Sequence record: MK962753.1
Direction: 5' to 3' (one strand)
Length of the DNA stretch: 64,000 nt
DNA from: Shigella phage JK32
In this document: piece by piece, positions 1 to 64,000 of the stretch
Position numbering within the stretch: position 1 is the stretch's first letter
Layout of the letters: each line of letters starts with the position of its first letter
Made by a program: the position numbers and the translations under genes
Notes under the pieces: generated by a model
What the model was told of the DNA's origin: nothing
The model's input: the letters and a program-made list of their open reading frames with translations, nothing else
The model's database searches: none

Positions 1-1409
1 GGAACTCTCTAACACAACAATTTTACAGCACCGACCAGAAGATTAGCAATACTAAACAGCTAATTAACACCTACCGTGGATTAATGAATAACCATGAAGT
101 AGAAAACGCCGTTCAGAATATTGTTAATGATGCGATTGTATTCGAGGAAGGGCACGATGTTGTATCTCTGAATCTGGATTCTACCGGATTTAGTGAATCG
201 GTTAAAGAGCGTATTCACGAAGAATTTAAAGATCTCTTAAACACTATCCAGTTTGATAAACGCGGTCAGGATATGTTCCGGCGCTGGTATGTTGATTCCC
301 GCATTTTCTTCCATAAAATCATCGGAAAGAATCCGAAAGATGGAATTGTGGAATTACGACAACTCGATCCGCGTAATCTGGAATATGTTCGCGAGATTAT
401 CACAGAAGATACACCGGAAGGTAAAATTTATAAAGCAACGAAAGAATATTTCATTTACAAGGTAGGAAGTGGTTCTTATTGCGCGGGTGGTCAAGTATTC
501 TCTCCGAATAGTCGCGTTAAAATCCCACGTAGCGCCATCACATATGCGCATAGCGGCTTGATGGATTGCGACGATAAATATATCATTGGTTATTTGCATC
601 GGGCGGTTAAACCTGCTAACCAGCTTAAATTGCTGGAAGATGCTATGGTCGTTTTCCGTATTACCCGCGCACCTGAACGTAGGGTATTTTTTATCGATAC
701 CGGAAACATGAACAACCGCAAGGCTGCGCAGCACATGAACTCAGTGGCACAGTCTTTTAAAAACCGCGTTGTTTATGATGCGTCTACGGGTAAATTGAAG
801 AATCAGCAAGCCAATATTTCTATGACCGAGGATTATTGGTTACAGCGTCGTGATGGTAAGGCTATTACCGATGTAACTACATTACCAGGCGCATCCGGTA
901 TGAGTGATATCGATGATGTTCGCTACTTTAATCGCAAACTTTATGAAGCATTGCGCGTGCCATTGTCACGTAGTAATCTCTCAGAAGCAAATATGGTTAT
1001 TGGCGGTGACGGTAATGAAATTACCCGCGATGAGCTAGAATTTTCTAAATTCATTCGTACTCTACAGACTCAATTTTCGGAAGTCCTGCGCGATCCTCTT
1101 AAATACAATCTGATTCTCAAAAATGTTATAACAGAAGACGATTGGGATCGTGAAATAAATAATATCAAGGTTGTTTTCCATCGGGACTCTTATTATACAG
1201 AAGTTAAAGACGCGGAAATTTTAGAACGTCGAATCAACCTGATCGAGCGTATCGCCCCTTACATTGGTAAGTATTTCTCTAACCAGACAGTAATGCGCGA
1301 TATTCTGAAATATACCGATGACCAGATGGACACCGAGAAGAAACAGATCGAAGAAGAAGCGAACGATCCGCGCTTTAAACAAACTCCCGATGAAATAGAG
1401 GATTTTTAA
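1..1409 (+). CDS. 20: Portal vertex protein gp20 (5'-truncated at window edge)
   Basis: Reading frame of ORF 84..1409 is open back to the window start; resembles T4 gp20 C-terminal region; followed by 67-68-21-22-23 in T4 order. Confidence 0.9.
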   Translation, partial: NSLTQQFYSTDQKISNTKQLINTYRGLMNNHEVENAVQNIVNDAIVFEEGHDVVSLNLDSTGFSESVKERIHEEFKDLLNTIQFDKRGQDMFRRWYVDSRIFFHKIIGKNPKDGIVELRQLDPRNLEYVREIITEDTPEGKIYKATKEYFIYKVGSGSYCAGGQVFSPNSRVKIPRSAITYAHSGLMDCDDKYIIGYLHRAVKPANQLKLLEDAMVVFRITRAPERRVFFIDTGNMNNRKAAQHMNSVAQSFKNRVVYDASTGKLKNQQANISMTEDYWLQRRDGKAITDVTTLPGASGMSDIDDVRYFNRKLYEALRVPLSRSNLSEANMVIGGDGNEITRDELEFSKFIRTLQTQFSEVLRDPLKYNLILKNVITEDDWDREINNIKVVFHRDSYYTEVKDAEILERRINLIERIAPYIGKYFSNQTVMRDILKYTDDQMDTEKKQIEEEANDPRFKQTPDEIEDF

Positions 1410-1628
1410 ATGGAAAAATTTATCGAAGCAATTAAAACCCGCGATCTAACGCTGATCGAAAAAGAATTTGATAAGATCATGGAGGCTAAAAAAGCCCAGA
1501 TCATCGAATCCCAGCGTGTAGAAATCGCTTCCAGCGTCATGATCGAAGGTGAAGAAGAAAAAGATCATGACGATGATGAAGCCGAGGAAGAAGATCACGA
1601 AGACGACGAAAAAGACGAAGAAGAATAA
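1410..1628 (+). CDS. 67: Prohead core protein gp67
   Basis: 72 aa with highly acidic C-terminus (D/E-rich), position directly after portal gene as in T4. Confidence 0.8.
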   Translation: MEKFIEAIKTRDLTLIEKEFDKIMEAKKAQIIESQRVEIASSVMIEGEEEKDHDDDEAEEEDHEDDEKDEEE

Positions 1629-1640
1629 CAGGAAGCCAAC

Positions 1641-2048
1641 ATGATTAAAGATTTTACTCCTAAAGCCGAATTAGAAACATTTCTACCGGAAGCACGGGAA
1701 AAGCTCGACATGTTGGCTATGTTTGAGTCAGAAGAACTGTTGAAAATCGTTGAGGGTATTTCCGCAGATGAGCCAGAATTAGCGGTTGCAATGCTGTCTA
1801 TTATCGACGGAATTACTGTAAACGAGGCAATGGTAAAACATGTTAATGCCCGTGGTGAAGTCGCCCGTAAAAAAGACCGTAAAACCCGCGAGCGTAATGC
1901 ATACATGACTACTGGCTTAAGCAAGGCTAAACGCCGTCAGATTGCCCGTCGCGCGGCTAAAACAAAACGCGCTAATCCATCTATCGAACGTCACGCAGAA
2001 CGCAAGCGCAAAAAAGCAATGCGTAAGCGTAAGGCGCTAGGATTATAA
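1641..2048 (+). CDS. 68: Prohead core protein gp68
   Basis: 135 aa, basic C-terminal tail, syntenic position between 67 and 21. Confidence 0.75.
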   Translation: MIKDFTPKAELETFLPEAREKLDMLAMFESEELLKIVEGISADEPELAVAMLSIIDGITVNEAMVKHVNARGEVARKKDRKTRERNAYMTTGLSKAKRRQIARRAAKTKRANPSIERHAERKRKKAMRKRKALGL

Positions 2049-2059
2049 CAGGAAACAAC

Positions 2060-2755
2060 ATGGAAAAGAACGAATTACTGATCGAACAATGGGGCGCTCC
2101 TTGTGCTCGCGGTAGTTCGTCATTGCTTGAATCATTTGATGATAAGGCTACAGGAAATCTCTATATTCAAGGGATTTTCCTACAAGCCGAAACAGTAAAC
2201 CGTAATAAACGCTGGTATCCACGCGCGGTACTGGAAAAAGCGGTTACTAAATACATTCATGAACAAGTTGAGACACATCAAGCTCTGGGCGAACTGAATC
2301 ATCCAGCAAGGGCAACACCAGATCCATCTAATGCTTGCATCATAATTGAAAAATTGTGGTGGGAAGGTAATAACGTTATGGGTAAAGCTCGCGTTATTGA
2401 AGGTGATAAAGGGGTCGGTGATAAACTCGCTGCATTGATTCGCGCTGGCTGGATTCCTGGCGTTTCCTCCCGTGGATTGGGTCGTTTGAAAGATTCTGGA
2501 CGCGGTTACAATATTGTACAGGAAGGTTTTGTGTTAACGGTTGGTGTCGATGTTGTTTGGGGTCCAAGTGCTCCTGATGCGTGGGTCAAACCAGTGGTTG
2601 AATCAGAAGATATTGATTCTAGCGTCTCAGACGCACCAGAAATCGATAAATTCGAAAAAACGATTAACCCTACACCCTCACAAGAAAACATCGTAGAATC
2701 GAATAATAACGCGTTTATGGCGTTGGCAGAGGCGCTATCTAAACGATATAAATAA
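2060..2755 (+). CDS. 21: Prohead core scaffold protease gp21
   Basis: Resembles T4 gp21 (LIEQWG..., GELNHPA... region), synteny. Confidence 0.88.
   Translation: MEKNELLIEQWGAPCARGSSSLLESFDDKATGNLYIQGIFLQAETVNRNKRWYPRAVLEKAVTKYIHEQVETHQALGELNHPARATPDPSNACIIIEKLWWEGNNVMGKARVIEGDKGVGDKLAALIRAGWIPGVSSRGLGRLKDSGRGYNIVQEGFVLTVGVDVVWGPSAPDAWVKPVVESEDIDSSVSDAPEIDKFEKTINPTPSQENIVESNNNAFMALAEALSKRYK
2747..2754 (+). promoter_or_regulatory. T4-type late promoter (TATAAATA) for gene 22
   Basis: Exact TATAAATA about 30 nt upstream of gene 22 start, overlapping the end of gene 21. Confidence 0.6.
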
Positions 2756-2785
2756 TATTACGTTATCAACAAGAAGGTTATAACC

Positions 2786-3580
2786 ATGCTTAAAGAAATG
2801 CTGCTCGAAGAAGCAAAACAGATCACCGTCGATGTTGCTCTCGATGATCTGTTTGAATCCGTCGAACTGTCGCCGGAAGTAAAAGAAAACTTTGGTACTA
2901 TCTACGCTCAAGCGGTAAAAGCTAATGCAGTTGCACTGGCAGAAAGCCACATTGAAAAAATTGCCGCTAAAGCCGATGAACTGGTAGAATCAAAGGTAGA
3001 AGAAGCTCGCACCGAAATCGAAGCTAAACTCTACGAAGATGCAGATAAATTCCTGAATCATCTGGGCGCTAAATGGCTGGCTGAAAATAAAGAAGCTGTT
3101 ACCCGTAATATTAAAGCGGATCTGTGCGAATCCCTGATTGGTTCCCTGAAAGATGTTTTCGTTACTCACAATGTTGTAGTACCGGAAGAATCTGTAGACG
3201 TTGTTGCGGAACTGGACGAAGCACTGAAAGAAGAAAAAGAGAAAACCGCTGAACTCTTTGACGCTAAACTGACTCTGGAAAGCGAAATTCGCGGCATGAA
3301 GCGTGAGCAAGCTATTACTGAAAGCACTCGTGATCTGTCCGATACCCAGAAAGAAAAAGTTACCGCGCTGATCGAAGGTCTGGAATATAGCGAAACCTTT
3401 GATAAGAAATTGACTGCAATTGTTGAGATGGTTGCCAAGAAAGAAGAAAAACCAACTCACATTGAAGAATCACTAAATACTGATGCCGACAAGCTGAATG
3501 TTATTGTTGAAGCTGTCGAAGAATCAGAGAAAAAAGCAACTGTAGATACTGGCGTTTCTCGCTACCTGAATTATCTCTAA
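2786..3580 (+). CDS. 22: Prohead core scaffold protein gp22
   Basis: 264 aa highly acidic, alpha-helical (E/K/A-rich) protein between 21 and 23. Confidence 0.85.
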   Translation: MLKEMLLEEAKQITVDVALDDLFESVELSPEVKENFGTIYAQAVKANAVALAESHIEKIAAKADELVESKVEEARTEIEAKLYEDADKFLNHLGAKWLAENKEAVTRNIKADLCESLIGSLKDVFVTHNVVVPEESVDVVAELDEALKEEKEKTAELFDAKLTLESEIRGMKREQAITESTRDLSDTQKEKVTALIEGLEYSETFDKKLTAIVEMVAKKEEKPTHIEESLNTDADKLNVIVEAVEESEKKATVDTGVSRYLNYL

Positions 3581-3597
3581 TATAATTCGATCTACTT

Positions 3598-3605
3598 TAT
3601 AAATA
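3598..3605 (+). promoter_or_regulatory. T4-type late promoter (TATAAATA) for gene 23
   Basis: Exact TATAAATA about 32 nt upstream of the gene 23 ATG. Confidence 0.7.
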
Positions 3606-3637
3606 CTTTAGGTTAACAACAAACAAGGTTTAAAAAC

Positions 3638-5224
3638 ATGAAAACTACCAAAGAACTGATGGAAAAATGGTCTCCGCTGCTGGAAAACGAAAAACTGCCG
3701 GAGATTGCAACCGCATCTAAACAGAAACTGGTTGCTAAAATTCTGGAATCTCAGGAAGCAGATTTTGCAGTAGATCCGATTTATAAAGATGAGAAAGTAG
3801 TAGAAGCGTTTGGTGGCTTTATCACCGAAGCAGAAGTTGCTGGCGACCACGGTTACGATGCTTCCAAAATTGCCGCAGGTCAGACTACTGGCGCAATCAC
3901 CAACGTAGGTCCGGCTGTTATCGGTATGGTTCGTCGTGCTATCCCTAACCTGATCGCATTTGACATTTGCGGCGTTCAGCCGATGAGCACCCCGACTAGC
4001 CAGATCTTTGCAATCCGTTCCGTATATGGTGGCGATCCGCTGAAAGAGGGTGCTAAAGAAGCATTCCATCCGATGTATTCCCCGGATGCGTTCCATAGCT
4101 CTCTAGCTGCTAAAGATGCAACCGCTGCTAACCCGGTAGGTACTGCATTCGCTAAACTGACTATGAATACTGCAATCAATGGAGGTGATATTGTTCATCA
4201 CACCTTTGCAGAAACTGGTATTGCATATCTGCAAAACGTAAGCAGTCAGGCTGTTACCCCGTCTAAACAGGGTCAGGAATCCGACGATGAAGCAGTAATG
4301 AAACTGATCGAAGAAGGCAAACTGGCTGAAATCGCACACGGTATGGCTACTTCCATCGCGGAACTGCAAGAAGGCTTTAACGGTTCCCAGAATAACCCGT
4401 GGAACGAAATGTCAATGCGTATTGACAAACAGGTTGTTGAAGCGAAATCTCGTCAACTGAAAGCCCGTTATTCTATCGAAGTTGCTCAGGATCTGCGTGC
4501 TGTACACGGTATGGACGCTGACGCCGAATTGAATGCTATCCTGGCTAACGAAGTTCTGCTGGAAATCAACCGTGAAATCGTTGACGTAATCAACTTTACC
4601 GCTCAGGTTGGTAAGACTGGCATGACTCAGACCGTTGGTTCTAAAGCTGGTGTATTCGATCTGCAAGATCCGATTGATACCCGTGGTGCTCGTTGGGCTG
4701 GTGAATCCTTCAAATCTCTGATCTACCAGATTGACAAAGAAGCTGCTGAAATCGCTCGTCAGACTGGTCGCGGTGCTGGTAACTTCATTATCGCTTCCCG
4801 TAACGTTGTAAACATTCTGGCTTCTGCTGATCAGGGTATTAGCGTAGCAATGCAGGGCGCTGCTCGTGGTCTGAATACCGACACCACTAAAGCTGTTTTC
4901 GCTGGTGTTCTGGCTGGTAAGTATAAAGTATTCATCGACCAGTATGCTCGTCAGGACTACTTCACCGTAGGTTACAAAGGCGACAACGAAATGGATGCTG
5001 GTATCTACTACGCACCGTATGTTGCTCTGACTCCGCTGCGTGCAACTGATCCGCAGTCTTTCCACCCGGTTCTGGGCTTCAAGACTCGTTACGGTATCGG
5101 TATTAACCCGTTTGCTGATAGCAAGTCTCAGTATCCGAGTGCTCGTATCACTTCCGGTATGTTGAGCAAAGAAAGCGTAGGTAAAAACGCTTACTTCCGC
5201 CGCGTATGGGTGAAAGGTTGCTAA
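3638..5224 (+). CDS. 23: Major capsid protein gp23
   Basis: 528 aa; long stretches match recalled T4 gp23 (e.g. GPAVIGMVRRAIPNLIAFDICGVQPM, SIAELQEGFNGS, NAYFRRVWVKG). Confidence 0.97.
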   Translation: MKTTKELMEKWSPLLENEKLPEIATASKQKLVAKILESQEADFAVDPIYKDEKVVEAFGGFITEAEVAGDHGYDASKIAAGQTTGAITNVGPAVIGMVRRAIPNLIAFDICGVQPMSTPTSQIFAIRSVYGGDPLKEGAKEAFHPMYSPDAFHSSLAAKDATAANPVGTAFAKLTMNTAINGGDIVHHTFAETGIAYLQNVSSQAVTPSKQGQESDDEAVMKLIEEGKLAEIAHGMATSIAELQEGFNGSQNNPWNEMSMRIDKQVVEAKSRQLKARYSIEVAQDLRAVHGMDADAELNAILANEVLLEINREIVDVINFTAQVGKTGMTQTVGSKAGVFDLQDPIDTRGARWAGESFKSLIYQIDKEAAEIARQTGRGAGNFIIASRNVVNILASADQGISVAMQGAARGLNTDTTKAVFAGVLAGKYKVFIDQYARQDYFTVGYKGDNEMDAGIYYAPYVALTPLRATDPQSFHPVLGFKTRYGIGINPFADSKSQYPSARITSGMLSKESVGKNAYFRRVWVKGC

Positions 5225-5242
5225 TCCACTTTAATTAATCCG

Positions 5243-5262
5243 GTCGGGTGCAATGCCCGACT
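5243..5262 (+). terminator. Hairpin downstream of gene 23 (first of two)
   Basis: GTCGGG..CCCGAC inverted repeat followed by TT. Confidence 0.4.
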
Positions 5263-5305
5263 TATATGTAAACTTGATAGTGTAGTTACTAAAAGTTTTC
5301 TTTAA

Positions 5306-5336
5306 GGGAGATCCGAAAGGGTCTCCCTTTTCTTTT
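5306..5336 (+). terminator. Rho-independent terminator after gene 23
   Basis: 9-bp GC-rich stem (GGGAGATCC/GGGTCTCCC) with GAAA tetraloop followed by TTTTCTTTT. Confidence 0.75.
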
Positions 5337-5351
5337 GTCTAAAAAACACAT

Positions 5352-5359
5352 TATAAATA
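5352..5359 (+). promoter_or_regulatory. T4-type late promoter (TATAAATA) for the accessory module 5397-10265
   Basis: Exact TATAAATA about 38 nt upstream of ATG 5397; RBS AAGGGGAG precedes the ATG. Confidence 0.6.
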
Positions 5360-5396
5360 AGATTGCAAGCCTATATTCTAAGGGGAGCGAAAATAG

Positions 5397-5705
5397 ATGC
5401 ACACACTTATAAAGACCAAAACTCCCGCCGTGTCTGCACCAATTAGCTGCATTCATAGTACCCATATGACGGTACAAATGACAGTTGAAAGTGCTGTACA
5501 AGGGCAAAAAGTTGTCGCAGAGGCTGTTTTAGAAGGTTCTCTCGATGGCAAAGGTTGGTTCACTATTTCAGAATTGAAAGCTGATGGTAATGAATATGCA
5601 ACTGATGGTGGAGCGTTTGAAACATTATGGTCATTTATTCGGGCTAAGGTAAAATCATTATCCAATGGTTCTACCGTAAATGTGTATCTTGCGAAACGGG
5701 GGTAA
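5397..5705 (+). CDS. Hypothetical small late protein (first gene of module between 23 and 24)
   Basis: ORF with good RBS (AAGGGGAG) after a late promoter; no recognisable homologue. Confidence 0.5.
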   Translation: MHTLIKTKTPAVSAPISCIHSTHMTVQMTVESAVQGQKVVAEAVLEGSLDGKGWFTISELKADGNEYATDGGAFETLWSFIRAKVKSLSNGSTVNVYLAKRG

Positions 5706-5708
5706 TGC

Positions 5709-7427
5709 ATGAAGCTAAATCCAGATGCGGTTATTAATGCTGGTTCTGTTGGCGGTGGTACTGGTTCCGGCGGTGGTGGTATTCAGGTCGGAACTAATGT
5801 ACCATGCGGAATTAAAAATACTCATCGTTTCGAAAATGAAGCTGAACGAGACGCATATTTTACCACTAAATTTGCGGAATTGGATCGCCTAAAAACAATT
5901 ATTGTTTGCGGTGGTAAACTTCAATTGTGGACAGGTGCGACTGCCGCATCACCTTATGATAATACCAAATGGGTCGATATGACCTGGGTAATTCAAGGAG
6001 AACAGGGTACTACTGGTGAAAAAGGCGAGAATGGACGAGGTATTGCCAGAATTGAAGCGCAAATCTCTGATGATGATCGCGAATGGAAACTAGAAATTAC
6101 CTACTCAGATTCTACCACAGAAACATTAACTTTCCCTGTACCTGATGTGTTAGCTAATGTTGCGCAACGTCTTACTGCATTAGAGGTAAGATGGACAGCA
6201 ACTGGTCAGCCAGTTAATAACCTTGATGCGACTGTAGATCAGGGTCGTTATCCGGTTGGAGATAACACATACGGTAAGCCACCAATGATGGCAAATAAGG
6301 GGTCTGCTGATGTATATGTCATTGAGGGTAGCATTATTCAAGTGGTTCGTTCTATTGACGGTGGCGTGTACTCTCGTATCCGACACAACGGTCATTGGAG
6401 CGAGTGGGTCTCGCAAAGTGGCGGTGGAAATGGTAGCGGTGGAGGCTTGACGGGTGATCAAGAAGCTATGTTAACTAGCTTAGTTAATCGTCTACCGGAA
6501 ATTTCACCAAATACACGCGATCTTAACACTCTACAGAAGCAAGGTCGTTTCTGTTATGATGAACGTACTACAAACCGCCCTAATGGTACTCAGGTACACG
6601 GGTCGGTAGATGTTCATGCTTGCAAAGATCATGTATTACAAATCGCAACCAGTCTCGATGGTGTCATGTCACATCGCGCACTGGACAAAGCAAACGGTAC
6701 ATGGTCTGAATGGTTGCAGATAAGCGATCATACTGGTGGGGCTACGATTTACGCGTTTCCTAGAGTTTCTAGTGTATTCACCACTTCGCAAAACTTGATT
6801 GAAGTCACAAAACCGGGCGCTGGATTCTTTTATATTCCGTGGAAATATGTTATTCATGATAACTATGGATGCACTCCACAGATCCAACACCCAGACCGTC
6901 AACAAGATGCGGATCATTGGTGGGTATGCCCGAAATCCGGTAGCTATGACATGGAATTATTGCTTGATATGAGTTTTATCAAGACACAAGCAACTATTCC
7001 GGTTCTTGCTGCTGTAACGGCATGGCACAGGAAAGCAGACGGAAGCGAGACAGAAGCCGCACGTTATCAAATCCCGTTTGATGTTACCCAGAAAAACCAG
7101 AAAACAAGATCCGCTAAACTCCGCATTAATAATTTGCCATCCGGCGAGATGATCCGCTGGCAGGTAAAACTCAGTGGTTATAGCTGGAGCGAAACTGATA
7201 ACCCAGACGTAGCATTTGCACCCTTCCGCACTATGCTGATGGTCGATGAAGCAGAATACGACACAGCAAAACGAATTGGTGCTCTTGCGTTCAATACATG
7301 GGCTAACTTCCATGCGAAAAAAGGTTTTGCTGCCGCTGTAAGTGAGGACGAAAATCAGAAAGCACGTCTTAACGCCGTTAAATGGGGTGCTGTCATTGAA
7401 TCCGTCCAAGCTCAGTCACAACCATAA
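5709..7427 (+). CDS. Hypothetical structural protein with Gly-rich and collagen-like (G-X-Y) segments
   Basis: 572 aa; starts 4 nt after previous stop; N-terminal GSVGGGTGSGGGG, five consecutive G-X-Y triplets (GEQGTTGEKGENGRG), second Gly-run GGGNGSGGG. Confidence 0.6.
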   Translation: MKLNPDAVINAGSVGGGTGSGGGGIQVGTNVPCGIKNTHRFENEAERDAYFTTKFAELDRLKTIIVCGGKLQLWTGATAASPYDNTKWVDMTWVIQGEQGTTGEKGENGRGIARIEAQISDDDREWKLEITYSDSTTETLTFPVPDVLANVAQRLTALEVRWTATGQPVNNLDATVDQGRYPVGDNTYGKPPMMANKGSADVYVIEGSIIQVVRSIDGGVYSRIRHNGHWSEWVSQSGGGNGSGGGLTGDQEAMLTSLVNRLPEISPNTRDLNTLQKQGRFCYDERTTNRPNGTQVHGSVDVHACKDHVLQIATSLDGVMSHRALDKANGTWSEWLQISDHTGGATIYAFPRVSSVFTTSQNLIEVTKPGAGFFYIPWKYVIHDNYGCTPQIQHPDRQQDADHWWVCPKSGSYDMELLLDMSFIKTQATIPVLAAVTAWHRKADGSETEAARYQIPFDVTQKNQKTRSAKLRINNLPSGEMIRWQVKLSGYSWSETDNPDVAFAPFRTMLMVDEAEYDTAKRIGALAFNTWANFHAKKGFAAAVSEDENQKARLNAVKWGAVIESVQAQSQP

Positions 7428-7439
7428 TGGGGGTGTATA

Positions 7440-8363
7440 GTGGAACATACAGGAAAAAGGTTGCTAGATCTTAGAAATGGTTTTAATCAGGGTGAAATCA
7501 CAGAAATCACTGGTATGCCAGCTAGTGCTCTCATGGAGGCAGACGTAGGCCGCATATCTAATCAAATCAACACCGAACTAATTGATCCGGTGATTGATTT
7601 TATTATTGCTTGCGATGAAGTTATCGCAAATGCAGCCGAGGATGCTTTAAACAAAGCCGAGAGCGCCGAGAGTATGGCAGAAGTCGCAGACCGAACGGCA
7701 GGTCAATCTATGAGCAAGGCAACCGATGCTCTAGACAAAGCGACGACCGCAGAATCGGAAGCAGGGCGAGCGCATGATCGCTTAGACAAGTTGAACATTC
7801 CACAAATCCCGAACTTAGACGGGCACACATGGAATTGGCTACCACGTTCTTTCGATAGCGTGTCTATTCAGTTGGGAAGCGGTATCACATTAGTTGATCC
7901 AGTGAACGGCAAGCCTCACATTACATGGACACCAATTAGACAGAACTACGAGACAGGAAGATATTACATCGAGGGTCGTTTTGAAGCCAGATTTAAAGTA
8001 ATGTTAATGGACTGGATTCAACAATCATCCGGTGGTCATATTTTCTATCTAGGTGGTGGTCAAAGTCTGGCATCATTTAACGGACGCGTGTCACTGGTGA
8101 ATATCTCGAATGATATAATGAAGCCGACTAATATACAAGTCAACGCATACACTGCCAAAGATACTCAGGTTATTTTCGGTGCGTGTGCTGATGCGGCAAT
8201 TTCAACATCAAGGGAAGTTAAACTAGCTTTCATGGTTGATACTGGAACAGATAAATTTGACCGATATAATGATCCTGTATATGTTGATTTGGTAATGACA
8301 TTCCAACGCGACGGGGAAGGAAATTTCGGATTCGGAAATCTTTTCCCAAGCCTAAATCCTTGA
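7440..8363 (+). CDS. Hypothetical fibre-like protein sharing an N-terminal domain with the next gene (GTG start)
   Basis: 307 aa; GTG start with GGGGG RBS; N-terminal ~50 aa (ALME.D...IS..IN..LI.PVIDFI..CD) conserved with ORF 8421..10265. Confidence 0.55.
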   Translation: MEHTGKRLLDLRNGFNQGEITEITGMPASALMEADVGRISNQINTELIDPVIDFIIACDEVIANAAEDALNKAESAESMAEVADRTAGQSMSKATDALDKATTAESEAGRAHDRLDKLNIPQIPNLDGHTWNWLPRSFDSVSIQLGSGITLVDPVNGKPHITWTPIRQNYETGRYYIEGRFEARFKVMLMDWIQQSSGGHIFYLGGGQSLASFNGRVSLVNISNDIMKPTNIQVNAYTAKDTQVIFGACADAAISTSREVKLAFMVDTGTDKFDRYNDPVYVDLVMTFQRDGEGNFGFGNLFPSLNP

Positions 8364-8370
8364 TCCTATT

Positions 8371-8400
8371 GTCGGGGAGAAATCCCCGACAACGTTTTCT
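8371..8400 (+). terminator. Rho-independent terminator
   Basis: 8-bp stem GTCGGGGA/TCCCCGAC with GAAA loop then ..CGTTTTCT. Confidence 0.6.
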
Positions 8401-8420
8401 AATATCAACGAGGATATGAT

Positions 8421-10265
8421 ATGTTAAGAAACCGTGCAATCAAGTCAACCCCTAATTTCATTCAAGGGGATATGGGAAATATTACCTCAAGAGATAATCA
8501 TGCATTAATGGAGCATGATATTCCAACAATCTCTGACACAATTAACAGGGATCTAATTACACCAGTAATTGATTTTATCAACGAATGCGATAATATTCTA
8601 CTCGATGGAATCGGGACGGTCGCAGATACTGTTGATATTATCGAACGGAAAGCTGATAATGCAACCGAAATTTCTAATTACGCCAGTGAAAAAGCTATCG
8701 AGGCATTGGCAAAATCAAAAGAAAGTTTGACGAAAGCGGAAGAAGCAAACACGGTAGCAAATAGTGTTGCTGGTGATGCGCAAACAGCATTAACTAAAGC
8801 TAATGAGGCTAAAACGCTAGCAGAAAGTCTTAAAACAAAAGTTGATGGTTATGACACCAGAATCACAGAAATTGATTCTAAGGCAACTACAGCTCAATCT
8901 GACGCGTCTTTAGCAAAAGATAAAGCTGATGCACTGGAAACAACGGTCAATAGCGAGAAAACTAAACTGACAGCATTGACTACTAAGGTCGATACTCTAG
9001 AAGGTGATATTATCGATGCTGTGGATCTGGCTGAACAAGCAAAGAATAAAGCCGATTCAGTAGAAACACAAGCCATTAATAACACCACAGAGATTACCGC
9101 TTTAAAAGGCCGTGTATCAACTGTAGAGACACAATCAGCAGAAGCCAATAGACTGGCTACCCAAGCCGATAAAAATGCGTCTACGGCGCTCTCAGACGTT
9201 TCTACGTTATCTTCAAAGGTTGATGATGTTAAGGCTACAGCCGACGCAGCAAGCGCAAGCGTGGCGGGATTAACTCAGGATATCGGAGAAGTGCGGACAC
9301 TGGCAGAAACAGCCACGACAAACATCACAACTCTTTCCGGTAAAGTTGATACCATAAAGACAACCGCAGATACAAACAAGACCAATATTGAAGCATTAAC
9401 CACTCAGGTTAATGAACACACAACTAAGATCGGAGAGTTGGAAACTGGTGTATCTAACGTTAATGGTGAACTTACCACGGTTCAGGAAACCGCAGCTAAT
9501 GCACTTCAAAAGGCCACCAGCGCAGAAACAAAGGCAGGTAATGTAGAGACACTAATTAATAGTCTTACACCGCGTGTGGACGCGTTAGAAGGCGATTTAG
9601 GTACATTAGAGAGCACTGTTGCTGATTTATCTCCTAAAGTGACAGCAGCAACCGAAAAAGCGACTATGGCATTCAACAAAGCAACTGCCTTAGAGCAAAA
9701 AACGGAATCGATGGAAACAGAAATCGAAGATGTTCGCCTCGATGCTGGGACCGCGATGGCAGAAGCGACACAAGCTAATAGTGAGATCGCCACGTTAAAA
9801 ACTAAAGTCGGTGAACTGGAAAGCGATGTTGACACAGCCGATACAATCGCAAATGAAGCATTAGCAGTTGCACAAAGGGCGGATACTAATGCAAATACAG
9901 CCAATACAAATCTTGCAACGATAACACCAATCGTGGAAAGATTGAATGGTGCATTTGTCGGTATGATTCGAATCAGATACAAGGAAACTCGAACTATAAC
10001 GAAAGCTGGCGGCAACACTCGTCGTAAGTTGATAATCCCACAAGTTCGAAAAGGTGATATGGCATTTGCGGCATTTTTAAACGTACCAGATAAACGAGAT
10101 AGTATTCTGTTTAACTGTATGATTCCTGTCGACGGCGAAGTTCACATGGCAATAAAAAATCTGCATACCGCTGCATTAGATTTTAACGATTGGGTTCAAA
10201 TATTGGTATTCCAGACAAGTACGGGTAATCCTATTGTTGACCCAGAAACAAGCCTAACAAACTAA
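8421..10265 (+). CDS. Coiled-coil fibrous protein (fibritin-like architecture), paralogous N-terminal domain
   Basis: 614 aa; conserved N-terminal domain shared with 7440..8363, then roughly 400 aa of A/T/E/K-rich heptad-like repeats, globular C-terminus. Confidence 0.6.
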   Translation: MLRNRAIKSTPNFIQGDMGNITSRDNHALMEHDIPTISDTINRDLITPVIDFINECDNILLDGIGTVADTVDIIERKADNATEISNYASEKAIEALAKSKESLTKAEEANTVANSVAGDAQTALTKANEAKTLAESLKTKVDGYDTRITEIDSKATTAQSDASLAKDKADALETTVNSEKTKLTALTTKVDTLEGDIIDAVDLAEQAKNKADSVETQAINNTTEITALKGRVSTVETQSAEANRLATQADKNASTALSDVSTLSSKVDDVKATADAASASVAGLTQDIGEVRTLAETATTNITTLSGKVDTIKTTADTNKTNIEALTTQVNEHTTKIGELETGVSNVNGELTTVQETAANALQKATSAETKAGNVETLINSLTPRVDALEGDLGTLESTVADLSPKVTAATEKATMAFNKATALEQKTESMETEIEDVRLDAGTAMAEATQANSEIATLKTKVGELESDVDTADTIANEALAVAQRADTNANTANTNLATITPIVERLNGAFVGMIRIRYKETRTITKAGGNTRRKLIIPQVRKGDMAFAAFLNVPDKRDSILFNCMIPVDGEVHMAIKNLHTAALDFNDWVQILVFQTSTGNPIVDPETSLTN

Positions 10266-10294
10266 TTAATTTCATCAACTATAGGGGAATTAAC

Positions 10295-10447
10295 ATGAGC
10301 AAGAAAAAAGATAGCTATGTTCAAATTACCAAGAAACAGTATGATGAATTAATGTTAGCGGTGGCCTATGCCATAATGCGATCTGATTTGGCGATCCAGC
10401 AAATCGAAAAGACAAATAAAAGTCTTGAGAATGTAGCAGCAAATTAA
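10295..10447 (+). CDS. Small hypothetical protein (50 aa)
   Basis: ATG with upstream GGGGA; below the ORF-track length cutoff; ends just before terminator hairpin. Confidence 0.3.
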   Translation: MSKKKDSYVQITKKQYDELMLAVAYAIMRSDLAIQQIEKTNKSLENVAAN

Positions 10448-10453
10448 TTTTTT

Positions 10454-10486
10454 GGGGAATCCTTAACTGGATTCCCCTTTCTTTTA
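10454..10486 (+). terminator. Rho-independent terminator before the gene 24 late promoter
   Basis: 9-bp stem GGGGAATCC/GGATTCCCC followed by TTTCTTTT. Confidence 0.7.
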
Positions 10487-10492
10487 TAAATA
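10485..10492 (+). promoter_or_regulatory. T4-type late promoter (TATAAATA) for gene 24
   Basis: Exact TATAAATA about 38 nt upstream of gene 24 ATG. Confidence 0.65.
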
Positions 10493-10530
10493 CAACCATA
10501 TCCATCAATAAAAATACAGGATTCATAAAC

Positions 10531-11772
10531 ATGGCACAGATTTTCAATGAACTGTTAAAGGAATCGACTTCCTCAGTAGCAAACCAGACAGCAAGACCAC
10601 AATTATTGGCACTTACCCGCGCGGTTAACAACCTGATTTTCTCCGATCTGGTGGCAATTCAGCCAACAAATCAGCCTATTTGTGCATTATTCGGACTTCG
10701 TTATGTTAACCGTGATGGTCAAATGACTTATCGTACCGCAGGAACGTATGGTGGTGCGGCTGGTAATCGTGATGTTTTTGAAGATTTTCAGAAAGATAAA
10801 GAATATCAGGTCGGTGATCATTTCAAATTTGATAATGTTGTATATGAAGTGATTACAGAAGGTGCAGTAGGACAGGATATTTCTACCGAAGAAGAAGCGA
10901 TCTTTAAGGGAGTAGTGTCAAATAAAATTCGTTTCTTTAGTGATTATGCACCGACTGAATATTTCGAAGATGCAAACACTGAAATTTCTACTACCGATTT
11001 TGATTTTGAAAAATGGCAAGTTAATGTCGGATCTCGTAAACTGAAAACAGAATTTACTACCGAATTGATGCAAGACCTGGAAGCAAACCAGATGAACTCT
11101 GAAAATACCGTTTTGGATCTTCTTGCTACCGTTGCATCCGAAGAAATCAATAAAGATATTATCCAGAAACTGATTACGGTATCAACTCGTTATAAAGTTA
11201 AGAGCATTACACCTGATGGCGTTCTTTCACTGGTTAACGTTCAGGACGCACCAGCACAAGCGCGTGAACTTTATCGCTATGCATGTGAAATGAGTAATCA
11301 AATGCTTCGCACTTCGTCTTTCGGTGGTACTTATGTTCTTGCATCTTCTCGTGTTGTTGGCCTCCTGCAAGCTAGTGGCTGGATGGAAGAAACTGACAAT
11401 GCACTAAGTGAAGGTCGTTTACGTTGTGGTTTAGAAGTTTATGCGGACACTGTAACCCCGTTTGATTATATGATCGTTGGTTGTAAGCATATGGTTGGTG
11501 ATATGGAGAGCGTAGGTTCTCTGTTCTACTCCCCATATACAGAATCAGACGGAGCGGGTGCATATAAGAGCATCATCGATCCTAATAGCTTCAACCATAA
11601 AGTAGCGATTATGAATAGATATGCTCTTTCTGTCAACCCATACACAACCAAAGCTGATCAAGAAAACAACCAAGTAATCAAGGGTGACGAGTGGGGCAAA
11701 CTTGCCGGACGTTCAGAAATGTCCTACATGCTGGGTATAGAACTGCCACCGCTTGAGATTGACAACGCTTAA
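10531..11772 (+). CDS. 24: Capsid vertex protein gp24
   Basis: 413 aa; aligns along its length with recalled T4 gp24 (e.g. ...LVAIQPTNQP..., KSRKLKT.FT.ELMQDLEAN, FYSPYTE). Confidence 0.92.
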   Translation: MAQIFNELLKESTSSVANQTARPQLLALTRAVNNLIFSDLVAIQPTNQPICALFGLRYVNRDGQMTYRTAGTYGGAAGNRDVFEDFQKDKEYQVGDHFKFDNVVYEVITEGAVGQDISTEEEAIFKGVVSNKIRFFSDYAPTEYFEDANTEISTTDFDFEKWQVNVGSRKLKTEFTTELMQDLEANQMNSENTVLDLLATVASEEINKDIIQKLITVSTRYKVKSITPDGVLSLVNVQDAPAQARELYRYACEMSNQMLRTSSFGGTYVLASSRVVGLLQASGWMEETDNALSEGRLRCGLEVYADTVTPFDYMIVGCKHMVGDMESVGSLFYSPYTESDGAGAYKSIIDPNSFNHKVAIMNRYALSVNPYTTKADQENNQVIKGDEWGKLAGRSEMSYMLGIELPPLEIDNA

Positions 11773-12360
11773 CTAAATATCTAACCAAGACAAATCAGAT
11801 CCGCCCAAGATTTTTTCAACGGCGGATCTATTTTCTTGATGATACAAGTTAAAGCATGGTATCCCATGTCTACGAGCAACATAAACAGCAATTCGAGTCC
11901 CGCCAGAAACAATCCCATTAACTTCTTTCGCCCAAAATAACACACAATCTACAGGATCATCAAGTGTCTCACCTAAGACTTGAGCAACATTTCTAGAAAA
12001 CAGATTTTGCATGTATAACGGTATAGAACGAGGATTATCATAAACGTGTTCTAATTCATCCATCGCCAGATTTTTTTGTTCTAAGGTTTGCCATGCAATC
12101 ACATCATGACCGTTATGCTTGTGGTCATAAAACTTCCAATTTGGAATGAAAATTTTTCTATAATCTGGATCGTAATACTTCATGAAAGCATTGTCCATAC
12201 CGTAAGCCCCTCCAGAATGCGCTACAACGCGATTTTCTGACAATACCCTCCCAATGGTACTAGCCATTATCAAAATGTCGCTAGGCGCTTTTCTAGAGCC
12301 GATTAAAGCACATCTACGAAGCGGTTTTACTCCAACTAGATCTTGTAACTGGTCAAACAT
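11773..12360 (-). CDS. SLOG-superfamily (DprA/Smf/YpsA-like Rossmann) protein
   Basis: 195 aa; motif LIGSRKAPSD...AHSGGAYGMDNA resembles the DprA/SLOG GSR...SGGA.G.D signature; occupies the position of rnlB in T4. Confidence 0.55.
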   Translation of the reverse strand: MFDQLQDLVGVKPLRRCALIGSRKAPSDILIMASTIGRVLSENRVVAHSGGAYGMDNAFMKYYDPDYRKIFIPNWKFYDHKHNGHDVIAWQTLEQKNLAMDELEHVYDNPRSIPLYMQNLFSRNVAQVLGETLDDPVDCVLFWAKEVNGIVSGGTRIAVYVARRHGIPCFNLYHQENRSAVEKILGGSDLSWLDI

Positions 12361-12512
12361 AATATTTCCTCCATAGAAAGCAATATCATACTACAAGTTA
12401 ATAACAAATACAAGTATCCGCGTAGCGGAAGCGAGCACAGCGAGCAATAAAACACTTCCAGTAATTGATTAATAAATGTTCGAAACAAATTTTTATTATT
12501 CTATAAGATAAG

Positions 12513-12538
12513 TCTTCGTTTTGATCATAATTTAATCA
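12513..12538. repeat. 26-nt direct repeat, copy 1 (TCTTCGTTTTGATCATAATTTAATCA)
   Basis: Identical 26-mer recurs at 12662..12687 inside a 410-bp ORF-free AT-rich intergenic region. Confidence 0.8.
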
Positions 12539-12661
12539 TACATGTAAAAACTACACAAAAGGATATCGCTTCGCGAACTCCTACGGAGTATAACATTTGT
12601 GTTACAATATGTATTGATTAATAATTAATCAAAGATACATTTTCTATGTTCTAAAGATCTT

Positions 12662-12687
12662 TCTTCGTTTTGATCATAATTTAATCA
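12662..12687. repeat. 26-nt direct repeat, copy 2
   Basis: Identical to 12513..12538; both copies followed about 20 nt later by ACATGTAAA. Confidence 0.8.
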
Positions 12688-12740
12688 AACAGTATTAATA
12701 TTGTGCACATGTAAACTAAAATTATGTTAATAACAGATAC

Positions 12741-12765
12741 AAAAAAGCCGCCCCGAAGGACGGCT
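12741..12765 (-). terminator. Rho-independent terminator (minus strand)
   Basis: AGCCGCCCCGAAGGACGGCT hairpin with A6 run on + strand (U-run on minus transcript), 9 nt beyond stop of 12774..13211. Confidence 0.65.
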
Positions 12766-12773
12766 AATGTTAA

Positions 12774-13211
12774 TTATTTGTTGATAACGATCTGATTTCG
12801 GCGAATGGTAACATTACTCTTAGAGATGATCAGATCATCCGGCACTACGTTAGTTTTGTATGGCTGGAAGCGAACAAGCATCTGATTGCGTTTAGACCCT
12901 TCCTTAATCTTGATTTCCATCTGGATATTGTTGCCTACGTGAGCAACCGCAATTTCACCTTTATTCTCATAGACCCACTTGCTGGTAACGTCTCCAGCAA
13001 AAGCCTTAATAACTTGCAATGCTTCGTCGTATGCGGTAGAGCTGTGAACTTTCAGAAGGCCAGCCGTCGCCAGACGTGAGCAAGTGATCGCCGGAGACTG
13101 CCAAACATCAACATTAATTTGCTCAATCAGAGTAACACCGCCCTGATCAACTGCTTTGAATGCTTCGAACATTGCTTTTTTCATTGCTACGTGGTTTTTA
13201 CGGAATTTCAT
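12774..13211 (-). CDS. Hypothetical protein (145 aa)
   Basis: Clean ORF bounded by terminator; no recognised domain. Confidence 0.6.
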   Translation of the reverse strand: MKFRKNHVAMKKAMFEAFKAVDQGGVTLIEQINVDVWQSPAITCSRLATAGLLKVHSSTAYDEALQVIKAFAGDVTSKWVYENKGEIAVAHVGNNIQMEIKIKEGSKRNQMLVRFQPYKTNVVPDDLIISKSNVTIRRNQIVINK

Positions 13212-13257
13212 AATTAGTCACCTCTATTGATTAGTTATTCAGAATATTAATTACAAA

Positions 13258-13533
13258 TTAGGACATTGCCCGTTTGAATGCGTCCATTATAACAGTGTTA
13301 TTTGGCTTGTCAACACGTTTTTGAACTTTATTTTTAAATTTTTTGTTGATGTGGTGTTTACGATAAACAACCTTTTCACGGTTGGCGTAAGCCTCTCGTG
13401 CATCTTTTACCATCAACCATGCCTTAGCCGCATCTTGTCCGCTGATCCCGCCAATCTTTTTAGCAATATCAACAAAATTAAGACCGTGGTCTTCGCGTAG
13501 CATGTAAACCATTAACGCTGTTTTCTTGTCCAT
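13258..13533 (-). CDS. Hypothetical protein with helix-turn-helix-like segment
   Basis: Start chosen at internal ATG overlapping upstream stop (TGATG coupling); ORF track gives a longer form 13258..13641; HTH-like FVDIAKKIGGISGQDAAKAW. Confidence 0.45.
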   Translation of the reverse strand: MDKKTALMVYMLREDHGLNFVDIAKKIGGISGQDAAKAWLMVKDAREAYANREKVVYRKHHINKKFKNKVQKRVDKPNNTVIMDAFKRAMS

Positions 13534-13730
13534 CACTTCGCCCCATTGACGATTAACAGGATAGTGATCAGTACCGGAAACTGGATCATGACAGTACCAA
13601 TAAACCGGATAAACGCATTTTCTGACTTCCACACATGACATGCGACTAGCTGATAGACCATTGTTGCAACCAAAGCCAGAAAATACATCTCGATTGGTGC
13701 TTCTTTGATCAATCGTACAATCTCATTCAT
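13533..13730 (-). CDS. Small membrane protein (65 aa)
   Basis: Two hydrophobic helices; stop overlaps start of next ORF. Confidence 0.45.
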   Translation of the reverse strand: MNEIVRLIKEAPIEMYFLALVATMVYQLVACHVWKSENAFIRFIGTVMIQFPVLITILLIVNGAK

Positions 13731-13888
13731 ACTTCACCTCATACATTCATAAACACAACAACGAATAGGACAGTAACAGTTATTAAAGCCATTTTCAACC
13801 CCATATTCATAATATTTTCCTCATAAGGTAACGCCCTGTTGATGTGTGCCATTATAAGCCACTAAATCACACTGTCAAGCACTAAAAA

Positions 13889-13914
13889 CAAAAAAGCCAC
13901 CCCGAAGGATGGCT
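13889..13914 (-). terminator. Rho-independent terminator (minus strand)
   Basis: AGCCACCCCGAAGGATGGCT hairpin preceded on + strand by an A-run; 12 nt beyond hoc stop. Confidence 0.65.
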
Positions 13915-13925
13915 GATAGATTTCA

Positions 13926-15152
13926 TTAAGCAGGAGGCGTTTCACGAATGCGTAGAACTCGCTCTAACGTCTCTCGGTCCAGTTTATGGAAATCTTTGGA
14001 CTGATACATGAAACCATTGCGAGATTCCATGCAAGTGCAATCACTATATTTTTCTTCCGCTGCTGCGATCGTCTCCAGATCTTTGGCGTACTTGCTGGTT
14101 GAATAAACTTCTCGGTGACGCCACTCTAAACCAGCCTCATTGAATTTAACAATCTCGTCAAATACCCACCATCCAATATAGATGAATGAAGTTTTGCGCC
14201 ACGGGATCGGGTGCACGTAACGGAACATTTTATGAAGAGATTCAACAACTTCCATTGAACACTTTCTGCTTGTATGTGCTGCAACTTCTACTGTTGCGCT
14301 TTCGATCTGTTGGTATAATTTAGCAACACACCAGAATTTGGCTGTGTCATCGTAAGTAGCACGCTCTTTGAACAGATGACCGTCTGGCATGATAGAAAAT
14401 CCTTCCAGTGCTTCGCCGACCTCACTACCGATCAGAGTCGGTGACGGCTGTCCTTCACGTTGCAAATACCAGTTATGTTTGATAGTCAATTTAGGCATAC
14501 CGCTAGAATCGCCTACAATGTCCTCTGATACAACATAATTAAGTAAGATTTCCTTACCTAGTGCTACGGTCTTTGATTCCACCACATCCTGATCTACGCT
14601 CATTGTAGCCAGCATGATTTTAGTCGATGCACTATCGGCTGAATCTTCCGATTCGCCCCATACTTTGACAGTATACACACCGTTGTTATCTGCTGTAAAT
14701 TCTTGGATCGTGATATCCTGTGTTGTGTCTATAACTTCTTCGCCCTTACTCCAACTATAATGTAGTTCATAGTTGTCTGTTGGAGTCTTCCCGCCAGAGA
14801 ATTTGACGGTTGCGTGTAATTCTACGTCTGTGTGAGTAGGAACATAGAATTGCGGCGGTTCGGTGATCTTAACGATTAATTCAGCTTCTTCCATACGGAA
14901 AACGTCAGATTCTACAGATTCCCCGCTGTCGGTATCTTGTACGGTGACTTTATAGTTACCCGCATTTTCACTTGTTGCACCTGCTACAGTTAGCGTAGCG
15001 GTGTTATTTTCATGCGGTTTGTTGTCTTTTGTCCATGTATAGGACAAATTGCTGGGTAATGGTTCGTCACCTGCTACAGTCGCTGTTAATGTGAAACCAT
15101 CTCCAGCAAGAAAACATCTTTTGTTCGATTTAATTGATACTGTGAAAGCCAT
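13926..15152 (-). CDS. hoc: Highly immunogenic outer capsid protein Hoc (3 Ig-like domains + capsid-binding domain)
   Basis: C-terminal domain RYVHPIPWRKTSF.Y.GWWV.DEI...ESRNG matches T4 Hoc C-terminus (PYVHPLPHRSSAYIWCGWWVMDEI...ESRNGY); start placed at second ATG which has a GGAG RBS. Confidence 0.8.
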   Translation of the reverse strand: MAFTVSIKSNKRCFLAGDGFTLTATVAGDEPLPSNLSYTWTKDNKPHENNTATLTVAGATSENAGNYKVTVQDTDSGESVESDVFRMEEAELIVKITEPPQFYVPTHTDVELHATVKFSGGKTPTDNYELHYSWSKGEEVIDTTQDITIQEFTADNNGVYTVKVWGESEDSADSASTKIMLATMSVDQDVVESKTVALGKEILLNYVVSEDIVGDSSGMPKLTIKHNWYLQREGQPSPTLIGSEVGEALEGFSIMPDGHLFKERATYDDTAKFWCVAKLYQQIESATVEVAAHTSRKCSMEVVESLHKMFRYVHPIPWRKTSFIYIGWWVFDEIVKFNEAGLEWRHREVYSTSKYAKDLETIAAAEEKYSDCTCMESRNGFMYQSKDFHKLDRETLERVLRIRETPPA

Positions 15153-15167
15153 ATAAAGCCACTCCAT

Positions 15168-15191
15168 ATAAAAGCCGACCCGAAGGTCGGC
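15168..15191 (-). terminator. Rho-independent terminator between the two hoc paralogues
   Basis: GCCGACCCGAAGGTCGGC hairpin plus U-run on minus transcript. Confidence 0.6.
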
Positions 15192-15201
15192 GTTTAATTA
15201 A

Positions 15202-17742
15202 TTAAAATAGTTGAGTACCATCAACCAGATAACCATTACGAGATTCCAATACATGAGTATTAGAATAGTGATGCAACGAGGCTGCAATAGTCTCGATCTC
15301 GTCCGGGTATTTGGTGTGTTCAAAGTCTTCTAACCAGTTAAGCCCTTCGCGGTTGCAACGGTCAATTTCATCAAGTACCCAATAGCCTTGATACTGGAAC
15401 GAAGTACGACGCCACGGAATCGGGTGTACATAGCGTTTTAATTTCGCGGTAGTAAACACTACACGAACTTTTTCACTATGTTTAACATGTCCTTCGTCGT
15501 CAGTAACTTCTGCATAATAGGTTGCTTGATGTGTCTCCTTGCTAATTTGTTCTTTAGGAATAGTATACACCTTACTATTCGCGCCAGGAATAACAGTATC
15601 TTTACCGCCCTGAATTTTATGCCACTTCCATTGAACTTCTTTTTCATCATCAACGTGTTCGGCATGAGCTTCTAAGGTAATATCCTGTTTCTGTCCTTCT
15701 TTAGCAACCACATCCACCGGATGTTTCAGAATATTGATATTTGAATGATGAGTCATTGTCACTAATGCAGGATTAGATTCAATGGTATTCTCACCAGCCG
15801 TAATTACCGCTGTGTAGCTGCCTACGTCAGACGGTTTTGCGTGATCAATAATCAACACATCTGAATTTGCACCAGGAATAATTTCACCGTCTTTTTTCCA
15901 TTGATATGATGGTTTAATACCAATAGATGTTTGTGCGGCAGCGTGTAACATAATTTTTTCATTATATTTCACATGCGCATCTTGTGGGTGAGTTGTTATT
16001 GCTAGGTCATTTGGAACAACCGTTACATCGTCGGAGATCAACACCCTAACCGCTTCTGACATTTTAGAAACTCGATGTTCACCGAATCCAGCCGATACAC
16101 GGCATGTATAAACGCCAGTAGATGTTAATTGTGCATGATCTTCGCCATATACATTTCGTTGTTCAATTCCTGCTGGGAAAAGATCCTCACCATCTTTAAA
16201 CCAACGGTAACGAACTGGCAAAGCATCATTAGACGTTGCCTTGATGGTAAGCGCCCATTGTCCACCGGAGCGAACTTTAACTGCTTTCGGTTGTACAGTG
16301 ATCTCTAACGTTGCCTTTGAGTTATCAACTGTCACCTGAACTGCATTAGACTCAGCCGAAATTCTGTGATTCTGGATACCCATAGAAACTTTACATTTAT
16401 ATTGACCTTCGTCTGCTTTAGTGATTGAGGAAAAATGCAAAGTTTTAGATGTTTTTCCAGGAATCAACTCATCATTTTTATACCACTGATAATCAAGTTT
16501 ATAATGTTCGTAGTCTGTCTCTGCTTCACAAATAAGAGTTTGTGAGGAACTAACTCGAACATTGGTTAACTGCTGTGGTTGTTGAGTGATTCGAATTGTT
16601 GGCGCAGCACCGACAAGAAGATCCGCTTCTTGTGATTCTGAAACCATATTATCACCGTAAGTCACTTTTGCTTTATATTTCGCCTGATTTAATTCCGCAG
16701 TTGCTGGTGCAATGTGGAGATCTTTATTAGTTGCGCCAACAATTGGTTTAAATTCATCTTCACCATTTTTCTTGATGTACCATTGAACTTTTACTGGTTC
16801 ATAGTTTGTTGCATAATCAACACTGAACAAACCTAAAGCACCAGCACCCACATTTATTGTGAGTGGTTGTTTAGTGAATCGAAAGAACGATCGACCTTCG
16901 ACTGTAACGTGACAATCTTTTGAATAGATCGTTGTTTCTGCTTGACGAACTTCAAGACGCCATACACCCTCGTCTTTTTTCGTGACGTGGGTTATAGTTA
17001 ATGCAGTGCCGTCTTGATCCAACACCATCCTATCGTTGTGAATCCACACATATGATAAAGGACGAGTTTTGTCATCGGTTGTCACCTGTGCTTGTAGTTC
17101 AAGTCTTCCATCTTCTGGAACTGTAACCGCTGATGGGTAATGTTCCTGAATATGAACTTTAGGAGCATCTTTATTTTGTTCCACTACTACAGGACTGATC
17201 CAATAGTGAGAACGTGCATCATCGGTAACAAATACCTTACAAGTATAGTTGCCAAAATCCTCATAACCAACTCGATCTACATGCACGTTTTTTTGACGGA
17301 TTTTATCTGGATTTAACTGAATGTGGTTTTTATACCAAATAGTATCAAATTGCTTGTTATCTTCGATGAACGGAGTAACAAAAATATCCAATTCTTCGCC
17401 TAAACGCTTATAAATGTAGGTCGGAGATTGATCCTGTGGTGCAAGGAAGGTGCGACGTTCAACAAGAATAGGCTTAATATCAACCGATTCAAGCGGATTA
17501 TCTTTCAGCTTAACTTTCGCTGTATACGTGCCGAATTGATCTTGAGTCATTTCAGCAATATACAGAGATTGATCTGGTTCTGCAACCTGATCTGATGGTA
17601 CGCTTTGACCGTTTAGCTTCCATTCTACGATATAGTCTTTAAAATCTGCGGTACTTACTACGAGCTTAAGAACAAGTTCATGTCCTACAGACGCGTAGAC
17701 CGGACCCATAGTTTGATGTAAAATATTGATTTTATCAGACAT
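15202..17742 (-). CDS. Hoc-like giant paralogue (multiple Ig-like domains + Hoc capsid-binding domain)
   Basis: 846 aa; repeated ~90-aa Ig-like units with conserved W/Y/C pattern; C-terminus KRYVHPIPWRRTSFQYQGYWVLDEI...ESRNGY homologous to Hoc C-domain; RBS AAGAGGA. Confidence 0.8.
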   Translation of the reverse strand: MSDKINILHQTMGPVYASVGHELVLKLVVSTADFKDYIVEWKLNGQSVPSDQVAEPDQSLYIAEMTQDQFGTYTAKVKLKDNPLESVDIKPILVERRTFLAPQDQSPTYIYKRLGEELDIFVTPFIEDNKQFDTIWYKNHIQLNPDKIRQKNVHVDRVGYEDFGNYTCKVFVTDDARSHYWISPVVVEQNKDAPKVHIQEHYPSAVTVPEDGRLELQAQVTTDDKTRPLSYVWIHNDRMVLDQDGTALTITHVTKKDEGVWRLEVRQAETTIYSKDCHVTVEGRSFFRFTKQPLTINVGAGALGLFSVDYATNYEPVKVQWYIKKNGEDEFKPIVGATNKDLHIAPATAELNQAKYKAKVTYGDNMVSESQEADLLVGAAPTIRITQQPQQLTNVRVSSSQTLICEAETDYEHYKLDYQWYKNDELIPGKTSKTLHFSSITKADEGQYKCKVSMGIQNHRISAESNAVQVTVDNSKATLEITVQPKAVKVRSGGQWALTIKATSNDALPVRYRWFKDGEDLFPAGIEQRNVYGEDHAQLTSTGVYTCRVSAGFGEHRVSKMSEAVRVLISDDVTVVPNDLAITTHPQDAHVKYNEKIMLHAAAQTSIGIKPSYQWKKDGEIIPGANSDVLIIDHAKPSDVGSYTAVITAGENTIESNPALVTMTHHSNINILKHPVDVVAKEGQKQDITLEAHAEHVDDEKEVQWKWHKIQGGKDTVIPGANSKVYTIPKEQISKETHQATYYAEVTDDEGHVKHSEKVRVVFTTAKLKRYVHPIPWRRTSFQYQGYWVLDEIDRCNREGLNWLEDFEHTKYPDEIETIAASLHHYSNTHVLESRNGYLVDGTQLF

Positions 17743-17820
17743 GTAATATCCTCTTTTTTAATTGCATAACGGAACTACAATTAAAAACATAACAAATATT
17801 TCACAACTTTTACACTCTTA

Positions 17821-18546
17821 TTATTTAAGCGTGTGGAATTGGCTGTGTTTAGTCTCTCGCACCTTGACAGACCCATCGCGTTTGATATAATAGATCAGTG
17901 ACTTGAGGGTGTCGTGTACATACGCGTGCGGGAAACGTTCTGGATACTTCTTCCAATCTGGAGTATTAACGATCCAGTCGAAAATCCACCACGGGCAGGA
18001 GTAGTAACCACGACCGCCACCGATCAAGCAAATGGTCGGACGGAAACCAGTAAGATCGCAAAATGAGTCAGTGTCATGTGCTGGGGAACGATGCTCTGCT
18101 TCGTCAGAGAAAATGTTTGCTACCGGAGATTCCGCTTTAACTTCCGATGCTTCTTCAAAATCTAACTTAACTTCTTCGACCACTGGTTCAACTGCTGGAG
18201 ATTCTTCTTTTGTTTCTTCAATGACGATCTCAGGTTCTTTCATTGCTTCAACCAGAGACGGATCAACTTCGTCGAATACCACTTTATCATCTGCGGTGTC
18301 TGCTGCCAGAATAAGATCGTTAATACTGGTTCCCTCTTCTGGGGTTTCTTCTTCCATTTCGGACGCCAGTTTAGTTAATTCGGTTTCTACGAACTCGATC
18401 ATATTCTCTAGCGAGAGCGTCTTTTTGACCTTGATATCAAATTGTTTTGCGTAGTCCGCTAATTCTGTTTTAGCGGTTTTCTGTGCTTCTTTGTCGTCGG
18501 ACGCCGCAATAGCGCGGAGTTCTTCGAAATATTCTTTATCAAACAT
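17821..18546 (-). CDS. Hypothetical protein, acidic N-terminal half, Cys/Trp-rich C-terminus (occupies inh position of T4)
   Basis: 241 aa ORF between hoc genes and uvsW; assignment to Inh is by position only. Confidence 0.55.
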   Translation of the reverse strand: MFDKEYFEELRAIAASDDKEAQKTAKTELADYAKQFDIKVKKTLSLENMIEFVETELTKLASEMEEETPEEGTSINDLILAADTADDKVVFDEVDPSLVEAMKEPEIVIEETKEESPAVEPVVEEVKLDFEEASEVKAESPVANIFSDEAEHRSPAHDTDSFCDLTGFRPTICLIGGGRGYYSCPWWIFDWIVNTPDWKKYPERFPHAYVHDTLKSLIYYIKRDGSVKVRETKHSQFHTLK

Positions 18547-18572
18547 GTTATTCTCCTGATTGGGGGTGTTTG

Positions 18573-18580
18573 TATAAATA
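18573..18580 (+). promoter_or_regulatory. T4-type late promoter (TATAAATA) for uvsW
   Basis: Exact TATAAATA about 36 nt upstream of uvsW ATG. Confidence 0.6.
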
Positions 18581-18616
18581 TTTGTATACTGTATTTATTG
18601 AGTGAGGCTATTCGCT

Positions 18617-20119
18617 ATGCAAGATATTAAAATTCACTTTCTGAACTACTCTCATGTTCAAATTGAATGTAGCGATTCAATTTTATTAGAAATGCGAGAT
18701 TATTTTAGTTTTGAAGTCGAGGGAGCGCGGTTTCAAAAAAGATTTAAGTATGGTGGATGGGATGGGCGTATTCGTCTTTTAGATTACAATGGAAAGCTGC
18801 CAATCGGCCTAACTAAAACCGTGGGAATCTTCGCTAAAAATATGGGCTATAGCGTATGGGTAGACCCTCGCTTATTCGAAAAAGAACAAGTTACAGAAGA
18901 AGAAATTACAAAATGGTGTAATGATCTGGAATTATATTCCGGTGCTAACAGGATCACCCCGCATTGGTATCAATCAAAGGCTGTCTTTGAAGGTATTCAT
19001 CATAAACGCCGTATGTTAGTTTTGCCTACGTCCGCTGGTAAATCTGCGATTGCTTGTATGTTGTCTCGCTGGTACTTAGAGAACTACGAAGGGAAAGTGC
19101 TGATCATCGTTCCTACCACGTCGCTAGTGCTGCAAATGCGTGATGATTTTGTTGATTATCGCCAGTTTCCTTATGAAGCAATTCATACTATCATGAGCGG
19201 TACTAGTAAACACGTAGGTGATCGCCTGATCGTTGTTAGTACATGGCAATCTGCATGTAAACAGCCTCGTGAGTGGTTCCAACAATTTGGGATGGTAATT
19301 GTTGATGAATGTCACAAGGCCACTGCTAAAAACCTGCTAAACATCGTTACTGATATGGATCATTGCCAATTTAAGATCGGCATGACTGGTTCCCCTCGTG
19401 ACGGGAAAGCTAACATGATGCAGTATGTCGGGCTTTTCGGTGATATTTCTAAGATCGTGAGTATTGACCGCCTGATGGAAGAAGGTCAAGTGACAAAACT
19501 GAAAATTAACTGTCTTTTCCTTCGTTATACCGATGAGGAATGTAGCGCGGTTAAGGGGAGAGAATATGCGGAAGAGATCAAGTATATTACATCTAACCCA
19601 CGACGAAATAAGTTTGCTTGCAATTTGGCGCTAAAACTCGCTAAGAAGGGCGAAAACGTATTCCTTATGTTCCGCAATACTAAGCACGGAAAACTTATGT
19701 ATGACGCGTTACAGAAGGTACACGACAAGGTTTATTATATTGACGGTGGAGTTAAGACAGAAGAACGTGATGAATTTAAGAAAATGGCGGAGGGTGACAC
19801 CGGGATCATTTGTGTTGCGTCTTATGGTGTGTTCTCTACTGGTGTTTCCATCAAGAACTTGCACCATGTTATTTTCGGGCATCCAGTTAAAGAATCAACC
19901 ATTGTTAGACAGAGTATCGGTCGTGCATTGCGTAAACATGGTTCTAAGGATATTGCTACCGTTTGGGATCTTATCGATCATTTGGCGGTTAAGACAAAGA
20001 GCAAGAATGCTAAGAAACAGTTTAGCCACCTTAATTATGCTCTTAAACATGCGCTTTTGAGGATACAGCTTTACAATACCGATAAATTTGAGTATGCTAC
20101 CAAGACTATAGAAATCTAA
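18617..20119 (+). CDS. uvsW: UvsW recombination/repair helicase
   Basis: Aligns with recalled T4 UvsW (MQDIKIHF..., YFSFE, WDGRIRLLDYN, helicase motifs LPTSAGKS, DECH); start moved to ATG 18617. Confidence 0.92.
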   Translation: MQDIKIHFLNYSHVQIECSDSILLEMRDYFSFEVEGARFQKRFKYGGWDGRIRLLDYNGKLPIGLTKTVGIFAKNMGYSVWVDPRLFEKEQVTEEEITKWCNDLELYSGANRITPHWYQSKAVFEGIHHKRRMLVLPTSAGKSAIACMLSRWYLENYEGKVLIIVPTTSLVLQMRDDFVDYRQFPYEAIHTIMSGTSKHVGDRLIVVSTWQSACKQPREWFQQFGMVIVDECHKATAKNLLNIVTDMDHCQFKIGMTGSPRDGKANMMQYVGLFGDISKIVSIDRLMEEGQVTKLKINCLFLRYTDEECSAVKGREYAEEIKYITSNPRRNKFACNLALKLAKKGENVFLMFRNTKHGKLMYDALQKVHDKVYYIDGGVKTEERDEFKKMAEGDTGIICVASYGVFSTGVSIKNLHHVIFGHPVKESTIVRQSIGRALRKHGSKDIATVWDLIDHLAVKTKSKNAKKQFSHLNYALKHALLRIQLYNTDKFEYATKTIEI

Positions 20120-20130
20120 TGATACAAAAA

Positions 20131-20151
20131 TACCCCGCGCTATGCGGGGTA
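20131..20151 (+). terminator. GC-rich hairpin after uvsW (no clear U-tract)
   Basis: CCCCGC..GCGGGG stem; could be a terminator or an mRNA-stability structure. Confidence 0.35.
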
Positions 20152-20167
20152 TGGAGGAAAGAAAATC

Positions 20168-21253
20168 ATGGAACTTGTATTTGCTAAAGATATAGAATTT
20201 GTAAAGAAAACAAACAATAAGTCCCCTCAATATTATGAAGACCTTATTATCAAACGCTGTGCTGATCTGAAACTTAACTTTGATGGATTTATTCTTCCGT
20301 GGACTGGTGCTAAGACTAAATTAATTATATCAAATCCAGAAAACGGTTTGACACAGACAATAAATGTTAACAGAATGATAACTTCTACAAATCCAGGTGA
20401 CAAACTAAAACGAGCAAATGAATTGCACTACAAGTCAGAAGCAACAAAATATCTGTTAAACGCTGGTCTTGAATTTATTGGTTGGAATGGGGAATATAAT
20501 AAAAGTAATTCTCTGTCTACATGGTGCGACGCTAAATGTTTGATTCATGGAACTACTCATCGATATTTATTGCGAACTATAGTTCAGCATAAAGATATGG
20601 TAAAGACAAAATGTGTTGAATGTTATCGGATCAATGAATTGACGGAAAAATACGGTAGTGTTGATGCAGCAATAGAAGACCAAGAAAAGCGAGTTTTCGA
20701 TATTGTTTCTAAGTTGGGGTATGAAATAAAACATTTCACTGGAGACCGATTGAGAGACAGCGAAACTGATGTAGTTCTATATTGCCCTAAACATGATGTT
20801 GAGTTTAGTCGAAATGTTTGCGACCTGGTTTATAAGAAATTTGTATACTGTCCTACATGCATTTCTGTTAATAAAGGAATGAGAAGTGGAATAATCCATT
20901 CCTCCAATATAGGGGCATCTAAACCGACTTCAATCTATTTGCAAAATTTGAGCGATAAGTTTTGTAAGTTTGGCGTTAGCGTTCGCCCAAAAGTTAGGAT
21001 GTATGAGCAACAAAAAGTTTCTCAATATAACCACTCTCTTGTGTATGTTCACACTTTCGAAAAAGGCTGGATGGCTGCCGATGTGGAATATGGGATAAAA
21101 CTTAACTTTAAAGGGCGTGGTGCTAGCCCTACAGCCGTTCCTGATGGGTATACGGAAACGAGAGATATTAGTATGCTCGATAGTATAAAACAGTTTATAG
21201 AAAACTATATAAGAGAGAATCCAGAAAATCCTCTATACCTAACAGAAATTTAA
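20168..21253 (+). CDS. Zn-ribbon-repeat protein with conserved C-terminal domain ending PDGYTET (paralogue of 55545..56783)
   Basis: 361 aa; several C..C......C..C modules; C-terminal IYLQ...KFGVS...R..R..Y...PDGYTET shared with ORF 55545..56783. Confidence 0.6.
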   Translation: MELVFAKDIEFVKKTNNKSPQYYEDLIIKRCADLKLNFDGFILPWTGAKTKLIISNPENGLTQTINVNRMITSTNPGDKLKRANELHYKSEATKYLLNAGLEFIGWNGEYNKSNSLSTWCDAKCLIHGTTHRYLLRTIVQHKDMVKTKCVECYRINELTEKYGSVDAAIEDQEKRVFDIVSKLGYEIKHFTGDRLRDSETDVVLYCPKHDVEFSRNVCDLVYKKFVYCPTCISVNKGMRSGIIHSSNIGASKPTSIYLQNLSDKFCKFGVSVRPKVRMYEQQKVSQYNHSLVYVHTFEKGWMAADVEYGIKLNFKGRGASPTAVPDGYTETRDISMLDSIKQFIENYIRENPENPLYLTEI

Positions 21254-21258
21254 TAAAT

Positions 21259-21283
21259 AGGGGCATATAGCCCCTATATTTTT
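21259..21283 (+). terminator. Rho-independent terminator
   Basis: AGGGGC-ATATA-GCCCCT hairpin followed by ATATTTTTA. Confidence 0.6.
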
Positions 21284-21298
21284 ACGGAGATTAAAATA

Positions 21299-21538
21299 AT
21301 GAGTATTAGCTTTAAAAGATTCCTTGTAGAAGCGGTTATTGATGGTTTCATGAATAAAATCTATTCTTGTAATACTATGGAAGGTTTGGACGAGCTTGAA
21401 AAATATTATGAAAAGCGCAAGAAAGAGACCGATCTCAAACCGTCAGATGATATCTCTATTCGTGATGCAATAGCAGGTCGGAGAAAACAGTTAGAGAGTG
21501 AAAACGAGCCGGAGGAGGAGCCGGAAGAGGATTTTTAA
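21299..21538 (+). CDS. Hypothetical protein (79 aa, acidic C-terminus)
   Basis: ORF with upstream GGAG; no recognised homologue. Confidence 0.5.
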   Translation: MSISFKRFLVEAVIDGFMNKIYSCNTMEGLDELEKYYEKRKKETDLKPSDDISIRDAIAGRRKQLESENEPEEEPEEDF

Positions 21539-21552
21539 TAAATCATCGGATA

Positions 21553-21580
21553 CAAAAAAAAGCCCCATCAATGATGGGGC
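21553..21580 (-). terminator. Rho-independent terminator (minus strand)
   Basis: 8-bp stem GCCCCATC/GATGGGGC; A8 on + strand gives a U-run on the minus transcript. Confidence 0.6.
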
Positions 21581-21618
21581 AAACAAAACCAATTAAAATC
21601 GGTTATCAACAAATTCCT

Positions 21619-21810
21619 TTAGAGAATCAAAGTAGTTTCTACCAGTTGTTCTTGTTCTTCTGCACTTGATTCGCTCAAATGATTCCGGTTTGCAAATTCT
21701 TCGCAATATCCCGGATGAACAACATGATTTTCGATTTTAACAGCCAACGCCATTTCGACTGGCTGTTTACATACAGCACAAATACAAGTCATAAATCCTT
21801 CCTCCTGCAT
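21619..21810 (-). CDS. Small Cys-rich hypothetical protein
   Basis: 63-aa ORF with CxxC and HxxxC; start uncertain. Confidence 0.4.
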   Translation of the reverse strand: MQEEGFMTCICAVCKQPVEMALAVKIENHVVHPGYCEEFANRNHLSESSAEEQEQLVETTLIL

Positions 21811-21822
21811 ATATTTAGTGTC

Positions 21823-22230
21823 TTACTTTCCAGACTCAAGCATACGCAACTCTATAGCATTCTTGATCGCGAATCCTCGCGATTTGATTATATCAAGAGC
21901 CTTGCCAGCAAAATCCATAACCATTTGATAATAAGCAATTTTTGTGTCCAATGGTAGGATATCATCATCTGCCGCCATCACAACTTTCAATTCTGATGTG
22001 GCGTACTCAACTCTACACCATTCATCACTACGATTAGTGTAAAAGTCAAGTTTATTTTTTGTGGCTTTCTTTTTCTTTGCTTCCAGCGCAATGATCTCGC
22101 GCTTTGCTTCACTATACACACGAAGCCATTTAGAGTAAACTACAGGGTTATTAAGTGCTTCCCATTGTAGCTTTGTTGCGTCGATCTTGACGTCAGCGTC
22201 AAGCTGGTCTTTGAGTTCATTCAGGTCCAT
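21823..22230 (-). CDS. uvsY: UvsY recombination mediator
   Basis: C-terminus IKSRGFAIK...E.GK matches T4 UvsY; start moved to ATG 22230 (RBS GAGGTG). Confidence 0.88.
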   Translation of the reverse strand: MDLNELKDQLDADVKIDATKLQWEALNNPVVYSKWLRVYSEAKREIIALEAKKKKATKNKLDFYTNRSDEWCRVEYATSELKVVMAADDDILPLDTKIAYYQMVMDFAGKALDIIKSRGFAIKNAIELRMLESGK

Positions 22231-22245
22231 AGTAAAACACCTCAA

Positions 22246-22632
22246 TCATTTAGACAATCTAACTCTAAGTTGTTCTAACTCATCTGGATTGTCTATAACA
22301 GAAAAATAAACCGTTACGATAATCGAGTTCTCATCATACTGCGGAGTTACGTCTACGTCAAGCCTTTTTACTCGTGGTTCGTAGTTTCTTATCGATTCTG
22401 TGATATTCTTAGACAAGGTATCCACAGTCAATGGGTTGATGTTTTCGAATAGTGCGCGGTTTAGATCACATCCAAAGTTAGGATCAAACGGGCGAGATCC
22501 CTTAGCCGTGGTTATGATCAGCAATATGGAATCTTTAACCGCTTTAATCCCTGTGTTCTTTTTAATATCGTTGTTCCATGCTCGCTTAAACTCTAGATTT
22601 AAGTCAGTGTACATCTGGTTAACTGTTGTCAT
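22246..22632 (-). CDS. 25: Baseplate wedge subunit gp25
   Basis: Matches T4 gp25 (IITTAKGSRPFDPNFGCDL, RNYEPR, FSVIDNPDE). Confidence 0.9.
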   Translation of the reverse strand: MTTVNQMYTDLNLEFKRAWNNDIKKNTGIKAVKDSILLIITTAKGSRPFDPNFGCDLNRALFENINPLTVDTLSKNITESIRNYEPRVKRLDVDVTPQYDENSIIVTVYFSVIDNPDELEQLRVRLSK

Positions 22633-22639
22633 AACTACC

Positions 22640-23278
22640 TCAAAGGATCGTCAGAAATTCATTAAGACCCCTGATCGAATGAATACCGGACTCCCCGCAC
22701 TCACACTTGATCGGCACTGCCAGTGTGATTTGTGGTCCTGTCAACTCATCGATGATAGTCTCTACATGTTCTGTTGTCAACATGCTTAGTATGGTGTCGA
22801 AGTCTTGCTCGTTTAGGTCATTAATATCAAATTCCTGATTATCTATGACAATATAATCAATACAAGCAATTACCATCTGCATGATATCGTCATCTTCTGT
22901 AAAACGCGGAGGACGGAATTTAATTTTAACCCCTCCTAAATCTAACAGATATGGTTCTGTGTCTGGGATCTGTGTCCGTTCAACGTTAAGATTGTATTCT
23001 TTCTCTTTGTTACATACTCCACACACCCACGTAGATTTGAAATTTTCTTTTGCTAGGCTATGACACCATAGCATAAGGAATAGATATTCAGCCTCGCACT
23101 TCTCTAGCTCTAATGCGTTAATTCCTGTACATTCATTGATAATGTCTAATACCGCTTCCTTAAGACGTCCAGTGCTCTTATATTCTACTAATTTTTGAAA
23201 TTCTTCATAGGTGAATGCTCTAGCGGTGATCGTCTTATCACCTAACTTGATCTTGAAAATATGTTGCATAGTATACAC
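22640..23278 (-). CDS. 26: Baseplate hub subunit gp26
   Basis: 212 aa, position between 25 and 51, CxxC motif, paralogous to the downstream gp51-like protein. Confidence 0.75.
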   Translation of the reverse strand: MYTMQHIFKIKLGDKTITARAFTYEEFQKLVEYKSTGRLKEAVLDIINECTGINALELEKCEAEYLFLMLWCHSLAKENFKSTWVCGVCNKEKEYNLNVERTQIPDTEPYLLDLGGVKIKFRPPRFTEDDDIMQMVIACIDYIVIDNQEFDINDLNEQDFDTILSMLTTEHVETIIDELTGPQITLAVPIKCECGESGIHSIRGLNEFLTIL

Positions 23279-23310
23279 CTCTTATGATACATAGAAATTA
23301 TTTAGTATTT

Positions 23311-23318
23311 TATAAATA
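23311..23318 (+). promoter_or_regulatory. T4-type late promoter (TATAAATA) for gene 51
   Basis: Exact TATAAATA about 20 nt upstream of gene 51 ATG, in the divergent 26/51 intergenic region. Confidence 0.6.
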
Positions 23319-23338
23319 CCCGAAAGGGGGATTGTATT

Positions 23339-24112
23339 ATGAATGTTATACGAATTAAAATGCCAGATGGCGGGGCTAAACGTTTTAAGCCATTCACTGT
23401 AAAAGATTATCGTGATTTTCTTTTAGTTTCGGCTGATATGAAAGGCAATCCATCGGAGGAACAACTGATTCTGGATGAATTGCTGGAGGAATTATACCCT
23501 GATGTGGACCCGATATTCCGAGAATATATTTTCCTGAACGTTTTTACTAGCTCAATAGGCAAAACAAAATTACCACTTTCTTTTAAGTGTCCAACCTGTG
23601 GTAAGGAAAAACGAATACTGTTAAACCTTGCTGTTCCGGCACTGCAACCAATCGTCCTAGAAACGGCTGGGCTTAAAATTAAGTTTAAGTATGTGAAACC
23701 ATCAAGCGACTACGCAAAAACGTTTCTAGAAGCTATTGAGAGCGTTTCTGACGGTGATCATGAGTATGTATGGACCGAATTGCCGGAGGAAGTGCGCGAT
23801 CAGGTTATAGATTCGATATCCTTCGCAGAATTTGAAACCATAGTAAAGAAAATGCACACCATTTTGATTGAGCAGAAGATCAAATGTTGTGATACACACG
23901 AATTAAGATATACTGATTTGTTGGGGTTATATAAACTAATCCTTAATCCAGATGAGCTTTTTACTTTTTATAGGATTAATCATTTGCTTGTAAAAAGTAG
24001 TTATACGTTTGGTGATCTAATGGATATGTTGCCAGTAGAAAGAAATATCGCCCTAACATTAGTAGAAAAAGACGTTAAAGAGGCAAATAATGCAAAGACC
24101 CGGATTTCCTAA
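23339..24112 (+). CDS. 51: Baseplate hub assembly protein gp51
   Basis: 257 aa; synteny (26 | 51-27-28-29-48-54); shares CPTCGKEK...LKIKFKY..P module with gp26. Confidence 0.75.
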   Translation: MNVIRIKMPDGGAKRFKPFTVKDYRDFLLVSADMKGNPSEEQLILDELLEELYPDVDPIFREYIFLNVFTSSIGKTKLPLSFKCPTCGKEKRILLNLAVPALQPIVLETAGLKIKFKYVKPSSDYAKTFLEAIESVSDGDHEYVWTELPEEVRDQVIDSISFAEFETIVKKMHTILIEQKIKCCDTHELRYTDLLGLYKLILNPDELFTFYRINHLLVKSSYTFGDLMDMLPVERNIALTLVEKDVKEANNAKTRIS

Positions 24113-25199
24113 CGTCTCTATAAAGCTATATCAGGACTATGAAGCATTTTTGGAAAATAGATTTGTTGAATTGGGAGCAACCTTCATTACAATGACATTA
24201 CGAGATTCTCTTCGTGGTGTCAATGAAGGTCTACTACAGATCTATGATTCTAAGGCGCTTCATACGAAATTAGCAGGAACAGAGATTATACAAATTTCAT
24301 TATCAACGGCTAATACTGAACAAGTATTCAACCGGATATATGGTATCGCGCATAGTAATGTGACCGTTGACTCTAAGGCCGATAATATAATAACCTTCCA
24401 GTTAAAGAGCTACCATGAAACGCTGAATCTAAAGTTTTCTCGCGCTACCGACACTAACGCGATGAATAACATCACCAGTATGATAGACGCGATCTATAAG
24501 AATGTTCCCTTGTGGAAACCTACCATTACAGGAGTAAACGTATTCATTCCTAAGTGTCCGTGGGTTAGTACCGTCAATGACTATTTTGAATATGTGAGAA
24601 CACATGGTCAGAGTGTAGACAACGAATCGTTCGTTTACTGTTGGGAAGACTTTGACGGGATCAAGATCACCGATCATAAACTACTAATGCAGGGTGATCC
24701 AATTCCTGCTATCGTCACCGAGCCTACCCTAACAGGACAATTCATGGATATGAGCGAATATTTGATGGTGTTTAACTTTGAGTGGGATACTAAGAGTAAT
24801 GCGGTAACAAAAAACTCATTCGCTAATGTCACTTACACAACAATTGATTTCATCACGAAGCAGTATAACAAGATTGTAGTGGGTAATGGTGATAACATAG
24901 CTCATTTTGCACATGGTGGTGCCTATGGTAATTTGACATATAAAAACGCGTATCTTGAAGGTTCTAAACTGGCAACTTTTGGACAATTTGATTCCTATGC
25001 CAGCGCGGTGTGTCATGGTAATTTCTCTCTACGTCCGGCACAAAAGCTAAGATTCTTTGATGCTAAACAGCAAATTCGCACCGACTTTATTGTCGATGAA
25101 GTTGTTCATGAAATTTGTCGAGAACAATCATTAACACATATTCACATGTTTAGTCATAGTGAGATTTTGAAAGATGTACAATTTGAAGGTAAAATGTGA
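24090..25199 (+). CDS. 27: Baseplate hub subunit gp27
   Basis: 369 aa; synteny and size; overlaps gene 51 end. Confidence 0.8.
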   Translation: MQRPGFPNVSIKLYQDYEAFLENRFVELGATFITMTLRDSLRGVNEGLLQIYDSKALHTKLAGTEIIQISLSTANTEQVFNRIYGIAHSNVTVDSKADNIITFQLKSYHETLNLKFSRATDTNAMNNITSMIDAIYKNVPLWKPTITGVNVFIPKCPWVSTVNDYFEYVRTHGQSVDNESFVYCWEDFDGIKITDHKLLMQGDPIPAIVTEPTLTGQFMDMSEYLMVFNFEWDTKSNAVTKNSFANVTYTTIDFITKQYNKIVVGNGDNIAHFAHGGAYGNLTYKNAYLEGSKLATFGQFDSYASAVCHGNFSLRPAQKLRFFDAKQQIRTDFIVDEVVHEICREQSLTHIHMFSHSEILKDVQFEGKM

Positions 25200-25717
25200 T
25201 GACTGATACTAAACCATCTCTAAAATTTGTTGTTCCTGTTAAAAATATTACCGTTAACGGGAAACATATCAAGATCCCTAAAATGGGGATCAAACAGCAC
25301 AGATTATTAAAAGATGTTCGTAGCTGTGAAGAGACTTTAAAAATTCTACTTGATTCCATTCACCCAGGACTAAATGCAGCCGAAGCAGAATATGTTATGC
25401 TTCACTTATGCTCTTTTAATGGCAAATGCCTAGAAGAAAAAGATGGTTTGCGATTGGATGATGTTTATATCTGTACAGAATCGGAGTTTGAATTTAATGG
25501 CGAGAAATTCAAGTTCACGCCTCCTATGCTCTCTTCTGAATATACACATGATGATGCAAATTTCCTAAGCAATCACTATCACGATCCTAGTGTAGACTTT
25601 CATAAATTCCCAGCGTTTATTATGAATTGGGCTACAGGATTAAGAAAAACCGTTGCCTTAGATACTCCAGAAGGTACTATCTATGGTGGCATTAACATAT
25701 TGGATCGCCTATCATGA
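25196..25717 (+). CDS. 28: Baseplate hub distal subunit gp28
   Basis: 173 aa; synteny and size; ATGA overlap with gene 27. Confidence 0.75.
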   Translation: MMTDTKPSLKFVVPVKNITVNGKHIKIPKMGIKQHRLLKDVRSCEETLKILLDSIHPGLNAAEAEYVMLHLCSFNGKCLEEKDGLRLDDVYICTESEFEFNGEKFKFTPPMLSSEYTHDDANFLSNHYHDPSVDFHKFPAFIMNWATGLRKTVALDTPEGTIYGGINILDRLS

Positions 25718-27393
25718 ATGACACATTAACATCATTTCGCGGAATGCGTAAAGACGCAGAAAATGATCCGCTTGATAAATTAGAAAAATTGGACAAACTA
25801 GATTCTATTGATAATCTTCAAGCTGCAAGCGAATTGGTAGCAGAGACAGTAGAACAAAAATCTAATGAAGTTATTGGAGCGGTGGAGGATAACACCGCCG
25901 CCAACGAATTAACGGCAGAAAACACACAATCAACTGCTGGTAATACTCAAAAAACCTATGAAGAATTGCAGAAGTTGAACAGCTTTTCTTCTCAGATGAA
26001 TGAGAAATTACGCGGTTTTGGTGTTATGATGGAACGTAGATTCAGCGTAGTTTCTAAGATCACCAGTGGTCTTGATGCAATTGAAAAGGCCATCAAGGAT
26101 GAGAAACAGCCGGAACAAACTATGCCATCACCGCAACCAGTTTTGCCGAGTGTACCGGAACAACAAAATAACGATAACTACCCTACGTTACCTAAGAAGC
26201 CTAAAGACGATAAGAAAAAGAAAGATAAGAACAGCGACCGTGACAATAATATGCAAATGCTAATAAAAGCGGTTCGCGGTGGATTTAAAGAGACTGTTGG
26301 TGTATCCAACAAGATATTCTCTATGCTGTTTAAAATGACCGTAACTGCATTGCTGGAAGTTGCCAAATGGGGAGCTATTCTTCTGGGGATCGTTGTTGCT
26401 ATTGATACTCTTATGATTCATTTTAGATACTGGAGCACGCAGTTTAACGAGAACTTTGGCGGGTTTATGAAGAAGGCCGGAGGATGGGGTACATCACTAA
26501 CAAGTATTTTAGCTAGTGTTGACGCGATTAAAGATTTTTGGGCTAAAAAACAATATGGTGATCTAGTTTGGGAAATTGTTAAAGGCATCGGTAAATCATT
26601 AAAAGATGCATTCTTCCAGTTAGATAAAATTGTCACTCAAGGCGTAGCGTCTGTATTGCGAACTATTCCTATGATGGGTGATGTTGCTGATACTATGGAA
26701 TATAACGCGCTAAAACAAGCTAAAGAGCATGGTGGATATAAACTTACACCAGAAGAAAATAAACTTTATCTTCGTAAGAAAAAAGAAGAAGATATGGAAA
26801 AAGGTAAACTTGCTAAAGCTAAATTAGCCGTTGAGAAATATAATCAGCCTTTGGGGATGCAAACAGAAATTTTGTTGTCGCCCGAAGAACAAAATGCTGT
26901 AGATAGATATGAAGAATTGAAGTCTGTGAGTGAGGAAAAATATTTGCGTAGTGGTGCTATTACTAGCGATGCAGAATCTGACTTAAAAAGAAATATTTCT
27001 ATGTTGGATTCGCTTAAGCCAAACTTACATGACAAACAGATTGCCGAACTTGATGCTAATGTAAATGAATATCGATCTTTGGTTAATGATGACTCATTGC
27101 TTTCTACTGATCGCAGAATGATTCAGGATCTGCTTAATCGTTATGACAAACTTCGTGCGGATAAAAACGCTAAGGTAACAGTAACCGCGCCTCCACCGGA
27201 TGAAACCGATACAGCAAAACAAGCAACGGCAATAGAACAGGGGCAATTACAGAATATCAGGAATGATAATTCTATTTCTAATACAGCCAACGTTGCAAAC
27301 ACGCAGATCTATAACAATAATAGAACGGTGCAGATAACACGGCCTCAAACTAGTACGCCTTCTCCCGGCCTATTACAGAAAGGAATAGTTTAA
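25714..27393 (+). CDS. 29: Baseplate hub subunit / tail length determinator gp29
   Basis: 559 aa; synteny and size; internal hydrophobic segment and helical regions. Confidence 0.8.
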   Translation: MNDTLTSFRGMRKDAENDPLDKLEKLDKLDSIDNLQAASELVAETVEQKSNEVIGAVEDNTAANELTAENTQSTAGNTQKTYEELQKLNSFSSQMNEKLRGFGVMMERRFSVVSKITSGLDAIEKAIKDEKQPEQTMPSPQPVLPSVPEQQNNDNYPTLPKKPKDDKKKKDKNSDRDNNMQMLIKAVRGGFKETVGVSNKIFSMLFKMTVTALLEVAKWGAILLGIVVAIDTLMIHFRYWSTQFNENFGGFMKKAGGWGTSLTSILASVDAIKDFWAKKQYGDLVWEIVKGIGKSLKDAFFQLDKIVTQGVASVLRTIPMMGDVADTMEYNALKQAKEHGGYKLTPEENKLYLRKKKEEDMEKGKLAKAKLAVEKYNQPLGMQTEILLSPEEQNAVDRYEELKSVSEEKYLRSGAITSDAESDLKRNISMLDSLKPNLHDKQIAELDANVNEYRSLVNDDSLLSTDRRMIQDLLNRYDKLRADKNAKVTVTAPPPDETDTAKQATAIEQGQLQNIRNDNSISNTANVANTQIYNNNRTVQITRPQTSTPSPGLLQKGIV

Positions 27394-27394
27394 T

Positions 27395-28441
27395 ATGAAA
27401 ATTAAAATTTTGGATGATGCTAATGACGCCTTAAAAAAAGGCGTCAAAGCGTCTGCTGGGTTTACTCAAAAACAAGACAAGTCAACTTTAACCGCTCAAT
27501 TTCCATCTGAACGAGCTAGCGGTAATGATTCGTCTGGTATATACATAAATGACCTTTATAGTAATGGCTTGTTGTTTACTGCCTATGATTATAGAGAACG
27601 TGTTACTAGTTCTCTTCGTGATTTTAGAAATGAGCACAGTACATTACGTGGATTTGGTGCGAATGGGAAAATAGGGTCAAAAGATTTTTATAAAACATCG
27701 TTTGACCGTGATGCTGTTGCTAATATCCTGCTTCCTCGTAGTCAATCAGATGTTGATGCGGTAAGTCACAAGTTTAATGATGTTGGTGAATCTCTCGTTA
27801 CTCGTGGTGGTGGTACTATTTCTGGTGCATTATCTGCTATGGCATCGACCGCAGTATTTGGTGGTTTGGAAAGTTTGACAGGTGGTTATCTTGCGGATAA
27901 AAACGAGCAGATCTATAATACCGCTCGTAGTATGTATGCTGGGGCAGATCCTAGAACTAAAAACTACGTCTGGCACTTAACCCCACGTAGTATTGAAGAC
28001 CTGCGAAATATCCTGATTATCTATGAAACGTTTGTAGAATTGTCTTATGGATCTAGTGGTATTTCCAGTACCGCAAAACAATTAAAAGCGGAAGTTGATG
28101 CATGGTATAAAAAGACAATTCTTTCTAAAACGGTTCCAGAAGGTGCTGATACAACGGGTACTGTATTTGAGGGAATAACTGACTTTTTGACAAACGTAAC
28201 CACTGTGTCGAATCCTACTATATGGATGGTCTCAAATTTCGGTAAGAGATCTGCTTATGAGGGACGTAATGACTCTTTCGGACCAGCGCAGATCACTAAC
28301 GTAAGACTTGATAAATCACCAGATGGTAAATTTGGTGGCCTGGCAATATCTCCTAACTTACCGAGTACCTTTGTTTTGGAAGTATCGTTTAGGGAGATTC
28401 TTACTCTTTCCCGTGGTACTGTATTTGGGAGTCAATTATAA
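27395..28441 (+). CDS. 48: Baseplate tail tube cap gp48
   Basis: 348 aa; synteny and size. Confidence 0.8.
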   Translation: MKIKILDDANDALKKGVKASAGFTQKQDKSTLTAQFPSERASGNDSSGIYINDLYSNGLLFTAYDYRERVTSSLRDFRNEHSTLRGFGANGKIGSKDFYKTSFDRDAVANILLPRSQSDVDAVSHKFNDVGESLVTRGGGTISGALSAMASTAVFGGLESLTGGYLADKNEQIYNTARSMYAGADPRTKNYVWHLTPRSIEDLRNILIIYETFVELSYGSSGISSTAKQLKAEVDAWYKKTILSKTVPEGADTTGTVFEGITDFLTNVTTVSNPTIWMVSNFGKRSAYEGRNDSFGPAQITNVRLDKSPDGKFGGLAISPNLPSTFVLEVSFREILTLSRGTVFGSQL

Positions 28442-29370
28442 TGTTTGATTTAAATGATTTCAACGAACAAGCCGCTAATCTAGACTTTCAGCGATCTAAT
28501 CTATTTTCGGTGGCGTTTGCCACCGTTCCTAGTAGCAAGACACAGCAAATTCTAGAAAATTTTGGTGGTGCTATTCATGATATTATACCTGGTAAATTAA
28601 ATGATTATTTTGGTATTACAGAGGGTGATTATACCGATGCCGTAACAAATTTGGCTATACATGGAGTGCGTAGAGCCGTTACATCGTCCGGTGTCAAAAA
28701 GTATCTTTTAGGTGCAATGTCATCCCGCGTAGTTCAATCTCTTCTGGGGCAATTTGAAGTTGGTACATATGTCATGGATTGGTTCAATATGGCATATAAG
28801 ACAAGCGGTTTGATGGTATATGCTGTTAAAGTTCCAGAAAACCGATTGAGTTATGAAATGGACAGAAACCACAATGCGCCTAACATTAGAATTACTGGAC
28901 GTGATTATGACCCGTTGATTCTTAGCTTTAGAATGGACGCTAGCGCGTCTAATTACAGGGCGATGCAGGATTGGGTTAACTCAGTAGAAGACCCCGTTAC
29001 AGGGCTTCGTGCGCTTCCTGTTGACGTTGAAGCAGATATTCAGGTCAACTTACATAACCGAATGGGAGTTCCTCACACGATCATGATGTTTAATGGTTGT
29101 GTTCCTGTTGGTGTGAGTTCCCCTGAATTAAGCTATGAAAATAACAACGAAATCACAACATTCGATGTTACTTTTGCGTATAGGACTATGCAAACTGGTG
29201 CTGTAGGAGAGCAAGCCGCGCGAGAATGGATTGAGGATAAGGCAATAAACCTGATTCAAAATACTATTGGTGATGGTACATCTGGATCGTTGACCGCTGC
29301 TGGTAGTGCGTTATCTCGCCTACAGGGTGTTGGTGGTAGGATAGTTAATTCTATTACTAGGTTGTTTTAA
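28441..29370 (+). CDS. 54: Baseplate tail tube initiator gp54
   Basis: Strong match to recalled T4 gp54 (FQR.N.FS..FAT.PS, NMAY..SGLM.Y.VK.PENRLSYE, YRAMQDWVNSV.DPVTGLRALP). Confidence 0.92.
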   Translation: MFDLNDFNEQAANLDFQRSNLFSVAFATVPSSKTQQILENFGGAIHDIIPGKLNDYFGITEGDYTDAVTNLAIHGVRRAVTSSGVKKYLLGAMSSRVVQSLLGQFEVGTYVMDWFNMAYKTSGLMVYAVKVPENRLSYEMDRNHNAPNIRITGRDYDPLILSFRMDASASNYRAMQDWVNSVEDPVTGLRALPVDVEADIQVNLHNRMGVPHTIMMFNGCVPVGVSSPELSYENNNEITTFDVTFAYRTMQTGAVGEQAAREWIEDKAINLIQNTIGDGTSGSLTAAGSALSRLQGVGGRIVNSITRLF

Positions 29371-29374
29371 TGTT

Positions 29375-29397
29375 AAAAGGGGCATTGCGCCCCTTTT
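29375..29397. terminator. Bidirectional rho-independent terminator between gene 54 (+) and lipoprotein gene (-)
   Basis: AAAAGGGGC-ATTGC-GCCCCTTTT: perfect stem flanked by A4/T4 on both sides. Confidence 0.75.
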
Positions 29398-29399
29398 AA

Positions 29400-29912
29400 T
29401 TAATTTAGTATATCTTCACACTGTTTACGCAGTTTATACCGGTATTCTTTAGAACTCAGCAATTGAACTTTTTCATAATCTCCAGACTCATATGCACTTG
29501 ACAGGTCGTCTTGATATGCTGCCTCTACCCCGATTCGACAAATGTCATATTTTCGTGCTTTCTTCAAGTCCAATTGTTCTCGCTCAAACTCTTTTCTTCT
29601 TTTCTCTAAATCTTCCTGATAGCTCTTATTTCTGCGATCTATCTTATCTTGAATCTCTGCGATTCTTTGTTGTGCTTCTTGTGGTAGTCCTATACGCGCT
29701 GCTGCCTCATCTTTTTTCTGTAGCATATCAATCACGCAATGTTCAGGGTCTTGATATACAAATTGCTTGACTTGCGAATGATTGTACCATTGAACACAAT
29801 ATTCTTCAACTTGCTGTATTGATGCTGTTGCGACTCGATAATCTTTTAACCCAGCGCACCCATTAAGCATAGCCACTAAAGCCGCAAGACCAATCAGTTT
29901 AATAATTTTCAT
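29400..29912 (-). CDS. Predicted lipoprotein with coiled-coil region
   Basis: N-terminal signal peptide ending in lipobox LNGC; K/E/R-rich helical middle; ATGA-coupled to upstream ART gene. Confidence 0.65.
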   Translation of the reverse strand: MKIIKLIGLAALVAMLNGCAGLKDYRVATASIQQVEEYCVQWYNHSQVKQFVYQDPEHCVIDMLQKKDEAAARIGLPQEAQQRIAEIQDKIDRRNKSYQEDLEKRRKEFEREQLDLKKARKYDICRIGVEAAYQDDLSSAYESGDYEKVQLLSSKEYRYKLRKQCEDILN

Positions 29913-30742
29913 TTAGTCACCTCACCGAAAATTGTAAATTGTCTACGATTCTCATCGCCGAAGGATTCTACTACGTCGTTTACCTTTATGCAAGTCCCGC
30001 GCGGTAAAATTACTTCACATTCGCAAGGATTCCACGCAATCGACCCAACAACAAAACCTTTATGATCTTTTACATCAATTACCCATGATACATTACAAGA
30101 ATGTTGCATCTTTCCGGTCATCGATTCATATCGATTCTCACAATAAAGGCTAGTGCTGTTTGAAAGCCATCCTCCAAAAATGATCGGTGTCATGCTGGTC
30201 GACACAAAGTTTTTAAAGGTAAATTCCTTATCTTCAATAATACGCTCTATTGTTTGAATGTCAAGATGTTGACCACGATAAAGAGTACCGTTTAACTTTT
30301 CGGTTTTATCCATGACACAATCCATCAAATCGACAATCTCTGATATCTCGTCGGTCATGTCTTCCTCGCCTAAGAGAGCACCATTTACCCATTCGTATTG
30401 TTCAGACACATAATCACAGATTGCATTATATTCTGCTGGGGTTATGTTGTTATGTTTGTAATATTTGAATACATTATCTCCAAAATCTTCGGAGTGTACT
30501 TCATACATCACATTAATGATTTTCTTGACAAATCCATAATCTTGTGTCTCTCGCTCAAGGAAGCGGATAATCTTCACATAATCATCAAAGTTAATCTGAT
30601 CGCTGATCATCTCAGTGATCATGTAACCATTAATCCCCTCAATGCCATATGTTTCGATGTAATTATCCATACGTTCCATCATTGATTCGCGTGAATCTTC
30701 TGAAAGACGAAAATCCTGTAATTGTTTGAACATTTTGAACAT
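29909..30742 (-). CDS. ADP-ribosyltransferase-like protein (R-S-E class, Alt/Mod-like)
   Basis: 277 aa; motifs LYRG, F.NFVSTSMTP..FGGW, ECEVILPRG parallel those in the adjacent Alt C-terminal domain. Confidence 0.7.
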   Translation of the reverse strand: MFKMFKQLQDFRLSEDSRESMMERMDNYIETYGIEGINGYMITEMISDQINFDDYVKIIRFLERETQDYGFVKKIINVMYEVHSEDFGDNVFKYYKHNNITPAEYNAICDYVSEQYEWVNGALLGEEDMTDEISEIVDLMDCVMDKTEKLNGTLYRGQHLDIQTIERIIEDKEFTFKNFVSTSMTPIIFGGWLSNSTSLYCENRYESMTGKMQHSCNVSWVIDVKDHKGFVVGSIAWNPCECEVILPRGTCIKVNDVVESFGDENRRQFTIFGEVTK

Positions 30743-30761
30743 TTTAAACCTCCCATATAAC

Positions 30762-30796
30762 AGAAAACGGGGCTAGTATAAAACTAGTCCCCGTTT
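30762..30796 (-). terminator. Hairpin terminator between alt and the ART paralogue
   Basis: Long imperfect stem ACGGGGCTAGT/ACTAGTCCCCGT with flanking A/T runs. Confidence 0.5.
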
Positions 30797-30820
30797 GAGT
30801 CAACCATTATTTCTTAAAAA

Positions 30821-32872
30821 TTACATTTTAAATTTATCTGGCATTGCGTCTACAGATACCAGATCAGCGATAAGCTGACGTAGAGTTGCCTTATCTGCTT
30901 TCTTACGTTCGGTTTTAGCTTCGGTAATAAAGCTGGAGAAAGACAGGTCAGAAGCAGGTTTAACAACACCTTCACGGATGAATGCATCACCGTCCGCGAT
31001 CATCTCGCCAGATTCTTGTAATGCTGCCAGTTCATTTTTGTTCATAATATGTGCCTCAATGTAATAAGTTTCTTGTGAATCCGTCGATGCCGTAGCACGA
31101 GTTACCGTATCAAAGGATAACACAACACCGCGAGGAAGTAAAATCTCGCATTCTTTGTAAGCAAATGCTTTGTTACCTACTGGCAATACGGGGATGTTTT
31201 CCGCGCCAGCAATGGAGAAAGCAACATTAGCGCCACCTTCACCGCGAGATCCAGCCATAGAATCTACACCAGCAACGGCACTAGCCACGTTTGCATTCCA
31301 GCCGCCAAAAATGTTAGGTGCAAGGGAAGTGCTCACATAGTTTTTAAAGTAAAACGCTTTTTGCTTACGTGCAGTTTCCCACATTTGCGACCGGAAGTCC
31401 ATACCACGATACAGAATAGTACCAGGATCAAGTTTAACGCCATAGTTGGAGAAGGCATTATCCAGTGCATCGCACATCTTGACCAATTCTTCTGGATCTG
31501 CGATGCCTTCAAACTCTTCCAGCTTACGGTCGGTTAGGAAGTTGTTCATATTGATGTATGCTGCATCGGCATATTCGCTCAACACAAAACCTTCCGCGCC
31601 CGGCAGATCAAGATCAATATCTGCCATCATTTCACCCATGTTGCTAGCAATTGCTTCAAACATACCGGAAGCAACATTACGTAGGGCATCGGTTTTAATC
31701 TGTGTGATGTGACTACGCAGCATTTCAGCTTTTACATCTGCTGGCATAGACTGGTCTACTCGATCCATTGCCAGGGCGGTGATCTTGTTTTCGAATACTT
31801 CCTCGCTCATGATTTCTTTTAAGCGTTTGATTGATGCTGCGATAACTTCCGCAGACAACGGATCATATTGATCCTGAACTTTTACCAGTTCGCTTACTGC
31901 ATATTTTGCATCGGCTTCGCTTTCAAAAATAGTACGCATGAAACCATAGCGAGTGATAATATCACTTGTCCAGTCATTCAGAGAACGAGCGGTTGAACGT
32001 TCTAAGGCTTGACGATCAATCAGAGTATTAAACTGTTTCTTAGGTTCGGCTTCGGTGATATCTTCTTCTGGTTTAAGATTAATTTTTTCTGGATGATTCA
32101 CGTAGTCGCTGTTATATGTCGCTTGAGTTTTCAGCATTTCTTCTTTAGTCAAACGAGATTTAGCCGCTACGCGTTGTTCCGCTTCCGCGTTTCGTTCTTC
32201 TTCTGACACAAGACTAGCCGCATACGCCTCATCTTTAGTCAGAGATTCACCAGTAGCCTTAGATACCCAGCGATCACCTAAATCACTTTCTACTTTAGTG
32301 AACAAGGATTCATCAAGTTTAATCCCTTTAATCTTATCAATCGCCATCCCGCGACGCTTGACAACAACTAAAGCGATCTTTTTGCTGGTCATTACTTCCT
32401 GCTGGAATACTTCAAACTTCGGTGTACGACGCACCAAACGCTCTATAACGCGCTTAACCAGTTCGGTCTTACCTTTCATGCGGGATACGTTAAAACGGAA
32501 CATAACAGCGTCTAATTGCGCTTTACGGGCTGTTTCCATAACCACATCAAAAGCACTTGCCATAACTGCAATCGGGTTATCGCCTAGACCATTTTTAAGC
32601 TGTACAATACGACCGCTTTTGTTCATTTCGCACAGTACAACATGTGCGGTCTTGTCACCCATACGAATGATTTTAGGTGTTTTGTTGGTGAAGTTACAAA
32701 GACGGACAATCACATCTTTATCGCGTGTCTGTACTGCAAAAAGCTGTTTAGGATTCTGCTTAGGCTTTAAGCACTGTACCGGAGCAATACTGCCAAAGTT
32801 TTCTTCCTCTTCCGTCAACAGCCATTTCTCGAAAGATTCAATCATTAGATCGTCGATTTCTAAGTTAAACAT
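30821..32872 (-). CDS. alt: Alt ADP-ribosyltransferase (capsid-packaged)
   Basis: 683 aa (T4 Alt is about 680 aa); C-terminal ART motifs LYRG...YVSTSLAP..FGGW...ECEILLPRG; position after gene 54. Confidence 0.85.
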   Translation of the reverse strand: MFNLEIDDLMIESFEKWLLTEEEENFGSIAPVQCLKPKQNPKQLFAVQTRDKDVIVRLCNFTNKTPKIIRMGDKTAHVVLCEMNKSGRIVQLKNGLGDNPIAVMASAFDVVMETARKAQLDAVMFRFNVSRMKGKTELVKRVIERLVRRTPKFEVFQQEVMTSKKIALVVVKRRGMAIDKIKGIKLDESLFTKVESDLGDRWVSKATGESLTKDEAYAASLVSEEERNAEAEQRVAAKSRLTKEEMLKTQATYNSDYVNHPEKINLKPEEDITEAEPKKQFNTLIDRQALERSTARSLNDWTSDIITRYGFMRTIFESEADAKYAVSELVKVQDQYDPLSAEVIAASIKRLKEIMSEEVFENKITALAMDRVDQSMPADVKAEMLRSHITQIKTDALRNVASGMFEAIASNMGEMMADIDLDLPGAEGFVLSEYADAAYINMNNFLTDRKLEEFEGIADPEELVKMCDALDNAFSNYGVKLDPGTILYRGMDFRSQMWETARKQKAFYFKNYVSTSLAPNIFGGWNANVASAVAGVDSMAGSRGEGGANVAFSIAGAENIPVLPVGNKAFAYKECEILLPRGVVLSFDTVTRATASTDSQETYYIEAHIMNKNELAALQESGEMIADGDAFIREGVVKPASDLSFSSFITEAKTERKKADKATLRQLIADLVSVDAMPDKFKM

Positions 32873-32913
32873 TTTATATCCTCTAGTTGATAACCTATAA
32901 ACCTATATTTATG

Positions 32914-32938
32914 AAAAAGGGGCTTAACGCCCCCTTTT
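32914..32938 (-). terminator. Rho-independent terminator (minus strand)
   Basis: AAAAAGGGGC-TTAAC-GCCCCCTTTTT hairpin; the same GGGGCTTAACGCCCCC core recurs near 36707. Confidence 0.6.
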
Positions 32939-32940
32939 TA

Positions 32941-33153
32941 TTATAATGCACCATCAAGCAATTGCTCTAAGGTGTATCCTGAATAGTCTTTTTCAATCAG
33001 GATATATTTTCCTACTCGTTTAATCCAACCGCGCATTTCAACGTATTCTGCGTAGTTGATGGTACGAGTTGTTCCATCTTCCAGTAATGCAGTACCGATT
33101 TCGTTGATGCGGTCATAAGTTACGTCGGTAATGATGATTTCGATGTTAGCCAT
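32941..33153 (-). CDS. Hypothetical early protein (70 aa)
   Basis: ORF immediately downstream of an early promoter cassette with RBS AAGGAG. Confidence 0.55.
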   Translation of the reverse strand: MANIEIIITDVTYDRINEIGTALLEDGTTRTINYAEYVEMRGWIKRVGKYILIEKDYSGYTLEQLLDGAL

Positions 33154-33184
33154 TTGATACTCCTTAGTAGTTCGTTTCGGTATG

Positions 33185-33225
33185 TGTGCATTATAGGGGA
33201 TCGATGATCCCCTGTCAACAACTTT
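33185..33225 (-). promoter_or_regulatory. Early sigma70-type promoter cassette with palindromic spacer (PeSL-like), copy 1
   Basis: Minus strand TTGACA-17 nt (GGGGATCATCGATCCCC)-TATAAT, then conserved leader ..CGAAACGA..AAGGAG..ATG. Confidence 0.65.
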
Positions 33226-33744
33226 TTAGTTATTTTTTAATTGCTCATCTTGCAATAAAGCAATCACATGCTGGCGATGTTCTTCCGATTGAGGCACACC
33301 GAAAAAGTTTGTTTTGTAGAAATACTCTAATCGGTCTTCTCGTGTGCTCTCTTCCATCATGATCGCGGGTAGTCCGAGATTTCGGAAACGTCGCTTTTCT
33401 GCTGGCGTAAAATCGCTGTAATACAGCATAGAATCATCATTACCAGCAATGCTAAACTCATCCTTCATGAAGGAGAATATTGCGTTTAAACGCTGTTTAC
33501 CGTCCACTATTTCGATTTCATAGCGAGAGCCATCATCAATCTTAGCCATTGCGATAGCACCAACCGGAAAATCATTAATCAGGTTTTCGATAAACATACG
33601 TTTGTTTTCTGTGTCCCATACTAAAGGACGCTGATAATCTGGGTTCATGTTGATATAGCCATCTTCTAACCATGCATCATAAACAGAGATGACAAAGTTT
33701 TTAGTATTGGTATAGTAACGGCGTTTAGGCGTTAAACGGTTCAT
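33226..33744 (-). CDS. DUF262/ParB-like nuclease domain protein
   Basis: Motifs DYQRPLVW...FPVGAI...IVDGKQRLNAI match the DUF262 (GmrSD N-terminal-like) signature; start at ATG 33744 with RBS AGGAGA (ORF track gives 33780). Confidence 0.6.
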   Translation of the reverse strand: MNRLTPKRRYYTNTKNFVISVYDAWLEDGYINMNPDYQRPLVWDTENKRMFIENLINDFPVGAIAMAKIDDGSRYEIEIVDGKQRLNAIFSFMKDEFSIAGNDDSMLYYSDFTPAEKRRFRNLGLPAIMMEESTREDRLEYFYKTNFFGVPQSEEHRQHVIALLQDEQLKNN

Positions 33745-33745
33745 G

Positions 33746-34078
33746 TTATAGTCTCCTGAATGGATCATCACGTAAATCAATATCTTTTAAGAACTCATCC
33801 CATGAATGGCGGATATTGTTCTTAATTCTCCAGATAAGCGCAGGGATTGAACGCTCTCCCATCTGGAAGTAAGGATCATATGATCCGTATGCCCAATATG
33901 CTACTACAATTCCACAATCAGCGCAATAGTATTCTATTTCACTTGCTGGCGACCAAAGTCCATCAATATGATCGGTGATCTTGCTTTCGATGTTATGGCT
34001 ATGGCAATCAGGGCAACGGATGCAATGACCTTGTTTATCGTAATTTGACGTTAGCGAATACTTAAACAATCTCATCAT
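33746..34078 (-). CDS. Zn-ribbon protein (CxxC...CxxC)
   Basis: 110 aa with CIRCPDCHSH and CADCG pairs; stop abuts next start. Confidence 0.5.
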   Translation of the reverse strand: MMRLFKYSLTSNYDKQGHCIRCPDCHSHNIESKITDHIDGLWSPASEIEYYCADCGIVVAYWAYGSYDPYFQMGERSIPALIWRIKNNIRHSWDEFLKDIDLRDDPFRRL

Positions 34079-34791
34079 AGATCCTTATTGGCTTCAAATA
34101 CTGCCTTTGCGAATCCTCGCGGGGTAAGTGACCTGATAGTCTTTGTTCTGGTTCCTTTTCCGCCTAGCTTAGAATGCTGTTTGCTGTACCCTTTATTAAT
34201 CGGCAACGGTTTCTTTTCTGGCATTATAAAGCCTTGTCCGGTCCATAAGCAAGTCTTTTTCGGGTACATATCACGGGAGGCAATATACTCAGGAAACGTA
34301 GGATGTATATCATCTTCCGGCAAATAACCGCCATATTCCCACGGATGGAACATGTAATCAGGCTTACGCCACATACTAGAGATAACGCTTACAGGATTCT
34401 CTATCATGTAGGGAACTCCTAGCCATTCACCCAAATAAGCGGTTATTTTAGCTGCCCGTACATCATGAACTTGAATCAATGGTCCTTGCTCTCGTTTCTT
34501 TCGTTCAAAGTGTGCAGCGCCACTAACAGCTAAATTGGTGCACGGTGGGAATGCAAATATAATATCCGGTTTCCCCCATTCAAGGTCCATTGCTCTTTCC
34601 AGCCAGTTCAAATCAATCCATGTGTTTACATAGGTAATGTTTGGATGTTCAAATCGGGTATTATACTTTTTGTATGTGCCGTGGTCGCCATCGTCAGCAT
34701 TAAAGCAGATCACCTTATGACCTGCTTTAGCCCATTCTAGCCCCATTATCCCCGATCCGTCAAAGTTGCAGAATATTAATTTTTGTTTCAC
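34075..34791 (-). CDS. C5-cytosine methyltransferase-like protein (motifs I, IV, VI only)
   Basis: FCNFDGSGIMGLEWAKAG (motif I-like), IIFAFPPCTNLAVSGA (PC motif IV-like), VPYMIENPVS (ENV motif VI-like); only 238 aa, no recognisable target-recognition domain. Confidence 0.5.
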   Translation of the reverse strand: MKQKLIFCNFDGSGIMGLEWAKAGHKVICFNADDGDHGTYKKYNTRFEHPNITYVNTWIDLNWLERAMDLEWGKPDIIFAFPPCTNLAVSGAAHFERKKREQGPLIQVHDVRAAKITAYLGEWLGVPYMIENPVSVISSMWRKPDYMFHPWEYGGYLPEDDIHPTFPEYIASRDMYPKKTCLWTGQGFIMPEKKPLPINKGYSKQHSKLGGKGTRTKTIRSLTPRGFAKAVFEANKDL

Positions 34792-35039
34792 GCTGCCCCC
34801 ATTGGTTTGATAGTAACAGAATCTAAAAGACCTTTGTTAGCCAGTTCGCGGCAAGTTTTCAGATCCGTAACTTCCCAGCCAGCCGCAATCAGGTTATCGA
34901 TGAGGATGTTAGCAACTTCCTCGCTCATGAAAGAGCACTGTTTGCCGATGGTGTAGCGTACACGCTGTAATTTCAGTTTACGGAAGCCTTTAACGTTCAG
35001 GTCTTTAGCGATTTTCTTTGCGGTTTCGATGTTAGCCAT
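34788..35039 (-). CDS. Hypothetical early protein (83 aa), first gene of coupled operon
   Basis: Preceded by promoter cassette and RBS AGGAGA; ATGA overlap with next gene. Confidence 0.55.
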   Translation of the reverse strand: MANIETAKKIAKDLNVKGFRKLKLQRVRYTIGKQCSFMSEEVANILIDNLIAAGWEVTDLKTCRELANKGLLDSVTIKPMGAA

Positions 35040-35074
35040 TGTTTGATTCTCCTAAGTAGTATCTCGTCTTGATG

Positions 35075-35115
35075 TGTGTAGTATAGGGGATCTCCCGATC
35101 CCCGTCAACAACTTT
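35075..35115 (-). promoter_or_regulatory. PeSL-like early promoter cassette, copy 2
   Basis: TTGACG-17 nt (GGGATCGGGAGATCCCC)-TATACT on minus strand. Confidence 0.6.
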
Positions 35116-35123
35116 TTTTAAAA

Positions 35124-35405
35124 TTATTCGTGATTAGTTTCGATGTTGTACATTTTGCACCAGTTCAGCCAATCGCCCAGATCTTGATAGTTGATGCTTT
35201 TATCTGCTGCCATCGTTTTTGTCTTGATACCCATATGTGCGTTATGAGTAAGCATTTTTACAGTGAACTCAATTTTATCGCCTTTAGCTTTAACATCAAC
35301 CAGTTTGGTCCACTGGCTACCAGCGCCGCGAATGTTCATACCAACGATGTTTCCGATGTATGCTTCTTTGTTTTTCAGGATTTCGGTTGCTTTGATGAAT
35401 TTCAT
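35124..35405 (-). CDS. Hypothetical early protein (93 aa)
   Basis: ORF with RBS GGAGAG downstream of promoter cassette. Confidence 0.55.
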   Translation of the reverse strand: MKFIKATEILKNKEAYIGNIVGMNIRGAGSQWTKLVDVKAKGDKIEFTVKMLTHNAHMGIKTKTMAADKSINYQDLGDWLNWCKMYNIETNHE

Positions 35406-35434
35406 TTTTGACTCTCCAGTTCGTTTCGGTATGG

Positions 35435-35475
35435 GTGTATTATGCTATGTTCTTACTTTGGTGTCAACAACTTTT
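35435..35475 (-). promoter_or_regulatory. Early promoter cassette, copy 3 (no palindrome in spacer)
   Basis: TTGACA-17 nt-CATAAT with conserved CGAAACGA leader. Confidence 0.55.
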
Positions 35476-35745
35476 TTAGATATTTTCAGAAATAAATTTT
35501 AAAACTTGACGTAAATGCTTCTCATCTTTGATAGTCGCCGGAAGTTCTTCTTTTACTTCCTGTGCAAGATAGATATTGCCGTTCCAAGTGAAAGATCCGT
35601 CTTCGTTTACGCGATAGCTGAACATCCATTCGCAATCATTTTCGATTTCATATACACACAGAAGGGTGTAATCTTCAAAGCTATTGATTTCAAGGTCGAG
35701 GCCGTGACGTTTTGCAAAGTTGGTAGTGGTTTTAGTCAATGCCAT
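35476..35745 (-). CDS. Hypothetical early protein (89 aa)
   Basis: ORF downstream of promoter cassette. Confidence 0.55.
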   Translation of the reverse strand: MALTKTTTNFAKRHGLDLEINSFEDYTLLCVYEIENDCEWMFSYRVNEDGSFTWNGNIYLAQEVKEELPATIKDEKHLRQVLKFISENI

Positions 35746-35779
35746 TGTTTGATTCTCCTAAGTAGTATCTCGTTTCGAT

Positions 35780-35820
35780 GGGTGTATTATGATATAGGCG
35801 TGATCTGGTGTCAACAACTT
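35780..35820 (-). promoter_or_regulatory. Early promoter cassette, copy 4
   Basis: TTGACA-17 nt-CATAAT. Confidence 0.55.
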
Positions 35821-35835
35821 TTTTAAAATTTAGGC

Positions 35836-35859
35836 AATAAAAAGCCGACACTAAGGTCG
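35836..35859 (-). terminator. Rho-independent terminator (minus strand)
   Basis: GCCGAC-ACTAAG-GTCGGC hairpin plus U-run on minus transcript; near-identical copy at 36341..36364. Confidence 0.6.
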
Positions 35860-35866
35860 GCACATT

Positions 35867-36184
35867 TTAAAAATTCTTGCTATATATGCAAGCCTCATAA
35901 TCTAGAGGATGACCGCCAATCCTACCAGGCTTAATATTCCAACCGCATCGATATTTGCTGACCATGCTAACCGTTTCGGTTCTTAGAGCATTTCTTTGCA
36001 AATCATACCCCCTAAATTCTTGTCTATAAGGACAGTCCGCTTTGCAAGTTGGCGGTTCTACGTCATTTAGCGGGTCAGAAGCAGTTGGCTTTATTATCAA
36101 TTCTTTGTTTGCAATAATCATAAGCACATCCCATTGAAGGCAATTTAACATCTTCGCAATAAGTGTTGAATCCGTCAAATACAA
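35867..36184 (-). CDS. Hypothetical Cys-rich protein (start uncertain)
   Basis: 105-aa ORF; overlaps upstream small ORF so the true start may be internal. Confidence 0.4.
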   Translation of the reverse strand: MYLTDSTLIAKMLNCLQWDVLMIIANKELIIKPTASDPLNDVEPPTCKADCPYRQEFRGYDLQRNALRTETVSMVSKYRCGWNIKPGRIGGHPLDYEACIYSKNF

Positions 36185-36254
36185 TCACTTCGTATTTGAC
36201 TCCATCGGCGATAGCTTTTACTTTATACCATCCATGCTTGTATAAAATCTTCAT
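36075..36254 (-). CDS. Small hypothetical protein (59 aa)
   Basis: ATG with RBS GAGGGA downstream of promoter cassette. Confidence 0.4.
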   Translation of the reverse strand: MKILYKHGWYKVKAIADGVKYEVIVFDGFNTYCEDVKLPSMGCAYDYCKQRIDNKANCF

Positions 36255-36284
36255 CTTTATTTCCCTCAATCTCGTTTCGATGGG

Positions 36285-36325
36285 TGTATTATGCTATACA
36301 CAGGATCTAGTGTCAACAACTTTTT
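36285..36325 (-). promoter_or_regulatory. Early promoter cassette, copy 5
   Basis: TTGACA-17 nt-CATAAT. Confidence 0.55.
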
Positions 36326-36340
36326 AAAATTTTATGCAAT

Positions 36341-36364
36341 AAAAAAGCCGACACTAAGGTCGGC
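36341..36364 (-). terminator. Rho-independent terminator (minus strand)
   Basis: Same GCCGACACTAAGGTCGGC hairpin as at 35836. Confidence 0.6.
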
Positions 36365-36372
36365 TAATAAAA

Positions 36373-36678
36373 TCATTTAGACAAATAATCATTCTGTGCA
36401 ATCCGGTCGGCATGTTCCGGCGTTACGTCAATTGCAATCACTTTAACGCGCGCTTTCTTGACTGAATTTTCTCGTAGCCAGTGCGTGTGACCGTGCACAT
36501 TTTTATATTTTGATGCGGTTTCGAAGGTACGGATCGGACCTGGGTAATCAGCGTAAAGGATCTCTAGGTCATCGGTGATGTAAAAATATACGTTGTAATT
36601 ACTGTTCTCTAGCTTAAGCAGAGACTTTCGGAACATTGGGAGATTTTCGCGGGTAAATTCAAAGATATTATCTTTCAT
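36373..36678 (-). CDS. HxHW-family paralogue 1 (uncharacterised small protein family)
   Basis: 101 aa; conserved Y.Y(I/V)D..L......HGHTHW......VIAIDV signature shared with five neighbouring ORFs. Confidence 0.6.
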   Translation of the reverse strand: MKDNIFEFTRENLPMFRKSLLKLENSNYNVYFYITDDLEILYADYPGPIRTFETASKYKNVHGHTHWLRENSVKKARVKVIAIDVTPEHADRIAQNDYLSK

Positions 36679-36728
36679 AGTATTATCCTCAATAGTTGGA
36701 TGAAAAGGGGGCTTAACGCCCCCATATA

Positions 36729-37016
36729 TTAAAACAGTCCTTCCTGTACACCGTAGTAGAGTTCGTCGCTGATAATTTCATTAATGCGACGGTGTGCATA
36801 TTCCTGATTTGCGAAGTTGTCAGCAAGTTCTACTTTAGTTTCGCCGTCATGAGTCCATTTAGTGATAACTTTACCGTCTGCAAATTTGAAGTTGAACTCT
36901 TTAGCTACTGCATCGCGTACCAGACGTGCAAACTTATTGTTGCGGATTGCATTATCGGTTTCGTGTGCAGCGTGAGCAAATTTGTTAACTTTCAGCGTGA
37001 TAGTGATGTATGCCAT
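36729..37016 (-). CDS. Hypothetical early protein (95 aa)
   Basis: ORF with RBS GGAGAA downstream of promoter cassette. Confidence 0.55.
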   Translation of the reverse strand: MAYITITLKVNKFAHAAHETDNAIRNNKFARLVRDAVAKEFNFKFADGKVITKWTHDGETKVELADNFANQEYAHRRINEIISDELYYGVQEGLF

Positions 37017-37059
37017 AATTTGATTCTCCTAGTTAGAAAGTGTATCTCGTTTCGATGGG

Positions 37060-37100
37060 TGTATTATGCAATACACCCGATCTTATGTCAACACTTTTTA
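37060..37100 (-). promoter_or_regulatory. Early promoter cassette, copy 6
   Basis: TTGACA-17 nt-CATAAT. Confidence 0.55.
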
Positions 37101-37391
37101 TAAAATAATTTTTTGATATTTTTCTATGATGTTCGTGTAATCCACATCAACCGCTATCACCGTTGCTTCGAATCCACCGTTTAGCCAATGGCTATGGTCA
37201 TGATCGTGAAAGAAACCAAGACCAGTACGAAGACCTTCTTTATATTCGGCGCGTACATTTAGATCATCATCGATAAACAGATAAAACCATGAATTTTTAC
37301 TAGGATTGATGATACAACCTTTCAGATTAGGGAGAATATCACGACTAAGAATAAACTTATCACCTACTTTGAACATAATATTAGTCCTCAC
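37098..37391 (-). CDS. HxHW-family paralogue 2
   Basis: 97 aa; FYLFIDDDL...HDHDHSHW...VIAVDV. Confidence 0.6.
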   Translation of the reverse strand: MRTNIMFKVGDKFILSRDILPNLKGCIINPSKNSWFYLFIDDDLNVRAEYKEGLRTGLGFFHDHDHSHWLNGGFEATVIAVDVDYTNIIEKYQKIIL

Positions 37392-37701
37392 TTATAAGGT
37401 CAAACCAATTGTTTTTCGCATAATGCTTAATGCGTGCTTGATCTGCTTCCGCTGGTGATAGATTCCATGCAACCACTACAACTTCTGACGCATCGTCATC
37501 CGTTTCTGATACCCAATGATTATGATTCATACAATTGTTTGCTATCGCGTGAGCAAATGATTTCATCACTGGAGACGTATAATCATAGTAACGGATTTTC
37601 AGATTTTCATCAACGTACAAATAGATCGTATAAGGTTTATATTCAGTAACCAGTAACAGACAGTTACGCAATTCTGGGAAAATATTTTTAGTTAATTTCA
37701 T
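37381..37701 (-). CDS. HxHW-family paralogue 3 (divergent)
   Basis: 106 aa; IYLYVDENL...NHNHW...VVVVAWNL. Confidence 0.55.
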   Translation of the reverse strand: MKLTKNIFPELRNCLLLVTEYKPYTIYLYVDENLKIRYYDYTSPVMKSFAHAIANNCMNHNHWVSETDDDASEVVVVAWNLSPAEADQARIKHYAKNNWFDLISED

Positions 37702-37903
37702 ATTCTAGTTCTCCGTAATACACGGTAATCCATTTTTCTTCATACTTTGTATCTTTCCAACACACAATCCCGTTTACTGTGCAATCTTTGGAATTGACGA
37801 ATGATTCATATTGTTCTGCATCTTCCATCATTGCATGAGCGGTCTTTTCATCGAATATATCGCAGATCGCTTTATATGCTCGATAATCTTTAAATTTGCT
37901 CAT
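37688..37903 (-). CDS. Small protein, tandem paralogue A (MSKFKDY...)
   Basis: Start placed at ATG 37903; homologous to next ORF (MSKFKDY.AY, MMEDA, GIV.WK.T.Y...WI.V). Confidence 0.5.
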   Translation of the reverse strand: MSKFKDYRAYKAICDIFDEKTAHAMMEDAEQYESFVNSKDCTVNGIVCWKDTKYEEKWITVYYGELEYEIN

Positions 37904-37905
37904 AA

Positions 37906-38115
37906 TTAAGACCACTCAAGAGTTTTTGAAAACACATCTATCCATTGTTGAGTATATGCGGTTTCTTTCCATGATACAATACCAGTCGAATAATGGTTTT
38001 TGTTTCCAGAAAAGGACGGGCATTTTGAGGCATCTTCCATCATCTTTTCGGCGAACTCTGGTTCGTATACTCGCAAGATCTGTTGATATGCTTTATAATC
38101 TTTAAATTTGCTCAT
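37906..38115 (-). CDS. Small protein, tandem paralogue B (MSKFKDY...)
   Basis: 69 aa; paralogue of 37688..37903. Confidence 0.5.
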   Translation of the reverse strand: MSKFKDYKAYQQILRVYEPEFAEKMMEDASKCPSFSGNKNHYSTGIVSWKETAYTQQWIDVFSKTLEWS

Positions 38116-38380
38116 AATTGTTAACTACCTTATCAGCTTCTTTTATTGTTTTTACATCAACTGCGATAATCCGTAAAGGTTCGTCGAAGGTCCACCAATG
38201 ATCGTGAATATCGGCTTGTGATTTATCACCAAAGGAATCACGAATATCATTTTTACATTTATAGCTAATGTGACCTTCATAGTCAACATAAAGGTAATTA
38301 TCGAAAATCGGCGTTTTTAAGATCATACCGAAAAATCTTTCTTTGTGTGTCTTATCCAGTGTTGCAGTAATTCTCATCAT
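38102..38380 (-). CDS. HxHW-family paralogue 4
   Basis: 92 aa; YLYVDYEG...IHDHWW...IIAVDV. Confidence 0.6.
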   Translation of the reverse strand: MMRITATLDKTHKERFFGMILKTPIFDNYLYVDYEGHISYKCKNDIRDSFGDKSQADIHDHWWTFDEPLRIIAVDVKTIKEADKVVNNYEQI

Positions 38381-38392
38381 AATATATTCCTC

Positions 38393-38572
38393 TTAGAAAG
38401 GGATGGTCATTTCTTGAGCTTGTACATTCTCGTTAGGATTAAACTTCATCCAACCGATATTGTCTACCAGCATATGCACATTTTTATCATATCCTACGTG
38501 AGTAGTCAATACTGTATGTGCTTTACCTTCAACGATGATTTCCATGTACTTCTGAACTTCGATAGCTTTCAT
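38393..38572 (-). CDS. Small hypothetical protein (59 aa)
   Basis: ATG preceded by GGAGAATCAAA leader of a promoter cassette; not in ORF track (below cutoff). Confidence 0.4.
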   Translation of the reverse strand: MKAIEVQKYMEIIVEGKAHTVLTTHVGYDKNVHMLVDNIGWMKFNPNENVQAQEMTIPF

Positions 38573-38599
38573 TTTGATTCTCCGTTTGTTGTCTTGATG

Positions 38600-38640
38600 G
38601 GAGTATCTTACTACTCCCTTTAATCATTGTCAACGATTAT
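38600..38640 (-). promoter_or_regulatory. Early promoter cassette, copy 7 (weaker -10)
   Basis: TTGACA-17 nt (palindrome GGGAGTA..TACTCCC)-TAAGAT. Confidence 0.45.
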
Positions 38641-38804
38641 TTGTTAATTTCCGGTGCGTTGCTTGGATAGTAACCTTCTTTAACACCCAGATATTTTGCA
38701 ACCATTCCGGTGATCTTCTGTGCTACTACGATATCGAATTTCAGGTAGTCTTCACCGTGGTTTGCTACAATGTATGCTTCGCATTCTGCTTTAGTCTGGA
38801 ACAT
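38637..38804 (-). CDS. Small hypothetical protein (55 aa)
   Basis: Start at ATG 38804 with RBS GGAGAA; the longer ORF-track form 38637..38840 would translate the promoter -10. Confidence 0.45.
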   Translation of the reverse strand: MFQTKAECEAYIVANHGEDYLKFDIVVAQKITGMVAKYLGVKEGYYPSNAPEINK

Positions 38805-38834
38805 TTTTGATTCTCCTATATCTCGTTGGTATGT

Positions 38835-38875
38835 GTGCATTATAGGGGATCGGTGACCCCCCTGTCAACAACTTT
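38835..38875 (-). promoter_or_regulatory. PeSL-like early promoter cassette, copy 8
   Basis: TTGACA-18 nt (GGGGGTCACCGATCCCC)-TATAAT. Confidence 0.6.
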
Positions 38876-39178
38876 TTATTCTTCGTCTTTATCTTTATAT
38901 GCGTATTTCATAAATTTGTCTGCCACTTCGTCCGCGTTTTCAGGTTCTACGTCTGACGCTAGGACAACAGCTAGTTCGGTTTTGTCGTTTCCATCATACC
39001 AATGATTATGAGTGTCGTTTTCTTCGATATAAAACGAATCATTTGGAGATGGGCGACAATATACGTCTAAATTCCCATCGATATAAAAGATCCAATCCGA
39101 ATACAAAATGATTGTTTTAGCCAGATTTTTATTGTCTCTTACAAAAGGTTCCGCGACAAATAGCTTAGTTTGTTCCAT
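38876..39178 (-). CDS. HxHW-family paralogue 5
   Basis: Start at ATG 39178 with RBS GAGGAG; IFYIDGNL...DTHNHW...AVVLASDV. Confidence 0.6.
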   Translation of the reverse strand: MEQTKLFVAEPFVRDNKNLAKTIILYSDWIFYIDGNLDVYCRPSPNDSFYIEENDTHNHWYDGNDKTELAVVLASDVEPENADEVADKFMKYAYKDKDEE

Positions 39179-39194
39179 AGTAATCTCCTCAAAA

Positions 39195-39386
39195 TTATAC
39201 AACTTCGTAAACTTCCCAATGTCCAACACCGGAACGCTTAACGAAAAGGTTTTCTTTGATGTTATTCATAAACGTCTGGATGGATTTAATGCGGTTGGAA
39301 GGTTTCCAGTCTTCGTTGGCATTGCGGCGATACATAATAACATTACCAGTTCTCTTATATTCAGCAACCATTTTAAGACCACACAT
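39195..39386 (-). CDS. Small hypothetical protein (63 aa)
   Basis: ATG with RBS GAGGA. Confidence 0.45.
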   Translation of the reverse strand: MCGLKMVAEYKRTGNVIMYRRNANEDWKPSNRIKSIQTFMNNIKENLFVKRSGVGHWEVYEVV

Positions 39387-39443
39387 AATATTATCCTCAA
39401 TTTATGGGAGAGTATTACCCCTCCCAATGATTGTTATATTACA

Positions 39444-39764
39444 TCACATAAAATGGCGTTTCAATGCTTCTTTTGCGGTTCCGCTAAGACTTTCGATCTC
39501 GCCTGGCATAACATCAACTGCCAGAACTTCTACAACATCCTCTGACCCCAACCAGTGAGTATGACCTTTGTAGAACTTGATAACCAGACTACCTTCCTCA
39601 TCCCATTTAACGCTATCGCTAGCCCACCACACATCACCGTCGATAAAGTTGATGTAAAGCACACTACGCCACATTGAATTAATTACTTTCAATACTGCGC
39701 CTTTCATATCTTCCACGGTGTGGTCTTCCATTTTGAAGACCTCGCCTACCTGAACTTTTGCCAT
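39444..39764 (-). CDS. HxHW-family paralogue 6
   Basis: 106 aa; LYINFIDGDV...KGHTHW...VLAVDV. Confidence 0.6.
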   Translation of the reverse strand: MAKVQVGEVFKMEDHTVEDMKGAVLKVINSMWRSVLYINFIDGDVWWASDSVKWDEEGSLVIKFYKGHTHWLGSEDVVEVLAVDVMPGEIESLSGTAKEALKRHFM

Positions 39765-39781
39765 TTAGTCACCTCTCTTTA

Positions 39782-39961
39782 TTACATAACAATCACGCCA
39801 GCCGTTGAAAGTTGATGTTTCAACTGAGCATTTTCTGCTACTGTCAAATCAATGATTTCTTGTGACGCTGCAATCATATAACCATTGGTGATATTGTTTT
39901 GCATCAGTTCAATGGTTTCTTCGTTGTAGCGGATTTTAGCGATGATTTCGTTGAAGTTCAT
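39782..39961 (-). CDS. Small hypothetical protein (59 aa)
   Basis: ATG directly after promoter-cassette leader GGAGAATCAAAC; below ORF-track cutoff. Confidence 0.4.
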   Translation of the reverse strand: MNFNEIIAKIRYNEETIELMQNNITNGYMIAASQEIIDLTVAENAQLKHQLSTAGVIVM

Positions 39962-39989
39962 GTTTGATTCTCCTAGTTCGTTTCGGTAT

Positions 39990-40030
39990 GTGTGTAGTAT
40001 AGGGGATCACCGATCCCCTGTCAACAACTT
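39990..40030 (-). promoter_or_regulatory. PeSL-like early promoter cassette, copy 9
   Basis: TTGACA-17 nt (GGGGATCGGTGATCCCC)-TATACT. Confidence 0.6.
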
Positions 40031-40037
40031 TTTTGAA

Positions 40038-40514
40038 TTATTTTTCTTGATGCTCGCGCTCGTACTTTTCGAAATAAAATTCTACTGGCTGGTCGTGGAT
40101 TGACAGTAAGCCAAAGCGTTTAGCCGCTCGCAACCCCATATTGCGCTGAATGTACTTCTGGAAGTTCTCGCGTATACACTTACGCCAGTATTCTAAGCCC
40201 ATACAGCTTTTATAAAGATTGCATTGCACACACGCCGGATTCATGTTATCAAGTATATCATGCTCCGGTTTATGCATTCCTACAACCTTATACTTCCACG
40301 ATCCATCATCATTACGGGCAATTCGTCCATTTTCATCATAGACTACTTTTGAGCGTCGTAATACTGGTTTGATGTGGTCTGCGTGCCAGCGATCCCCTAG
40401 TTCCTCGCCACAATAGGCACAACGTCCACCATATTTCATTTTCAGGATCTGGCGTTGCTCTTTCTTTGACAATTTTTTAGGTTTAGGGGCTTTCGCCCCT
40501 TCATTATCACACAT
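40038..40514 (-). CDS. HNH endonuclease
   Basis: CAYCGEEL....WHADHIKP......CVQCN is a classic HNH motif; sits directly upstream of DNA ligase, overlapping its stop. Confidence 0.7.
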   Translation of the reverse strand: MCDNEGAKAPKPKKLSKKEQRQILKMKYGGRCAYCGEELGDRWHADHIKPVLRRSKVVYDENGRIARNDDGSWKYKVVGMHKPEHDILDNMNPACVQCNLYKSCMGLEYWRKCIRENFQKYIQRNMGLRAAKRFGLLSIHDQPVEFYFEKYEREHQEK

Positions 40515-42009
40515 CGAATACCTCTTTTACTGTATTTGCAGTGGTCTTGTCGTAGCGAATACGTTTGATGATCGGGAGAAATAAAGAGAACTCCGGTTCA
40601 TCTTCTTTACGTGATTTGCTGCGGATATACCCGTTGCATGTCATCTCAATGACTTTTCCAATCAGGTTATGACGGTCAGCCCATAACATTTCTCGGTCAA
40701 GTTCATTTCGACGATCGAACGGAATTACACGTTCGATACCATCATCACCTTTTTCGGTTGTAGTGTCGGTTAATCCCGATCCGGTGTTAGTCATCATTCG
40801 TCCACACGCACTACGGACAGTAAAACCGCCTACCTTATTGGGGTCTTTACTATGCGGATATACATCAACAATTTCCGCGTCGAAGTCAATCACTTCTTTA
40901 AATTTAACCTGATCTTTACTACGGCGATCTTCAAATACACCATGCAGATTTTTAAGGATAATACCTTCTAAGCCCATGTTTACATAGCGATGATATACTT
41001 CGCGAGCTTCATCGATATTGTTAACTACAGTATTTTCGATTATCTGAACACGAGGATCGTTAAGTTCTTCAACAATCTGTTTTAGTTCTTCGAATCGATC
41101 TTTATATTGCTTCGTTGCTTTCTCGTTTCCGTAATACACATCACGGTCGATAACATCCCAGACAGTGTAAACAATACATTGGGCTTCTTCTTTTGGAATA
41201 GTTCCTTTCAGTGATTTGTTGAGGATACCATTTCCGGTCTGACGATCTGCAACAACGGATTCTTTCACTGCTTCCGCTACTGGCGTTAATGGCATTTCCT
41301 CTTCTTCAAATATCCATGACAGAGTACCATCATAAACGCTCTCAACGAAGTTCTGCGCTGGTGTTTGCGAAAGGGTAGGCATATATACCAATTCGCCATC
41401 TAGAACAATTCCACGGCCTCGTAGACGCTCTAAAACCGCAAACAAATCATCAAGCCCCTGATAGGTATTACCTGAACGGGTATAGATTGCTAATGTTTCC
41501 CCGTCAATATCAGCCATACCACGAGCGCCATCGCTTTTAAGTTGTGCATATGCAGGATATTTGATATTAGCAATGGCCTTATCAGAATATGACGATGCAA
41601 GGTGGCACGGCTGCTGGGGGATCAGTTTCTTCCATACCTTGTTTGCAGTGGTAGCGGAACAACCGCATTCCAGATCACGATTCAGGACCATCATTGCAAC
41701 TTTAGCATCATCTTCTGACAAGCAAGTCAGAGTATCGGTAACTAGCTGTAATGCTGCATTACCAGTTACTTGACGCGTGGCAAGTTTATTTTTAAAGACC
41801 TGTAATGCACCGGATAAAGACAATACAGACGAATAACGCGATGGTTTATCGTATTTCTTTACGCCAAACGTAACCTGTTTGCAATATGCCAGATAAAAGC
41901 ATTCTTTCAGCGTTTCATTGCTTGCAGATTCTTTCAGAATCTTTTCTTTCAGCGATGTTTTGTCTGTTGCTGCAAGCTGATTAATGATATTAAGAATTGA
42001 CATTTTCAC
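40507..42009 (-). CDS. 30: ATP-dependent DNA ligase gp30
   Basis: 500 aa; KxDG adenylation motif (AQLKSDGARG); T4 gene 30 position. Confidence 0.9.
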   Translation of the reverse strand: MKMSILNIINQLAATDKTSLKEKILKESASNETLKECFYLAYCKQVTFGVKKYDKPSRYSSVLSLSGALQVFKNKLATRQVTGNAALQLVTDTLTCLSEDDAKVAMMVLNRDLECGCSATTANKVWKKLIPQQPCHLASSYSDKAIANIKYPAYAQLKSDGARGMADIDGETLAIYTRSGNTYQGLDDLFAVLERLRGRGIVLDGELVYMPTLSQTPAQNFVESVYDGTLSWIFEEEEMPLTPVAEAVKESVVADRQTGNGILNKSLKGTIPKEEAQCIVYTVWDVIDRDVYYGNEKATKQYKDRFEELKQIVEELNDPRVQIIENTVVNNIDEAREVYHRYVNMGLEGIILKNLHGVFEDRRSKDQVKFKEVIDFDAEIVDVYPHSKDPNKVGGFTVRSACGRMMTNTGSGLTDTTTEKGDDGIERVIPFDRRNELDREMLWADRHNLIGKVIEMTCNGYIRSKSRKEDEPEFSLFLPIIKRIRYDKTTANTVKEVFDV

Positions 42010-42469
42010 CTCGTTTTGTTAAACGTTCACGAATATCATTGAGGATACTACAAAATTCCGATTCGGTCAATATGGTCTTTAACGGATCTGATCCACCTAT
42101 GCTATGACGTAATTTCTTATTTCCGGTAGCGAGTAATGCTTTACAAAATTCTGGGTTATTCCGTGCCATCGTAACAAATGCCAGATGTACCAGTCTGTAA
42201 TAATGCTCACTCATTCGATGAATCTGGCGACCCTGAAAATATAACATGTGATTCTCAACCTTTTCAGTCCTTCCGGTTCTTTTTGCTTTGCCACCGTGCA
42301 TCAAAAAGATTTCTCTTTGTCTCTGAGGGTTCTTAAATCTTAGACCCTGTAAAAATCCTTCTGTGCTGTTAATATCGCAACCAAATAGACGGAATGGTCT
42401 TTTATTGAAGTTGCTCAATTCACCCGATGGATAAGGTCCACCCGCATAGATATCAATTTCAGAAGTCAT
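41990..42469 (-). CDS. NADAR/YbiA-like (DUF1768) protein
   Basis: YAGGPYPSGELSNFNKRPF...SEHYYRLVHLAF resembles the NADAR domain signature (G..LSNF ... EH.YQ). Confidence 0.55.
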   Translation of the reverse strand: MTSEIDIYAGGPYPSGELSNFNKRPFRLFGCDINSTEGFLQGLRFKNPQRQREIFLMHGGKAKRTGRTEKVENHMLYFQGRQIHRMSEHYYRLVHLAFVTMARNNPEFCKALLATGNKKLRHSIGGSDPLKTILTESEFCSILNDIRERLTKRGENVNS

Positions 42470-42623
42470 TGAAACTAATCTCGCTAATCAGAGAGAACGG
42501 ATCATAATCGTCATTAGGAATATCGATAGTAATCGAGTGAGGATTTACCCATACACCAAACTGGTCTTCTTCGGTGAATACTTCGGTATGGATTTCGTGG
42601 ATGTTTACATTCATAGTTTTCAT
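42459..42623 (-). CDS. Small hypothetical protein (54 aa)
   Basis: ATG with RBS AAGGAA; overlaps start of NADAR-like gene. Confidence 0.35.
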   Translation of the reverse strand: MKTMNVNIHEIHTEVFTEEDQFGVWVNPHSITIDIPNDDYDPFSLISEISFNDF

Positions 42624-42704
42624 AATAAAATTCCTTAATAATCAATAACTTACAAAATCATATAGCCAAAATATAGGCGGGATTATTTCCCGCCGTTTAA
42701 ATCA

Positions 42705-43028
42705 TTAACCGTAAACTACCACAATATTCTGTTTGTGTGTTACAGTCCATTTCAGGTCGATCTCTTCTTCCTTCTTAACGCCGTTAATAACGTCTGGATG
42801 AGGAACTTTATTAAGTTTCCCATGAGGAAGCAATACAGTCTTGCCCAGCAATTCTTTATCTACAGTTTCACCAATATCAATAATCTTACCTACCAGCGGA
42901 ATCTCGCCCATAGTGCGCTTTTGCTCAATAATGATCCCCATAGAGCTTTTTACTTCGGTCCCTGCGCTTTCTGCTTTAGCTTCGATAATTACATAATCAC
43001 CAAGTGCTTTAGGAGTTTTAACGGTCAT
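42705..43028 (-). CDS. 31: Co-chaperonin gp31 (GroES-like)
   Basis: 107 aa; GroES/gp31-like pattern (YVIIE...GIII...VPHP) and T4 synteny. Confidence 0.8.
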   Translation of the reverse strand: MTVKTPKALGDYVIIEAKAESAGTEVKSSMGIIIEQKRTMGEIPLVGKIIDIGETVDKELLGKTVLLPHGKLNKVPHPDVINGVKKEEEIDLKWTVTHKQNIVVVYG

Positions 43029-43069
43029 AATTTTATTACCTCTTCAAATCAATACAGTTTAATGATGAA

Positions 43070-43390
43070 TTATTTATAAATTTCGACGATCTGCGCTGGA
43101 GTCAGCCCGTCTACATTAATCAGACTATCAAGCCCAAAACTACGGAAACCTTCAACTGCAATTTCATATACTGGCAAAGATGTTTCTGATTCTTTACGCG
43201 GTTTTTCAACATTCGGAACTAACCACTTTTCGTATGTTTCAAACGGCATCAGTGCCGGATCTCTCGTAGCGATCATCTCGCGGACAGTACCATCTTTCTT
43301 AGTAAACTGCAAAGAGTGAGTACCGACCGAAAACATTTTCTTTAGTGCTTCACGAAGTGCGATATTATCAATTTGTTCGGTCATTATCAA
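43070..43390 (-). CDS. Hypothetical protein (106 aa)
   Basis: ORF between cd and 31; start uncertain (overlaps cd end). Confidence 0.5.
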   Translation of the reverse strand: MIMTEQIDNIALREALKKMFSVGTHSLQFTKKDGTVREMIATRDPALMPFETYEKWLVPNVEKPRKESETSLPVYEIAVEGFRSFGLDSLINVDGLTPAQIVEIYK

Positions 43391-43883
43391 TACCCTTCAA
43401 ATCAGTCAATAATGCTTTTGGAATACGCGTGATCGTAATATCTGCATTATTAAGAATATCAGCCCAATCACGCCCACCATTTCGATCATATGTGTCGCAA
43501 TAGTATAGATGTTTAATTCCACTGTTTGCAATTGCTTTAGCGCAATCTGGACACGGTGAAGCAGTACACCACATACTAGCACCTTCAATCGATACACCGC
43601 TACGGGCAGCAAACAAAATAGCATTTAATTCAGCATGGATCTCGTTTTTCTGTGACCATGCACTATGTTCTGGTCGTTTTTCTGGGATCATTTTGCCGTC
43701 ATCATCCAGCCAACCGCTTTTATGTGCATGACAGCTACAATTTACTTGCCCTGCTGGAGTGCCGTTAAATCCAGTAGAAATGATTCGCCCGTCTTTTTCA
43801 ATTAGTGCGCCTACCTTCCACGAAACGCATTTAGAGTTCTTTGCGATTAGATAGGCGATCTGCATGTAAGTTTGTGACAACAT
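43368..43883 (-). CDS. cd: dCMP deaminase
   Basis: Zn-binding deaminase motifs HAELNAI and SPCPDCAKAI. Confidence 0.88.
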   Translation of the reverse strand: MLSQTYMQIAYLIAKNSKCVSWKVGALIEKDGRIISTGFNGTPAGQVNCSCHAHKSGWLDDDGKMIPEKRPEHSAWSQKNEIHAELNAILFAARSGVSIEGASMWCTASPCPDCAKAIANSGIKHLYYCDTYDRNGGRDWADILNNADITITRIPKALLTDLKGIDNDRTN

Positions 43884-43904
43884 AATATAATCCTCACATA
43901 TTAA

Positions 43905-44108
43905 TTAACCGTATACGCGAAAGTATTCTACTGATCCGTCGCTATACTGTTTTACATTGAATGTATTCACACCATGATCATTGCTCATAATGACATATAC
44001 ACTACGACGCTCATCACCAAACGGGTTAACTGGTGCGGGTTCAATTTCAACATTAAAACCACGTTTAGCAAGTGCTTCGCCTAATTGCTTGAGTTTATCG
44101 GTAAACAT
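43905..44108 (-). CDS. Hypothetical protein (67 aa)
   Basis: ORF upstream of cd. Confidence 0.5.
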   Translation of the reverse strand: MFTDKLKQLGEALAKRGFNVEIEPAPVNPFGDERRSVYVIMSNDHGVNTFNVKQYSDGSVEYFRVYG

Positions 44109-44986
44109 TAAAAGTCTCCGTAGTTAACCTGAAAACATTCTACACCAATTGATCGGTACATGTCAACCACTTGATCACGGTCATCTACTGCCAACACAAC
44201 ATGATAACGCGGTGCAATTTCAGAGAAGAAAATCTCTTTCTTCACTTCATGATCAGGACGACGATCATTAGTTTCACGTTGAAAGTGATCACTAGGTTCG
44301 ATACCTTGTTCACGCAACCATTGCAGCGTATCTTCCTCGCAAACATCCTCACGTCCTGAGCACGTAATGATACGATAGCCATTATCACGATACAGTTTAA
44401 GCATTTCGATCACTTGCGGACGCGGTTTATCTTCTTTGACCTTTGTCCAGTCAAACGGATGACGACCGCCCTTATCCGCTAATGTTCCATCAATATCAAA
44501 GATCACTGCCTTCGGCAGCATGGTATTCGGTTTGTATACTTCTTGACCCATATATTCCTGCATCAGATAAAATTGGTTACGCAAATGAGAAAGTGGAATT
44601 GCTTTCTCGCCGCGATAGAAATTACGTTTCTTTAGTGTCTCAAATGATTCATTGAACACCTGTTCAGTATACACCGCGTTAAATTCTTTTGCAAGTTCTT
44701 TGTAGAATACACGATGTTTTTCTTTCAGGTTAGTATCAGAGACAATGATACTCAATCCGCGTGATAGAGTCTCACGAGCAATCATTCTCTGAATAGACTC
44801 TACCAGCTTTTCTTTTTCCTTAGTATACTTGTATTTCAAAAGTGAGTCAACACCAAACAACATAAGACGAAGATCATCGCGATTCACATTACGATAATTA
44901 CTAAACCGTTTACATGTTTCCATAGCCCATGTAGTTTTACCAGACCCAGAACAACCAACGGTTAAAATCACTTCACATTTCGGCAT
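44108..44986 (-). CDS. pseT: Polynucleotide kinase / 3'-phosphatase
   Basis: Walker A TVGCSGSGKTTWA, phosphatase motif VIFDIDGTLA, C-terminal VECFQVNYGDF resemble T4 Pnk; start at ATG 44986 with RBS AAGGAGA. Confidence 0.9.
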   Translation of the reverse strand: MPKCEVILTVGCSGSGKTTWAMETCKRFSNYRNVNRDDLRLMLFGVDSLLKYKYTKEKEKLVESIQRMIARETLSRGLSIIVSDTNLKEKHRVFYKELAKEFNAVYTEQVFNESFETLKKRNFYRGEKAIPLSHLRNQFYLMQEYMGQEVYKPNTMLPKAVIFDIDGTLADKGGRHPFDWTKVKEDKPRPQVIEMLKLYRDNGYRIITCSGREDVCEEDTLQWLREQGIEPSDHFQRETNDRRPDHEVKKEIFFSEIAPRYHVVLAVDDRDQVVDMYRSIGVECFQVNYGDF

Positions 44987-45438
44987 TATTTCTCCTTCGG
45001 TTTGCACCGTTCCTCATTAAGTTCTTTGCGATAATAACACATGATCAACTTACTTTCAAGTGTATATCTCTTGATATCCGCAAGCCAGACTCTGAATTTT
45101 TGGGAGTCCTCCCACGACATAGAAACTCTAGGTTTACCGTCTATTGTATCCACTTTCAGGTCAATGTCAACTTTTTCTATTGGTGCTGGTAGTGGAGGAT
45201 GTAATTTCGGTTCCTGTGAATAATGGTCCATTGTACACGAAGAAAGAGCAAATACAATAGGTACAGCGAAGACATGGATTATGGCGGTCTGAAAATTCTT
45301 ATGTGCTTTCTTAAACATCCAGTGTATCACGAAAATTGAAAACACCATCAGGATAATAATGCTTGCACCTATCCCCAGATAATCAACCAGATTAAAATTG
45401 CTTATCTGCTCTTGCGTAGGCAATATTTCTATGCTCAT
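44986..45438 (-). CDS. Outer-membrane lipoprotein, o-spanin candidate (start uncertain)
   Basis: Internal signal peptide with lipobox (FALSSC) followed by Pro-rich region; an internal start around 45318 is possible. Confidence 0.45.
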   Translation of the reverse strand: MSIEILPTQEQISNFNLVDYLGIGASIIILMVFSIFVIHWMFKKAHKNFQTAIIHVFAVPIVFALSSCTMDHYSQEPKLHPPLPAPIEKVDIDLKVDTIDGKPRVSMSWEDSQKFRVWLADIKRYTLESKLIMCYYRKELNEERCKPKEK

Positions 45439-45756
45439 TTAGTAGCCTCCTTTAATTCTTCGGTAAACTCCTTAAATGAATCATTAAGCTGTTTCTCTAC
45501 CAACTTGGGTTTTTGTGCTACTACATAGCCTCGTGTAGCGTCTTTCATTGCTTTGTTTTGTTCTTCGGCAAACTTAGTTCTTATTCCGTACATCTCCTTT
45601 TGTAGCGAGTCTACAATCTTCATCTTCTCATCTGTCTTTTTCTTATACTCTGTAAATTCCTGATTCAGTCGATCTACCTCCTTTTTATTTTCCCACCACA
45701 TATTGCCACCTATCCCCAACAACACAGATATGATAACAATGTATATCAGCTTTGAC
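45435..45756 (-). CDS. Type II membrane protein with coiled coil, i-spanin candidate
   Basis: Start at ATG 45756; single N-terminal TM helix then K/E-rich helical domain; ATGA-coupled to next gene. Confidence 0.5.
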
Positions 45757-45773
45757 ATATTACCCCCAACGAC

Positions 45774-45800
45774 AAAAGGCGGGGAACTAGCCCCGCTTAT
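45774..45800 (-). terminator. Hairpin terminator after rnlA
   Basis: GCGGGG-AACTAG-CCCCGC flanked by A-run and TTATTATT. Confidence 0.55.
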
Positions 45801-45802
45801 TA

Positions 45803-46972
45803 TTACCAATCAATCTTATCAGCCGGAATTAGTTTCTTATAATTCCGTAGATAGTAAGTTTTCATTGAAGCCAGAATACGGTCATAATCAAGACCATCAA
45901 ATGCAATCATCAGACACATGAAAATATATGCTTGTGCATCACCATGTTTACGTGATTCGATAGTCGCATTGGATGCATATGTCTTTCTGTCTTCTCCCGC
46001 GTGTGCGTTATAAAATTCTGTTGCTGTCGTGAAGGCATTGCGAAGAATAGACCTGAATGCTTCCTCGAATAGCTCGATTCGTTCCAGTGCTTCCGGTTCG
46101 CCTTCATATGCAGCACGCAAATCATCGGTTTCACTTTCTACGACATAGTAGATCAGGTTATTAGGAAACATCGATGTGTTTTTAATGTTATGCACACCAA
46201 TATACCATTCACTCTTCACCTTGAACATTTGACCGTCTTTAGTGCGTGCAACAATTCCTTCGATACCTTCTGCGGTCCGAACTTCATCAAGAATATTGCT
46301 AAAACGCGCTGAATCAACCTGTAACGCATTTACCAGATGAGGACGTAGGATTGCATCAGCAAATAGCATTTGATGCGGTACATACTCTCCTGTGACGTTA
46401 TGGCGTACATTCAGAAGTGTTAGCGACGGTTCAGAATATTCTACAACAATTCGGTTGCTGGGTGCTGTATATTCAAAGTTGAAAGTATAATCAGACCCGA
46501 TATCGGCGATCTTAGCGCGTAGATCCGCATACTTCTCTGAATACAGAAGACCGTTTGCTCTCTCCGCTTGGCTTGAGTACAAGGCCGCTTTAGACTTCAA
46601 CTGAACATAGCCGTTATCAATGTATGTGCTTACTAGACTACCGTCCATTTTGTCCATGACCATTTCCACATCTTCCGGCTTAAAGCGAGAGCGTTCATTC
46701 TCACCTAAATTAAAAAACTTCTCCATAGGACGAGATGCAATGCGGACAGGTCGGTCTTTATCATCGATTTCAAACATGATCCCGCGACACTCTAACGCAT
46801 CTGGTTTATTCCACATTTCCGGTTTGCTCAAGTACAAATAACTAAAAATGCGCATACGGGTTTGCATCGCCGTAATTTCATCTTTGTAATAGAACGTATC
46901 AGATCCGTCACATAGTGTCATCAGATTTTTGAACAATGCTAAAACTTTTTTGTTGTTTTCTTTTGTTGACAT
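45803..46972 (-). CDS. rnlA: RNA ligase 1 (gp63)
   Basis: Resembles T4 RnlA (PDALECRGIMFE, VRIASRPMEKFFNL, KxDG-type motif DKMDGSL). Confidence 0.88.
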   Translation of the reverse strand: MSTKENNKKVLALFKNLMTLCDGSDTFYYKDEITAMQTRMRIFSYLYLSKPEMWNKPDALECRGIMFEIDDKDRPVRIASRPMEKFFNLGENERSRFKPEDVEMVMDKMDGSLVSTYIDNGYVQLKSKAALYSSQAERANGLLYSEKYADLRAKIADIGSDYTFNFEYTAPSNRIVVEYSEPSLTLLNVRHNVTGEYVPHQMLFADAILRPHLVNALQVDSARFSNILDEVRTAEGIEGIVARTKDGQMFKVKSEWYIGVHNIKNTSMFPNNLIYYVVESETDDLRAAYEGEPEALERIELFEEAFRSILRNAFTTATEFYNAHAGEDRKTYASNATIESRKHGDAQAYIFMCLMIAFDGLDYDRILASMKTYYLRNYKKLIPADKIDW

Positions 46973-47369
46973 AATTTGTGTTCCATTCTGGTTTAAATTT
47001 GGTGATCAAAACAGGTTCTTCGATATCGGCAGTGCTTATAATATCTTTACCCGTTGGATTCTCTATGTACAACTCAAAGCACTGGCGGTAATAGAATGTT
47101 ACTGTCTTCCCTTCCTCTAGCGCCTTATGAATATTCTTACTCTTGCGAGTATCCGCCGTTGGTGTCTGTCTGTTAATGCTAGTCCGGTAATAGTTGATCC
47201 GCTTTCTGAGATTAACAGTCTGACCAATGTATACCAGTTCATCATCAACCGCAATAGCGTAAAGAACATTTAAACGGTTCTTCTGAGGCGGTAGAATCAC
47301 ATCACCATCTTTACACTCTAAACATGAATATTTAACGAATCCATAGTTTTCTATTAGCTCATTAATCAT
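46908..47369 (-). CDS. GIY-YIG homing-endonuclease-like protein
   Basis: VLYAIAVDDELVYIGQT....R fits the GIY-(10 aa)-YIG spacing plus conserved Arg; overlaps rnlA start. Confidence 0.6.
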   Translation of the reverse strand: MINELIENYGFVKYSCLECKDGDVILPPQKNRLNVLYAIAVDDELVYIGQTVNLRKRINYYRTSINRQTPTADTRKSKNIHKALEEGKTVTFYYRQCFELYIENPTGKDIISTADIEEPVLITKFKPEWNTNYVNKRKQQKSFSIVQKSDDTM

Positions 47370-47391
47370 TATCCTTTCCTCACGTCACAAC

Positions 47392-47412
47392 AAAGGCGGG
47401 ATTTCTCCCGCC
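47392..47412 (-). terminator. Hairpin (minus strand)
   Basis: GGCGGG-ATTTCT-CCCGCC. Confidence 0.45.
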
Positions 47413-47419
47413 CACCTTA

Positions 47420-47818
47420 TTAACTTTCCAGAATATCGCGAGCTTCGTTACGCTCCTTGATGATTTTCAGGACAAATTCCAGTTTTTCTTTGTTCAGTGT
47501 TCCGTTTTCCATTGCTTCTTTGACGGTAAGCACTCCGCCACCTTGCCCGTATACAGTGACAGTGATTTCACCTAACATCGTGGTATGAAAACCGCCAATT
47601 TTCGGTGATTCGAAAGAAACAATCACCTCACGGATAGTATTGCCATCGTTGATTTCTTCCAGCGTAATATCGCTTTTGTAAGCGGTTGCTTTAACCATAC
47701 GGATCAGCATAGTCTGATCTGGGGAGATGGTCATTTTGTCCATTGCATGTTGCAATGCAGCGTAACCGAAAACTTTAACGAAGTCCAGAACGTCTTTGCG
47801 AGTTTGAAATTTAATCAT
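47420..47818 (-). CDS. Hypothetical early protein (132 aa)
   Basis: ORF with RBS AAGGAG downstream of promoter cassette. Confidence 0.55.
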   Translation of the reverse strand: MIKFQTRKDVLDFVKVFGYAALQHAMDKMTISPDQTMLIRMVKATAYKSDITLEEINDGNTIREVIVSFESPKIGGFHTTMLGEITVTVYGQGGGVLTVKEAMENGTLNKEKLEFVLKIIKERNEARDILES

Positions 47819-47854
47819 CTTGATACTCCTTAGTAAGTTAGTTTCGTTTCGATG

Positions 47855-47895
47855 GGGGTATATTACTACCCCCGTTTCAGGCTGTCAACTACTTT
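47855..47895 (-). promoter_or_regulatory. PeSL-like early promoter cassette, copy 10
   Basis: TTGACA-17 nt-TAATAT; palindrome GGGGGTA..TACCCCC overlaps the -10. Confidence 0.6.
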
Positions 47896-48107
47896 TTAAT
47901 GACAAGTTCGAATTTTGCTACCTTACGTCCTCGTTTATTGAAAGCAACCCACGGACGGTTTTCAATGTAGAACAATTCTTCACCAATAATGAATACTGGC
48001 TGATTGTAAAGGCGACCCATCAGGTCACGCTGGCGAATGGTAGTAGATTCGTATACTTCGCCTACTACAAAGTGTTTGCTGATAGAGTCGGTGCAGATAA
48101 ATTTCAT
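47889..48107 (-). CDS. Hypothetical early protein (72 aa)
   Basis: Start at ATG 48107 with RBS AAGGAGA; the ORF-track N-terminal extension (..SKQRRIKMK) would translate the promoter leader. Confidence 0.5.
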   Translation of the reverse strand: MKFICTDSISKHFVVGEVYESTTIRQRDLMGRLYNQPVFIIGEELFYIENRPWVAFNKRGRKVAKFELVIKK

Positions 48108-48129
48108 TTTGATTCTCCTTTGTTTCGAT

Positions 48130-48170
48130 GGGGGTATATTACTACCCCCGCTATTCAGTGTCAACTACTT
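48130..48170 (-). promoter_or_regulatory. PeSL-like early promoter cassette, copy 11
   Basis: Near-identical to copy 10: TTGACA-17 nt-TAATAT with GGGGGTA..TACCCCC. Confidence 0.6.
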
Positions 48171-48171
48171 T

Positions 48172-48390
48172 TTACTTGTTGTATTCATTCCACCATTGGG
48201 TTAGCTTATCAATTATTTTTGTGTTTCTATCCAACTTCTCCCACCGTTTTCGAGGGTTTATCAACCGGAATAGGTAAGGTGTACTTGTTAAGTGAACTCG
48301 GTCAATGTAGTGATTGATGTACTGCTTTTCAATTCTAAGTTTCATCTTTTTACGATGAAAATATGCAATGACTTGTTCTTCTGTTTCCAT
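48172..48390 (-). CDS. Hypothetical early protein (72 aa)
   Basis: ORF with RBS GGAGGA downstream of promoter cassette. Confidence 0.5.
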   Translation of the reverse strand: METEEQVIAYFHRKKMKLRIEKQYINHYIDRVHLTSTPYLFRLINPRKRWEKLDRNTKIIDKLTQWWNEYNK

Positions 48391-48409
48391 ATGTTCCTCC
48401 GTTTCGATG

Positions 48410-48450
48410 TGCGTATTATGCTATGGTAAGATCCGATTGTCAACACCCAA
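48410..48450 (-). promoter_or_regulatory. Early promoter cassette, copy 12
   Basis: TTGACA-17 nt-CATAAT. Confidence 0.55.
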
Positions 48451-48454
48451 TAAC

Positions 48455-48479
48455 AAAAAAGTCGCCACTATGGGCGACT
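48455..48479 (-). terminator. Rho-independent terminator (minus strand)
   Basis: AGTCGCC..GGCGACT hairpin plus U-run on minus transcript. Confidence 0.6.
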
Positions 48480-48490
48480 TTGAACAAACA

Positions 48491-48967
48491 TTAATCATGA
48501 CCGTGATTTGCAATATCCGCTCGCGTCTTGTCTTTGTGATTTCCTACGTCAAAGACACGATAGCCGTTTTCTCTAAGAACTTTAATCACTTCTGGGTTAT
48601 CCTCAAAGACTCCGACAACTTCATCTTTATCAAAGGATTTAATTACCTCTAATTTGATGTGATAGTCTTTACGGGAATCGGTACGGCCTCTCATAAAGAT
48701 TTTATCAAAACACACTCCGTTAGAAATTAACCAATCAATTGTTTCCATGTAAGCATGTGAACTTCGTCCGGTGAGGATGTAAATCAAATGACCGTTGTCA
48801 GAAAGAGCATTGATAACACGAATTACATCGTAAATGGGGGAATCTCCCCCACATGCCTTGTTATATTCGATCCATGACTCGACTTTATCAAGATTTTCGG
48901 TTGGCATCTTTGCTAGTCGATGCGTTGGATCTGTGATCGTAAAATCTAAATCGACAAAATATATCAT
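48491..48967 (-). CDS. HAD-superfamily phosphatase-like protein
   Basis: N-terminal DxDxT motif (FVDLDFTIT) and downstream ILTGRS. Confidence 0.5.
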   Translation of the reverse strand: MIYFVDLDFTITDPTHRLAKMPTENLDKVESWIEYNKACGGDSPIYDVIRVINALSDNGHLIYILTGRSSHAYMETIDWLISNGVCFDKIFMRGRTDSRKDYHIKLEVIKSFDKDEVVGVFEDNPEVIKVLRENGYRVFDVGNHKDKTRADIANHGHD

Positions 48968-50124
48968 AGATATTTCCCGAATCGGTTGTAGTCGTCGTCT
49001 GTTAAATCGGTATTAACCTGAGATACCAGATACATAATCTCTACTTCTTGCGCCGCGTTTTGAACTTCGTCAGAGTTCAACCATTTACGCATCCACGGTA
49101 AAGGATGACGACGAACACTAAACGGGCTTTTCAGTCCGGCAGCACGCATACGGGAATCTGCCAGGTATTCTACATAGGTTTTCAGAATTTCCGGTGACAG
49201 GTTAGGAATTGCCCCCATTGCGAATAGGTGGTCTACCCATTCTTTTTCTTGCTCGACAACATCCAGAAAGATTTTCGTTGCTTCGTCTTCAAGTTCTTCC
49301 GCAATCTGTTTCCACTCATCACCGTCAGCCCCCGTTTGCCATTGACGAATAATGTATTGTGTGCCTTTTAAGTGAAGTTGTTCATCACGCGCAATAAATT
49401 TCATGATCTTCGCGTTACCTTCCAGTAAACCACGTTCGGCAAAGCTGAAAGTACATGCAAAGGACACATAAAAACGGATTGCTTCCAAAGCATTAACGCA
49501 GTGTGCACACAGATAAATCGACGCCATCAGATCTCGTTTTGTATCTTCAAAAAATCTTCTTGCATCATCTAATGCTGTCTGGTCTTCTCGGTCTTCCCAA
49601 TAGCGGAGATCTTCTTTTGCATTCTCATACTTACGAATCCAATAAAGAACATCATCATAATATTGCCCGATAGATTCCGCTCGCTTCATGATAGCAGGGT
49701 TATCGATGATCTGGTCAAACTCACTAGCCGGATCAATGAAACAGTTACGCATAATGTGAGTATAACTGCGGCTATGAATTGTCTCGCTGAATGTCCATGT
49801 TTGCAACCATGTATCGAGAGTCGGATCAGATACAATTGGACCAAATGCTGCGGACGGTGCGCGACCTTGAATAGAATCAAGTAATGTCTGATACTTCAAG
49901 TTTTCTGTAAAGAAACGTTTTTCAACATCGCCCATATTAAGATATTGAATACGGTCGGTTGCAAGTGAAATCTCTTCTGGACGCCAGAAAAATGACAGAG
50001 ATTTTTCAATTAATTCTTCAAATACTTGATGACGCTGAATATCATAGCGAGCGATACCCAACCCACTACCCAGAAACATTGGTTCGTTCATAATATCAAC
50101 ATGTTCGCGGTTAAATACGCTCAT
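48964..50124 (-). CDS. nrdB: Ribonucleotide reductase small subunit NrdB
   Basis: 386 aa; di-iron RNR beta-subunit features; synteny with nrdA. Confidence 0.9.
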   Translation of the reverse strand: MSVFNREHVDIMNEPMFLGSGLGIARYDIQRHQVFEELIEKSLSFFWRPEEISLATDRIQYLNMGDVEKRFFTENLKYQTLLDSIQGRAPSAAFGPIVSDPTLDTWLQTWTFSETIHSRSYTHIMRNCFIDPASEFDQIIDNPAIMKRAESIGQYYDDVLYWIRKYENAKEDLRYWEDREDQTALDDARRFFEDTKRDLMASIYLCAHCVNALEAIRFYVSFACTFSFAERGLLEGNAKIMKFIARDEQLHLKGTQYIIRQWQTGADGDEWKQIAEELEDEATKIFLDVVEQEKEWVDHLFAMGAIPNLSPEILKTYVEYLADSRMRAAGLKSPFSVRRHPLPWMRKWLNSDEVQNAAQEVEIMYLVSQVNTDLTDDDYNRFGKYL

Positions 50125-50139
50125 TAATTCACCTCACTA

Positions 50140-50307
50140 TCACTTTTTAACACAAAAGAACTTAGTATTTCTGTTTATTTCTCTATCCTGTTGCAATTCC
50201 TGCATGGCTTCAAAACAACTTTGATGTGATGAAAACTCTACGCTGGTAACAGTTCCTTTATTATATACCCCGACACTAACGGAAAGCAATAACCATAATG
50301 TAGCCAT
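50140..50307 (-). CDS. Small hydrophobic-N-terminus protein (55 aa), paralogue pair member
   Basis: MATLWLLLSVSV...; TAATG coupling; homologous to 50307..50480. Confidence 0.4.
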   Translation of the reverse strand: MATLWLLLSVSVGVYNKGTVTSVEFSSHQSCFEAMQELQQDREINRNTKFFCVKK

Positions 50308-50480
50308 TAGTTCACCTTCTGCTTTTCAATGCAATACAGATTCATAAAGCGTTTATTGTCTTCGCGGATAATCTCGCGAGCTTTAACGCAATCCTGCTTT
50401 GTTGCAAATTCAATGCTTGACATGTTTCCGTAATTATACATTGAATTGCTTATTGCAATCAATAACCATACAGTAGCCAT
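50307..50480 (-). CDS. Small hydrophobic-N-terminus protein (57 aa), paralogue pair member
   Basis: MATVWLLIAISNS...; TAATG coupling at both ends. Confidence 0.4.
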   Translation of the reverse strand: MATVWLLIAISNSMYNYGNMSSIEFATKQDCVKAREIIREDNKRFMNLYCIEKQKVN

Positions 50481-50647
50481 TATCCGACAACCTCAAAACA
50501 TTTATCATCAGGAAGAATAGCCCATTCTACGCCGTATTCATCCTCAACGTAGTAGCAAGTCCCATCATGTCGAGCATCATATACATCACCGACAACAAAG
50601 CTATCAGCTAGCTCAAAATCTACAGCAACACATTTTAATTTTGCCAT
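50480..50647 (-). CDS. Small hypothetical protein (55 aa)
   Basis: Start at ATG 50647 with RBS GAGGA; the ORF-track upstream extension would translate the promoter. Confidence 0.45.
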   Translation of the reverse strand: MAKLKCVAVDFELADSFVVGDVYDARHDGTCYYVEDEYGVEWAILPDDKCFEVVG

Positions 50648-50674
50648 AATAAAATCCTCATTTGTTTTTGATGG

Positions 50675-50712
50675 TTGTATTATAGCGGGGATTTCTCCCC
50701 GCGTCAACACTT
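50675..50712 (-). promoter_or_regulatory. PeSL-like early promoter cassette, copy 13
   Basis: TTGACG-17 nt (CGGGGAGAAATCCCCGC)-TATAAT. Confidence 0.6.
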
Positions 50713-50715
50713 ATT

Positions 50716-52959
50716 TTACAGTTTGCAAGATGAACATTCGCTAGCGTCTTCCGTACCATCAGCACCATCACGCACGTTAGCGTAATACAGTGTCTTGAGA
50801 CCGTAATATTGAGCAAACAACATATCATCTAATACATCAGCAATATCGACTTTACCAGTCTTATAAGTGCTTGGATCGTAGGATGTATTGGAACTAATCG
50901 CCTGATCTACAAACTTCTGCATGATCGCTGCCAGTGTCAGATAAGGCTTGTTACCTTTCTTGATCAGTGTCCAAAGCAGGTCAATAACATCAGCATTATT
51001 CTCTACGTTCGGAATAACCTGATTAAATTGCCCTTCTTTCGATCCTTTAACCGATACAATCCCGCGAGGCGGTTCAATACCGTTTGTGCTGTTAGACACC
51101 TGAGAAGACGACTCACAAGGCATCAGAGCCGAAAGCGTACTGTTACGAATGCCATATTTTTTCAGGTCTTCGCGCAGTTCTTCCCAATCCATCTCATACA
51201 CCGGATCAACCAGTTCATCTACTGTCTTTTTGTACCAGTCGATAGGCAGTTCACCGCGACCATAACGTGTTTCGTGCATCAGTTCGCAAGCACCCTTCTC
51301 TTTAGCCAGTTGCACACTAGCCTTAATCAGAGCATATTGCAAGCGTTCAAACGTTTTATGCGTAAACTCGTTAGCGTCTTCATATGTGAAGAAATTATCC
51401 GCCAGATACGATGCAAAGTTAGTCACGCCAACACCCAGAGAGCGACGTTTTTTGGCTGTCAGAGCTTGTTCTACAGGATAATCCTGATAATCTAACAGGT
51501 TGTCAAGTGCACGCACCATAACCATAGCAATGCGTTCTACTTCTTCCATGTTTTCGATATCGAAATTACCTAAAACATATGCTGCCAAAGTACATAGGCT
51601 GATCTCTGAATCATCACGCCCCATTGGTTTAGTAGGCAGTGCAATTTCGCAACACAGGTTAGATTGTTTAATCGGTGCTACATTGCGAATAAACGCCCCG
51701 TGATTGTTCATGTTGTCTGTGAATGCTGGATAGATTCGACCAGTGTTAAAACGTTCAATCGCCACCGCTAAAAATAGGTCTTCGGCTTTAACACGAGTTT
51801 TACGAACACTCGGATCTTTTTCCAGTTTTTCGTAAAGCTGGCGGAAACCTTCCTCATCTCGGAAGTACAGATCCCACAACAAGCCACCCGCAACATCTGG
51901 ACTAAACAGAGTAATGTAATCCCGTTTAAGGAATCGCTCTACCATCAGGTTATTAATCTGTACGCCGTAATCAAGATGACGAATGCGGTTATCTTCTACC
52001 CCTTTGTTATTCTTCAACACAATAAGACTTTCAAATTCTAAATGCCACATTGGGTAATAGAGAGTCGCTGCCCCGCCACGAATACCGCCTTGTGAGCATG
52101 ACTTAACGGCAGTCTGAAAATGTTTCCAGAATGGGATAACGCCAGTATGACGAACTTCACCATGCCCGATCTTAGATCCTTCCGCGCGAATCATGCCAGC
52201 GTTGATACCGATACCAGCACGCTTGCTAATATACTTGATGATTGCATTTGCGGTTTCATTAATACCCTGCAATGAATCATCAGATTCGATCACCACACAC
52301 GAACTAAATTGTCGTGTTGGAGTACGCACACCCGCCATAATCGGAGTAGGCAGAGAGATTTGCTTATTCGCAACAGCATTATAAAAATCAATCACATGTT
52401 CAAGTCGATTTTCTGTCTCTTCTTGATGTAAGCACATACCGATCAACATATACGCAAATTGCGGTGTTTCAATGATTTTCTTAGTGCTGCGATCCTGAAC
52501 AAGATATTTCTCTTTTAACTGCATCGCACCCGCATAGGTCATTTTAAAATCAAGTTTATGGTCGATAAATTTCTCCAAATATTCCACTTCTTCACGGGAA
52601 TACTTTTGCAGAATTTCACGATCATATTTTCCGGTTGCAATATTACGCTCAATATGGCTGTAAAAATCACTCGGTTGGAATTGACCGTATACTGATTTAC
52701 GAAGCGCGAACATTGCAAGGTTACTTGCTACATATTGATAATCAGGAGTTTCTACAGTGATGTTATCTGCGGCGACCTTAATCAATACTTTCTGGATATC
52801 ATTGGTAGACATACCTTCTGTCAGAAGTGGTTCAACCATATCAAACAATTCATATGGATCAACGTTATGACCTTCGGCTGCCGCTTCCAAAATTTTCATT
52901 ACTTTTTCTTTTTCAAACGGAACAGTCAGACCGGAAGACTTAACAACATTTTTAATCAT
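50716..52959 (-). CDS. nrdA: Ribonucleotide reductase large subunit NrdA
   Basis: 747 aa; ATP-cone N-terminus, class I RNR alpha features, C-terminal CSSCKL-type tail. Confidence 0.92.
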   Translation of the reverse strand: MIKNVVKSSGLTVPFEKEKVMKILEAAAEGHNVDPYELFDMVEPLLTEGMSTNDIQKVLIKVAADNITVETPDYQYVASNLAMFALRKSVYGQFQPSDFYSHIERNIATGKYDREILQKYSREEVEYLEKFIDHKLDFKMTYAGAMQLKEKYLVQDRSTKKIIETPQFAYMLIGMCLHQEETENRLEHVIDFYNAVANKQISLPTPIMAGVRTPTRQFSSCVVIESDDSLQGINETANAIIKYISKRAGIGINAGMIRAEGSKIGHGEVRHTGVIPFWKHFQTAVKSCSQGGIRGGAATLYYPMWHLEFESLIVLKNNKGVEDNRIRHLDYGVQINNLMVERFLKRDYITLFSPDVAGGLLWDLYFRDEEGFRQLYEKLEKDPSVRKTRVKAEDLFLAVAIERFNTGRIYPAFTDNMNNHGAFIRNVAPIKQSNLCCEIALPTKPMGRDDSEISLCTLAAYVLGNFDIENMEEVERIAMVMVRALDNLLDYQDYPVEQALTAKKRRSLGVGVTNFASYLADNFFTYEDANEFTHKTFERLQYALIKASVQLAKEKGACELMHETRYGRGELPIDWYKKTVDELVDPVYEMDWEELREDLKKYGIRNSTLSALMPCESSSQVSNSTNGIEPPRGIVSVKGSKEGQFNQVIPNVENNADVIDLLWTLIKKGNKPYLTLAAIMQKFVDQAISSNTSYDPSTYKTGKVDIADVLDDMLFAQYYGLKTLYYANVRDGADGTEDASECSSCKL

Positions 52960-53006
52960 ATTACCTCACTTCATATTTTAGCAGGAACAAGTTTATCCTC
53001 CATATT

Positions 53007-53022
53007 GGGGGCTTTCGCCCCC
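53007..53022. other. GC hairpin in the td-nrdA intergenic region
   Basis: GGGGGC-TTTC-GCCCCC; the T-run lies on the + strand side, so orientation relative to minus-strand genes is ambiguous. Confidence 0.35.
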
Positions 53023-53027
53023 TTTGT

Positions 53028-54248
53028 TTATACTGCCATTTGAGCGGTGATCGCTGGATGGCTTTGATAGTTGTGAATTTTAAAGTCTTTCGGAGTCTTT
53101 GTCAATACCTCATCTAAAGACTTAAATTCCGGCAACTCAATTGTTGGTTTATCAAACGGAACACGGTTTAATTGTTCCATAACTTGATCAAAGTGGTTTT
53201 TGTAAATGTGAGTATCTCCACCAGAGAAAATCAGTTCTCCTACCTCAAGATCACACATTTTCGCTATGATGTGGGTTAAAAGTGCATAGCTGGCAACATT
53301 AAAGGGCAAGCCCAAAAAGCTGTCTACGCTTCTCTGAAACCACATACAAGACAGTTTACCTTCATTGACGTAGAATTGCACGAAAGGATGACATACACCT
53401 AACACAGCATTATGTGTTCCTTGTACGTTCCATGAGTCAATAATGATCCGGCGATCCGTTGGATTGTTTTTAATTTGTTCAATCACGTTTTGTAACTGGT
53501 CTTCCCAAATCTTCGGTCGATAGATATATTCTTCATCGTCTTTAGGGCTTGATGTGTCTACGTCCATATTAACAAAGATCGTGGTATCCGGTGCGAACAT
53601 ATCCCCACCCAGATAATCACTATCAAGCAGATAACCGAAATAACCATCATCTACCCATTCCTGGAATCCCCACAAGCAATATGCATCATTAACAAAATTA
53701 GATTGAGTCTTCCAGTGGTCTGCTACCAGAATATAATCAAACTCTTCATAACGCATACCACGCCAGATAGCACATAAACGGTCTTCTGTGTCATTGGTTG
53801 GCGTAAAGTCTTCTACCCACGGGTGCTTAAATGTATGTGTATATTTGCTCTTAACGCGCTTAATTTTGATTTCACCGTGTGGATGAATCGGTTTGCGTCG
53901 CCAAGCCATACCATACATATTGCCGACATTATAACCATTGAATCGCAAAGGATTCTTTTCTTTCATATCAAGACAGTTGCCGCGCCAAATGTCGAAGGCT
54001 TCTTCGTCAAACTTACCGCGTGTAATTTCCTGTAAGCGACGGCGGTCAAGTGATCCCTCCATAAACCATAGCAACTCGCCAATTACAGAGGCTGTAGCCA
54101 TCTTTTTAGTGGTCAGTAAGGGGAAACCCTTGCTTAAATCGATTCGCATCTCTGCGCCGAATTTAGAGAGCGTACCTACCCCCGTGCGGTCTTCACGAGG
54201 CCAGCCATTATCAAGAACATCACGCAACAGTTTCAAATATTCTTTCAT
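53028..54248 (-). CDS. td: Thymidylate synthase with a large in-frame insertion
   Basis: N- and C-terminal parts align with T4 Td (DRTGTGT, catalytic C in GVCHPFVQFYV, RSVDSFLGLPFNVASYALL, PKDF...HP.I...MAV); roughly 125 extra residues between the YG..WR and NDRR motifs. Confidence 0.85.
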   Translation of the reverse strand: MKEYLKLLRDVLDNGWPREDRTGVGTLSKFGAEMRIDLSKGFPLLTTKKMATASVIGELLWFMEGSLDRRRLQEITRGKFDEEAFDIWRGNCLDMKEKNPLRFNGYNVGNMYGMAWRRKPIHPHGEIKIKRVKSKYTHTFKHPWVEDFTPTNDTEDRLCAIWRGMRYEEFDYILVADHWKTQSNFVNDAYCLWGFQEWVDDGYFGYLLDSDYLGGDMFAPDTTIFVNMDVDTSSPKDDEEYIYRPKIWEDQLQNVIEQIKNNPTDRRIIIDSWNVQGTHNAVLGVCHPFVQFYVNEGKLSCMWFQRSVDSFLGLPFNVASYALLTHIIAKMCDLEVGELIFSGGDTHIYKNHFDQVMEQLNRVPFDKPTIELPEFKSLDEVLTKTPKDFKIHNYQSHPAITAQMAV

Positions 54249-54489
54249 CCCACTTCACCTTTTTCTTATTGATTGCTTTCTTACGCAGTTTTGCTACTGT
54301 CTCGTCAATATCGATAAAGACAACGCCCGGATCGAATACAGTAACAGGTCTTGAAATGTCGCTATTTTCCTGTACTGGAAGCCATGACGCTTTAGCTTCA
54401 TCATAGAGATATTGTAAACCGTAATAATCTACGGCTACTGCGTAGTTTTCACTGGTAGCTGACCATAATTGAATAATGGTTATTTTCAT
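54220..54489 (-). CDS. Hypothetical protein (89 aa)
   Basis: Start at ATG 54489, TAATG-coupled to upstream mini-ORF. Confidence 0.45.
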   Translation of the reverse strand: MKITIIQLWSATSENYAVAVDYYGLQYLYDEAKASWLPVQENSDISRPVTVFDPGVVFIDIDETVAKLRKKAINKKKVKWDERIFETVA

Positions 54490-54581
54490 TATTGTTCCCG
54501 TCCGCAATGTAAACACCGACTACCAGCAAACATCAAAGATTCACCACAATGTTTGCACTCATAATCTGTCAGAATTTTCAT
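54489..54581 (-). CDS. Mini zinc-ribbon ORF (30 aa, CxxC...CxxC)
   Basis: ATG with RBS GAAGGTG; two CxxC pairs. Confidence 0.3.
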   Translation of the reverse strand: MKILTDYECKHCGESLMFAGSRCLHCGREQ

Positions 54582-54582
54582 G

Positions 54583-55152
54583 TTACACCTTCTTACGTTC
54601 TAAAATTTGTTCGCTGATCAGGTAATCATCAAGGAAGTAATTATGTTCTTCTTTTGTTGCAAAGTCAAAATATAATTCCTGAATCATTTCCTTAGAGATA
54701 CCAACATCATATTCAAATGGATCGTTGATTCCTGAACGTTGAACATACGTTAACACAATACGATCCGCAAAGTCAACCGCTTTTTCAATCAGGGAAGGTC
54801 CACCGATAACACTTACCAAACCTTGCGTTTTCTCTAGGGCTTTTAACAGATCCTTCAATTCAATTCCAGTGTACACATCAGGTTGGTCGCCGTTTTTGGC
54901 TTTAGGTGTCGGTTTGCTGGCATCGGTACTAATAACCACATTAAGACGACCTTCCAGTGCTTTAGGCAGACTTTCAAAGGTATTACGTCCCATTACTACC
55001 GCCGCAAGATCAACATCTCCCATAGTGCGCATTTTAAAGTTTTCCATGTCCTTTTTGATTGGACGACCCCACGGTAAACCGCCTTTAAAACCAAAAGCCC
55101 AGTTTTCATCTGACATTTTAGTGTCACCAATCGCAAATACACATTGAATCAT
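54583..55152 (-). CDS. frd: Dihydrofolate reductase
   Basis: DHFR motifs (GGLPWGRP, VMGRNTFESLP, VIGGPSL); synteny td-frd. Confidence 0.88.
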   Translation of the reverse strand: MIQCVFAIGDTKMSDENWAFGFKGGLPWGRPIKKDMENFKMRTMGDVDLAAVVMGRNTFESLPKALEGRLNVVISTDASKPTPKAKNGDQPDVYTGIELKDLLKALEKTQGLVSVIGGPSLIEKAVDFADRIVLTYVQRSGINDPFEYDVGISKEMIQELYFDFATKEEHNYFLDDYLISEQILERKKV

Positions 55153-55167
55153 AATATAAATCTCCCA

Positions 55168-55497
55168 TCAAATCAGTTTGAAATAGTTTTCGTTTACATT
55201 TTCTTCTGTGATTGCTGTCTTAAATTCTTGACCGTTATCCGGTGTGATGAAATAACGGTCAGAATAATCACGAAAACGTTTTAAGTGAGATACCCCAACA
55301 TTAACACCATTTTCCCAGAAACGAAAGGTAATCATTTTTGGTTCATATCGATAGTCGCTGGTTAACACAGTACCATCCCCGCGACGGGCTTCATAAACCG
55401 TAATACATTCACGATTGGCGGCTTTTAGGCATTCTTCAATAGTGCCACATGAGATAATACTTACTTTTTCATCTACGATTTGTTCTACAGTCCACAT
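55168..55497 (-). CDS. Hypothetical early protein (109 aa)
   Basis: Start at ATG 55497 with RBS AGAGGA downstream of promoter cassette. Confidence 0.5.
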   Translation of the reverse strand: MWTVEQIVDEKVSIISCGTIEECLKAANRECITVYEARRGDGTVLTSDYRYEPKMITFRFWENGVNVGVSHLKRFRDYSDRYFITPDNGQEFKTAITEENVNENYFKLI

Positions 55498-55524
55498 AAT
55501 ATAATCCTCTCTTTGTTTCGATAT

Positions 55525-55562
55525 GTACATTATACACTATTGCGTTACGCTGTCAACTCTTT
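55525..55562 (-). promoter_or_regulatory. Early promoter cassette, copy 14
   Basis: TTGACA-16 nt (contains GCGTAACGC palindrome)-TATAAT. Confidence 0.55.
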
Positions 55563-56783
55563 TTCAAAAGTTTTTACGATATACATGATAGTGCTCAATT
55601 CTGACGGCGCTACTGTTTCTGTGTAGCCATCCGGCATATCTTCTTTTGAGATATAGGAAGTTTTACCTTTCATCGCTTCCTTGATCTTGTTCTCTAATTC
55701 TAAGATCTTTTGACCATCTTGTAAAGTCAATTCATAAAAGATCTCGTGATCGAATTTAGATTTTGCTGATTGGTTTCTCATACGTTCTCTTGTTGTCAAA
55801 TTGGTTATTCCAAATTTAACACCTTCAAAAACGTCTCGTCTTAACAATTTTTGAATATATAATGTTCCTTGTTTTAAACGTTTGTAACCAGATTTCGTAC
55901 ACGAAGGACATCTCTTATGCGTTCTTGTTATGCTATGTATAGTTGGTGTCCAGACGCTACCACATCCACATAACATTGATATTCTTGTTGATGACCCGTT
56001 ATACTCATCGATAATTCCATTATATTTGATGTTTTCGGATTTACATATAGAGTATATTATTTTTTCATAGTGCTCTAATGGTTTAATTCTAAGACTTGAA
56101 TTATTTTTATATGCACATATTCTGCAATTATAACCTCTAAGAAAACTAGTTACATCAGTTGTATATGCGTGACCTCCGGTGCATTGTATAGTAAGTTTGG
56201 TATCATGTGTGATATCGTTATCAAGTAAAGTTATTATTTTGTAATTAATTGCTGAACATCTTTTCAAGATTTCTGATTTGTAATACGTTGATTTTTTATT
56301 CGTCTCTTGTATATTTTTTGTGTGACATTGTGGACATCTAGTTCCTTTCTTGGTGAAATGTGTTACTGTTGGTGTATATATGTGTCCATCTAAACATTCA
56401 ATCATTATTTTTGTTTTTAATTTATTCGAAGTCCATTCACCAACAACGCCACGATATTTCAACTTTTCGGATTTACATATTTCTATAATTTGTTTCTCTT
56501 GTTGTTCTTTTGTTATATATTCTCGCTTCTTGCTTTTTTGTTTTGCACATTTTGGGCATCTACTGCCTTGTTTTATACTAGATACGATAGGTTCCCAATA
56601 ATGACCGCACTTACAAAGTAAGGCCGTGCGAGTTCTATTCCCGATACATTCACCAATAAACCCCAAAAAGTTTATATCATCGGAAGAACACACATCGTGC
56701 ATAAATTTTTCATGTTCTAACATCTTTTTAATTTTGCTGGTGGATAGCATATTGACTATATCTTTAACGAAATATGTTTTCAT
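55545..56783 (-). CDS. Zn-ribbon-repeat protein with conserved C-terminal domain ending PDGYTET (paralogue of 20168..21253)
   Basis: Four tandem C.CGH.(W/Y).PT.........CP.C modules, then C-terminal LYIQKL...VKFGIT...R..R...PDGYTET domain; start at ATG 56783. Confidence 0.6.
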   Translation of the reverse strand: MKTYFVKDIVNMLSTSKIKKMLEHEKFMHDVCSSDDINFLGFIGECIGNRTRTALLCKCGHYWEPIVSSIKQGSRCPKCAKQKSKKREYITKEQQEKQIIEICKSEKLKYRGVVGEWTSNKLKTKIMIECLDGHIYTPTVTHFTKKGTRCPQCHTKNIQETNKKSTYYKSEILKRCSAINYKIITLLDNDITHDTKLTIQCTGGHAYTTDVTSFLRGYNCRICAYKNNSSLRIKPLEHYEKIIYSICKSENIKYNGIIDEYNGSSTRISMLCGCGSVWTPTIHSITRTHKRCPSCTKSGYKRLKQGTLYIQKLLRRDVFEGVKFGITNLTTRERMRNQSAKSKFDHEIFYELTLQDGQKILELENKIKEAMKGKTSYISKEDMPDGYTETVAPSELSTIMYIVKTFEKELTA

Positions 56784-56807
56784 TTTTATCCTCCGTTGTT
56801 TCGATGA

Positions 56808-56845
56808 GTGCATTATACATTATCTCGGATCGGTGTCAATACCTT
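56808..56845 (-). promoter_or_regulatory. Early promoter cassette, copy 15
   Basis: TTGACA-16 nt-TATAAT with conserved CGAAACAACGGAGGA leader. Confidence 0.55.
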
Positions 56846-56865
56846 TTCATAAAATTTTAGGCAAT

Positions 56866-56890
56866 AAAAAGCCTTCCCGAAGGAAGGCTT
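56866..56890 (-). terminator. Rho-independent terminator after gene 32
   Basis: GCCTTCC-CGAA-GGAAGGC hairpin plus U-run on minus transcript. Confidence 0.65.
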
Positions 56891-56909
56891 AAAATTACTT
56901 ATAAATCAA

Positions 56910-57857
56910 TCACATAGCCAACAAGCTATCAAGGTCATCCAGATCAGAAGCGGAGGAACTACCGCCACCCAGATCCAGAGATGTCATCAGATCATCAGCG
57001 GAAGAACTCGACGCGGTGCTCATTGCGCTAGTTCCTGCATCGAATGCATTCATCTGAGCATCAAAATCATCAAGCTGGCTGTTAATCGCTGCCGCAGCAC
57101 CAGAAGCCGAAGCACCAGCTACCAGACTTACACCTTTAACTTTCTTAAATTTAGCATCCAGTTCCTCGAAAGATTTAAACTGGTCTTTTGCTACGATAAC
57201 ATCAATATCTACCATGTTTTCGAACAGATATTTCTGGAATGCTTCATCTTCGATGTTCGGAATCGCTGATTGCTGCATGAAACGTGAATCATCGTAGTTC
57301 AGGAATTTATCTACTTTCTTAGCTTTCAGAAGGAAGTTAGCGCCTTCGAACGGACATACGATGTTTACAGGTTTTTCGCCCAATTCCGTGTTTACGTTGC
57401 TCATTGCCAGAATCTTGTCATAAATTTTCTTACCGAAGCGGAATTTAAATACTTTACCTTCGTTTTCCGGCGCTTTCGGATCTTTCATGACCAGAATGTT
57501 TGCGAAGTAAGAAGATTTACGCTTAACATCTTGATATTCTTTATTGTTGGTGTTGTACAGGTCATTTTCGCTAATGTATTTGCACACAGGGCAAGAATCA
57601 AAATCACCGTGGGTGCTAGGGCAGTTTTCCCAATAATACTTACCATTTACTTTGAAAGAATGGTTTACAAGGTTGATGATCGGTAAACCGTCTTCGGTGC
57701 GTGCTGGAAGAAAACGAATCACCGCTTCACCGTTACCCGCCGCGTCAGTTTTAATCTTCCACTCTTTCGGATCTTCTTTGGAGAAACCGTTGCTACCTTT
57801 CAGTGCTGCCAGTTGAGCTTGCAGTTTGGAAGAATCTTGACGACGAAAAATGTTCAT
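56910..57857 (-). CDS. 32: Single-stranded DNA-binding protein gp32
   Basis: Resembles T4 gp32 (Zn-site [25 protein letters not shown], acidic Ser/Asp-rich C-terminus); start at ATG 57857 with RBS AAGAGG. Confidence 0.92.
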
Positions 57858-57923
57858 AATTATACCTCTTTTATACATTAACTATTAATTTGCTAGACTA
57901 TTATACAGATTTAAATTTACTTG

Positions 57924-58604
57924 TCAACTATTTGTTTCGGCTTTTAATTGAGATATTTCTTTACACTCTTTAACTACTTTAACAAATAATGCTCTTGCTT
58001 TTGCGGCGTCAATAACAAGTAGTTTCTTGTACGCCTTCATTTTAACACTATAAGTTTGCCAAATCAAGTCTTTGGCTACCTTGTCGTGTTCGTCGATTAT
58101 ATTTAGAAAGCTATCTAACAACATAAACGACTCAAACGATATAATCCGATTTTGCAGTAGTTTAAAGATACCGCTAGTTTCGGTTGCGGGATTGTATGTA
58201 ATTAGCTCTTTAAGAGTAACCCCGCGTTTCTCGGAGAAGTATACCAGACTTTTAATGTCATCGTCAAATCTTGTTGCTGCATCGGTTATCTTTCCTATGT
58301 ATTCCATATAAAAGCCGTATGCGTCAACATCAGTGATTTCACCTACCCATGCATCGGTATTGGCTACCAGATTGCTTAGGAATAGAAAGTATAATTCTCT
58401 TAGATTGTACTTTTCCGCTAATTTTGCGAAATAATACTTATCTCTGCGTTTATTGAATGCGGCATCAGACAACCGCATCCTCCAATTGTATTTTACGCAA
58501 TCATAACGCCCGTTCATATGAGCTTTCATCATGCAATATAACATATACACAGATTTAGCATTAATTCGCATATCTGGATCTGGAGGAAGACGGTTTCTGA
58601 TCAT
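57924..58604 (-). CDS. 59: Helicase loader gp59
   Basis: Resembles T4 gp59 (KSVY.LY.M.K.HMNG.YD..KYNW.MR.SDAA..KRRDKY.F.KL). Confidence 0.88.
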   Translation of the reverse strand: MIRNRLPPDPDMRINAKSVYMLYCMMKAHMNGRYDCVKYNWRMRLSDAAFNKRRDKYYFAKLAEKYNLRELYFLFLSNLVANTDAWVGEITDVDAYGFYMEYIGKITDAATRFDDDIKSLVYFSEKRGVTLKELITYNPATETSGIFKLLQNRIISFESFMLLDSFLNIIDEHDKVAKDLIWQTYSVKMKAYKKLLVIDAAKARALFVKVVKECKEISQLKAETNS

Positions 58605-58613
58605 ACATACCCC

Positions 58614-58883
58614 TTAAATATCGAGAGTGTTGGTCGGTTCGTCGATCACTCCCTTCCTGAGCGTTCTATTTACTATACATTCTTGTGTGATCTTGTCAAT
58701 AATGGACACCGGAATATACTTCTGATAGTGACCATATTCGATAGAGTTTTCCTCTACAAACTGAGTTGTCGCTTCAAGATAAGTCAATCCCTCTTCAACA
58801 ACCAGTTTTTCGATTGCAAGACCGTTTGCTGTTTTGTTCGCGGCTTTTACCGCATGTTCATTAAGCATTGAACACCCGATCAT
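58614..58883 (-). CDS. 33: Late-transcription accessory protein gp33
   Basis: Resembles T4 gp33 core (IEKLVVEEGLTYLEATTQFVEENSI); exact start ambiguous. Confidence 0.75.
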   Translation of the reverse strand: MIGCSMLNEHAVKAANKTANGLAIEKLVVEEGLTYLEATTQFVEENSIEYGHYQKYIPVSIIDKITQECIVNRTLRKGVIDEPTNTLDI

Positions 58884-59136
58884 AGAGTTCTACTGCTTCG
58901 TCGCGTTCTGCTTCGAAGGTTTCGCGCTGTTGTTGGTGATACAGTTTAAACAGAATGCCCCACATTTTACCGTCTACGCCTAATTCTTCTTTAGCACGCT
59001 GCTTGATCTCTTTGATCTTATCGCCGTATGCTTCTTGAATGGTTTTCTGATCGCTGGCTTCTTTAATCAGTTGTGCCAGGGTATTTCCGTGCACTGCTTC
59101 ATCAAATACTACTTTTTCTTTTTTCTGTTCAGTCAT
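58861..59136 (-). CDS. dsbA: dsDNA-binding protein DsbA
   Basis: 91 aa, position between 33 and rnh as in T4. Confidence 0.7.
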   Translation of the reverse strand: MTEQKKEKVVFDEAVHGNTLAQLIKEASDQKTIQEAYGDKIKEIKQRAKEELGVDGKMWGILFKLYHQQQRETFEAERDEAVELYDRVFNA

Positions 59137-59140
59137 AATA

Positions 59141-59737
59141 TTAACCCTCTTTAATCATTAATTGAAAACCACGTTCAGCTTTTGAGATTTCGCTAGGACT
59201 TAAATCATCGCTGACATATTCTAGCATCATTTCTCTGATAATGTCAAGTGCTTTTTCATCACCTGATTTTAACTCGAACTCAAGTTCATAGTGGGCATCG
59301 CCCATTCCTTCGTCTAAACGTCGATAATAGAAAGTGTCTTTGCACATTTCCACTATACCACAACCCATATCTAGAGTCAATGACTTGCGATGTGTCATTA
59401 TCTGCATTAGAGGAATGACATGTTCTGAGTTCACCCCTAGACTATCAACAAAATGGGCGAACTCATCCCATTTTGAAAACGTCACTTCCTCACGGTTGAA
59501 CAGTCCAGATTCACTATCTCCAATTTTGACCATGACTAATGTTCTGTAAACGTCAAGTCGTGCATAAATTCCTTTTCGACGTAGTGCATGGTCTTCGGTG
59601 TCATAATAAAACTCGTGTTTTAATATGTTATCTCTGTCTACGAGATTGTACCCGTCATACATTGCTACCCACACATCATGGATTGTTTCTACACCTTCCT
59701 GTGAGTGTGCATAGTATTTTAATTCAAGTTCTTTCAT
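59141..59737 (-). CDS. CYTH-domain (triphosphate tunnel metalloenzyme) protein
   Basis: N-terminal ExExK (ELELK), central YYDTED..LRRKG, C-terminal acidic ELEFELK strand, as in CYTH/CyaB-ThTPase family. Confidence 0.6.
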   Translation of the reverse strand: MKELELKYYAHSQEGVETIHDVWVAMYDGYNLVDRDNILKHEFYYDTEDHALRRKGIYARLDVYRTLVMVKIGDSESGLFNREEVTFSKWDEFAHFVDSLGVNSEHVIPLMQIMTHRKSLTLDMGCGIVEMCKDTFYYRRLDEGMGDAHYELEFELKSGDEKALDIIREMMLEYVSDDLSPSEISKAERGFQLMIKEG

Positions 59738-59747
59738 GTGTCAACCC

Positions 59748-60695
59748 TTAGAACTCACCAATTTTCTGCAACATTTTAACTAACGCATTTGTTACAAAAT
59801 AGTTATAAATCTTACCGCGTGGTGCTGGTTTAGATTTTTCCCATTCTAACAAAATTTCATATTCGATGTTATCGGGAATAAATTCAAAATCAATAAGTTC
59901 GCGGTTTTCGTCAAAACGTCGTGCTTCTTCCTCTGTCATCAAAGACTTTGGATCTTCGGCATTGAAAATTTGCTCTAACCATTTGGTTGCAATTGGTTTA
60001 GCTCGTTCCCCTTCCAGTCGTGAGATAATGAAATCACTACGGCACTTGATAGAAGCTACACCGTCTTTTGCGTCACCCTTAACACATTTTACCATAAGGT
60101 CTTTGTAAGGGCTACCATATTTGCATTTCTTCCATGCTTTCTGTACTGGCGCCCACTGTTTCACGTTTTTGTATTTGTGCAACTGTGTGTAGTCACCATC
60201 GCCGGAGTTGATTAGCACCTGGCGACCTTCTACAGAAAACTTTTTAGTTAACACAGCGATTATATCATCCGCTTCAACTTTGTCAACCTTAATAACGTGA
60301 TAAGGCATGTTCTCTTTAAACTCTTCGGTGATCTTATTGATCGCAGCAAAGATCATCTCCCAATCACGCGGATCTGCGTCTCGTTTTTCCTTACGGTTAC
60401 GCTTGTAATAAGGTGCGATATCACGTCGCCAGTAACCTTTGCTTGAATCAAAAGCAAGTACCGTGATTGGGTATTGCTCTTTGAATTTTGTCATATTATA
60501 ACGCATGGTGTCAAGAATAAGATGACGGATCATGCCTTCACTAATAGGATCTTCCGGTTTAAAGGTATGCGAGATAGTAGCAATCATAAGCTGCGACATA
60601 TCAATCAAATGCACACCTTCCGGTAGTTTATCTTCTGGATCATCGAAGAAATCATTAAGTGTAGCGGTAGTTTTTGTAAACGGGTTATACGTCAT
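59748..60695 (-). CDS. rnh: RNase H / 5'-3' flap exonuclease
   Basis: Resembles T4 RNase H (GYWRRD.A.YYK.NR, HKYPNVKQW.P, RGKIY.YFV). Confidence 0.9.
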   Translation of the reverse strand: MTYNPFTKTTATLNDFFDDPEDKLPEGVHLIDMSQLMIATISHTFKPEDPISEGMIRHLILDTMRYNMTKFKEQYPITVLAFDSSKGYWRRDIAPYYKRNRKEKRDADPRDWEMIFAAINKITEEFKENMPYHVIKVDKVEADDIIAVLTKKFSVEGRQVLINSGDGDYTQLHKYKNVKQWAPVQKAWKKCKYGSPYKDLMVKCVKGDAKDGVASIKCRSDFIISRLEGERAKPIATKWLEQIFNAEDPKSLMTEEEARRFDENRELIDFEFIPDNIEYEILLEWEKSKPAPRGKIYNYFVTNALVKMLQKIGEF

Positions 60696-60697
60696 AA

Positions 60698-60883
60698 TTA
60701 AGTTCTCTCCACTCTCACAACAACATATTCGCCAAACGAGTTAGATACTTCACGATCATACCCGTATTTCTCCATAACTCGCAGAATTGCATTGTTTAAT
60801 TCGGCACGGAAATAATTGTAATCCTTATCAGGGATTCTGTCAACTATCCATTTTGCACCGTCTGACAAATCAACTTTAACCAT
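60698..60883 (-). CDS. Hypothetical protein (61 aa)
   Basis: ORF immediately upstream of rnh, divergent from gene 34. Confidence 0.5.
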   Translation of the reverse strand: MVKVDLSDGAKWIVDRIPDKDYNYFRAELNNAILRVMEKYGYDREVSNSFGEYVVVRVERT

Positions 60884-60921
60884 AATATATCATCCTCTTT
60901 TGTTTCTATCAAGCCTCATTT

Positions 60922-60929
60922 TATAAATA
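60922..60929 (+). promoter_or_regulatory. T4-type late promoter (TATAAATA) for gene 34
   Basis: Exact TATAAATA about 28 nt upstream of gene 34 ATG; RBS AAGGAGA. Confidence 0.65.
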
Positions 60930-60957
60930 TGAACATACTATAAAAGGAGACCCAATA

Positions 60958-63900
60958 ATGGCAGATTTTTCTCAACATTTCAAGGCCACATTTGGCTTTG
61001 ACGCTGGTAATGAAAAGGTCGTCAATGTAGCATTGGCTGATAAGAATGTCAACACCGATGCGGTCAACGTTGAATTTTTCAATTACCATAATGGTATTAC
61101 TCAGTATGACACAACTCGCGGTTATGATCAATACGGAACTACAATCTATCAAAACCGTCCGTATTATGCAAAAGAAGATATCACAAAGCCAGCAGGTGAT
61201 TTTGACCCGACTAAATGGCAAGCACTGCGCACGGACCCACGTTGGGATTATATTGCAGCAACTTCCGGTGATACTCCTTTAAAGTCTGGTGATTATATCG
61301 CAGCAGATGGTCAATTTGCAAACTTGACTTTCTCTATGCCAAATAAACCAGCCGAGGGAGACACTATAACAGTAAAAGATATCGGTGGCAAGTGTGGTGT
61401 TAACGAATTATCGTTCTTGAGTTCAGGACATGAGTTTTACCATAACGGTAATGTGTATAACCGAAAATGGTATTGCACTACCCCGTATGCAATGAACTAT
61501 TTCATCTTTGTTCGTAATCGTTGGCATGTTTATCAGACAGGAACAGAGCCACGCGGTGTGTACGCACAACCAGCGATTGATGCTATTCAAATGCAGAATG
61601 GTGATCAGGTATTTCGTCGTAGTTCATTGGGTAATATTACCTTAGTGCTTCCTAAGTTTGCCAACAATGGCGACATGATCCAGACTACAGATCTTGACGG
61701 GTTAACCGCAACCAACCACGTTACGGTTAAAGTTCATGAGCACGCAGAAGAACAATCAATTGGCACGTTCGGTCTAAAAGAGATTATCGGTAAGCGTAGC
61801 GGTCATGGTGTATTCATCTTTGATAAGCCTGAAAACTTATGGCGTGTGTGGGATGGTGATCAGTCTGTTCGTCTTAAACCGATCATCGATGACACTCGCT
61901 TGCAACCTAATAGTTATGTTGCTGTATTTGGTGATCATGATGTTACTCTGACGCTACCGACCAATGTCGAGCCGGGTGATCGTATTCAAGTTTCTATGCA
62001 GTATATGCACGGAAACCAGAATTGCCGTATTATCACCGCCGCAGAGGATACAAAAATCCTTATGCAGAAAAACATGGTTCAGTTTCCTAAGCGTAGCGAG
62101 TACCCATTCAACGGGACCGAGACGTGGAAGGAAGTGTCTGAATTGTCGTTCAATGCAGCTAGTGATTATGTTCCTTATCTGGAGTTCTCTTATTCAGAAG
62201 GTGATGATGGTAAGAAACATTGGTTGGTAGCACATGCTCACCCAATCGTAGAACGGGTAGATCCGACTCGTAAAGCGCGTGTTGGTGTAATTGCACTGGC
62301 TACCCAGAATGAAACGAATAAAAACCATGAAGAGAATCCTAGCGACGAAGTTGCAGTAACGCCAAAAATGCTGGCTAATAAAACAGCCAACGAAACTCGA
62401 CGCGGTATTGCTCGTATTGCTACTCAGGCGGAAACGCATCAAGATACTGGTTCCAGCTTCCTGGATGATGTTATCGTTACACCTAAAAAGTTAAATGACT
62501 GTGTTGCTACCGAAGCCCGTCGTGGTGTGATGGAAATTGCAACCCAGCACGAAACCAATGAAGGTTTAGATGATACCCGCGCTATTACTCCTAAGAAATT
62601 AGAAGAACGTCGCGCATCCGAGGATCTCGCTGGTATTGCTGAAATTGTTCAGGCTGGCGGTAGTGCTGCCGATCGACGTGGCGAAGCTGGTACAGGAATC
62701 TATAACATCAATGACCATGCTAAAATTGTTACGCCACAAAACATCAACGAAGTCAAGGCGACCGAAACTTCCCGTGGTGTTGGCTATCTGGCAACTGACG
62801 CGGAAGTGCAAGGTGCTACAGAATCAACCCCGCAAGATGCTTTACTAATCACGACTCGCACGCTAACGAAACGTACTGCTACCGAATCGCGTACTGGTAT
62901 CGCTGAAATTGCAACTCAGGAAGAAACAAACTTAGGTCAAAGTGATAACCATATCATCACGCCTAAAAAGCTGCATACTCGCCGCGCAACGGAAACTTTA
63001 CACGGTTTAGCAGAAATTGCAACTCAGCCGGAATTTGACGCAGGTCGTGACGACGCTCGCATTTCTACCCCGTTGAAGATTAAAACCTTCTTTGAGAATG
63101 CACAGCGTTTGAAAGTAGATCCGACTCAGGGGCTTAACCTTACTGGTGATTTGTGGCAAGGTATCATGATCAGCGGTCTGGATGCAACCGAAGACACAAA
63201 AGGTGTCGCGAAAGTTGCAACTACTCAGCTTACGGACGCTGGTCAAGATGATACTACAATCATTACTCCTAAAAAGCTGCAAGGCAAAAAGGCCACCGAA
63301 GGTAAAGAAGGTATTATCCGAGTTGGTACTCAAGCCGAAACCGTGGCTGGTGCACTGGCTAATGTAGCAATTTCTCCGAAGAACTTCAAATATGTTGTTC
63401 AGACAGAGGATACATGGAAAGCAACCGAAGCGCGTCGTGGTTTCTTGAAAGTTGCTACTCAGGAAAACTGTTTTGTTGGTGATAATCTACAAGGTTCTAC
63501 TCAAGAGCTAGGAAACTACCAGCATGACGGAATTGCTGTTACCCCGAAAGGATTAAACTACGCACTTGCTAATTTCTTGCCTAAGATGGCAACCGCTCAG
63601 AATAGTTTGAAATTGGGTAACGTAGAGGCCGCTAAATGGGCGCGTAGAGACATTGACCAGACCATTGAGAGCAATTACACGTTTAATAAAAACGTTAACG
63701 TGAAGGGCGATTTAGAGTGCTTAAAATCTGGTTCCTTTGAAACGCTGTTTGTGACTAAGAACTCAACCGACGATCCGAGTAATGGTCATCTGGTGTTGGG
63801 TGAGCGTGGAGTTGATGGTCACACCGGAATTACTCTGCATGGCACAACCGCATCGGAAGGCATGGAAAACTCATGGTCTATTATCGTTGGTGGTACTGGA

Positions 63901-64000
63901 ACAGCGCAAGTTGTTGATAGTGATGCTATCGCTTTCGGTAAGATTAACGATTCTGGATTCGTCGAGCATTACGCCTTTGCTATGGAACACAATGGCGACG
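60958..64000 (+). CDS. 34: Long tail fibre proximal subunit gp34 (3'-truncated at window edge)
   Basis: Frame open from ATG 60958 to window end; matches T4 gp34 including repeated ATE.R.GIAEIATQ.E...G.DD..I.TPKKL motifs and RISTPLKIKT; absent from ORF track because it has no stop in the window. Confidence 0.92.
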   Translation, partial: MADFSQHFKATFGFDAGNEKVVNVALADKNVNTDAVNVEFFNYHNGITQYDTTRGYDQYGTTIYQNRPYYAKEDITKPAGDFDPTKWQALRTDPRWDYIAATSGDTPLKSGDYIAADGQFANLTFSMPNKPAEGDTITVKDIGGKCGVNELSFLSSGHEFYHNGNVYNRKWYCTTPYAMNYFIFVRNRWHVYQTGTEPRGVYAQPAIDAIQMQNGDQVFRRSSLGNITLVLPKFANNGDMIQTTDLDGLTATNHVTVKVHEHAEEQSIGTFGLKEIIGKRSGHGVFIFDKPENLWRVWDGDQSVRLKPIIDDTRLQPNSYVAVFGDHDVTLTLPTNVEPGDRIQVSMQYMHGNQNCRIITAAEDTKILMQKNMVQFPKRSEYPFNGTETWKEVSELSFNAASDYVPYLEFSYSEGDDGKKHWLVAHAHPIVERVDPTRKARVGVIALATQNETNKNHEENPSDEVAVTPKMLANKTANETRRGIARIATQAETHQDTGSSFLDDVIVTPKKLNDCVATEARRGVMEIATQHETNEGLDDTRAITPKKLEERRASEDLAGIAEIVQAGGSAADRRGEAGTGIYNINDHAKIVTPQNINEVKATETSRGVGYLATDAEVQGATESTPQDALLITTRTLTKRTATESRTGIAEIATQEETNLGQSDNHIITPKKLHTRRATETLHGLAEIATQPEFDAGRDDARISTPLKIKTFFENAQRLKVDPTQGLNLTGDLWQGIMISGLDATEDTKGVAKVATTQLTDAGQDDTTIITPKKLQGKKATEGKEGIIRVGTQAETVAGALANVAISPKNFKYVVQTEDTWKATEARRGFLKVATQENCFVGDNLQGSTQELGNYQHDGIAVTPKGLNYALANFLPKMATAQNSLKLGNVEAAKWARRDIDQTIESNYTFNKNVNVKGDLECLKSGSFETLFVTKNSTDDPSNGHLVLGERGVDGHTGITLHGTTASEGMENSWSIIVGGTGTAQVVDSDAIAFGKINDSGFVEHYAFAMEHNGD

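Follow-up and report, generated by a model that had tools for sequence, protein, structure and literature searches.

What is the small gene that lies directly against the DNA ligase gene of Shigella phage JK32, and would its product protect the phage from host DarTG1? The window analyzed here is a stretch of 64,000 nucleotides from this phage (MK962753.1). A preliminary description of it had proposed that the gene encodes a NADAR/YbiA-like protein that may reverse the ADP-ribosylation of guanine by DarT-type toxins, a plausible anti-DarTG function. This is the function published for the gp30.3/AdfN family on the basis of the T4 protein; the proposal is therefore supported, but it is not new. 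The question raised by the locus is how far this function carries over to a protein with an arginine at the position of a catalytic lysine.

Phage NADARs were defined bioinformatically by De Souza and Aravind, as cited in passages of PMC11543638. In that paper, Schuller et al. (Mol Cell 2023; PMC11543638) reported that NADARs reverse the guanine-N2 ADP-ribosylation introduced by DarT1 and mapped the catalytic residues. In purified form, T4 gp30.3 removes ADPr from guanine and not from thymine, yet uninfected cells are not rescued from DarT1 by it; across NADARs, activity in vitro is uncoupled from protection in vivo (Toxins 2024; PMC11125620). In the work of Johannesman et al. (Nat Commun 2025; PMC11825919), gene 30.3 was identified as the determinant of DarTG1 resistance in T-even phages and given the new name adfN (anti-DarT factor NADAR); AdfN proved necessary and sufficient against DarTG1 in T-even infection. 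In an independent transposon screen, 30.3/adfN was conditionally essential on DarTG1 hosts and dispensable without DarTG1. A 2026 paper (PMC12945103) reported that the T4 phage NADAR removes G-ADPr; for C-ADPr, its summary table names the "NADAR" and "YbiA NADAR" families only, and the phage NADAR is absent. The family and its anti-DarTG1 mechanism were already published in 2023-2025.

Results

Gene 30.3 and its neighborhood

Positions 40000-44000 of the window are about 98% identical to Krischvirus phages, for example JSE, KFS-EC and FL37. The following features make up the locus:

40507..42003, minus strand: gene 30, ATP-dependent DNA ligase, 498 aa (Pfam DNA_ligase_A_M, E 4.3e-22)
41990..42469, minus strand: gene 30.3/adfN ortholog, coding sequence of a phage-type NADAR domain protein, 159 aa
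42459..42623, minus strand: 54-aa acidic ORF upstream of 30.3 (phrog_15277, E 3.7e-42)
42676..42694, minus strand: terminator-like GC-rich hairpin with T-run after gene 31 (pattern match only)

The reading frame lies exactly where it had been placed before, at 41990..42469 on the minus strand. It runs uninterrupted from ATG to TAA, and its 159-aa product contains both of the strings that had been quoted from it, YAGGPYPSGELSNFNKRPF (residues 8-26) and SEHYYRLVHLAF (residues 87-98). Pfam Phage_30_3 (PF08010) matched this protein with 130.3 bits (cut-off 36 bits; E 5.6e-38) over profile positions 2-138 of 138, and PHROG 652 matched it with an E value of 4.7e-45. By BLASTP, residues 2-152 of T4 gp30.3 aligned collinearly with residues 3-150 of the window protein (38% identity, E 1e-28). 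An exhaustive phmmer search against 1.84 billion cluster representatives returned 987 relatives at E<=1e-3, of which 436 reached E<=1e-10. Homologs were found by tblastn in 1509 phage records, mostly of T4-like myoviruses infecting Escherichia, Klebsiella, Aeromonas, Acinetobacter and Vibrio, and some of them carry the annotation "swarming motility YbiA-like protein". In the RefSeq record of JSE the gene is already named "30.3", with the product "hypothetical protein".

The ligase coding sequence (1497 nt, matching the JSE and KFS-EC RefSeq records) likely starts at the ATG at 42003, which has a GAGGT Shine-Dalgarno sequence upstream and overlaps the stop of 30.3 by 14 nt. An HNH endonuclease gene lies downstream of the ligase, and both neighbors were thus as first described. 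On the other side, the 54-aa ORF and the start of 30.3 overlap by 11 nt, and this arrangement makes translational coupling of the two likely. The same position is occupied by a 54-aa ORF homolog (41% identity) in L005, a metagenome contig with a 69%-identical relative of the 30.3 protein. Homology of the 54-aa ORF to T4 gp30.4 was rejected, as a comparison of the two showed no similarity. The hairpin at 42676..42694 is a putative terminator that may mark the upstream edge of a block consisting of the 54-aa ORF, 30.3, the ligase and the HNH gene. Beyond it lie gene 31 (Cpn10-like) and genes for a WYL_2 protein, dCMP deaminase, polynucleotide kinase/phosphatase and RNA ligase 1 (Pfam). This order matches that of the T4 early region (cd - 31 - 30.x - 30), and likewise that of Acinetobacter T4-like phages. 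Taken together, the PF08010 score, the full-length alignment with T4 gp30.3 and the T4-like gene order identify the gene, as judged from its sequence, as the Krischvirus (RB49/JSE-type coliphage) ortholog of T4 gene 30.3 (adfN).

The nearness of the ligase had also been taken as a hint of function, and this part was not upheld. A functional linkage was rejected on comparative gene order: in T4, two unrelated genes, 30.1 and 30.2, stand between 30.3 and the ligase; in an Acinetobacter T4-like phage, one gene separates them; and in Vibrio phage ValKK3 the homolog adjoins a deoxyribonucleotidase and gp47/46-type exonuclease subunits, ligase annotation being absent within 3.5 kb on either side. 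The adjacency is inherited synteny and gives no support to a ligase-coupled repair role.

Fold and superfamily

Assignment to the NADAR superfamily was borne out by the profile and fold evidence. When the family profile was compared with E. coli YbiA, hhalign aligned 135 columns (95.1%, E 2.9e-8), and hmmsearch detected the YbiA structure 2b3w with an E value of 2.5e-4. YbiA was the best sequence-profile match, and the register of the LSNF and SxExxxQxxK motifs was kept in the profile alignment with it. An AlphaFold2 model of the 159-aa protein, built from an 85-sequence alignment from which the T4 row was left out, had a mean pLDDT of 96.1 and a pTM of 0.90. This model resembles NADAR structures only, with YbiA as joint-best structural match, and Foldseek returned the same three structures. 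The YbiA fold, a helical core flanked by two small beta-hairpins, is present in the model as it is in solved NADARs.

The result with Pfam was divided. PF08010 matched strongly, but the Pfam NADAR model itself (PF08719) remained below threshold (16.9 bits versus a cut-off of 35.1, E 0.008). This score means that the sequence model is too distant, and it has no bearing on NADAR superfamily membership; the assignment rests on the fold and profile evidence, not on this score. A single-sequence phmmer search against the PDB found no NADAR; its top match was a D-alanine carrier-protein ligase (7vhv, E 7e-4), which is weakly echoed by NCBIfam DltA (E 0.15). We judged the 7vhv match to be due to chance because the confident AlphaFold2 model resembles NADAR structures only. 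The sole NCBIfam match was to "DS32_2 NADAR family anti-phage protein", far below threshold (14.6 bits versus 240). No PADLOC defence-system HMM matched the 159-aa protein or T4 gp30.3, and PADLOC therefore provides no DarG1-type link. Ten longer multi-domain relatives were scanned with Pfam for fusion partners. Their extra regions were mostly unannotated, with one LRR_5 and one alpha/beta hydrolase, and none of them gave a functional lead.

Active site

Residue conservation was counted in a MAFFT alignment of 159 domain sequences, and a second alignment (A1) contained 86 sequences. The residues of interest are encoded as follows:

42407..42418, minus strand: codons of L18-S19-N20-F21, the N-terminal NADAR "LSNF" motif, aligned to YbiA "FSNF"
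42338..42367, minus strand: codons of S35-TEGFLQGL-R44, the equivalent of NADAR SxEHxxQxxK, aligned to YbiA TSEHYFQAQK
42359..42361, minus strand: codon of E37, equal to T4 E36
42338..42340, minus strand: codon of R44, where T4 has K43
42104..42106, minus strand: codon of H122, the phage-NADAR histidine of the last strand, aligned to T4 H123
41996..42064, minus strand: codons of the C-terminal helix, residues 136-158 (DSSP on the AlphaFold2 model, high pLDDT)

All of the near-invariant residues of the 159-domain alignment are present in the window protein (L18, S19, N20, F26, S35, E37, G38, L40, Q41, Q51, G59, A62, G80, R85, H122, G125, T132, L134, T135, E138, F139, L143 and R147). The departures from the alignment are three: position 44, W78F and W70K.

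Two strings had been read as NADAR motifs, and one of the two readings stood. The LSNF of YAGGPYPSGELSNFNKRPF aligns with the YbiA motif, and L18, S19, N20 and F26 are conserved at 94-98% among the 159 aligned family domains (L18 in 150, S19 in 153 and N20 in 156 of them; N20 is invariant in A1). The SEHYY of SEHYYRLVHLAF (residues 87-91) had been taken for the NADAR SxEHxxQ motif, which both the profile and the hhalign alignments place instead at residues 35-44 (STEGFLQGLR). In the hhalign alignment, residues 80-87 form an 8-residue insertion relative to YbiA, and residues 88-98 stand opposite an unrelated YbiA helix.

E37 is found in 157 of the 159 domains and is invariant in A1. Its aligned counterparts are T4 E36 and, in YbiA, the Glu of "TSEHYFQ"; the equivalent catalytic Glu is E43 in PnNADAR and E88 in E. 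coli C7. H122 is a His in 156 of 159 members and stands opposite the Glu of YbiA "LVEH" (hhalign). A His in place of the catalytic Glu (YbiA type) or Asp (DarG1 type) is the hallmark of gp30.3-type NADARs (PMC11543638; PMC11125620). The C-terminal helix is intact and exceeds that of T4 by 7 residues, with T132, L134, T135, E138, F139, L143 and R147 conserved. Loss of this helix cripples the allele of RB69, which is inactivated when its last 15 residues are missing (PMC11825919).

Arginine at the catalytic lysine position

Among the active-site positions of the alignment, E37 and H122 are present, and the position of the catalytic Lys holds Arg. Position 44 is Lys in 147 of the 159 domains and Arg in 9. 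It corresponds to the pyrophosphate-binding Lys that follows the Glu by seven residues (T4 K43, E. coli C7 K95, PnNADAR K50), and R44 retains the basic charge. Besides the window protein and its 97%- and 69%-identical relatives, Arg is carried by six more relatives in the alignment, and E37 and H122 are intact in five of these six. Arg occurs sporadically in several unrelated sub-lineages and does not define a clade with other coordinated changes.

The change matters because exactly this mutation, K95R in the NADAR of E. coli C7 DarG1, retained hydrolysis in vitro and did not rescue cells from DarT1 in vivo (PMC11543638). T4 AdfN is impaired by E36A, by K43A and by the C-terminal truncation, K43A giving partial rescue only (PMC11825919).

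L005 is an independent metagenome contig with the same gene order. Relative to its 69%-identical ortholog, in which E37, R44 and H122 are kept, dN/dS was 0.10, a ratio that is approximate since dS is near saturation; relative to JSE and KFS-EC it was 0.10-0.15. The gene is full length (100%) in the listed close relatives, among 59 tblastn matches at 95-99% identity. With dN/dS at about 0.1, the Arg lineage is under purifying selection.

Discussion

In our view, the product of Krischvirus 30.3 is a minimal, core-only NADAR enzyme of the phage type, which most likely counters DarTG1 as a guanine-ADP-ribose DNA glycohydrolase; we put the probability of this reading at roughly 0.75. The present analysis establishes the family membership of the protein, its NADAR fold, the presence of E37, H122 and the C-terminal helix, the synteny of the locus and the purifying selection on the gene. 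Enzymatic activity and the anti-DarTG1 role come from the T4 literature, and we infer by analogy that they would carry over to the Krischvirus protein despite the 38% identity and the Lys-to-Arg change. Early in infection, the 30.3 protein would be made from a transcript that spans the 54-aa ORF, 30.3 and the ligase. It would then bind the ADP-ribose that the host DarT1 toxin places on guanine N2 of phage DNA; R44, a Lys in most relatives, may coordinate the pyrophosphate, while E37 and H122 may flank the distal ribose. Cleavage of the N-glycosidic bond by the 30.3 protein would restore replicable DNA and permit growth on DarTG1-carrying E. coli.

T4 gp30.3, that is AdfN, is the closest point of reference. 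The two proteins share PF08010, full-length collinearity, the core-only NADAR fold, the catalytic Glu (E36 in T4, E37 here), the phage-type His (H123 and H122), an intact C-terminal helix and a neighborhood between genes 31/cd and 30. They differ in having K43 in T4 and R44 in the window protein, which is also longer by 7 C-terminal residues. The loci differ as well: 30.1 and 30.2 are present in T4, whereas 30.3 of the window lies directly against the ligase and its upstream ORF is unrelated to 30.4. The phage belongs to Krischvirus, outside Tevenvirinae, unlike T4.

DarG1, a DarT1-linked antitoxin of the BC4488 subfamily (E. coli C7; G. lovleyi structure 8bat; PMC11543638), has a catalytic Asp where the window protein has His, and it carries an N-terminal extension of the YbiA fold, whereas the NADAR core of the window protein begins at residue 4 (159 aa versus 219 residues in the 8bat chain and 229-234 aa in full-length DarG1). 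The DarG1 gene is adjacent to darT1, whereas the window gene is a phage-borne orphan beside the 54-aa ORF and the ligase, with no PADLOC match. E. coli YbiA (PDB 2b3w), an N-glycosidase, has Glu rather than His on the last strand and lacks the insertion at residues 80-87; its gene belongs to a LexA-regulated host operon, whereas the window gene lies in the early region of a lytic phage. AdfN-Bas32 (T5-like) and AdfN-Bas60 (Vequintavirinae) are likewise phage-borne orphan NADARs and are active against DarTG1 (PMC11825919). That paper assigns them to NADAR clades (archaeal-like and bacterial non-YbiA) different from the gp30.3 clade, to which the window protein belongs.

Krischvirus is a genus of Straboviridae outside the subfamily Tevenvirinae. 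The phages tested by Johannesman et al. were all Tevenvirinae, and AdfN-T4 was fully effective only in T-even/Tevenvirinae infections, possibly needing a partner (PMC11825919). In the searchable literature and supplements, we found no test of Krischvirus, RB49 or JSE against DarTG, and the passages of the supplement of Schuller et al. covered here hold no Krischvirus entry among the phage-NADAR accessions. The points that speak against the main reading are the Arg at the catalytic Lys, the identity of 38% to the tested T4 protein and the position of Krischvirus outside Tevenvirinae, together with the sub-threshold Pfam NADAR score and the empty PADLOC search. The possible partner of AdfN-T4, moreover, may or may not exist in Krischvirus.

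Other readings of the protein start from R44. It is conceivable, but unlikely, that the protein is an active NADAR glycohydrolase whose main target is not DarT1-modified DNA, and that the Lys-to-Arg change reflects a shifted specificity; the substrate would then be RNA guanine-ADPr, the product of another ADP-ribosyltransferase toxin or a soluble ADP-ribose derivative. Such a target is consistent with the removal of RNA G-ADPr by all NADAR families (PMC12945103), with the argument of Aravind's group for a possible preference of phage NADARs for ADPr derivatives of low molecular weight (PMC9503650), with the fixation in the Krischvirus lineage of R44, a minority state (9/159), and with the uncoupling of activity from protection among NADARs (PMC11125620). 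However, protection against DarTG1 is the sole in vivo role demonstrated for the gp30.3 family, the remaining active-site residues are all as in T4, and the scatter of Arg over unrelated sub-lineages shows no coordinated changes that would define a clade. We give little credence to the idea that the protein is a weakened allele which keeps the NADAR fold, may hydrolyse its substrate in vitro and, owing to R44, does not protect from DarT1 in vivo, as with DarG1 K95R or the inactive RB69 allele. The K95R result in E. coli C7 (PMC11543638) and the partial rescue by T4 K43A (PMC11825919) point in this direction, but the dN/dS of about 0.1 across the Arg-bearing lineage, the retention of R44 at 69% protein identity and the full-length gene in the listed close relatives among the 59 matches argue against it. 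Wild-type T4 AdfN also fails to rescue uninfected cells, yet protects the phage, and the rescue assay in uninfected cells is therefore not predictive of counter-defence.

Two further readings depend on the resemblance to YbiA and on the adjacent ligase. The protein could do the housekeeping work of YbiA, either as an N-glycosidase for intermediates of the riboflavin pathway or in a function related to swarming; this would fit with YbiA as the best sequence-profile and joint-best structural match and with the swarming annotation of some phage homologs. Such a role is nevertheless highly improbable: His replaces the defining Glu of the YbiA subfamily (PMC11125620), the protein falls in PF08010 and not in PF08719, and there is no apparent call for riboflavin damage control in a lytic T4-like phage. 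Equally hard to credit is an accessory repair factor that cooperates with the ligase, for instance by clearing lesions ahead of the ligation step. The 30.3 and ligase genes are co-oriented, and the stop of the one overlaps the start of the other by 14 nt, but the intervening genes of T4 and the Acinetobacter phage and the surroundings of the ValKK3 homolog speak against a partnership, as does the dispensability of T4 adfN on hosts without DarTG1.

The glycohydrolase reading thus concerns a mechanism that is already published, and nothing new was learned about the mechanism itself. The result confirms that a real counter-defence gene can be recovered by a reading made from sequence alone. Phages of the JSE and RB49 type are annotated "hypothetical protein" at the locus and can now be listed as adfN carriers; this re-annotation bears on the prediction of host range for DarTG1-positive E. 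coli. It is a speculative and rather doubtful proposal that the Krischvirus AdfN, with an Arg fixed at a 92%-conserved Lys position under purifying selection, is a functionally shifted phage NADAR, whether through independence from the T-even "potentiating factor", through use of the 54-aa acidic protein as a partner or through another ADP-ribosylated substrate. If this were true, a comparison with T4 AdfN could reveal the determinants of NADAR specificity in vivo, which published papers leave open. The Lys-to-Arg change, being a natural variant, offers a ready means of probing why in vitro activity does not predict in vivo protection.

Gene organization around 30.3

The gene 30.3, an ortholog of the T4 gene encoding AdfN, is embedded in a minus-strand block with the following features.

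40038-40514, minus strand: HNH endonuclease gene, with an 8-nt overlap at the 3' end of the ligase gene
40507-42009, minus strand: ligase ORF as mechanically listed, starting at GTG 42009
42459-42623, minus strand: acidic 54-aa ORF, overlapping the 30.3 start by 11 nt
42676-42694, minus strand: GC-rich hairpin followed by a T-run, directly after gene 31

Judging by the RefSeq CDS lengths in the Krischvirus phages JSE and KFS-EC and by a GAGGT Shine-Dalgarno sequence, the ligase more likely starts at ATG 42003 than at GTG 42009; with that start, its gene and the 30.3 stop would overlap by 14 nt. The hairpin may be a terminator that divides gene 31 from the block formed by the 54-aa ORF, 30.3, ligase and HNH genes. 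No convincing sigma-70-like promoter was found between this hairpin and the 54-aa ORF.

The 54-aa ORF matches PHROG 15277, and its counterpart (41% identity) occupies the same coupled position at the locus of a 69%-identical 30.3 relative. It is unrelated to T4 gp30.4. Since T4 AdfN may require an additional phage partner, we regard this ORF as a candidate partner of the 30.3 protein.

Mobile endonuclease genes vary near the 30.3 locus: KFS-EC carries an extra HNH gene directly upstream of gene 31 (L006, its locus here, 293-904), which is not present at this position in the window, and the alignments of several close relatives are split into two pieces over this region. At its start, the RNA ligase 1 gene shares 65 nt with a GIY-YIG-domain ORF, which is probably a homing-endonuclease-like insertion.

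45803-46972: RNA ligase 1 gene
46908-47369, minus strand: GIY-YIG-domain ORF (153 aa), 65-nt overlap

Relatives of the 30.3 protein

Residues 45-151 weakly matched the D-alanine carrier-protein ligase DltA in a single-sequence search (PDB 7vhv, E 7e-4), and the NCBIfam DltA match was also weak (E 0.15). This relationship was taken as chance because the predicted fold gives it no support. Many of the metagenomic gp30.3-domain proteins (P0016-P0062) are 250-540 aa long, and the long relatives contain tandem gp30.3 domains or fusions with unannotated regions. In one protein the fusion partner consists of BspA-type leucine-rich repeats, and in another it is an alpha/beta hydrolase (UPF0227). The gp30.3 family is one that extends far beyond the T4-like phages.

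What the first reader, a model, noticed from the sequence alone, without database searches (positions are those of the whole stretch)
46908..47369. GIY-YIG endonuclease-like gene overlapping the start of rnlA
The 153-aa ORF has the GIY-(10)-YIG spacing and conserved Arg (VLYAIAVDDELVYIGQT…R) of GIY-YIG homing endonucleases (Seg-like), and its 3' end overlaps the annotated rnlA start by about 65 nt.
Basis: partly seen in the sequence, partly recalled or inferred. Interest (0 to 1): 0.4.

Follow-up and report, generated by a model that had tools for sequence, protein, structure and literature searches.

The report
denA (endonuclease II) gene of RB49-like phage
The flagged ORF is the already known and annotated denA gene (phage T4-type endonuclease II, a small GIY-YIG nuclease that starts host-DNA breakdown) of an RB49/JSE/ECD7-like coliphage, not a Seg-like homing endonuclease, and its overlap with the RNA ligase gene rnlA is real but ordinary.

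Summary
A 153-aa ORF lies on the minus strand at 46908..47369. It has the GIY-YIG motifs (VLY35-37, YIG47-49, R57, E118, N130). Its last 65 nt overlap the longest rnlA ORF (45803..46972).

The protein is the ortholog of T4 endonuclease II (DenA): 52% identical to T4 EndoII and to crystal structure 2WSH (E 7.5e-39), and PHROG 1111 "endonuclease" (E 1.9e-52). It sits in the conserved nrdB–denA–rnlA–pseT order. The window is a Krischvirus (96–99% nt identity to JSE, ECD7, RB49), where the gene is already annotated denA.

It is not Seg-like. It has one domain and no DNA-binding module, shows no similarity to I-TevI, and occupies a fixed locus in about 1150 phage records.

The overlap is conserved in 56 of 58 Krischvirus records. 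JSE differs by one extra A in an A6 run, probably a homopolymer error. Comparable 38-nt overlaps occur in a Morganella and an Aeromonas phage. T4 has a 52-nt spacer instead.

Homology to the T4 Rnl1 N-terminus favours the upstream rnlA ATG (46972), but public annotations disagree (389 vs 372 aa).

One question stays open, and the literature already raises it: how a phage lacking hydroxymethylcytosine tolerates an EndoII. Low novelty, low interest.

The parts
46908..47369 (-). denA, endonuclease II (EndoII), 153 aa. The GIY-YIG core is residues 1-136. A 17-aa C-terminal tail (KRKQQKSFSIVQKSDDTM) is encoded in the alternative frame of the rnlA 5' end.
   Evidence: ORF. PHROG 1111 E 1.9e-52. PDB 2WSH EndoII E 7.5e-39. 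52% identity to T4 DenA. Annotated denA in JSE, RB49 and ECD7. T4 residues K12, Y37, Y47, G49, R57, K76, E118 and N130 are all conserved (alignment A1).
47370..47419 (-). Intergenic leader of denA. It holds a G+C hairpin followed by a T-rich run (47413..47394, terminator-like) and then the Shine-Dalgarno sequence GAGGAAAGG 4-12 nt before the ATG.
   Evidence: Sequence; terminator scan. T4 and Morganella phage MP1 have an equivalent hairpin directly before their denA ATG.
46908..46972 (-). 65-nt denA/rnlA overlap. The rnlA ATG (46970-46972) is embedded in DenA codons N133-Y134-V135. The denA stop TGA (46908-46910) lies across rnlA codons C21-D22. The overlap contains an A6 run (about 46944-46949).
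   Evidence: Identical length in 56 of 58 Krischvirus records. Only 2 of 65 sites vary among six genomes.
45803..46972 (-). rnlA, T4-type RNA ligase 1 (gp63), 389 aa from the upstream ATG. An alternative start at 46921 (M18) would give 372 aa and a 14-nt overlap.
   Evidence: TIGR02308 E 4.5e-183 with residues 12-386 aligned to profile positions 2-373. PDB 9DO4/2C5U/5TT6, with T4 M1 aligned to V10. Pfam T4_Rnl1_C and RNA_lig_T4_1.
45779..45796 (-). Terminator-like hairpin immediately after the rnlA stop, closing the denA-rnlA two-gene unit.

Best explanation
The ORF is denA of a Krischvirus (RB49-like T4-type coliphage). It encodes endonuclease II, a small single-domain GIY-YIG nuclease.

By homology with T4 EndoII it should assemble into dimers and tetramers, bind two DNA duplexes, and make one-metal-ion (Glu118/Arg57/Tyr) single-strand nicks and occasional double-strand cuts at loosely defined sites in cytosine-containing DNA. 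That starts host-chromosome breakdown and nucleotide salvage early in infection.

denA is transcribed together with rnlA as a two-gene unit bounded by hairpins. Here the T4 intergenic spacer has been lost. The denA reading frame therefore runs on into rnlA until the first stop in that frame (ATG-TGA over the conserved Cys21 codon of RnlA). This adds a 17-aa tail to DenA.

rnlA most likely starts at the ATG embedded in DenA codons 133-135 (46972). It would then be translated by ribosomes coupled to denA translation, because it has no good Shine-Dalgarno sequence of its own.

Shown here: identity of the gene, conservation of catalytic residues, synteny, and conservation of the overlap.
Inferred: enzymatic activity, oligomeric state, choice of rnlA start, and translational coupling.
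For: Identity of the gene:
- PHROG 1111 'endonuclease' E 1.9e-52 over residues 3-136.
- PDB 2WSH (T4 endonuclease II E118A) E 7.5e-39 over residues 3-134.
- BLASTP against T4 DenA: 52% identity, E 5e-48.
- Pfam GIY-YIG just above the gathering score.

Catalytic and binding residues: those defined for T4 EndoII (K12 in the N-terminal region, G49, R57, K76 in the middle region, E118; PMC2764454), together with Y37, Y47 and N130, are invariant in alignment A1.

Context:
- The window is 96-99% identical to 58 Krischvirus records in which the ORF is annotated denA.
- The gene order nrdB ... denA-rnlA-pseT.3-pseT.2-pseT matches T4.
- Purifying selection: 14 synonymous against 2 non-synonymous variable codons.

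Overlap:
- It is present in 56 of 58 Krischvirus records.
- Overlaps of 38 nt occur in Aeromonas phage AsFcp_2, where the rnlA ATG sits in the same ...EWN.HY context and there is no internal Met.
- A 38-nt overlap also occurs in Morganella phage MP1. A 4-nt GTGA overlap occurs in Karamvirus UFV01.

rnlA start:
- T4 Rnl1 residues 1-9 (MQELFNNLM) align with residues 10-18 (VLALFKNLM) of the long ORF.
- TIGR02308 starts matching at residue 12.
- A start at M18 would therefore remove conserved residues, and the only start codon upstream of them is the ATG at 46972.
Against: No activity data exist for any Krischvirus DenA.

According to the literature, Krischviruses lack gene 42 (dCMP hydroxymethylase), denB, alc and ndd (PMC2993671 Table 4; PMC12115623 Table 4). 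alc is indeed missing between rnlA and pseT.3 in the window. The T4 rule 'phage DNA is protected by hydroxymethylcytosine' therefore cannot apply as such, and the target selectivity or role may differ.

The ATG at 46972 has only a weak GGA 11-13 nt upstream. ECD7, Brandy and phiS annotate the internal ATG at 46921. That ATG lies 11 nt before the denA stop and could serve for termination-reinitiation.
Confidence: 0.93

Rival explanations
1. It is a free-standing GIY-YIG homing endonuclease (Seg-like) that has inserted next to rnlA and promotes its own spread by cutting genomes that lack it.
For: It shares the GIY-YIG catalytic motifs with the Seg proteins and I-TevI. T4-type genomes do carry many such elements, some of them nearby, for example the homing endonuclease between nrdB and nrdA in JSE and MP1.
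Against: The protein has 153 aa and no C-terminal DNA-binding domain; Pfam finds only the catalytic domain. There is no pairwise similarity to I-TevI (E 0.94). TIGR01453 scores 14 bits against a cut-off of 56. It is orthologous to T4 EndoII at 52% identity. It occupies a fixed syntenic position in all 58 Krischvirus records and homologs occur in 1150 phage records across many genera, and Petrov et al. list it as a quasi-core gene (PMC2993671).
Confidence: 0.02
2. The gene is denA, but the Krischvirus protein has a changed job. Because the phage's own DNA carries ordinary cytosine, the enzyme may be restrained or retargeted, and the 17-aa tail or tight coupling to rnlA could be part of that adaptation. 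Possible means include a phage cytosine methyltransferase, an inhibitor, timing, or action only on particular structures or plasmids.
For: Krischvirus lacks gene 42, denB, alc and ndd but keeps denA and gene 56 (PMC12115623 Table 4; PMC2993671). PMC8056088 explicitly raises the question and suggests a phage DNA-cytosine methyltransferase might protect the genome. RB49 performs generalized transduction, so host DNA is not fully destroyed. The tail is conserved in 56 of 58 Krischvirus records.
Against: All catalytic and DNA-binding residues are unchanged. The tail is explained simply as read-through into rnlA: similar tails in MP1 and AsFcp_2 end at or near the same rnlA position, and T4 EndoII works without it. 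No methyltransferase motif was seen in this 64-kb window, though that was only a crude motif scan. There is no functional evidence either way.
Confidence: 0.3
3. rnlA starts at the internal ATG (46921, M18). The true overlap would then be only 14 nt (ATGACACTATGTGA), with RnlA made by termination-reinitiation at the denA stop.
For: ECD7, Brandy and phiS annotate it this way. The ATG lies 11 nt upstream of the denA stop codon. The upstream ATG lacks a good Shine-Dalgarno sequence.
Against: Residues 10-17 (VLALFKNL) align with the T4 Rnl1 N-terminus MQELFNNL and with TIGR02308 from profile position 2. In Aeromonas phage AsFcp_2 the homologous internal position is Ile, so only the embedded upstream ATG is available there. 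In MP1 the T4-like MQKLF start has a strong Shine-Dalgarno sequence upstream of the internal Met. M18 itself has no Shine-Dalgarno sequence either.
Confidence: 0.25

Closest known systems
Bacteriophage T4 endonuclease II (DenA; PDB 2WSH)
   Same: 52% identity over the whole 136-aa core. The same N-terminal region, GIY-YIG core and middle-region insertion. All residues shown by mutagenesis to matter are conserved (K12, G49, R57, K76, E118). The same neighbours (nrdB upstream, rnlA downstream), and a hairpin directly in front of the start codon.
   Different: It has a 17-aa C-terminal extension and a 65-nt overlap with rnlA, where T4 has a 52-nt spacer. The phage lacks hydroxymethylcytosine synthesis, denB, alc and ndd, so the T4 self/non-self logic does not transfer directly.
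denA of Krischvirus RB49 / ECD7 / JSE (NP_891795, ASJ80313, ACL78180)
   Same: The protein is 100% identical to ECD7 DenA and about 99% identical to RB49 DenA, with the same 153-aa length and the same overlap.
   Different: JSE alone has A7 instead of A6 in the overlap, giving a 143-aa DenA and an rnlA annotated from an ATG in another frame. This is probably a homopolymer sequencing error.
GIY-YIG homing endonucleases (I-TevI, SegA-G)
   Same: They share the catalytic GIY-YIG motif set (Tyr, Tyr, Arg, Glu, Asn).
   Different: Homing enzymes are two-domain monomers of about 200-250 aa with a C-terminal DNA-binding domain and a sporadic distribution. This protein has one domain, is probably tetrameric, is syntenic, and has no detectable pairwise similarity to I-TevI.
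GIY-YIG restriction endonucleases Eco29kI / Cfr42I
   Same: They are also single-domain GIY-YIG nucleases without a separate DNA-binding module, and Cfr42I is a tetramer (PMC2764454).
   Different: They recognise a strict site (CCGCGG) and pair with a methyltransferase. No sequence match to them was seen here.

Membership tests
GIY-YIG nuclease superfamily (PF01541) | 'GIY' and 'YIG' tyrosine motifs about 10 residues apart | tested here: met
   VLY35-37 and YIG47-49. Y37, Y47 and G49 are invariant in alignment A1. Pfam PF01541 scores 22.8 bits against a gathering cut-off of 22.6.
GIY-YIG nuclease superfamily (PF01541) | Conserved Arg after the YIG motif, a metal-binding Glu and a C-terminal Asn | tested here: met
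   R57, E118 and N130 are invariant and align with the same residues of T4 EndoII / 2WSH.
GIY-YIG nuclease superfamily (PF01541) | The alpha/beta GIY-YIG fold | not tested
   No model was built. The fold is inferred from 52% identity over the full length of crystal structure 2WSH.
T4 endonuclease II (DenA) family, PHROG 1111 | Full-length sequence orthology to T4 EndoII, including the N-terminal region (K12) and middle region (K76) | tested here: met
   PHROG 1111 E 1.9e-52 with residues 3-136 aligned to profile positions 2-138 of 139. BLASTP against T4 DenA E 5e-48. K13 (T4 K12) and K76 are conserved.
T4 endonuclease II (DenA) family, PHROG 1111 | Conserved genomic position between nrdB and rnlA | tested here: met
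   Window order is nrdB (48964-50124), small ORFs, denA, rnlA, pseT.3, pseT.2, pseT. T4, MP1 and UFV01 have the same order.
T4 endonuclease II (DenA) family, PHROG 1111 | Nicking or cleavage of cytosine-containing but not modified DNA; tetramer binding two duplexes | not testable with these tools
   These are biochemical properties known only for the T4 enzyme (PMC2764454).
Seg-like / intron-encoded GIY-YIG homing endonucleases | Two-domain architecture: N-terminal GIY-YIG domain, linker, and C-terminal DNA-binding domain | tested here: not met
   The protein has 153 aa. Pfam finds only the catalytic domain. The last 17 aa are read-through into rnlA.
Seg-like / intron-encoded GIY-YIG homing endonucleases | Sequence membership (TIGR01453, similarity to I-TevI or Seg proteins) | tested here: not met
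   TIGR01453 scores 14.3 bits against a cut-off of 56.05. BLASTP against I-TevI gives E 0.94.
Seg-like / intron-encoded GIY-YIG homing endonucleases | Sporadic presence/absence among close relatives (mobility) | tested here: not met
   Present at the same locus in all 58 Krischvirus records, with homologs in 1150 phage records.

The most novel reading that the evidence does not exclude
Krischvirus EndoII is an active host-DNA nickase in a phage whose own genome carries ordinary cytosine. Self-protection would then rest on a mechanism not yet identified, rather than on hydroxymethylcytosine. Candidates are a phage cytosine methyltransferase, a protein inhibitor, timing, or altered site preference. 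The conserved overprinted 17-aa tail or the coupling to rnlA might contribute. The literature already poses this question (PMC8056088); this window adds no direct evidence for it.
Probability: 0.3. Interest if true: 0.45.

Novelty: already known. Interest (0 to 1): 0.08.

Why it matters
It matters little beyond annotation hygiene. The gene is a textbook T4-type function that is already annotated in the closest relatives.

Two modest points of value came out of the check.
- The comparison across genera (Krischvirus, Angelvirus, Gualtarvirus, Karamvirus, Tequatrovirus) shows that the denA-rnlA junction is plastic: a spacer, a 4-nt overlap, a 38-nt overlap or a 65-nt overlap. It argues for the upstream rnlA start, which would correct the 372-aa annotations in ECD7, Brandy and phiS and the truncated ones in MP1 and UFV01.
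- It is a reminder that RB49-type phages keep EndoII without cytosine modification. That is an acknowledged but unresolved question about self/non-self discrimination.

Tried and rejected
1. Seg-like homing endonuclease. Rejected on architecture, sequence and distribution.
2. The JSE variant (143-aa DenA, 394-aa RnlA) as evidence that the overlap is variable. Rejected, because it comes from one extra A in an A6 run found only in the JSE genome (2 records of 58). It is most simply a homopolymer sequencing error, or at most a strain-specific mutation.
3. Programmed frameshifting at the A-run to make a DenA-RnlA fusion. Considered only from the sequence. In the denA frame the run reads CAA-AAA-AGT, and a -1 slip reaches a TAG two codons later. 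A +1 slip would be needed to enter the rnlA frame. There is no X-XXY-YYZ heptamer in frame and no supporting evidence, so it was not pursued.
4. Extra constraint on the overlap. It has 2 of 65 variable sites, against 17 of 397 in denA-only and 53 of 1105 in rnlA-only sequence. There are too few differences to say anything.
5. A crude motif scan of the window for cytosine or adenine methyltransferase motifs found nothing convincing. This is not a proper domain search and covers only 64 kb of the roughly 165-kb genome.
6. The large protein-database searches, structure prediction and fold search were deliberately not used. The match to a solved structure of the T4 ortholog at 52% identity made them unnecessary.

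Full report
**Observation.** The minus strand of the window carries an ATG-initiated ORF of 153 aa at 46908..47369. The sequence GAGGAAAGGATA-ATG precedes it, and a G+C-rich hairpin followed by a T-rich run lies at 47413..47394. The next ORF downstream on the same strand, 45803..46972 (389 aa from its first ATG), is T4-type RNA ligase 1. The evidence is TIGR02308 at E 4.5e-183 and the Pfam families RNA_lig_T4_1 and T4_Rnl1_C. The two ORFs share 46908..46972, which is 65 nt. The described feature is therefore real and at the stated coordinates.

**What the ORF is.** Profile and structure-sequence searches identify it as endonuclease II.
- PHROG 1111 'endonuclease' matches at E 1.9e-52 over residues 3-136.
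- The only significant PDB match is 2WSH, 'endonuclease II' of phage T4, at E 7.5e-39 over residues 3-134.
- BLASTP against T4 DenA gives 52% identity and E 5e-48.
- Pfam GIY-YIG just passes its gathering score, 22.8 against 22.6 bits. This is typical of this divergent branch.

The residues that the Carlson laboratory showed to matter in T4 EndoII are K12 (N-terminal region), G49, R57, K76 (middle region) and the metal-binding E118 (PMC2764454). In an alignment of the window protein with T4, Morganella phage MP1, JSE and RB49, all of these are invariant, as are the motif tyrosines Y37 and Y47 and N130 (A1). Among six Krischvirus genomes the non-overlapping part of the gene shows 14 synonymous against 2 non-synonymous variable codons. 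It is a protein-coding gene under purifying selection.

**Where the window comes from.** The 2.2-kb region is 96-99% identical to 58 phage records of the genus Krischvirus, including JSE, ECD7, RB49 and Phi1. In these records the ORF is annotated 'denA, endonuclease II'. The DenA protein is 100% identical to that of ECD7. The gene order nrdB, small ORFs, denA, rnlA, pseT.3, pseT.2, pseT is that of T4, except that alc is absent between rnlA and pseT.3. tblastn finds DenA homologs in 1150 phage records (Escherichia, Klebsiella, Shigella, Aeromonas, Yersinia and others). [quoted passage not shown]

**Why it is not a Seg-like homing endonuclease.** GIY-YIG homing endonucleases are two-domain proteins with a C-terminal DNA-binding module (PMC2764454 introduction). 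Four tests argue against that reading here.
- Pfam finds only the catalytic domain.
- The group-I-intron endonuclease model TIGR01453 scores 14 bits against a cut-off of 56.
- Pairwise comparison with T4 I-TevI finds nothing (E 0.94).
- The gene is fixed at one locus in every relative rather than sporadic.

The sub-family and biology (homing) are not.

**The overlap.** T4 has a 52-nt spacer between denA and rnlA, with a strong Shine-Dalgarno sequence (AAAGAGGATACACA-ATG) in front of rnlA. In the window the homologous stretch reads ACAAAAGAAAACAACAAAAAAGTT. The Shine-Dalgarno sequence has decayed and the position of the T4 ATG is GTT (V10 of the long ORF). The denA frame has no stop at the T4 position. 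It runs on until ATG-TGA, which lies over the conserved Cys21 codon of RnlA, and this adds the tail KRKQQKSFSIVQKSDDTM.

The same thing has happened elsewhere.
- In Morganella phage MP1, denA ends at the homologous ATG-TGA and overlaps a T4-like MQKLF... rnlA start by 38 nt.
- In Aeromonas phage AsFcp_2, denA and rnlA overlap by 38 nt. The rnlA ATG is embedded in the DenA codons ...EWNKHY, the same context as ...EWNTNY in the window.
- In Karamvirus UFV01 the two genes share GTGA.

The junction is therefore evolutionarily plastic, and the DenA tail is best seen as a by-product of losing the spacer. T4 EndoII, which has 136 aa, is active without it.

**Conservation within the genus.** An 86-nt probe across the overlap matches 85 nt in 56 of 58 Krischvirus records. 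It matches 86 nt only in the two records of phage JSE. JSE has A7 instead of A6. That truncates DenA to 143 aa and led its annotators to start rnlA at an ATG in another frame. As a singleton in a homopolymer, this is most simply a sequencing error.

**Which rnlA start.** Public annotations disagree. RB49 and UPWr_E1 use the ATG equivalent to 46972 (389 aa, 65-nt overlap). ECD7, Brandy and phiS use the internal ATG equivalent to 46921 (372 aa, 14-nt overlap).

Homology favours the upstream ATG.
- T4 Rnl1 residues 1-9 (MQELFNNLM) align with residues 10-18 (VLALFKNLM).
- The NCBIfam equivalog model aligns from residue 12.
- No other start codon lies upstream of these residues in the ORF.
- AsFcp_2 has Ile at the internal position and must use the embedded ATG.

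Neither ATG has a good Shine-Dalgarno sequence. Expression probably depends on ribosomes translating denA (inference). Termination-reinitiation at M18 cannot be excluded. I put about 0.7 on the upstream start.

**Mechanism.** By homology, the protein should act as in T4. It would form dimers and tetramers that bind two duplexes and make Mg2+-dependent nicks, and fewer double-strand cuts, at weakly specified sites in cytosine DNA. This initiates host-DNA degradation and nucleotide salvage (PMC2764454).

What does not transfer is the self-protection rule. Krischviruses lack gene 42, denB, alc and ndd (PMC12115623 Table 4; PMC2993671). RB49 performs generalized transduction. PMC8056088 already notes this and speculates that a phage cytosine methyltransferase might protect the genome. 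A crude motif scan found no methyltransferase in this window. This remains an open question that others have already posed, and nothing here advances it.

**Verdict.** Novelty: already known. Interest: low.

Noticed in passing
window 47840-47898, 48116-48174, 48395-48423 (minus-strand signals): A repeat spaced about 276-279 nt apart. Each copy has a G+C hairpin (GGGGGTATATTACTACCCCC) and a sigma-70-like TTGACA-17-TAATAT, and each stands in front of a small ORF of 72-91 aa. UPWr_E1, SSG23, SFHK24 and FL04 match in two pieces spanning about 220-280 nt more than the query somewhere in this 2.2-kb region; where the extra DNA lies was not located. The units resemble the promoter-early/stem-loop (PeSL) cassettes described for RB49-type phages. 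That resemblance is from my own knowledge and was not checked in a paper here.
   Followed up: partly
L001 (JSE) about 4250-4262; window about 46944-46949: The JSE record has A7 where the other 56 Krischvirus records have A6. This gives a 143-aa DenA and a 394-aa RnlA annotated from an ATG in another frame. It is probably a homopolymer sequencing error in the 2008 record.
   Followed up: yes
L004 (Morganella MP1) 2504-2956 and 2943-4037; L011 (UFV01) 2079-3044: These look like mis-annotations. MP1 denA is annotated as only 132 nt although the full ORF is intact, and its rnlA is started at an internal Met instead of the MQKLF start with its Shine-Dalgarno sequence. UFV01 rnlA is annotated about 50 codons short; a GTG overlapping the denA stop (GTGA) gives the T4-like N-terminus.
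   Followed up: partly
window 45435-45809 / 45803: alc, the T4 inhibitor of transcription of cytosine DNA, is absent between rnlA and pseT.3. This is consistent with the genus lacking the hydroxymethylcytosine system. The pseT.3 ORF stop overlaps the rnlA stop region.
   Followed up: partly
window 48491-48967 (-): A stand-alone 158-aa HAD phosphatase resembling the phosphatase domain of polynucleotide kinase/phosphatase (PF25109, E 2.9e-13). It lies just downstream of nrdB (4-nt overlap) and is additional to the full-length pseT at 44108-45007.
   Followed up: no
window 50125-50715 (-): Between nrdA and nrdB the window has three small ORFs, two of them paralogous (MATLWLL... and MATVWLL..., 55 and 57 aa). 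JSE and MP1 have a homing endonuclease gene at this position.
   Followed up: no
window 47420-47818 (-): A 132-aa ORF immediately upstream of denA. It matches PHROG 10173 (unknown function, E 1.4e-68) over its full length and has no Pfam hit.
   Followed up: no
L005 (T4 NC_000866) 4518-4952: RefSeq annotates T4 denA as 144 aa, starting at a GTG inside the upstream hairpin. The characterised enzyme is 136 aa from the ATG (MKEIATEY...).
   Followed up: no

Follow-up and report, generated by a model that had tools for sequence, protein, structure and literature searches.

Small accessory proteins of ribonucleotide reductase (RNR), such as NrdH, T4 NrdC, YfaE, and NrdI, are encoded beside the RNR genes, and their cysteines are important. 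In the T4 map, the intergenic slot between nrdA and nrdB also holds nrdA.1 and nrdA.2. This T4 slot carries optional genes (mobE) that are co-transcribed with the nrd genes, and nrdB has a separate promoter (PMC2790892). The latter is a MotA middle promoter; by contrast, RB49 possesses neither motA nor middle promoters, and T4-like early genes can be expressed from the promoters of novel ORFs located upstream of them (PMC1524935). A further described system is that of the PeSL cassettes of RB49 and phi1, in which a PeSL-type early promoter precedes ORFan genes (PMC2839356, Arbiol et al. 2010; PMC4122927, Comeau et al. 2014). Promoter as well as terminator/attenuator activities have been shown experimentally for PeSLs other than the one described below, which the 2010 paper does not take up in its main text (PMC2839356).

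Three overlapping mini-genes between nrdA and nrdB

The DNA analyzed here, termed the window, is a 64,000-nucleotide stretch of Shigella phage JK32 (MK962753.1), a Krischvirus, that is, an RB49-like coliphage. On its minus strand, the genes are arranged in the order nrdA, orfA, orfB, orfC, and nrdB, with the following features:

50716-52959, minus strand: nrdA, ribonucleotide reductase large subunit, 747 aa (Pfam Ribonuc_red_lgC, E 1e-127, with ATP-cone and Ribonuc_red_lgN; nrdA in the RB49 and ECD7 annotation)
50718-50716, minus strand: nrdA stop codon TAA
50679-50707, minus strand: predicted PeSL-type early promoter, just 3' of nrdA (11/12 match to the sigma70 consensus, spacer hairpin)
50707-50702, minus strand: -35 element TTGACG, followed by the 17-nt spacer CGGGGAGAAATCCCCGC
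50702-50685, minus strand: 7-bp G/C hairpin GCGGGGA-GAAA-TCCCCGC between -35 and -10
50684-50679, minus strand: -10 element TATAAT
50655-50659, minus strand: Shine-Dalgarno sequence GAGGA of orfA, 7 nt 5' of the ATG, kept in 15/15 loci
50480-50647, minus strand: orfA, 55 aa, ATG to TAA, 168 nt (PHROG 16302; RB49p233 orthologue)
50478-50482, minus strand: TAATG stop/start overlap of orfA and orfB
50307-50480, minus strand: orfB, 57 aa, ATG to TAA, 174 nt (PHROG 5579; RB49p232 orthologue)
50305-50309, minus strand: TAATG stop/start overlap of orfB and orfC, inside a 26-nt direct repeat
50140-50307, minus strand: orfC, 55 aa, ATG to TGA, 168 nt (PHROG 5579; RB49p231 orthologue)
50142-50140, minus strand: orfC stop codon TGA
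50129-50135, minus strand: Shine-Dalgarno sequence GAGGTGA of nrdB, directly 3' of the orfC stop codon
48964-50124, minus strand: nrdB, ribonucleotide reductase small subunit, 386 aa (Pfam Ribonuc_red_sm, E 6e-44; RB49 and ECD7 annotation)
48967-48491, minus strand: pseT-like phosphatase gene 3' of nrdB, overlapping the end of nrdB by ATGA

The presence of three ORFs of 55-57 aa between nrdA and nrdB, proposed in a preliminary description, is borne out by their frames, starts, Shine-Dalgarno sequences, and overlaps, as well as by the Pfam-confirmed flanking genes; ORFs on the opposite strand of this region do not exceed 34 aa. The start of orfA is assigned to ATG 50647 rather than GTG 50710, because the PHROG profile begins at this ATG, which is preceded by the Shine-Dalgarno sequence. 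The corresponding sequences of orfB and orfC are GAGG and AAGGTGA, respectively. The proposed chaining by TAATG holds at both inner junctions (50482-50478 and 50309-50305), while the stop of orfC is separated from the start of nrdB by a 15-nt gap containing the nrdB Shine-Dalgarno sequence. Such overlaps are commonplace genome-wide: 25 TAATG/ATGA junctions occur in the window as compared to 3.3 in shuffles (open frames of 45 codons or more), with some of the 25 located within long genes and 10 of them being of the 1-nt type. The 1-nt TAATG overlaps would let a terminating ribosome re-initiate, in keeping with the way genes are generally packed in this phage, and each mini-gene has its own Shine-Dalgarno sequence. 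A 26-nt direct repeat, TAATGGCTAC..TATGGTTATTG.TT, 88% identical between its copies at 50284-50309 and 50457-50482, spans both TAATG junctions, indicating their common origin.

The mini-genes had been thought easy to miss, which proved wrong. They are already known, annotated as the hypothetical proteins RB49p233, p232, and p231: CDS annotation exists in RB49 (2003), Phi1, ECD7, and over 50 further records, and PHROG families have been defined. RB49p231-p233, Phi1 ORF231-233, and ECD7_00226-228 are direct orthologues with the same order, lengths, overlaps, and flanks. Nucleotide identity of the region to these RB49/Phi1/ECD7-type relatives is 96-98%, with few substitutions and nothing substantive. 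A literature search with locus tags and accessions retrieved no paper naming these loci, and nothing relevant turned up on the transcriptome or proteome of Krischvirus.

Conservation in related phages, put forward as a check of the coding status, was confirmed: the three frames are open in most of 15 related genomes, and substitutions are concentrated at third codon positions (10 of the 15 variable sites in orfB). Estimated from only 15-26 variable sites per ORF, dN/dS is 0.31 for orfA, 0.07 for orfB, and 0.30 for orfC, compared with 0.02-0.04 for nrdA and nrdB in the same loci. No Rfam RNA family matched in the region. The three ORFs are genuine protein-coding genes, as judged from the sequence, and we infer that they are translated.

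A predicted PeSL-type early promoter upstream of orfA

The region following the nrdA stop codon is an A/T-rich stretch with the arrangement TAAAATAAGTG-TTGACG-17 nt-TATAAT. A PeSL is defined by sigma70 -35 and -10 elements with 16-18 nt spacing, located downstream of the stop of the preceding gene in an A/T-rich setting, and all these elements are found here. The stem-loop is also present, with a hairpin energy of -19 kcal/mol (z -5.2) that was attained in none of 200 shuffles. The window contains two exact instances of TTGAC-N18-TATAAT, where 0.1 would be expected. As in a PeSL cassette, the Shine-Dalgarno sequence GAGGA and the ATG of a small homologue-less gene, orfA, come directly downstream. 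The 29 nt of the PeSL are 100% identical in 15 Krischvirus loci, the genomes of which differ by 3-8% elsewhere, and L005, a more distant relative with an NrdB of only 81% identity, carries the same 29 nt. The promoter itself is not new, since it coincides with the RB49 early promoter Pe:134563, predicted in 2006 (Nolan 2006), and with an annotated promoter of GEC-3S.

No terminator-like site was found between the PeSL and nrdB, and no second promoter or hairpin between orfC and nrdB, nor until past the pseT-like gene. The predicted PeSL most likely drives orfA, orfB, orfC, and nrdB as a single early transcript. This early unit would start at the PeSL, with the three mini-genes as its promoter-proximal part, and would continue through them to nrdB and on into the pseT-like gene that overlaps it; the spacer hairpin would also attenuate read-through from nrdA. 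Since RB49-type phages are devoid of MotA middle promoters, the PeSL may be regarded as the separate promoter of nrdB, with the mini-genes in its leader. The suggested coupling to the RNR genes therefore stands as far as expression is concerned: with a promoter upstream and no terminator-like site before nrdB, the mini-genes are very probably co-expressed with nrdB. A functional tie to RNR is not supported, given the members in RNR-free phages and the loss of orfB and orfC in viable isolates described below.

orfB and orfC belong to the PHROG 5579 family

As proposed, two of the three ORFs are paralogous. OrfB and OrfC share 36% identity and 71% positives (BLASTP, E 6e-16; about 36-38% across comparisons) and both match PHROG 5579 over their full length, with E 2e-23 for OrfB and E 6.6e-24 for OrfC (residues 2-55 on profile positions 1-52 of 52). 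Their mutual identity is no higher than that to members in other phages (31-52%), so that a recent orfB/orfC duplication is unsupported.

The PHROG 5579 family is visible only by exhaustive HMM search, word-indexed protein searches yielding close relatives only. The exhaustive search returned about 70 cluster representatives at E <= 1e-3, nearly all of 50-70 aa, and of the 45 members in the wider family alignment, 40 are matched by PHROG 5579 as well. Wherever the genomic context was examined, the members were found in unrelated phages, and the published genome of Enterobacter phage EhYP contains an unannotated one. A tblastn search with orfA and orfB against 50,697 phage records (E <= 1) matched only Krischvirus and one Enterobacter phage, and scans of IMG/VR and metagenomes added only Krischvirus-like contigs. 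A strict degenerate DNA motif retrieved 61 loci from 185,579 bacterial and archaeal genomes; none was a true member by HMM, so that no prophage copies were detected with this motif, which may overlook divergent ones. Most of these 61 loci correspond to a conserved Xanthomonadales gene. Sequence and profile searches of Pfam, NCBIfam, and PDB with OrfA, OrfB, OrfC, and the family profile gave no match above threshold.

Cys31 and Cys52 are invariant in the 45 aligned sequences, and 66 of the 73 representatives have exactly two cysteines, spaced by 19-21 residues in OrfB and OrfC and by 15-24 across the family. Both OrfB and OrfC carry this pair together with a W-L-L core strand and an S-x-G-x-Y-N-x-G loop. 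The AlphaFold2 model of OrfC (pLDDT 83) has strands at residues 5-11, 20-25, and 48-54 and a helix at residues 28-39, in a β-β-α-β arrangement; it was built from a shallow alignment of 11 sequences, the five models ranging from pLDDT 65 to 83. An independent BFVD model of an OrfC orthologue superimposes onto it with a TM of 0.90. In the predicted fold, the S-x-G-x-Y-N-x-G loop would lie at one end and the Cys pair at the opposite one, at the helix N terminus and in the last strand. OrfB and OrfC would be small soluble domains of this type, with the hydrophobic N terminus forming the central strand. PHROG 5579 is, on this modeling, a widespread phage family of 50-70 residues with an invariant Cys pair and a predicted common fold. 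Its PHROG entry is without description; the invariant cysteines, the loop motif, the predicted fold, and the EhYP member come from the present analysis.

orfA is confined to Krischvirus

OrfA is an acidic protein (pI 4.05) with three cysteines and is predicted to be all-β. It matches PHROG 16302 ("unknown function") over its full length (E 8.2e-41, residues 1-55 on 1-55 of 55) and occurs in 58 phage records, all from Krischvirus. Pfam DUF7244 scored 15.5 bits (E 0.019), below its gathering threshold of 27 bits, and the AlphaFold2 model built from the single sequence was unusable (pLDDT 53). Residue 2 is Ala in the window and Thr in the RB49-type orthologues. The gene is frameshifted in FL20, interrupted by a premature stop in ELT3, and carries a 7-aa in-frame duplication in GEC-3S. 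OrfA thus appears as a Krischvirus-only mini-protein, predicted to be all-β and unrelated to OrfB and OrfC. A suspected orfA paralogue at 47892-48107 was not accepted: its similarity extends over only 13 residues (E 0.001 when the two sequences alone are compared), and the two share no Pfam family.

Variable cargo behind a constant predicted promoter

The content of the nrdA-nrdB slot differs between relatives. In JSE, a homing endonuclease gene takes the place of orfB and orfC, and in G5211 and L087, an HNH gene is inserted between orfC and nrdB. The orfB gene is absent from FL20 and G37-3; in FL20, it was removed by a crossover inside the shared TATGGTTATTG (11 shared nucleotides). An orfB/orfC chimera of 44 aa without Cys31 also exists. 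In the T4-like Winklervirus CHI14, the slot is occupied by an unrelated ORF of 65 aa. Outside Krischvirus, the complete EhYP genome has a family member and neither NrdA nor NrdB. Other members are found among runs of small early ORFs, and the 4-6 kb retrieved on either side of them contains no RNR gene. Members in RNR-free phages, together with natural deletion and replacement in Krischvirus isolates, point to orfB and orfC being dispensable accessory cargo. All three mini-genes would be dispensable cargo of a recombination-prone slot, evolving much faster than the reductase: members next to nrdB in relatives are 49-51% identical to OrfC, and the adjacent NrdB is 81-92% identical.

Possible roles of the mini-proteins

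The reading that we favor, and consider somewhat more probable than all others together, is that the mini-genes are early-transcribed, dispensable accessory genes behind the PeSL, coding for soluble cytoplasmic binders or modulators that are not parts of the reductase. These early proteins would act on a host or phage partner, probably as dimers, with the Cys pair serving as a metal or disulfide link; the role of host modulator is suggested by analogy with other small early phage proteins. It is very improbable that the ORFs are chance frames or decaying remnants within a region serving only as 5' leader or spacer of the nrdB mRNA. The interruptions of orfA in FL20 and ELT3, its duplication in GEC-3S, the chimera devoid of Cys31, and the loss of the entire orfB-orfC block could be consistent with such decay, but they are opposed by the dN/dS of 0.07 of orfB, by a Shine-Dalgarno sequence before every ORF, by the absence of an Rfam RNA family, by a confident fold prediction of OrfC reproduced in AlphaFold2 and BFVD, and by residues kept invariant in a family of about 70 cluster representatives, which came from unrelated phages in each case where the context was examined. 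The preliminary description had assigned to OrfB and OrfC a signal peptide or membrane anchor at the hydrophobic N terminus, which is not supported by hydropathy, n-region charge, conservation statistics, or the structure model. The best 19-residue Kyte-Doolittle window scores 0.61 in OrfB, 1.07 in OrfC, and 0.96 in the family median, compared with a membrane threshold of 1.6, and the hydrophobic stretch spans only about 11-13 residues, whereas a transmembrane anchor takes about 19 or more. The N termini, MATLW and MATVW, contain no Lys or Arg; across the family, the median uncharged run is 13 residues, the median n-region 3, and Lys or Arg precedes the hydrophobic core in only 14 of the 73 representatives (none in 59). 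Trp5, Leu6, Leu7, and Ser11 are conserved despite a mean column identity of 30%, unlike in signal peptides, and the OrfC segment is modeled as β1 in a sheet of three strands (residues 1-10, pLDDT 85), which would be left with two strands only without it, although AlphaFold2 does not model signal peptides. Behind the 11-13 uncharged residues comes S-x-G or S-x-S, which is compatible with the -3/-1 rule of signal peptidase, but the run is very short; an invariant Cys pair is seen more typically in redox/metal proteins, or in exported ones as a disulfide, than in generic binders. The presence of a very short Sec signal peptide or anchor is unlikely in our estimate; if cleaved behind S-x-G, it would release a periplasmic peptide of about 42 residues, stabilized by a Cys31-Cys52 disulfide, that might function in superinfection exclusion or target the envelope, for instance.

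A role of OrfB and OrfC as RNR helpers, i.e., small Cys-pair redox or metal proteins serving NrdB or NrdA in cofactor assembly, cofactor maintenance, or electron delivery, like YfaE, NrdI, or NrdH, would explain the position directly before nrdB. A family member lies 7-15 nt upstream of nrdB in three diverged RB49-related lineages, Krischvirus, L005, and L093. This repeated placement could reflect a link to NrdB rather than gene-order inertia. The promoter common to orfB, orfC, and nrdB points in the same direction, as does the invariant Cys pair, one Cys of which is modeled at a helix N terminus, the typical position of reactive thiols. Against this, the proteins have no CXXC and their Cys spacing varies from 15 to 24; neither a CXXC nor a thioredoxin-fold profile match, as expected for thioredoxin- or glutaredoxin-type reductants (NrdH, T4 NrdC), was found, and families resembling thioredoxin, glutaredoxin, ferredoxin, or flavodoxin gave no sequence match in Pfam, NCBIfam, or PDB. 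Viable JSE retains nrdA and nrdB although the endonuclease gene has replaced orfB and orfC, FL20 does without orfB, Winklervirus has its unrelated ORF in the same slot, and EhYP combines a member with the absence of RNR; other members have no RNR gene in the 4-6 kb flanks retrieved. The natural deletions and the RNR-free genomes weaken the helper role, which we hold to be quite improbable. Equally doubtful is the view of PHROG 5579 as an undescribed class of phage thiol/metal mini-proteins recruited to NrdB, or as a new anti-defence or host-takeover effector; in its thiol/metal variant, the Cys at the helix N terminus would be reactive and, with that of the last strand, possibly form a Zn or Fe-S site spanning a dimer, in Krischvirus an OrfB/OrfC heterodimer.

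Comparison with known systems

The significance of soluble accessory genes behind a PeSL is modest, as genes, families, and promoter are already in databases and the genes are typical optional early genes of T4-type phages. The description of PHROG 5579 nevertheless yields a specific hypothesis (metal, disulfide, or redox), for which JSE and FL20 are natural knock-out strains. Like the NrdH and T4 NrdC redoxins, the YfaE ferredoxin, and the NrdI flavodoxin, OrfB and OrfC are small, RNR-adjacent, and Cys-bearing. Unlike them, they have neither CXXC nor a four-Cys cluster motif nor a sequence or profile match, their predicted fold is a 55-aa β-β-α-β one, and the family also occurs in RNR-free genomes.

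The T4 slot is the same and likewise holds optional cargo, with homing endonuclease genes in the equivalent slot of JSE, G5211, and L087; the slot proteins themselves are without detectable homology to those of T4. A further likeness is to the PeSL cassettes of RB49 and phi1, the architecture of which is reproduced here: an upstream stop in an A/T-rich setting, -35 and -10 elements with a polyG/polyC hairpin between them, a Shine-Dalgarno sequence, and small homologue-less genes. This is the commonest PeSL subclass described (PMC2839356). The locus departs from the PeSL mini-circle model, in which cargo is flanked by two PeSLs: there is a single PeSL here and, since nothing PeSL-like lies between orfC and nrdB, the cargo is not so flanked and the core gene nrdB would depend on the PeSL. 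Rearrangement has proceeded through paralogue-paralogue crossover and homing-endonuclease insertion instead of PeSL-PeSL exchange. As in the PeSL cassettes, the promoter is conserved and the cargo behind it differs between relatives, which makes this locus a clean natural example of slot remodeling, with a perfectly conserved promoter cassette, variable cargo, and invading endonuclease genes.

Organization of the nrdA-nrdB interval

The window comes from a T4-type coliphage that resembles RB49 (genus Krischvirus). Over the 4.1 kb around the mini-genes, identity to ECD7, RB49, UPWr_E1, and more than 50 further records is 96-98%. All genes of the locus lie on the minus strand, each ORF with a Shine-Dalgarno sequence.

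Features of the nrdA-nrdB region
52959-50716 (-), nrdA, large subunit of ribonucleotide reductase (RNR), confirmed by Pfam; 68-nt spacer to orfA
50707-50679 (-), predicted promoter
50647-50480 (-), orfA, 55 aa
50482-50478 (-), TAATG junction orfA/orfB
50480-50307 (-), orfB, 57 aa
50309-50305 (-), TAATG junction orfB/orfC
50307-50140 (-), orfC, 55 aa; 15-nt spacer to nrdB
50124-48964 (-), nrdB, RNR small subunit, confirmed by Pfam
minus strand, pseT-like phosphatase gene, ATGA overlap with nrdB

The preliminary description, three TAATG-linked ORFs of 55-57 aa between nrdA and nrdB, is accurate and left only the strand unstated; the observation is confirmed, and its interpretation is partly supported. 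The mini-genes are not "easy to miss", as it had put it: the RB49 reference genome lists them as RB49p233, p232, and p231, Phi1 as ORF233-231, and ECD7, GEC-3S, Sf20, KFS-EC, MIZ2, G5211, ELT4, and others as hypothetical proteins. They also belong to PHROG families of unknown function, orfA to PHROG 16302 (E 8e-41) and both orfB and orfC to PHROG 5579 (E about 1e-23). A literature search with their locus tags found no paper naming them. Annotated, PHROG-classed, and with a predicted promoter, the feature is already known, and for a T4-type phage it is nothing unusual biologically. We consider the arrangement of genes and expression signals described here very probably correct. In the same window, the thymidylate synthase gene (53028-54248, -) encodes 406 aa, about 120 aa more than usual ThyA proteins; a large insertion separates '...MAWRRK' from 'WEDQL...', and the td gene of RB49 is of comparable length.

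Predicted promoter and transcription

The nrdA stop codon is directly followed by TAAAATAAGTG-TTGACG-CGGGGAGAAATCCCCGC-TATAAT, a predicted promoter matching 11 of 12 sigma70 consensus positions, whose spacer holds a 7-bp G/C hairpin (-19 kcal/mol, z = -5.2). It shares the architecture of the promoter-early stem-loop (PeSL), in which the hairpin of an early promoter additionally attenuates transcription arriving from upstream; PeSLs typically precede small genes that lack known homologues (Arbiol et al. 2010, PMC2839356). The exact pattern TTGAC-N18-TATAAT occurs twice in the window versus 0.1 times expected; the second PeSL (33190-33218, -), TTGACA-GGGGATCATCGATCCCC-TATAAT, has the same design, with a G/C hairpin filling the spacer. 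The 29-nt promoter is identical in 15 of 15 Krischvirus loci examined and in a metagenomic relative (L005) whose NrdB is only 81% identical. At exactly this site, Nolan et al. (2006, PMC1524935) predicted the RB49 early promoter Pe:134563. They also report that RB49 lacks motA and middle promoters and that T4-like early genes can be driven from the promoters of novel ORFs upstream of them. The GEC-3S record annotates a promoter at the same place, and the interval from the PeSL to nrdB contains no terminator-like site. The most economical reading would be a single early transcript running from the PeSL through orfA, orfB, orfC, and nrdB to the pseT-like gene.

The TAATG overlaps permit termination-reinitiation coupling. 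They are nothing special in JK32, since the window holds 25 stop/start overlaps (TAATG, TGATG, or ATGA; frames of at least 45 codons) versus 3.3 in shuffles. Within orfB (50433-50462, -) and orfC (50240-50290, -), the conserved Tyr-Asn is encoded by TATAAT and Leu-Leu-Ile by TTATTGATT, which creates a sigma70-like match in orfB and a similar string in orfC; these are probably a by-product of codon choice and less likely an internal nrdB promoter.

Downstream of the nrdB/pseT-like unit, in a classical hyperplastic region, three PeSL-like direct repeats (47843-47898, 48119-48174, and 48400-48423) are spaced 276-279 nt apart. On the minus strand, each reads TTGACA ... GGGGGTA..TACCCCC overlapping the -10 and is followed by an ORF of 72-132 aa. 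Supplementary file 2 of Nolan 2006 lists the corresponding RB49 early promoters. A further product of the repeats is a spurious plus-strand ORF of 165 aa in which the motif RWGYITTP recurs.

Coding status and the orfB/orfC family

Over 13-15 Krischvirus loci, Nei-Gojobori dN/dS is 0.07-0.31 (orfA 0.31, orfB 0.07, orfC 0.30; nrdB 0.044, nrdA 0.022), on a small base of 15-26 variable sites per mini-ORF, concentrated at third codon positions. The opposite strand carries no ORF longer than 34 aa, and an Rfam search of the region returned no match. Searched exhaustively as an HMM, the orfB/orfC profile recovered 70 cluster representatives (E <= 1e-3), nearly all of 50-70 aa. In a 45-sequence alignment, C31 and C52 (orfC numbering) are invariant, L7, S11, and F25 almost invariant, and conservation is also strong in the loop S-x-G-x-Y-N-x-G. 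Because of this family, with its invariant cysteines and conserved residues, orfB and orfC are certainly coding. The orfA gene is also coding, under weaker constraint; its frameshift in FL20, premature stop in ELT3, and in-frame 21-nt tandem duplication in GEC-3S (L017 1817-2005; DVYDARR-DEYDARH, giving 62 aa) may be sequencing errors.

The claimed paralogy of orfB and orfC holds insofar as both belong to one family (36% identity, E 6e-16). They need not stem from a recent tandem duplication, the pair (38%) being no closer than either is to members from other phages (31-52%). At the DNA level, likeness is confined to the first 26 nt including TAATG (88%), which is why both junctions look alike. 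The family appears to be phage-borne, since a strict motif scan of bacterial genomes found no members.

Predicted fold and localization

The AlphaFold2 model of orfC (11-sequence alignment; pLDDT 83, pTM 0.65) is a compact fold with strands 5-11, 20-25, and 48-54, a helix 28-39, and a short helix 42-47; the BFVD model of the Ec_Makalu_003 orthologue superimposes on it with a TM of 0.90. Judged by the topology, one end of the domain should hold both C31, at the helix N terminus, and C52, close to where the parallel last strand finishes; a disulfide could join them, or the two could make up half of a metal site between subunits.

The hydrophobic N-terminus had been taken for a signal peptide or membrane anchor, a reading to which hydropathy, charge, conservation, and model are all unfavourable. 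The best 19-residue Kyte-Doolittle windows reach 0.61 (orfB) and 1.07 (orfC), below the usual membrane threshold of 1.6; among 73 family representatives the median best window is 0.96, the median uncharged run 13 residues, and the median n-region 3 residues, with K or R before the core in only 14. Signal peptides are not conserved in sequence, unlike this stretch (W-L-L-I/L-x-V/I-S), which is modelled as a sheet strand (pLDDT 85 over residues 1-10). AlphaFold is blind to signal peptides, the S-x-G behind the stretch fits the -3/-1 rule, and a periplasmic disulfide would suit the Cys pair; even so, we consider export unlikely.

Remodelling of the slot and a proposed link to RNR

A role as RNR helper is suggested by the position of a family member directly before nrdB in three diverged RB49-related lineages: Krischvirus, L005, which lacks orfA and has only one member (P0017, 51% identity with orfC) between the PeSL and nrdB, and L093, where P0019 (49%) forms a TAATG junction with another ORF upstream of it and is separated by 12 nt from an nrdB 92% identical. 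The recorded remodelling of the slot speaks against such a role. JSE keeps orfA, nrdA, and nrdB and carries a 215-aa homing endonuclease gene in place of orfB and orfC; by tblastn, orfA is found in 58 phage records versus only 52 for orfB (at least 95% identity), and FL20 and G37-3 retain only an orfC-like copy. The FL20 junction, ATGGCTACTGTATGGTTATTG (orfB) then CTTTCCGTTAGC (orfC), is a crossover within the shared TATGGTTATTG by which precisely one gene was lost. An HNH endonuclease gene separates orfC from nrdB in G5211 and in a metagenomic Krischvirus contig (L087), where it adjoins an in-frame 44-aa chimera (1587-1721; orfB residues 1-30 plus orfC 42-55, without the first conserved Cys), which arose by natural deletion or is an artefact of assembly. 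In Winklervirus CHI14, an unrelated 65-aa ORF occupies the slot.

Outside the T4-like phages, members sit in strings of small early ORFs, those of Autographiviridae (P0087 and Enterobacter phage EhYP) being 3' of a DnaB-like helicase gene. The EhYP member (SDFMU_EhYP, OQ884031.1, 2644-2814, +) is an unannotated 56-aa ORF between a helicase-like ATPase and DNA polymerase; the published record has no gene here over more than 1 kb, a stretch with several plausible small ORFs. Neither NrdA nor NrdB is found in the complete EhYP genome (annotation and tblastn), nor any RNR gene within the 4-6 kb searched on each side of members in 40-80 kb contigs, and no thioredoxin-, glutaredoxin-, ferredoxin-, or flavodoxin-like signature was recognised. 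We consider an RNR helper improbable.

Other insertions mark the region: in L005 (1753-4940), an I-HmuI/NUMOD-like homing endonuclease gene interrupts nrdA, leaving two ORFs, and SSG23, PTE-Eco09, phiS, and Delraymugoa (Krischvirus) carry endonuclease or methyltransferase insertions in the nrdA-nrdB stretch.

Possible function and comparison with T4

orfB and orfC are predicted to be small soluble alpha/beta domains conserved at two poles, one formed by the Y-N loop and the other by the Cys pair; they are presumably co-expressed early, are dispensable, and diverge far faster than the adjacent core genes. By comparison with other small early phage proteins, we take them tentatively for cytoplasmic proteins that bind or modulate a partner from host or phage, and give this proposal somewhat less than an even chance. 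The remaining interest lies in an uncharacterised family of Cys-pair mini-proteins and in a tidy natural record of rearrangements of the nrdA-nrdB slot. In T4, a separate nrdB promoter is known (PMC2790892); here, its role would fall to the PeSL behind nrdA.
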